From NCBI GenBank assembly GCA_037924335.1, contig JAXSMZ010000023.1, positions 8,499 to 23,544 of the forward strand: 15,046 nt of DNA. The letters run 5' to 3'. Origin of the DNA: Aquificaceae bacterium. GTDB taxonomy: Bacteria; Aquificota; Aquificia; Aquificales; Aquificaceae. The position numbers and the translations under genes were made by a program. Below, in pieces: positions 1-15,046 of this stretch. The notes beneath the pieces are model-generated. The model did no database searches, had not been told where the DNA came from, and was given only the letters and a program-made list of their open reading frames with translations. Numbering within the stretch: the first letter of the stretch is position 1; each line of letters opens with the position of its first letter.

Positions 1-106
1 TGGTTTTCAGAGCTACAAATAATTATAGACTGACATATGAACTTTGTCAAGTTTTTGCAATTCATCTCCACCCTATAGAGGATGGAGACTTCTTGCAAGA
101 TTTATG
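1..106 (-). mobile_element. Probable end (likely left end) of an IS200/IS605-family element; the body would lie left of the window
   Basis: Minus strand reads CAAGAAGTCTCCATCCTCTATAGGGTGGAGATGAATTG, an imperfect subterminal hairpin (TCTCCATCC/GGGTGGAGA, + coordinates 65-88) resembling IS200/IS605/IS1341-type ends. It lies 18 nt after TTTAA (107-111, minus strand), where the DUF2207 reading frame breaks off. No transposase is inside the window. Confidence 0.6.
22..50 (-). promoter_or_regulatory. Perfect-consensus sigma70 promoter firing leftward out of the window
   Basis: Minus strand TTGACA (50-45), 17 nt spacer, TATAAT (27-22). A TGACA-N9-TGTCA inverted repeat (31-49) overlaps it. Confidence 0.8.
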
Positions 107-603
107 TTAAAGTACCAGCTTCAAGAGGAGTTATACCTTTTGGTGGCTCATACTGGACCTGCACTATGCCCCTACCTCCTAAGTCTCTACCCTTTCTCCA
201 CCACATCCAAAGCAAGAATACAAAAAGAGAAAATATATATGCTCCAACGTAGACCCATGGATCCTCCCACCAGGAAGGTCCTGTTTCTATCTTCAACAAG
301 CCAGCAGGCCAACCAACGGCTATCGTCATCCCTTCATGGGGAGACAGAGGCCTCTTCAACACGAAAATCAGTTGGTTTGCCTCCCTGGAAATTTCACAAT
401 CCTTTCCCGTACTTCCAAAGGCACCTGTATAGCATGCGTACTGGAGAAATGGATTATCAAAAGAGAGATAAACCCTTGTGATACCCTCCTTAATTGTGAC
501 TGGCCACCCTGTTCCTATGGAGTTCCAATAAAGTTCGTCTATGTTACCAAGGTTATACAGAGCATAACAAAATCAGATATGGCGTTTTATCCCTCCTTTT
601 CAT
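102..603 (-). pseudogene. DUF2207-family membrane protein, truncated or decayed remnant
   Basis: Frame open from 572 to 102 encodes ...NLGNIDELYWNSIGTGWPVTI...YACYTGAFGSTG...LSPHEGMTIAVGWP, a TM helix, then WWRKGRD...VQYEPPKGITPLEAGTL. These are typical DUF2207 motifs. There is an in-frame TGA at 575-573. A signal-peptide-like start (ATG 603, MKRRDKTPYLILLCSV*) is out of frame, and the C-terminal part is missing. Confidence 0.75.
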
Positions 604-617
604 ATTTTATTATAGCG

Positions 618-646
618 TTGGCTACAAATGAGGTATAGGTTAAAAT
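618..646 (+). promoter_or_regulatory. Putative sigma70 promoter for lon
   Basis: TTGGCT (618-623), 17 nt spacer, TAAAAT (641-646), upstream of lon. Confidence 0.5.
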
Positions 647-686
647 AATAGTATGAAGAACTTCCCTTATTAAAAGGAGGATGCCG

Positions 687-3092
687 TTGATAGGAGAAGA
701 GTTTATAAAGATCCCAGAAATTCCAGATAGAGAGATCGAACTCCCCGTTATGCCTCTTAGAGACCTTGTAGTTTTTCCTACAATGGTCATACCCCTATTC
801 GTTGGTAGGAGTTTCTCCATAAAGGCTATAGAAGAGGCTCTAAGGAAGGATAGGCTCATATTCCTTATACTCCAAAAAGAAAGAGATATAGAAGAGCCAA
901 GCATAAATGACCTATTCAGCATAGGTGTTATAGCCCATGTAATAAGAACAGCACCCATAGAGGAGGGGAGGCTTAAGATACTCGTACAGGGGCTAAGAAG
1001 AGCGAGGATCAAAGAGTATAAAAAGTTGGAAGGATATTACTCATGCCTCGTTGACCCCATAAAGGATATTGAGATAAAACCGGAGGAAATCACAAAGGAT
1101 GATAAGGCATACATAAGCTCCCTTAAAGAACTGCTTGATAGAGCTGTGGCTCTTGGAAAGCAGATCATACCAGACATACTTATGCTGATAAAAGAACAAG
1201 AAGACATGGGTAAGCTATCGGACATAACGGCTTCCATACTTGACATAAAGTCCAAAGAGGCTCAATCTGTCCTAGAAACAACAGACCCAAGGGAAAGGTT
1301 AAGGTTGGTCCATCAGTATGCCCTTAACGAGGTGGGTCTTTTAGAAGTTCAGAACAAGATAAGGAGCATAGCAAGAGAAAGAATGGAGAGAGAGCAGAGA
1401 GAGTACTTCTTAAGGCAACAACTGAAAGCTATCCAAGAGGAGCTTGGAGAAATAGATGAAAAGAAAGCTGAAATTGAAGAGTACAGGAAGAAGCTTTCAA
1501 AGCTAAAGCTTGAAAAGGAGGTCAAGACAGAAATAGAAAAGCAGATAAACAGGCTTGAAAGGCTTCATCCAGACTCTGCCGAGGCTGGGGTGCTCAGAAC
1601 ATGGCTCGATTGGACATTAGACCTTCCTTGGAACACAAAAACGAGAGATAGGTATGATATAGAAAAAGCAAAAAAAATACTCGATAGAGACCACTACAAC
1701 CTTGAAAAGGTGAAGGAGAGGATCATAGAACACCTTGCCGTTAAGAAGCTCACAAAGGGGAAACCGTCTGCTGTCCAGATCTTATGCTTTGTTGGACCTC
1801 CTGGCGTTGGAAAAACATCCTTAGGAAAATCAATAGCCGAATCGTTGGGTAGAAAGTTTATAAGGATATCCTTAGGTGGAATAAGGGACGAAGCTGAGAT
1901 AAGAGGACACAGAAGGACATACGTAGGAGCCATGCCAGGAAGGATCATTCAGGCTGTAAAGCAGTCCGGAACTAAGAACCCTCTCATAGTGCTTGATGAA
2001 GTAGATAAGGTCTACGTATCCTTCCAAGGAGACCCAGCTGCAGCACTGCTGGAGGTTTTGGACCCAGAACAGAACAGGAGCTTTGTTGACCTATACATAG
2101 GGCTCCCCTTTGACCTTTCGGATGTTTTCTTTATATGCACTGCTAACCGTGTGGACACAATCCCAAGACCGCTTCTTGACAGGATGGAGGTGATAAACCT
2201 GACGGGATACTCGGAGGAGGAAAAGGTTTTTATAGTGAAAAATCACCTTCTTCCCAGGTTCCTCCCCCTCCATGGCTTTAAAGATGGAGAGGTGAATATA
2301 TCCGACGAGGCCATTTTGGAGATAATAAGAGGACACACAAGGGAATCTGGGGTTAGAAACCTACAGAGATACTTAGGCACAGTTCTTAGAAAGATAGCGC
2401 TAAAAAAACTGAGGGGTGAAAAGCCTCCTTTCAAGGTTGATGTCAACGATGTGAAGTCTTACCTTGGTGTTCCAAAAAGGTACCTGGAAAAGGAAGAGAA
2501 GCCTCTGATAGGTATAGCTGTAGGCCTTGCATGGACGGAGGTCGGTGGCGAGATAATGCTCATAGAAGCCACCAAGTTTAAAGGGAAAGGTGGGCTTTTG
2601 CTTACTGGTTCTTTGGGTGATATAATGAAGGAATCTGCTCAAGCTGCACTTTCTTACATAAAATCCAAATCGGAAGAGTACAGTATAAACCCAGAAGTTT
2701 TTTCCAACTACGACATACACATACATGTTCCAGAGGGTGCTGTTCCAAAAGATGGTCCATCTGCAGGCATAACCATAGCCACAGCTCTCATGTCTCTGTT
2801 CACAAACAGACCAGTTAGGATGGATGTAGCCATGACTGGGGAGGTAACCCTAAGGGGTAGAGTGCTTCCGGTGGGCGGTCTAAAGGAGAAGATCCTTGCG
2901 GCAAAAAGAGTAGGTATATACGATGTTGTACTACCAGAAAAGAACAAGGAGGAAGTTTTGGAGGACCTACCAGAGTATGTTAAGGACAAGATGACCTTTC
3001 ACTTTGTAAGTAAGCTTGAAGAAGTTTTTGAGATAGCCTTACTTTCTCAAGTACCATCAGAGAGTGTGTCCAGTTTACAGAGTTCAGTATGA
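687..3092 (+). CDS. lon: ATP-dependent Lon protease (endopeptidase La, LonA type)
   Basis: N-terminal LON domain ([13 protein letters not shown]), Walker A GPPGVGKT, Walker [22 protein letters not shown], catalytic PKDGPSAG Ser and GGLKEK Lys. SD AAGGAGG (674-680) directly abuts ATG 681, so TTG 687 (6 nt spacing) is the more plausible start; 681 is the alternative. Confidence 0.98.
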
Positions 3093-3153
3093 TAAACCCT
3101 TAGCAACCGAGCAAAAAGGCAGTATATTTTAGATGAAAGAAGGAGCTAAAAAG

Positions 3154-3449
3154 ATGAGAACCGTAAGCAAAGAGGAGTTAAAGGAGCTTTACGATAAGGA
3201 TTTCCCCCTTTGGGTGGAGATCAATCTAGAGCTTCTCAAGGAAAAGGCTTATGACCTTGTAGACTGGGAGAATCTACTTGAGGAGATAGAGGATATGGGG
3301 CTTAGACACCTTGAAAGTTGTATAAGCTACTTGGATAATGATATAGAACTTTCTAAAAAGGAACTACCAATCACTAGCCCCTATACTATGAAGAAGCTAT
3401 GGAGAGAGACTTGAGAAAGGAATTAGAGAGAGGAACAGCGGACGGTTGA
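3154..3449 (+). pseudogene. DUF29-family protein, internally deleted and frameshifted
   Basis: LYDKDFPLWVEINLELLKEKAYDLVDWENLLEEIEDMG matches the DUF29 N-terminus; SD AGGAG 3141-3145 precedes ATG 3154. The central LxHLxKW-type region is absent. After ELPITSPYT the expected helical tail (YEEAMERDLRKELERG...TGA 3447-3449) continues in a different frame; the original frame stops at 3414. Confidence 0.7.
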
Positions 3450-3474
3450 TATTTTTTGCACAAAAACATATAAT
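3446..3474 (+). promoter_or_regulatory. Strong sigma70 promoter upstream of the rpsU leader
   Basis: TTGATA (3446-3451), 17 nt spacer, TATAAT (3469-3474). Predicted start of transcription about 3481. The spacer contains TTTTTG-CA-CAAAAA (3453-3466). Confidence 0.75.
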
Positions 3475-3480
3475 TATTTA

Positions 3481-3710
3481 TAGATCTGAGAGTGAGTCAG
3501 AGAGGGTAGTTTTGGTACCCTCGAGTTCTCAAGGTAGCAGTGCTTATTTACTGTCTCCTGAGATGTAGGGGAGACCAGATAAGGGTATTGACTCCTTTTT
3601 TGGAGCTATGGCTTTCCCAAATACCGCCTGCTGGGGAATGGGAAGCCTGAAATAGGCGGGATAAAAGTACCCCAGCCAAAGCCGTACATTTTTGTGTGGT
3701 TTTGTTGACT
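3481..3710 (+). ncRNA. Candidate structured RNA or long 5' leader of rpsU (family not recognised)
   Basis: About 240 nt between the promoter and the rpsU start, with many helices: GAGTCAG/TTGACTC (3494-3500/3588-3594), GAGGGTA/TACCCTC (3502-3508/3516-3522), GTCTCC/GGAGAC (3553-3558/3570-3575), TATGGCTTT/AAAGCCGTA (3607-3615/3678-3686), GCTGGGG/CCCCAGC (3630-3636/3670-3676), CCGCCTG/TAGGCGG (3624-3630/3653-3659). Confidence 0.5.
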
Positions 3711-3722
3711 AGGTGATTTATC

Positions 3723-3923
3723 TTGGCTATAGTTGAGGTTGCAGAGAACGAACCCTTTGAAAAGGCGTTTAAGAGGTTTAAGAGGGTGGTCGAAAGGGAA
3801 GGAATCCTCACAGAAGTTAAAAGAAGACAGTTTTATGAAAAGCCAAGCGAGAAAAAGAAGAGAAAAGAGAGAGCTTCAAGGAAGAGGCTTATAAAGGCAT
3901 TGAAGAAGAAGAATATGATCTGA
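3723..3923 (+). CDS. rpsU: 30S ribosomal protein S21
   Basis: 66 aa, MAIVEVAENEPFEKAFKRFKRVVEREGILTEVKRRQFYEKPSEKKKRK, the bS21 signature. TTG start with SD AGGTGA at 3711-3716. Confidence 0.97.
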   Translation: MAIVEVAENEPFEKAFKRFKRVVEREGILTEVKRRQFYEKPSEKKKRKERASRKRLIKALKKKNMI

Positions 3924-3939
3924 AGACTAGAGCCTCTGT

Positions 3940-4830
3940 ATGTTAAAGGTTCTTTTTTCCTTTCTTTTACTTTTATCCTCATGTGCACAAACTACTCTTT
4001 ACAGCAACAAGTGTTTTGAATACTTAAAGGCAAAGGAATACAAAAGAGCCATCGAGTCTGGGGAAAAGTCCTTGAACCTTTATCCGAGAAATACAGACCA
4101 GTACGTGTGTGTGAGCAACGCTTACCTACAAAGTGGAGACTTGGACAGTGCCATAGAGACTATGCTGCGTGCTGAAAAGTTCGCACCTTCCAATGAGGAC
4201 TTAGCAGTTATATACAATCGCTTGGGTTTTATGTATAGCCTGAAGGGTGATATTGAAAAGGCTATGGTATACCATAAGAAACATTTTGCCCTTAGCCACG
4301 AGCTTGGAGATAAAAAGGGGATGATTGTTTCTCTTATAAACATAGCAGACATTTACCAGAAGAAAGGTGATCTTGAGGAAGCGCTCTCTTATTATAAAAG
4401 TTCTTTGGAAGTCTCTGAGGAAAGCAAGGATTTGTCTTTTATACACGCAAGCATGGCAGACATCTACTCAAGGATGAAAAGATACAAAAATGCTGCCGAG
4501 CACTACGAGATATCTGTAGAATATGCAAAAAGGGCTGGAGATAAGCACCTGTACGCTAAGGCTTTGCTGAACTTAGGAGACACTTACAGAATTATGGGAG
4601 ACTTTAAAAAGTCTCTTGACTATCTGAATGAGGGGCTAATGGAGGCGAAAAATTTACAAGACAGAAGGGCTCAGGCATACGCTTACAGAACCCTTGGTTT
4701 TTTATACAAGGATAAGGGGGATAGGAATAGGGCCAAGTTTTATTTGGAGAAGGCTATTGGAATTTATGGAGAGCTTGGATTGAAAGAAGACGCTAAAGAG
4801 CTGAGCTATGAGCTCAGCAAGCTCAAATAG
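3940..4830 (+). CDS. Tetratricopeptide-repeat lipoprotein
   Basis: Lipoprotein-type signal peptide MLKVLFSFLLLLSS|C, followed by successive TPR units (e.g. AVIYNRLGFMYSLKGDIEKAMVYHKK, AKALLNLGDTYRIMGDFKKSLDYLNE). Confidence 0.88.
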   Translation: MLKVLFSFLLLLSSCAQTTLYSNKCFEYLKAKEYKRAIESGEKSLNLYPRNTDQYVCVSNAYLQSGDLDSAIETMLRAEKFAPSNEDLAVIYNRLGFMYSLKGDIEKAMVYHKKHFALSHELGDKKGMIVSLINIADIYQKKGDLEEALSYYKSSLEVSEESKDLSFIHASMADIYSRMKRYKNAAEHYEISVEYAKRAGDKHLYAKALLNLGDTYRIMGDFKKSLDYLNEGLMEAKNLQDRRAQAYAYRTLGFLYKDKGDRNRAKFYLEKAIGIYGELGLKEDAKELSYELSKLK

Positions 4831-5768
4831 AGAGGTCCTTCCTCTGTTATTATGGCTGTTATGTTCTCCGCTGGTGTTATATCAAAGGCCAAGTGAATGG
4901 CTGGAGAGCCGTCTGGAGCCAGCTTGCAGTTTTTGAAAGATTTTATCTCCTCCTGTGGCCTTTCTTCTATTATGATCTGGTCTCCACTCTCTGTATTTGG
5001 ATCAAAGGTTGACTTGGGAGCAACAACGTAGAAAGGTATTCGGTGAACCTTTGCAAGAACAGAAAGAGTATAAGTTCCTATTTTGTTTGCCACATCACCA
5101 CGCTTTGTTATCCTGTCTGCACCAACCAAAACAACGTCTATCATTCCATTTTTCATCAGATAGCCAGACGTCATATCTGTTATGAGCGTATGGGGTATAC
5201 CCTCCTTTAAAAGTTCCCATGCTGTTAGCCTCGAACCTTGCATGTAGGGTCTTGTCTCGTTGACGTACACATGCACCTTCTTACCAGAGTAAAAGGCAGA
5301 CCTTATAACTCCAAGAGCTGTTCCCCAGCCAGCCGTTGCAAGTGCTCCAGTGTTGCAGTGGGTTAAAATTTTAGCTCCATCTGGTATGAGCTTGGAGCCG
5401 ACTTCACCCATCCTTCTGTTTGCTTGGTAGTCTTCTTCCTCTATCTTTTTTGCCTCGCTTTGAATGTCCTTTCCAGCTTTGTAAGCATTCATCATCCTCT
5501 CAAGCGCCCAAAAGAGGTTGTAAGCAGTTGGTCTTGTTTTCCTTAGCTCTTCGTAAGCTTCCTCTGCCTTTCCTTCCTTGGCACCGAGCAAAAATCCGTA
5601 GGCTGCAACACAGCCTATAGCTGGTGCCCCTCTGACGGCCATGCTTTTTATAGCCTTCGCTACATCTTTGTAGCTGTTTAGCTTTAACCAAACCTCTTCC
5701 TCAGGAAGTTCCTTTTGGTCTAAAAGAAGAAGATGGTCTTCTCTCCAATGAAAAGCTTTCACTTCCAT
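4806..5768 (-). CDS. mtnA: S-methyl-5-thioribose-1-phosphate isomerase (methionine salvage; eIF2B-related family)
   Basis: Motifs LLDQKELP, MAVRGAPAIG, RPTAYNL, ILTHCNTGALATAGWGTALG, ETRPYMQGSRLTAWEL, GADRI...ANKIGTY, AFDITP. Confidence 0.96.
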   Translation of the reverse strand: MEVKAFHWREDHLLLLDQKELPEEEVWLKLNSYKDVAKAIKSMAVRGAPAIGCVAAYGFLLGAKEGKAEEAYEELRKTRPTAYNLFWALERMMNAYKAGKDIQSEAKKIEEEDYQANRRMGEVGSKLIPDGAKILTHCNTGALATAGWGTALGVIRSAFYSGKKVHVYVNETRPYMQGSRLTAWELLKEGIPHTLITDMTSGYLMKNGMIDVVLVGADRITKRGDVANKIGTYTLSVLAKVHRIPFYVVAPKSTFDPNTESGDQIIIEERPQEEIKSFKNCKLAPDGSPAIHLAFDITPAENITAIITEEGPLYLSLLSS

Positions 5769-6520
5769 AACTCACCCCCATGCTTTTCCTCAAGCTCCAG
5801 CTCCAAAAGAAAAAGGTACTTTAGGAATACATAAAGGAAAACAAAAAAAGCAACGAAAAAACCCCGCCACCCGTCCAAGAAACCAAGCTTTATTACGTAA
5901 ACCTTAAAGCTGTCCCAAAGAGGATTAAAAAGAAGGTTGTAAAATCTAAACCTTTTGCCTTTCCTTTTCATGCTAAGAGCCATTATCTTTGAGTATTTTA
6001 TGGTCTTTTCACTTTGATGGTATAGACTTTTAAAGGAGTAGTGGTTTAGAAAGCCCTTTAGTTTTCCAGCCTTGCCCGAGTATATGTAGCTTTCATGAAG
6101 CTCGCCCTCTATACGTACAAAACCCTTTTTGAAAAGCCTTACCCTCCATTCTGGTTGCCATGCATGCTTTAAAAAACTACCAAGGTAGTAGGTTCTTCTG
6201 TTAACCATATAAACGTTGTACAAGGAAGAATCAAGCGTCCGCCTTATCGATAACCTTAGCTCTTCCGAAAGCTCCTCATCCGCATCTACAACGAGTATCC
6301 AATCACCCTGACAGAGGCTTATACCATAGTTTAGCTGGTTGGAATAGCCTTCCCACTCTTTAAAGTACACCTTTGCACCGAGGGACTCTGCTATATCCAC
6401 AGTCCTATCTTTTGAACCGGAATCAACGACTATTATTTCATCGACCACATCCAAGAGACTTCTTATAGACCTTTCTATGTTCTCTTCTTCGTCCTTTGTA
6501 CGTATAACGGCAGAGAGCAT
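5759..6520 (-). CDS. Glycosyltransferase family 2 (WaaE/KdtX-like, LPS core beta-glucosyltransferase-like)
   Basis: LSAVIRTKDEEENI, EIIVVDSGSKDRT, DWILVVDADEE (DxD), LHE and C-terminal LGFLDGWRG. ATG 6520 preferred over TTG 6529, which is too close to SD GGAGGTG. Confidence 0.9.
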   Translation of the reverse strand: MLSAVIRTKDEEENIERSIRSLLDVVDEIIVVDSGSKDRTVDIAESLGAKVYFKEWEGYSNQLNYGISLCQGDWILVVDADEELSEELRLSIRRTLDSSLYNVYMVNRRTYYLGSFLKHAWQPEWRVRLFKKGFVRIEGELHESYIYSGKAGKLKGFLNHYSFKSLYHQSEKTIKYSKIMALSMKRKGKRFRFYNLLFNPLWDSFKVYVIKLGFLDGWRGFFVAFFVFLYVFLKYLFLLELELEEKHGGELWK

Positions 6521-6521
6521 A

Positions 6522-9299
6522 TCAGTCAAACACCTCCAAAAAAATACCCCTTGTCTCCATCATCCTTTCTTTTATCTCCTCGAAGAGTTCCTTTTCATCC
6601 CTTCCTAAGGAAGATGCAACCATTTTTATGTCTTGTTGTGTCAAAGTGGAAACTCCTCTCTCCTTGGATAGCCTTAGCCTTGTTTCCACAAGCCTTAAAA
6701 ACATATAGTTTTCGTAAGCCTTTTTAAGTATAGAATGTCTCTCCATGAGCTTTTGATAGGCTTTTATCATGGATGGTTCCCTTAGTCTATCCAAAAGTAT
6801 AAAGTACTGAATCAAAAACTCACCGTCTAGGATGCCTCCAGCACCGAACTTAAGGTCTATGATGTCCTTTCCTTTCTTTGCCTGAGACTCCAAGGCAAAT
6901 CTCATGCTCTTTATCTCTTCCTTCTCTCTGCTTGTCAGAGGCCTATCAAATAGAAAGCTTTCCAAAAGATTTTCAAATTCTCCAAGGAGTTTCTTATCTC
7001 CAGCTATGTACCTGCACCTTGTCCATGCTATCCTTTCCCATGTTCTTGCTTGTTTTTCAAAGTACTCTTTGTAAAACTCCAAGGATGGGACAAGTTCTCC
7101 CTTTGTTCCCATGGGTCTGAGCCTAAAATCAACATCGTAAAGATAGCCTTCCTTTGTATGGGTTGTTAGAAACTTTATAAATTCCTGAACTTTCTTTGTG
7201 TACTCTGGGGAATGTTCTTTTGCCAAAAAAACAAGGTCAAGGTCTGACCCAATGCTGAGCTCAGAGCTTCCATACTTTCCAAGTGCAAGGAGAACCATAT
7301 TTCCATCTTGCACCTTCCAAAGCTTTTGCATAAGAAAATCTGCAAGAAGTGTGAGATTCTCAAAGAATTCTATGAGCTTTCTGTACTCCTGCTCCTTTTT
7401 GGTAAGATAAACAAGTATCATCCTTATCTCCCAAACCCTTTTAAACCTTCTGAAAAGGTTTTCTGAACTGAGGATTAGGGTCTTTTCGTACTTTTCGAAT
7501 TCCTCCTGAAGCATTTTCCTATCTGGAAAATCCTGATAGAGCGTCAAAAGGTCTTCCACAAGGTCTGGATACCTACTTATCAGGGTAGAAAGGTAAGAGG
7601 ATAAAGAAAAAACGTTGCAAAGCTTTCTTAGCACATCCTCCTTTGATGGGCTGAGCACAACCTTTCTGCCAGTTGGATTTGAGAAGAACTTGTCAAAGTT
7701 GCTAAGCGTTTCATCTGGGTCTGGGGATTGGGATATGTACTCTATGGCCGTTGGAAGGATATCTATAAGCCTTCTCCTTTCGGAGCTTGAAAGCTTTATA
7801 CCCTCCCTTCCGTGTACATAGCTCAGAAGCACATTGTAAGCTCTTATTGGATTCTTAAAACCAAATCTACCAAGCACTTCTTTGGCGAGCTCCACGTCCT
7901 GCGCAAGCACCACCTGCTGTATAGGTTTTAGCTCTTCGTATTCTTCAGAGGGCACTATGCTCGAGAAGATTTTACTTACTCCTTCCATGTAGTAGTTTAG
8001 CTTCCTTTCAAACTCTTCCTTTTTGTAGCCAAGCATCTTTGCTATGGTTGGTATGTCTTCCTTCGAAAGCCTTTGGCTTTGAAGACACTTAAAAGTCTGG
8101 ATCTTGTGTTCCACCTTTCTTAGAAATTCGTAAGCTTCTTCCAAGAATGAAGATTCAACATCAGAAAAAACACCCTTTTGACTAAGTCTCCATACAGCTT
8201 TAAAAGTGTTGCTTTCTCTGAGAAAGGATTGCTTACCACCAAGGAGCAAGACAAGAGATTGAACAGCAAACTCAAGCTCTCTTATGCCACCATCCCCCGT
8301 TTTTATGTTCAGACCACCAAAGGTGCTTCCTTTGGCTTGTGCCGTTATTTGAGCTTTCATGAGCTTTATCTCCTCTATCACCTTCCAGTCTGTAGACCTC
8401 TTGAAAACAAAGGGTACCCTAACATCCCTCTCAAAAGCATTGTAGAGCTCTTCATCACCGGCAGAGAATCGAGAACGCAAAAGAGCAAACCTCTCCCATG
8501 TTCTTCCGTAAGATTCATAATAGAGTTCTGCGCTCCTTAAAGACATGCTTATGGGTCCAGATTTGCCAAAGGGTCTTAGGTCCAGGTCCACTTCGTAAGG
8601 CTTTCCCTCTGGCGTTGTCGTGTTCATTAGGCTGAACACTTTTTGAAAAACCTTTGAGAAAAACTCGCTCAGTGTGAGCCTTCCAGCGTTTCCCTTATCT
8701 GAAGCGTGAAGGAACATAATGTCTATGTCCGAGTAATAGTTAAGCTCCAAGCTTCCCAGTTTACCAAGGGCTATTATGCACCCGGTGGACTCCTTTCCAT
8801 CCTCTTCTAAGGGTGTTCCGTAAAGGTCCTTCATCTCTTCAAGGGCTTTCCTGTAGCATACCTCTAGCATGGCATCGGGGAGGTATGAGTACTCTGCGAG
8901 AAGGTCTTCAAGCCTTGCCGTTCCGAGTATTTCCTTGGATAGAATCCTCATGAGTTCTTTGTGTCTGTAATAAGCAAGCCTTTTGGAAAACTCTTGGTCT
9001 TCGTGGCATCCATAAAGCATCTCTTCCAGTTCTCTGAGGTAATCCTCCTTCTTTTTAGTCAAATACCAAAGTCCAGGTATAGTTTTTTGAAATTCTTCAG
9101 GATGGTTTATGAGAAAGTTCCTCATACATTCTGAGTGGTCCAAAAGCTCCAAGAGCAAAACAAAACGCCTCTGGTTTAGGTAATCTATTAAGCTTTTAGG
9201 GTCTTTGTGGTTTTTTAGAAGCTTTTCTATACTCTCTTTGGCTTTCTTTGGGTTTATGAGTTTTTCTTCAGCAATATACCACCACTCTGATGGAAACAC
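6522..9299 (-). CDS. glnE: Bifunctional glutamine synthetase adenylyltransferase / adenylyl-removing enzyme
   Basis: Two nucleotidyltransferase domains: ALGKLGSLELNYYSDIDI...VDLDLRPFGKSG...WERFALLRSR and ALGKYGSSELSIGSDLDL...VDFRLRPMGTKG...WERIAWTRCR. Also NIKTGDGGIRELEF and DLKFGAGGILDGEF. GTG start, 925 aa. Confidence 0.95.
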   Translation of the reverse strand: MFPSEWWYIAEEKLINPKKAKESIEKLLKNHKDPKSLIDYLNQRRFVLLLELLDHSECMRNFLINHPEEFQKTIPGLWYLTKKKEDYLRELEEMLYGCHEDQEFSKRLAYYRHKELMRILSKEILGTARLEDLLAEYSYLPDAMLEVCYRKALEEMKDLYGTPLEEDGKESTGCIIALGKLGSLELNYYSDIDIMFLHASDKGNAGRLTLSEFFSKVFQKVFSLMNTTTPEGKPYEVDLDLRPFGKSGPISMSLRSAELYYESYGRTWERFALLRSRFSAGDEELYNAFERDVRVPFVFKRSTDWKVIEEIKLMKAQITAQAKGSTFGGLNIKTGDGGIRELEFAVQSLVLLLGGKQSFLRESNTFKAVWRLSQKGVFSDVESSFLEEAYEFLRKVEHKIQTFKCLQSQRLSKEDIPTIAKMLGYKKEEFERKLNYYMEGVSKIFSSIVPSEEYEELKPIQQVVLAQDVELAKEVLGRFGFKNPIRAYNVLLSYVHGREGIKLSSSERRRLIDILPTAIEYISQSPDPDETLSNFDKFFSNPTGRKVVLSPSKEDVLRKLCNVFSLSSYLSTLISRYPDLVEDLLTLYQDFPDRKMLQEEFEKYEKTLILSSENLFRRFKRVWEIRMILVYLTKKEQEYRKLIEFFENLTLLADFLMQKLWKVQDGNMVLLALGKYGSSELSIGSDLDLVFLAKEHSPEYTKKVQEFIKFLTTHTKEGYLYDVDFRLRPMGTKGELVPSLEFYKEYFEKQARTWERIAWTRCRYIAGDKKLLGEFENLLESFLFDRPLTSREKEEIKSMRFALESQAKKGKDIIDLKFGAGGILDGEFLIQYFILLDRLREPSMIKAYQKLMERHSILKKAYENYMFLRLVETRLRLSKERGVSTLTQQDIKMVASSLGRDEKELFEEIKERMMETRGIFLEVFD

Positions 9300-9301
9300 A
9301 T

Positions 9302-9311
9302 TATAATTATA
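9302..9311. promoter_or_regulatory. Overlapping divergent -10 hexamers (TATAATTATA palindrome) between glnE and tRNA-Val
   Basis: TATAAT on + at 9302-9307 and on - at 9311-9306, within a 19-bp intergenic gap. No clear -35 elements. Confidence 0.5.
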
Positions 9312-9318
9312 TTACTTT

Positions 9319-9390
9319 GGGCGATTAGCTCAGAGGAAGAGCGCCATCCTCACACGATGGAGGTCGGAGGTTCAAGTCCTCCATCGCCCA
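9319..9390 (+). tRNA. tRNA-Val (anticodon CAC), CCA not encoded
   Basis: Acceptor GGGCGAT/ATCGCCC plus discriminator A; D arm GCTC/GAGC; anticodon arm CCATC-CTCACAC-GATGG; T arm GGAGG-TTCAAGT-CCTCC. Confidence 0.97.
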
Positions 9391-9391
9391 T

Positions 9392-9943
9392 TTATGGTGT
9401 GTAGACAGCTTCTATCCTTGCAGTGTGCCTACCTTGAGGGTCTAGAACTTCAGAGATTATGGAATATATAATACCTTTGTTCCCCGGCAGCAGTTTGCTG
9501 TAAGCTACTCCAGTTAAAGGATAGCCTGGTGGCTGGGAATAACCTAAGAAGCATACCCTGATCGTGTTTTGGTAAATTTGACTGGTGCCTTTTAGTCTAA
9601 AATGAATTCTAAAGGTGCATCCCAACTGAATGTTTCCCCCCTGTCCAACTATTGCTGGACAGTTGGGATTGTCGACAGACGGGGTGCCATCTGGACAGTT
9701 TCCAAGATTTGCTATAGTGTCAAAGATCCCTGAAGTTATGGCATAATTCACACCTGCAACAGCTGCCTCTTTTGCAGAAGAGAAAGTCCTTGTAGCCTCT
9801 GAGGTTTCAAAAAGTCTTGTTAGCATAAAGTAAAGTCCACCCATGAGCACAAGAATAACAACAGACGTAATAAGTACGGATACTAAAGCTACGCCTCTTA
9901 CCTTATGTTTTTCAAGGGTATGTCCACTTCTATAACCGACCAT
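9392..9943 (-). CDS. PilX-like type IV minor pilin
   Basis: Start moved to ATG 9943 (SD GGAGG 8 nt upstream). Prepilin-like KHKVRG|VALVSVLITSVVILVLMGG lacks Glu5, followed by AKEAAVAGV, as in PilX/GspK-like pilins. Last gene of the minor pilin cluster. Confidence 0.75.
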   Translation of the reverse strand: MVGYRSGHTLEKHKVRGVALVSVLITSVVILVLMGGLYFMLTRLFETSEATRTFSSAKEAAVAGVNYAITSGIFDTIANLGNCPDGTPSVDNPNCPAIVGQGGNIQLGCTFRIHFRLKGTSQIYQNTIRVCFLGYSQPPGYPLTGVAYSKLLPGNKGIIYSIISEVLDPQGRHTARIEAVYTP

Positions 9944-10818
9944 CTGTAATACCTCCAATCTGGTATGCTTGTAAGATTGCCACATGTATCGCTCAGTTGT
10001 GGAACATCCATAGCTACGCTCTGCCTTCCACCTACCTGCAGAAGCATGCAAAGCCTTAAACCTATAAGGTTATTTATATCGTCTTCTGGTTCACCATCGC
10101 CAGAACAGGTCCAGTTAGTATTATTAGGAACACAGTCTCTATACTCTATATTACCATTTTGCCCCAGTACTATATATCTCACCCTAAAATATGCCACGCA
10201 GTCCACTATAGGCTGTTGCCCATCACTTCCTACCCTTTTCATAAGCGTTTGAGTTCCATCTGCGCATAAGCGAGAAGCTGTTGGGTTTGTTCCTAAGTAA
10301 TACCGAGTTATAAAGCTATCAGGATAGGTGTTGTTATCGCCTATATCAAAAGCAAGAGTGTTTGCGCAGCTTCTTGTTATCTTTGTTATAGGTTCGAGAC
10401 AGATCCTATTTTGACTAATGGTACAAGGTCTCCCTAAGTAGTCTATAGCTTGAGTAGTTATGTTGCCATTGGCATCTGCATAACCCCAGCATCCTATGTT
10501 TGCATCCTGTCTTGTTGCCAAGCTCAAAAATCTTACCTCACTTCCAGAGATGGCAATGAGAGAGTTTCCTACATCATTTAAGTTCGTGCCGTTGTTAAGA
10601 ATCTGGAGCCTGCTTCCGTCTATGCCAAAGCCCACAGATGATAGCTCAGAAACAAGGGTAGATATAAGAAATTGAGCTTCTTGCTCGTTCTTGGCCACAA
10701 GAGCCTGAGAAGTGCCTTTTTGAAATATCTCCCTGTAAGCATAAAAGATTCCACCTGCCAGTATAAGAACTATGGCCATAACTACCAGAAGTTCCACTAA
10801 AGTAAATCCTCTTTTCAT
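9898..10818 (-). CDS. PilW-like type IV minor pilin (prepilin N-terminal cleavage/methylation domain)
   Basis: MKRG|FTLVELLVVMAIVLILAGG starts at ATG 10818, overlapping the upstream stop as ATGA. ELSSVGFG, QPIVDCVAYFRVRY and the C-terminal IPLKN are PilW-like. 306 aa. Confidence 0.85.
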   Translation of the reverse strand: MKRGFTLVELLVVMAIVLILAGGIFYAYREIFQKGTSQALVAKNEQEAQFLISTLVSELSSVGFGIDGSRLQILNNGTNLNDVGNSLIAISGSEVRFLSLATRQDANIGCWGYADANGNITTQAIDYLGRPCTISQNRICLEPITKITRSCANTLAFDIGDNNTYPDSFITRYYLGTNPTASRLCADGTQTLMKRVGSDGQQPIVDCVAYFRVRYIVLGQNGNIEYRDCVPNNTNWTCSGDGEPEDDINNLIGLRLCMLLQVGGRQSVAMDVPQLSDTCGNLTSIPDWRYYRWSVIEVDIPLKNIR

Positions 10819-11390
10819 GGCTTCCCCTTTATGAGGGTTGTGCTTGCATATTTGTATCTTCCGTCTATCGGGCTGAAGTACCATGCGGTAATGCCAAAGG
10901 CTTTGCCAGTTTCCTTTCCCTGAGGTCTTAACCTTGCTATTGTAATTCCTACATATACCCTTCTTCTTCCTAAGGTATACTGCCTGAGGGGACAAGGGCT
11001 GCAAACGGTCGTTGGACTTATAAGAAGCCATCCTGCTGTGCTTGTTGGGCTACCACTGAAACTGCTGTTATTCCCACTGTACGGATCGTAGAAGTCTGGG
11101 ATACCATCACCATCACTATCCGTAACTTCAAAGGTGCAGTTTCCAGATAAATCGCAGGAAGCGTTGTCCCACGTGTATGTGCTTGGGCTTATAAGGGTTG
11201 CATTGTAAGGCAAGCTTTCGAGATACCCAGACCAGTCTCTTATTGCCTTGCTTGCTGTATCCTTCATACGTGCATCAAGGGAAAACTTTATGTAGTTCAA
11301 AAGACTTCCCAAGAAGCCTATCATCACAAACATAAGAAGAAGCATGGCTATAAGAAGCTCTATGATGGTAAAGCCTTTACTGTGTTTCAT
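10815..11390 (-). CDS. PilV-like type IV minor pilin
   Basis: MKHSKG|FTIIELLIAMLLLMFVMIG prepilin motif with Glu5; lies between the FimT-like and PilW-like genes. Confidence 0.82.
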   Translation of the reverse strand: MKHSKGFTIIELLIAMLLLMFVMIGFLGSLLNYIKFSLDARMKDTASKAIRDWSGYLESLPYNATLISPSTYTWDNASCDLSGNCTFEVTDSDGDGIPDFYDPYSGNNSSFSGSPTSTAGWLLISPTTVCSPCPLRQYTLGRRRVYVGITIARLRPQGKETGKAFGITAWYFSPIDGRYKYASTTLIKGKP

Positions 11391-11877
11391 AGTTTATTCT
11401 CCCGTACCTGCTTATGTTTATGGTTCTTCTGCTTCCTACTTGGTTGGTCAGAGTTATAGAGCACATACCGAGCCCACAGGTCTTGCTCCTTGGATAACCT
11501 TTTTTGTCAAAAACTATTATGCCTCCACAGTTCTCATTTATAATCACTCCAGCTTCTGCTTGAAATTGCCTTGCATCCTCCCCATCGTCAAGCATACAAT
11601 TAAAATTGGCATCCTCAAAAAGGATATAGGTTTTGTTACTTATAAAAGCTACTCCCCAAGGCCTGCTCCCTTGTACGTCACTGCGCACATTTCTCCCCGT
11701 CATAGAATACATCCTTGCAGTGTTTAACACGCTTATCAGTTCATCCGTTGTAGCTTTTAGCCTTTGGTTAAGGACCAAGTTCCTGAGCCACAAGAAGGCA
11801 AAGCTGGCAAGTATGGAAAGTATGGCAATCGTTATGACTATCTCCACTGCAGTGTATCCCTTTACTTTTCTATCCAT
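11377..11877 (-). CDS. FimT/FimU (GspH-like) minor pilin
   Basis: MDRKVKG|YTAVEIVITIAILSILA, then NQRLKATTDELISVLNTARMYSM, LFEDANFN, IVFDKKGYP and INISRYGRI, all characteristic of GspH/FimT proteins. Confidence 0.88.
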   Translation of the reverse strand: MDRKVKGYTAVEIVITIAILSILASFAFLWLRNLVLNQRLKATTDELISVLNTARMYSMTGRNVRSDVQGSRPWGVAFISNKTYILFEDANFNCMLDDGEDARQFQAEAGVIINENCGGIIVFDKKGYPRSKTCGLGMCSITLTNQVGSRRTINISRYGRINYETQ

Positions 11878-14800
11878 ATCAAGAACCTACCCTCGTATTG
11901 TGTTGCCTGTTGCATCCGAAGCCTTAAAATAGCACCTGTAGAAACTTGTAGGAAGGTCTCATATTCCTTGCTTGAACCAGCAACCACTTGGAAGGGCATG
12001 CCCAAAGGTGGGACGCCAGTTCCAATATTAACGCTCTGTTTTACCTGCCCACTTATAACGGCTTCGGGTGCTAGAATGGTTGGCCTTGGGAAGGGAGTTC
12101 CTGTCTTGAAATACAAAGAGTAAAGCTTAGAGCTACCTTCCATAGAGCATATGTCCTGAGGTAGCACTGCTGAAAGAGTGTTTACAGTTCCACCAAAGAC
12201 AAGGGGCTGGGAGTATATGGCTTCGTTAGTAAGTCTTATGTACCAACCAACGGATGGCTCTGTAGGCAAAGGTCCAGAAGCTTCCGTGACAACATCCCGA
12301 TTGCTGCAACCGTTACTGTCGCATATACACATCTGTTTTGTCTGCGTGACCGTTACAGATGTTGTTTGACCTGTGACATCCGTCAGACTGGCAAAGTTCA
12401 CCGTGTTGCCTGATTGCCAATCGTGTTTAAAACCTATCAGATAGTTTTGGTAACCTATGCTTTTGTCAGCAAGGCTCAGGTACTTTCCTGTACCTGCAAA
12501 AACCCAGAAGTTATTGTTTTCATCCAAGGTATAAGCTGGTGCCCCAAAGAATGGGGCGCTGGTAAGGTTAAGGGCCTGACTCACACTCCAGTTTGAAAAG
12601 TTAAGCTTCATCAAAGAACCGCAGTTGCTTCCGTATACACCAAAGTATGCCACATCGTCGCTGTAATCGTTGTTTACATCCACAGGCATTATGTCCCCTA
12701 CTGCAATTTTGTTGCATCCAGGAATGTTTGGTACATTAACAGGAGTAGCTCCATTACTTCCATCGTTTAACTTAAAGACATAGATCTTTGCACTGTTAGC
12801 AAACGTCTCTCCAATGGCTGAGTCTATGCTTTGTGGACCAGTTCCAACAAGAACATACCAATTGTCCCCCACTTTGGCAATGGCTGGGAAGGAAAGAGTA
12901 AGTGTTGTGTCAGGAAGAGGCTTTTCCCAAAGGAGCTGTGGTGTACCAGAAAGGTTGCCGTTCAGCCAATCTGTCAGGTCAAGAACAAAGACAGAGGAGC
13001 TAAAGGGTTCAGAAGAAGATGTTGTTATTGCTTTCCCACCAAAGCCCATGGCACCCACCAAGAGAGTACGCCAGTTGCTTCCTATCTTTGCGTCAAAGAT
13101 CATAACCCTGTAATCAACCGTTGGCACATGACAGTACTGAGGATTTCCATACCAAAGAAGATAGGGAAGAGCATACTTTGGTATAAAGGCAAACTCCTCC
13201 ACACCTACAAAATCAGAACCAGGATCGCTCTTAGAATTGACAAGCTTTACTGGTTTGTCTGGGTCACCTGTATCTTGAAGGTATCCTACCCTGAATATGT
13301 GAAGCATGCCATCGTTGGCAGACACAGCCACTATAGTTGGCCTGTTCTTGTAAGCATTTCCAGAGATATACCCTAGATAGGTTGCATCTCCGTACTTGAG
13401 ATGATAGTTGTTTAATGGGTCCGGTCCAGCCACCGCTGGGCTTGAGTTTATTATGTCCCCAAGCTTCCAAACCTTGTTTCCACTTAAGCCTACTGCTTGG
13501 CAGAACTCAGAAGCATCAAGAGTTCTAGGTCTTTGCACGTAGGCATAGGATGTACATCCAGAAGGATTATCCTCTCCCCTTATGTACCTTATGATACAGC
13601 TGGCATCTGCTGGAATGCATGTATTACCCCCACAATCACCGTTGTTGGTACAAAGTATGCTTGGGTTGTTGGAACATACCTTCCAGATGTTTGTAAAGTT
13701 GCTTGCCTCCCCTGTGGTAAAGGATGTGAGAGTTCCATCCTTGTTATAATATATCTTCCTTTGGGATGGGTCTATTTCTGCAAGCTTGCATCCGCTGTCA
13801 AAGACAGGTCGGACCTCGTCCAATCGCTCTGTAACGCTTGAAGTACATGTTTCTACGTTGTCTATTAAGGATGCCATGGTTTGGTTTTGGTTACTATCAA
13901 AGAAGAGTTGAAAGATCCTGTCTATAACACTTCCAGCAATGTTTAGAACTTTGCTATCTACAGTATCCTCCCTTAGGTTCTGCTTTGTATCTATCCAAAA
14001 ACTCCTGAGGAAACCGAGCCACCTTAGTTCCACATTAAGTGTTGGATAGGTTGGCCTAAAGTAAGGCTGTATGACAACTTGAGAGGCTTGAGACCTTCCA
14101 GAAAGAGTTGCAACTGTAGAACCAGAAGAAGCTCTTTTAAGTATGTCGGCAAAGGCGGAAAGAAGGGCGTTCTTTAAGCTTTCAGCATCATCCGCTTCAT
14201 AAAAGTTATAAGGAAGGCCATCCTTGGGTGATTGAAAGGCTGTATCCCACTCCGCACACTTTTGATCCCAGTTGTTAGGAGGATTGCACTGGGGAAGGGG
14301 ATAAGTCACACCTCTACTGTTGCAATAGGTAGTTGAAGTCGTTTGAATATTAGTTCTTACAGTATACTCAAGGGAAGAGCAAGTTCCACTTCCATCTGGG
14401 TATTGAATACCAGTAAAGGGGAAGGGCCAAGTGTTGTTATCTCTGTCTTCAAAGCCACCAAAGATGGCGGTAGTTATCATAGCCTGCCTTCCCTGAAGCT
14501 TTGTTGAAGGGTCTAAATCTCCAAAGGCGTAAACTGCGTATGTATAAACATTTTGCTTTCCAGATAGGTCGCTTCTGAGGTCCTGCGTCGCCATAATACG
14601 GGCTGGCACAACTGGGTCTACACTGCCATTCCAAGCACCATCTGAAAGCAGTAAAACAAAACCCTTTCTACAAGGCACAGGATAGCTGTTTCCTCCAGAA
14701 CCATCATAGTAAGGGTCCACATTTCCATTTCCTCTATTTATGTAGGCTGAATTTGCTTCATAAGCATGGTCGTTACTTTGCTTATAAAAGTCATAGGCTT

Positions 14801-15046
14801 CCCACAAAGCCTCCCCTGTAGGTGTGCCCCAGTAAGGTTGTTCATTGTTTATAGTACTAATCAGGCTTGCAAGGGTAGTATTTTTACCAGCTTTTATCTC
14901 TCCATATCTTCCATCACTTGCAAAAACCATAAACTCCATAATGAGCTGGCACTTCTCATTGACCTGACCGTTCAAGTCAGAGGTATCACAAAAAGAATGG
15001 ATGATTCCTCTTATGGAGTTTGGGTCAGAGGGTCTTATCTTAATCT
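11862..15046 (-). CDS. pilY1: PilY1/PilC-type type IV pilus tip adhesin (5' end outside the window)
   Basis: Frame stays open from 14975 to the window edge (IKIRPSDPNSIRGIIHSFCD...). vWA-like elements (GTPTGEALWEA, CRKGFVLLLSDG, VYTYAV) precede a PilC-type beta-propeller (WKLGDIINSSP, SANDGMLHIF, EEFAFIP, WRTLLVGAMGFGG, WVFAGTGKYL, GWYIRL). Ca-loop-like DVNNDYSDD. Directly upstream of four minor pilins. Confidence 0.92.
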   Translation of the reverse strand, partial: IKIRPSDPNSIRGIIHSFCDTSDLNGQVNEKCQLIMEFMVFASDGRYGEIKAGKNTTLASLISTINNEQPYWGTPTGEALWEAYDFYKQSNDHAYEANSAYINRGNGNVDPYYDGSGGNSYPVPCRKGFVLLLSDGAWNGSVDPVVPARIMATQDLRSDLSGKQNVYTYAVYAFGDLDPSTKLQGRQAMITTAIFGGFEDRDNNTWPFPFTGIQYPDGSGTCSSLEYTVRTNIQTTSTTYCNSRGVTYPLPQCNPPNNWDQKCAEWDTAFQSPKDGLPYNFYEADDAESLKNALLSAFADILKRASSGSTVATLSGRSQASQVVIQPYFRPTYPTLNVELRWLGFLRSFWIDTKQNLREDTVDSKVLNIAGSVIDRIFQLFFDSNQNQTMASLIDNVETCTSSVTERLDEVRPVFDSGCKLAEIDPSQRKIYYNKDGTLTSFTTGEASNFTNIWKVCSNNPSILCTNNGDCGGNTCIPADASCIIRYIRGEDNPSGCTSYAYVQRPRTLDASEFCQAVGLSGNKVWKLGDIINSSPAVAGPDPLNNYHLKYGDATYLGYISGNAYKNRPTIVAVSANDGMLHIFRVGYLQDTGDPDKPVKLVNSKSDPGSDFVGVEEFAFIPKYALPYLLWYGNPQYCHVPTVDYRVMIFDAKIGSNWRTLLVGAMGFGGKAITTSSSEPFSSSVFVLDLTDWLNGNLSGTPQLLWEKPLPDTTLTLSFPAIAKVGDNWYVLVGTGPQSIDSAIGETFANSAKIYVFKLNDGSNGATPVNVPNIPGCNKIAVGDIMPVDVNNDYSDDVAYFGVYGSNCGSLMKLNFSNWSVSQALNLTSAPFFGAPAYTLDENNNFWVFAGTGKYLSLADKSIGYQNYLIGFKHDWQSGNTVNFASLTDVTGQTTSVTVTQTKQMCICDSNGCSNRDVVTEASGPLPTEPSVGWYIRLTNEAIYSQPLVFGGTVNTLSAVLPQDICSMEGSSKLYSLYFKTGTPFPRPTILAPEAVISGQVKQSVNIGTGVPPLGMPFQVVAGSSKEYETFLQVSTGAILRLRMQQATQYEGRFLIWIEK

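Follow-up and report, generated by a model that had tools for sequence, protein, structure and literature searches.

Organization of the rpsU locus

The window, meaning the whole 15,046-nt stretch of the Aquificaceae contig that was analyzed, contained on its forward strand lon (681-3092; Pfam Lon_C/LON_substr_bdg), a truncated DUF29 gene (3133-3414; PF01724, covering positions 1-50 of a 138-position profile) and rpsU, encoding bS21 (3723-3923; PF01165). In most relatives examined, lon is directly upstream of rpsU. Farther downstream, a tRNA-Val(CAC) (9318-9391, +) adjoined a minus-strand cluster (9392-14975) of prepilin-like ORFs and a 1037-aa ORF resembling a pilus adhesin, labels that were read from the translations. 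A perfect match to a TTGACA-17-TATAAT promoter was located at 22-50 on the minus strand.

The initial annotation had described a structured RNA of about 240 nt in two domains between a strong promoter and rpsU, and had read it as an rpsU leader or an independent small RNA. Several parts of this description were borne out: the sigma70-type promoter TTGATA-17-TATAAT (3446-3474, +; 11 of 12 consensus positions; start predicted near 3481), the TTG start codon of rpsU at 3723, and the G+C content of 3491-3686 (49.0%, as claimed; 42.4% in the genome). The interval is also structured, as had been proposed. The fold of 3481-3722 had a z-score of -2.83, with 1 of 200 shuffles equally stable, and the minimum free energy (MFE) structure contained the predicted hairpin GAGGGTA/TACCCTC (3502-3522, +). 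In a contig from sequencing run X8 this hairpin had six changed loop positions and an insertion of 2 nt, and none of the listed differences fell in its stem. The proposed closing helix of domain 1, GAGTCAG/TTGACTC, was present in the MFE structure but absent from the centroid structure; folded alone, domain 1 gave z = -2.27. The helix proposed to close domain 2, TATGGCTTT/AAAGCCGTA, is complementary in the window copy, but in the alignment of relatives its strands belong to two different helices (P1 and P4, below).

The interval 3481-3722 had no match at E<=5 among 4227 Rfam models, including RAGATH-18, IS605-orfB motifs, riboswitches, ribozymes, 6S RNA, RNase P RNA, SRP RNA and tmRNA. The initial annotation had noted that hallmark motifs of the last three and of common riboswitches are missing; ARAGORN returned the tRNA-Val only. 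No intron model matched within the window. A minus-strand ORF of 87 aa (3548-3811) had no Pfam match, and a second promoter-like match was located at 3705-3733.

A predicted three-helix knot upstream of rpsU

The structured RNA was about 100 nt long rather than 240 nt. It comprised three mutually crossing helices, P1, P2 and P3 (strand order a-b-c-a'-b'-c'), followed by a hairpin, P4, and occupied approximately 95 nt (3610-3704, +). P1 pairs 3610-3619 with 3639-3647 and has one bulged U in the window copy, the nearly invariant P2 pairs 3624-3629 with 3654-3659, and P3 pairs 3630-3636 with 3670-3676. A conserved A-rich joiner, identified from joiner counts, occupies 3660-3669, and P4 is a subterminal hairpin of variable sequence (3677-3704). 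The nested fold of 3606-3716 was unremarkable (z = -1.53) because the conserved structure is pseudoknotted.

Each helix was assessed separately. P1 was assigned from an alignment-free duplex test, in which each of 101 copies paired with its own partner strand over a median of 10 bp and with the partner strands of other copies over a median of 4 bp; on the MAFFT alignment P1 is out of register and was only 64.8% paired. P2 was paired in 95.5% of cells among 77 sequences, and one pair had a double change, the same double change occurring again in copies of the closed genome G072; the patterns used to collect copies favor the P2 sequence. P3 was paired in 99.6% of cells, with double changes at seven of seven pairs in the same 77 sequences. 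P4 had a mean MFE of -13.4 kcal/mol (-5.6 kcal/mol when shuffled) over 101 copies. The covariation score was 0.286, as compared with 0.124 for shuffles, which ignore relatedness, and at most 0.173 for slid controls. Sequence comparison thus indicates compensatory changes in all three crossing helices, and we infer that P1, P2 and P3 would form at once. Compensatory changes also preserve P1 among orthologous copies, for example those that precede one protease-like gene in roughly a dozen genomes.

An IS607 remnant in the rpsU Shine-Dalgarno sequence

The region 3434-3713 is almost certainly an internally deleted element of the IS607 family (tnpA/tnpB), inserted at the GG of the rpsU Shine-Dalgarno sequence. 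The evidence begins with an empty site. In a genome of the same genus (G032), lon was followed by a -10 box and then by GGAGG|TGATTTATC-TTG, and the window reads GACTAGG|TGATTTATC-TTG, with the sequence from 3714 onward common to both. The right junction was therefore placed after 3713, and the empty site defined a GG core there (3712-3713), as in IS607 elements. The right end itself, GACTAGG (3705-3713, +), resembled the GACCAGG-like ends of intact elements.

A degenerate left end carrying the promoter was recognized at 3434-3480 (+) with a profile of 23 element left ends. This segment was the top score among 58,334 TTG sites and 161 consensus-like promoters of the genome, at 19.1 (median of the 23 left ends themselves, 44.6). 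GGAGG preceded 20 of the 23 relatives' left ends, although the selection pattern itself required a G-rich flank. The left junction is approximate because the native left flank of the window has been replaced by the truncated DUF29 gene. That gene is internally deleted (the contig from run X8 has 327 letters in place of the window's 76 at 3334-3411), and its membership in the element is not established.

What had been called domain 1 was an eroded 3' coding end of tnpB (3487-3609, +), matched by blastn to tnpB tails at other loci (L009, L042 and L038-L041). Its local alignment to the tnpB 3' end scored 68, and the maximum in 1000 shuffles was 42.5. The remnants ESESERV and RVLKVAV lie in different frames of the translation. 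Domain 1 presumably corresponds to the 5' portion of the scaffold of the guide RNA of the element. The whole interval, promoter included, thus appears to derive from an IS607 element, an origin that the initial annotation had not considered.

Within this assembly no cognate tnpB and no IS607 tnpA above the cut-off were found; its 11 TIGR01766 matches were to other TnpB families unrelated to the element. Further fragments of related tnpB tails were present on contigs C28, C32, C30 and C1. The contig from run X8 carried the same remnant as the window and, among the differences listed, had at least 17 substitutions in 3481-3600 and none in 3605-3676. A metagenome scan for compact variants like that in the window gave two matches, both due to chance and with no motif downstream. 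The remnant in the window would be an intermediate stage in the erosion of the element to a bare leader.

Intact parent elements

Some copies of the motif overlapped the 3' end of an ORF of about 545 aa of the TnpB type (TIGR01765/TIGR01766), in which the RuvC D-E-D motifs were present and CxxC was missing (i.e., without a zinc finger). In these intact relatives tnpB reads through the RNA motif, whereas all that is left of it in the window is a 3' piece with frameshifts. At locus L119, an IS607 TnpA was encoded directly upstream of tnpB (NF033518, 223.7 bits; cut-off 110), and the right end was the same as that of the window. A serine-recombinase TnpA with an N-terminal helix-turn-helix was found at L119 and related loci and was missing from the window. 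Based on its position, we infer that the motif RNA may act as a guide RNA (omega/reRNA) of TnpB.

Intact elements were typically preceded by GGAGG, started with a conserved left end with a -35 box of the TTGACA/TTGCTA type, and had ACCAGG as their last bases. Their first ORF started about 50-160 nt past the left end, and tnpB ran into the right end, which in 18 of 19 elements was located 1-9 nt before a host start codon. Shine-Dalgarno-like sites made up 514 of the 3960 GGAGG sites (13%) in the genome of the window. The bias toward Shine-Dalgarno sites may reflect either targeting or survival.

The knot itself was variable among elements. Loci L173-L175, compared with L176, had cleanly lost the P2 and P3 strands and kept P1 and P4, and elements at L185-L191 were without P1-P3 altogether. 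Two element lineages without P2 and P3, nested among knot-bearing ones, stay multi-copy, and the knot is therefore not needed for transposition; what hosts keep is what the transposon can do without. Elements without the knot also insert at Shine-Dalgarno-like sites and persist. A blast search for standalone remnants of the knot-less right end gave five matches in three of five genomes, a search too insensitive to use.

Other occurrences were observed beside these. A sister TnpB clade (L038-L041, in genomes G050 and G049) was without the knot and had short inverted ends, GGGTGTT...AACACCC, with flanking TGA, which suggests that it is carried by a terminal-inverted-repeat element rather than by an IS607 element. 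An element right end with the motif was located on a 173-kb viral contig (L274:480-760). Three copies of the motif were found within about 3.5 kb on one GTDB contig (L101-L103), two of them after repeated upstream DNA.

Distribution of the motif and of standalone copies

When the 148 genomes of the order were searched at the DNA level, 61 gave matches, nearly all to 3602-3716 and often several per genome. A covariance model built from 77 copies, with hits counted up to a limit of 25 per genome, matched 111 of the 148 genomes. The model hit two places in the genome of the window, and in the closed genome G072 it hit 35. Scanning GTDB for exact patterns gave 81 stretches, mostly from Aquificota; the other holders were Thermosediminibacterales, Thermodesulfobacteria, Caldicoprobacter, and an Archaeoglobaceae record.

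The expected conservation upstream of rpsU was not observed. Among the 86 of 90 family genomes in which rpsU was found, 51 loci were examined, and the motif was present at two of these (the window and G072) and missing from 49. An autoregulatory leader of a ribosomal protein would be kept at, and confined to, the orthologous gene; this motif was neither. The reading as a leader was therefore retained in part: the RNA is real, uncatalogued and probably cis-acting, but the tie to rpsU and bS21 did not stand, as the motif also precedes dozens of unrelated genes.

In total, 73 of 101 non-redundant copies had no tnpB tail upstream (standalone copies). The terminal ACCAGG was lost in 66 of the 73, and their 5' flanks shared no left end. 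A gene in the sense orientation followed 95 of 99 copies (random positions, 15%; antisense side, 20 of 99). The P1-P4 module stops some 15-20 nt short of the start codon of the host gene. Genomes G019 (18 copies) and G083 (three copies) had no TIGR01766 match. The second copy in the genome of the window preceded a DJ-1/PfpI gene, where genome G033 has a full tnpB element, so that the same gene is found in two states: with the full element and with the bare motif.

G072, with 35 copies, had no cognate TnpB and no IS607 TnpA above the cut-off, and held other, unrelated TnpB genes. All of the 30 copies examined in G072 abutted a start codon. For 22 of the 30, an upstream ORF on the same strand lay no more than 22 nt away, so the module is not confined to 5' ends. 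Of the 30 motif-led genes, 12 had roles in translation or transcription or encoded Hfq; the 30 included: rpsK, rpsR, rpsT, rpsU, rplY, rpmF, rpoA, infC, tsf, rho, and two hfq genes. Both hfq paralogues of G072 were motif-led (L218, L219), as were two neighboring heterodisulfide-reductase-like genes with nearly identical copies (L237, L245). Selection at each locus need not account for the variants that G072 copies have in common, which could also have arisen by bursts or by gene conversion.

Shine-Dalgarno strength of motif-led genes

In the window, the insertion left a hybrid Shine-Dalgarno sequence, AGGTGAT (3711-3717, +), made up of AGG from the element and TGAT from the host. Its predicted energy was -10.0 kcal/mol, as compared with -10.7 kcal/mol for rpsU in G072 and -13.3 to -20.3 kcal/mol for 49 motif-free orthologues; rpsU in the window keeps a usable 7-nt Shine-Dalgarno sequence.

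Across G072, 25 of 26 motif-led genes had a weaker Shine-Dalgarno sequence than the motif-free orthologue in the genome of the window (median -6.6 vs. -11.5, p 9e-6), and control neighbors were weaker in 19 of 37 cases by the same test. Four of the 30 rows were dropped from this comparison, one each for: motif in both genomes, no orthologue, low identity, and no usable start. Compared with other ORFs of the same loci, the motif-led genes of G072 were no weaker (median -6.6 in both, 30 vs. 62 ORFs, p 0.81), and they may be adequately translated without help. The weak Shine-Dalgarno sequence follows mechanically from the insertion and is no proof of compensation.

Proposed mechanism and alternatives

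An IS607 element recombined into the GG of the GGAGG Shine-Dalgarno sequence of rpsU and subsequently lost nearly all of its coding DNA; the promoter-bearing left end, a shortened 3' piece of tnpB and the right end remain. For the function of the remnant, the following mechanism is proposed. The insertion would part the host gene from its strong Shine-Dalgarno sequence and leave AGG only. Acting in cis on the mRNA, the knotted module would keep translation initiation efficient, in the simplest form as a loading or standby structure for 30S/bS1 that in addition leaves the region around the start codon free of pairing. The host could thereby tolerate insertions in front of highly expressed genes, and later deletions would strip all but P1-P4, the module being a stopping point that persists as a host leader. 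A full-length bS1-like gene, scoring below the family cut-off, was present. Binding of S1/30S by the standby pseudoknot of tisB is a precedent (PMC7708055), while the best-known claimed IRES activity in bacteria, that of the IGR IRES in E. coli, needed no tertiary structure (PMC9458429).

Two versions of this proposal are held with different confidence. The chances appear evenly balanced that a transposon-borne RNA acts in cis to support translation of a gene with a split Shine-Dalgarno sequence and has been repeatedly domesticated. A broader version is offered more tentatively, as a conjecture with roughly one chance in three of holding: a transposon that lands in ribosome-binding sites would bring its own three-way-crossed, 30S-recruiting initiation RNA to reduce harm, hosts would have domesticated this RNA many times, and initiation at tens of core genes (ribosomal proteins, rpoA, infC, tsf, rho, hfq) would, in some thermophiles, run through it and not through a strong Shine-Dalgarno sequence.

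Given the same origin, the module might instead be an element of mRNA stability or processing, which protects the downstream cistron, or sets its 5' end, once the guide RNA has been excised from the transcript. This appears unlikely, though it has the best claim among the alternatives. A very stable knotted fold in thermophiles would fit it, as would the -10-like hexamer found within 30 nt upstream of 24 of the 73 standalone copies (background, 8%) and the processing of IS607 guide RNAs from the tnpB transcript (PMC10711439). Against it, many copies are intercistronic, stability would not require a short and constant distance to the start codon, and RNase J (TIGR00649; one family, searched in one genome) was not above the cut-off in the genome of the window, with a best score of 20.8 bits. 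The RNase J result also makes it less likely that the module is an exonuclease-resistant RNA that blocks this 5'-3' exonuclease.

Somewhat less probable is a reading of the copies as mini-elements that are not autonomous, or as orphan scaffolds of guide RNA, of no benefit to the host, with structure kept by TnpA/TnpB in trans or by recent bursts or gene conversion. Internally deleted copies with both ends do exist (L009, L111 and the window), P1-P3 differ very little among several of the G072 copies, G072 and the genome of the window have unrelated TnpB genes, and another IS607 TnpB requires its pseudoknot (PMC10711439). Against this reading, the terminal ACCAGG is missing in 66 of 73 standalone copies, whose 5' flanks have no common left end. 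The motif-bearing genomes G019 and G083 had no TIGR01766 match, elements without P2 and P3 are multi-copy, and P1 is preserved by compensatory change in orthologous copies, all of which also argue against it.

A conformational switch responding to temperature, Mg2+, a metabolite or a protein, with the pyrimidine-rich 3' strand of P3 alternately masking the Shine-Dalgarno sequence, is improbable to a slightly greater degree. The position of the module and the invariant bases of P2 and the joiner resemble riboswitch aptamers, and a helix between the 5' strands of P1 and P4, the one first proposed to close domain 2, is possible in the window copy; that helix is not conserved, however, the downstream genes have no pathway in common, and no Rfam model matched. 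The original reading, in which bS21 binds an autoregulatory leader specific to rpsU or the RNA is an independent small RNA, has the promoter and structure directly before rpsU and the motif-led rpsU of G072 in its favor, but is already largely refuted and very improbable given the 49 of 51 rpsU loci without the motif, the dozens of other genes that it precedes in sense (95 of 99) at a fixed spacing, and the failure to find a terminator-like site between motif and rpsU in the window.

If the broader version of the proposal holds, the knot would do for translation what the self-splicing intron does in IStrons. The natural series of empty site, intact element, partial remnant and bare leader lends itself to tests of how a selfish element offsets damage to a ribosome-binding site, and the motif bears on the question whether bacteria natively use structure-driven initiation. 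As a candidate for an unusual pseudoknot topology, the motif is also compact and thermostable.

Comparison with known systems

The intact elements share with known IS607 elements a TnpA serine recombinase, TnpB, a GG core at the right end and probably at the left end, a scaffold with GG as its last bases at the right end, a G/A-rich target and a pseudoknotted right-end RNA. A GG core and a scaffold ending in GG were described for CboIStron (bioRxiv 10.1101/2023.11.20.567912), target motifs AGGAG or GAGGG were reported in PMC11061315 (ISFba1/RAGATH-18), and a pseudoknotted right-end RNA was reported for ISXfa1 (PMC10711439). The elements described here differ in that their TnpB of about 545 aa is without CxxC and their RNA matches no Rfam model, RAGATH-18 included. 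Their insertions are almost all at Shine-Dalgarno sites and they carry no group I intron. In addition, some elements do without the knot, which survives as a leader once the element is gone.

REP/REPIN and Correia-type repeats are likewise short, structured, derived from mobile elements and scattered between genes, where they affect mRNA, but they are palindromic and mostly flexible in orientation. The present motif is instead found in sense (95 of 99), proximal to start codons and pseudoknotted.

L-type pseudoknots consist of three mutually crossing stems with the strand order a-b-c-a'-b'-c'. The predicted fold of the motif is like them in strand order, a likeness of topology only that implies no family relationship. 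Genus-1 pseudoknots of the L type have been named as exotic (PMC4708108).

The standby pseudoknot of tisB likewise forms in a 5' region, ahead of a site that initiates poorly, and was proposed to load 30S/S1 (PMC7708055). In that case a single toxin mRNA carries a simple pseudoknot, about 100 nt away from the sequestered site (PMC7708055), whereas the transposon-derived motif has a three-helix crossing about 40 nt upstream of many genes, and S1 binding by it is hypothetical.

Neither the motif nor its fate as a leader was found in Rfam or in the literature searched, which lay largely outside subscription journals. The accessible text of Lechner 2014 (PMC4227106) makes no mention of transposons or leaders. 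PMC8632094 screened genomes of Hydrogenobaculum and Thermodesulfobacterium, two genera with the motif, and its Supplementary File 1 may list the motif unnamed. IS607 elements and the RNA at their right end are known from earlier work; the motif described here, with its recurrent survival as a leader, appears to be new.
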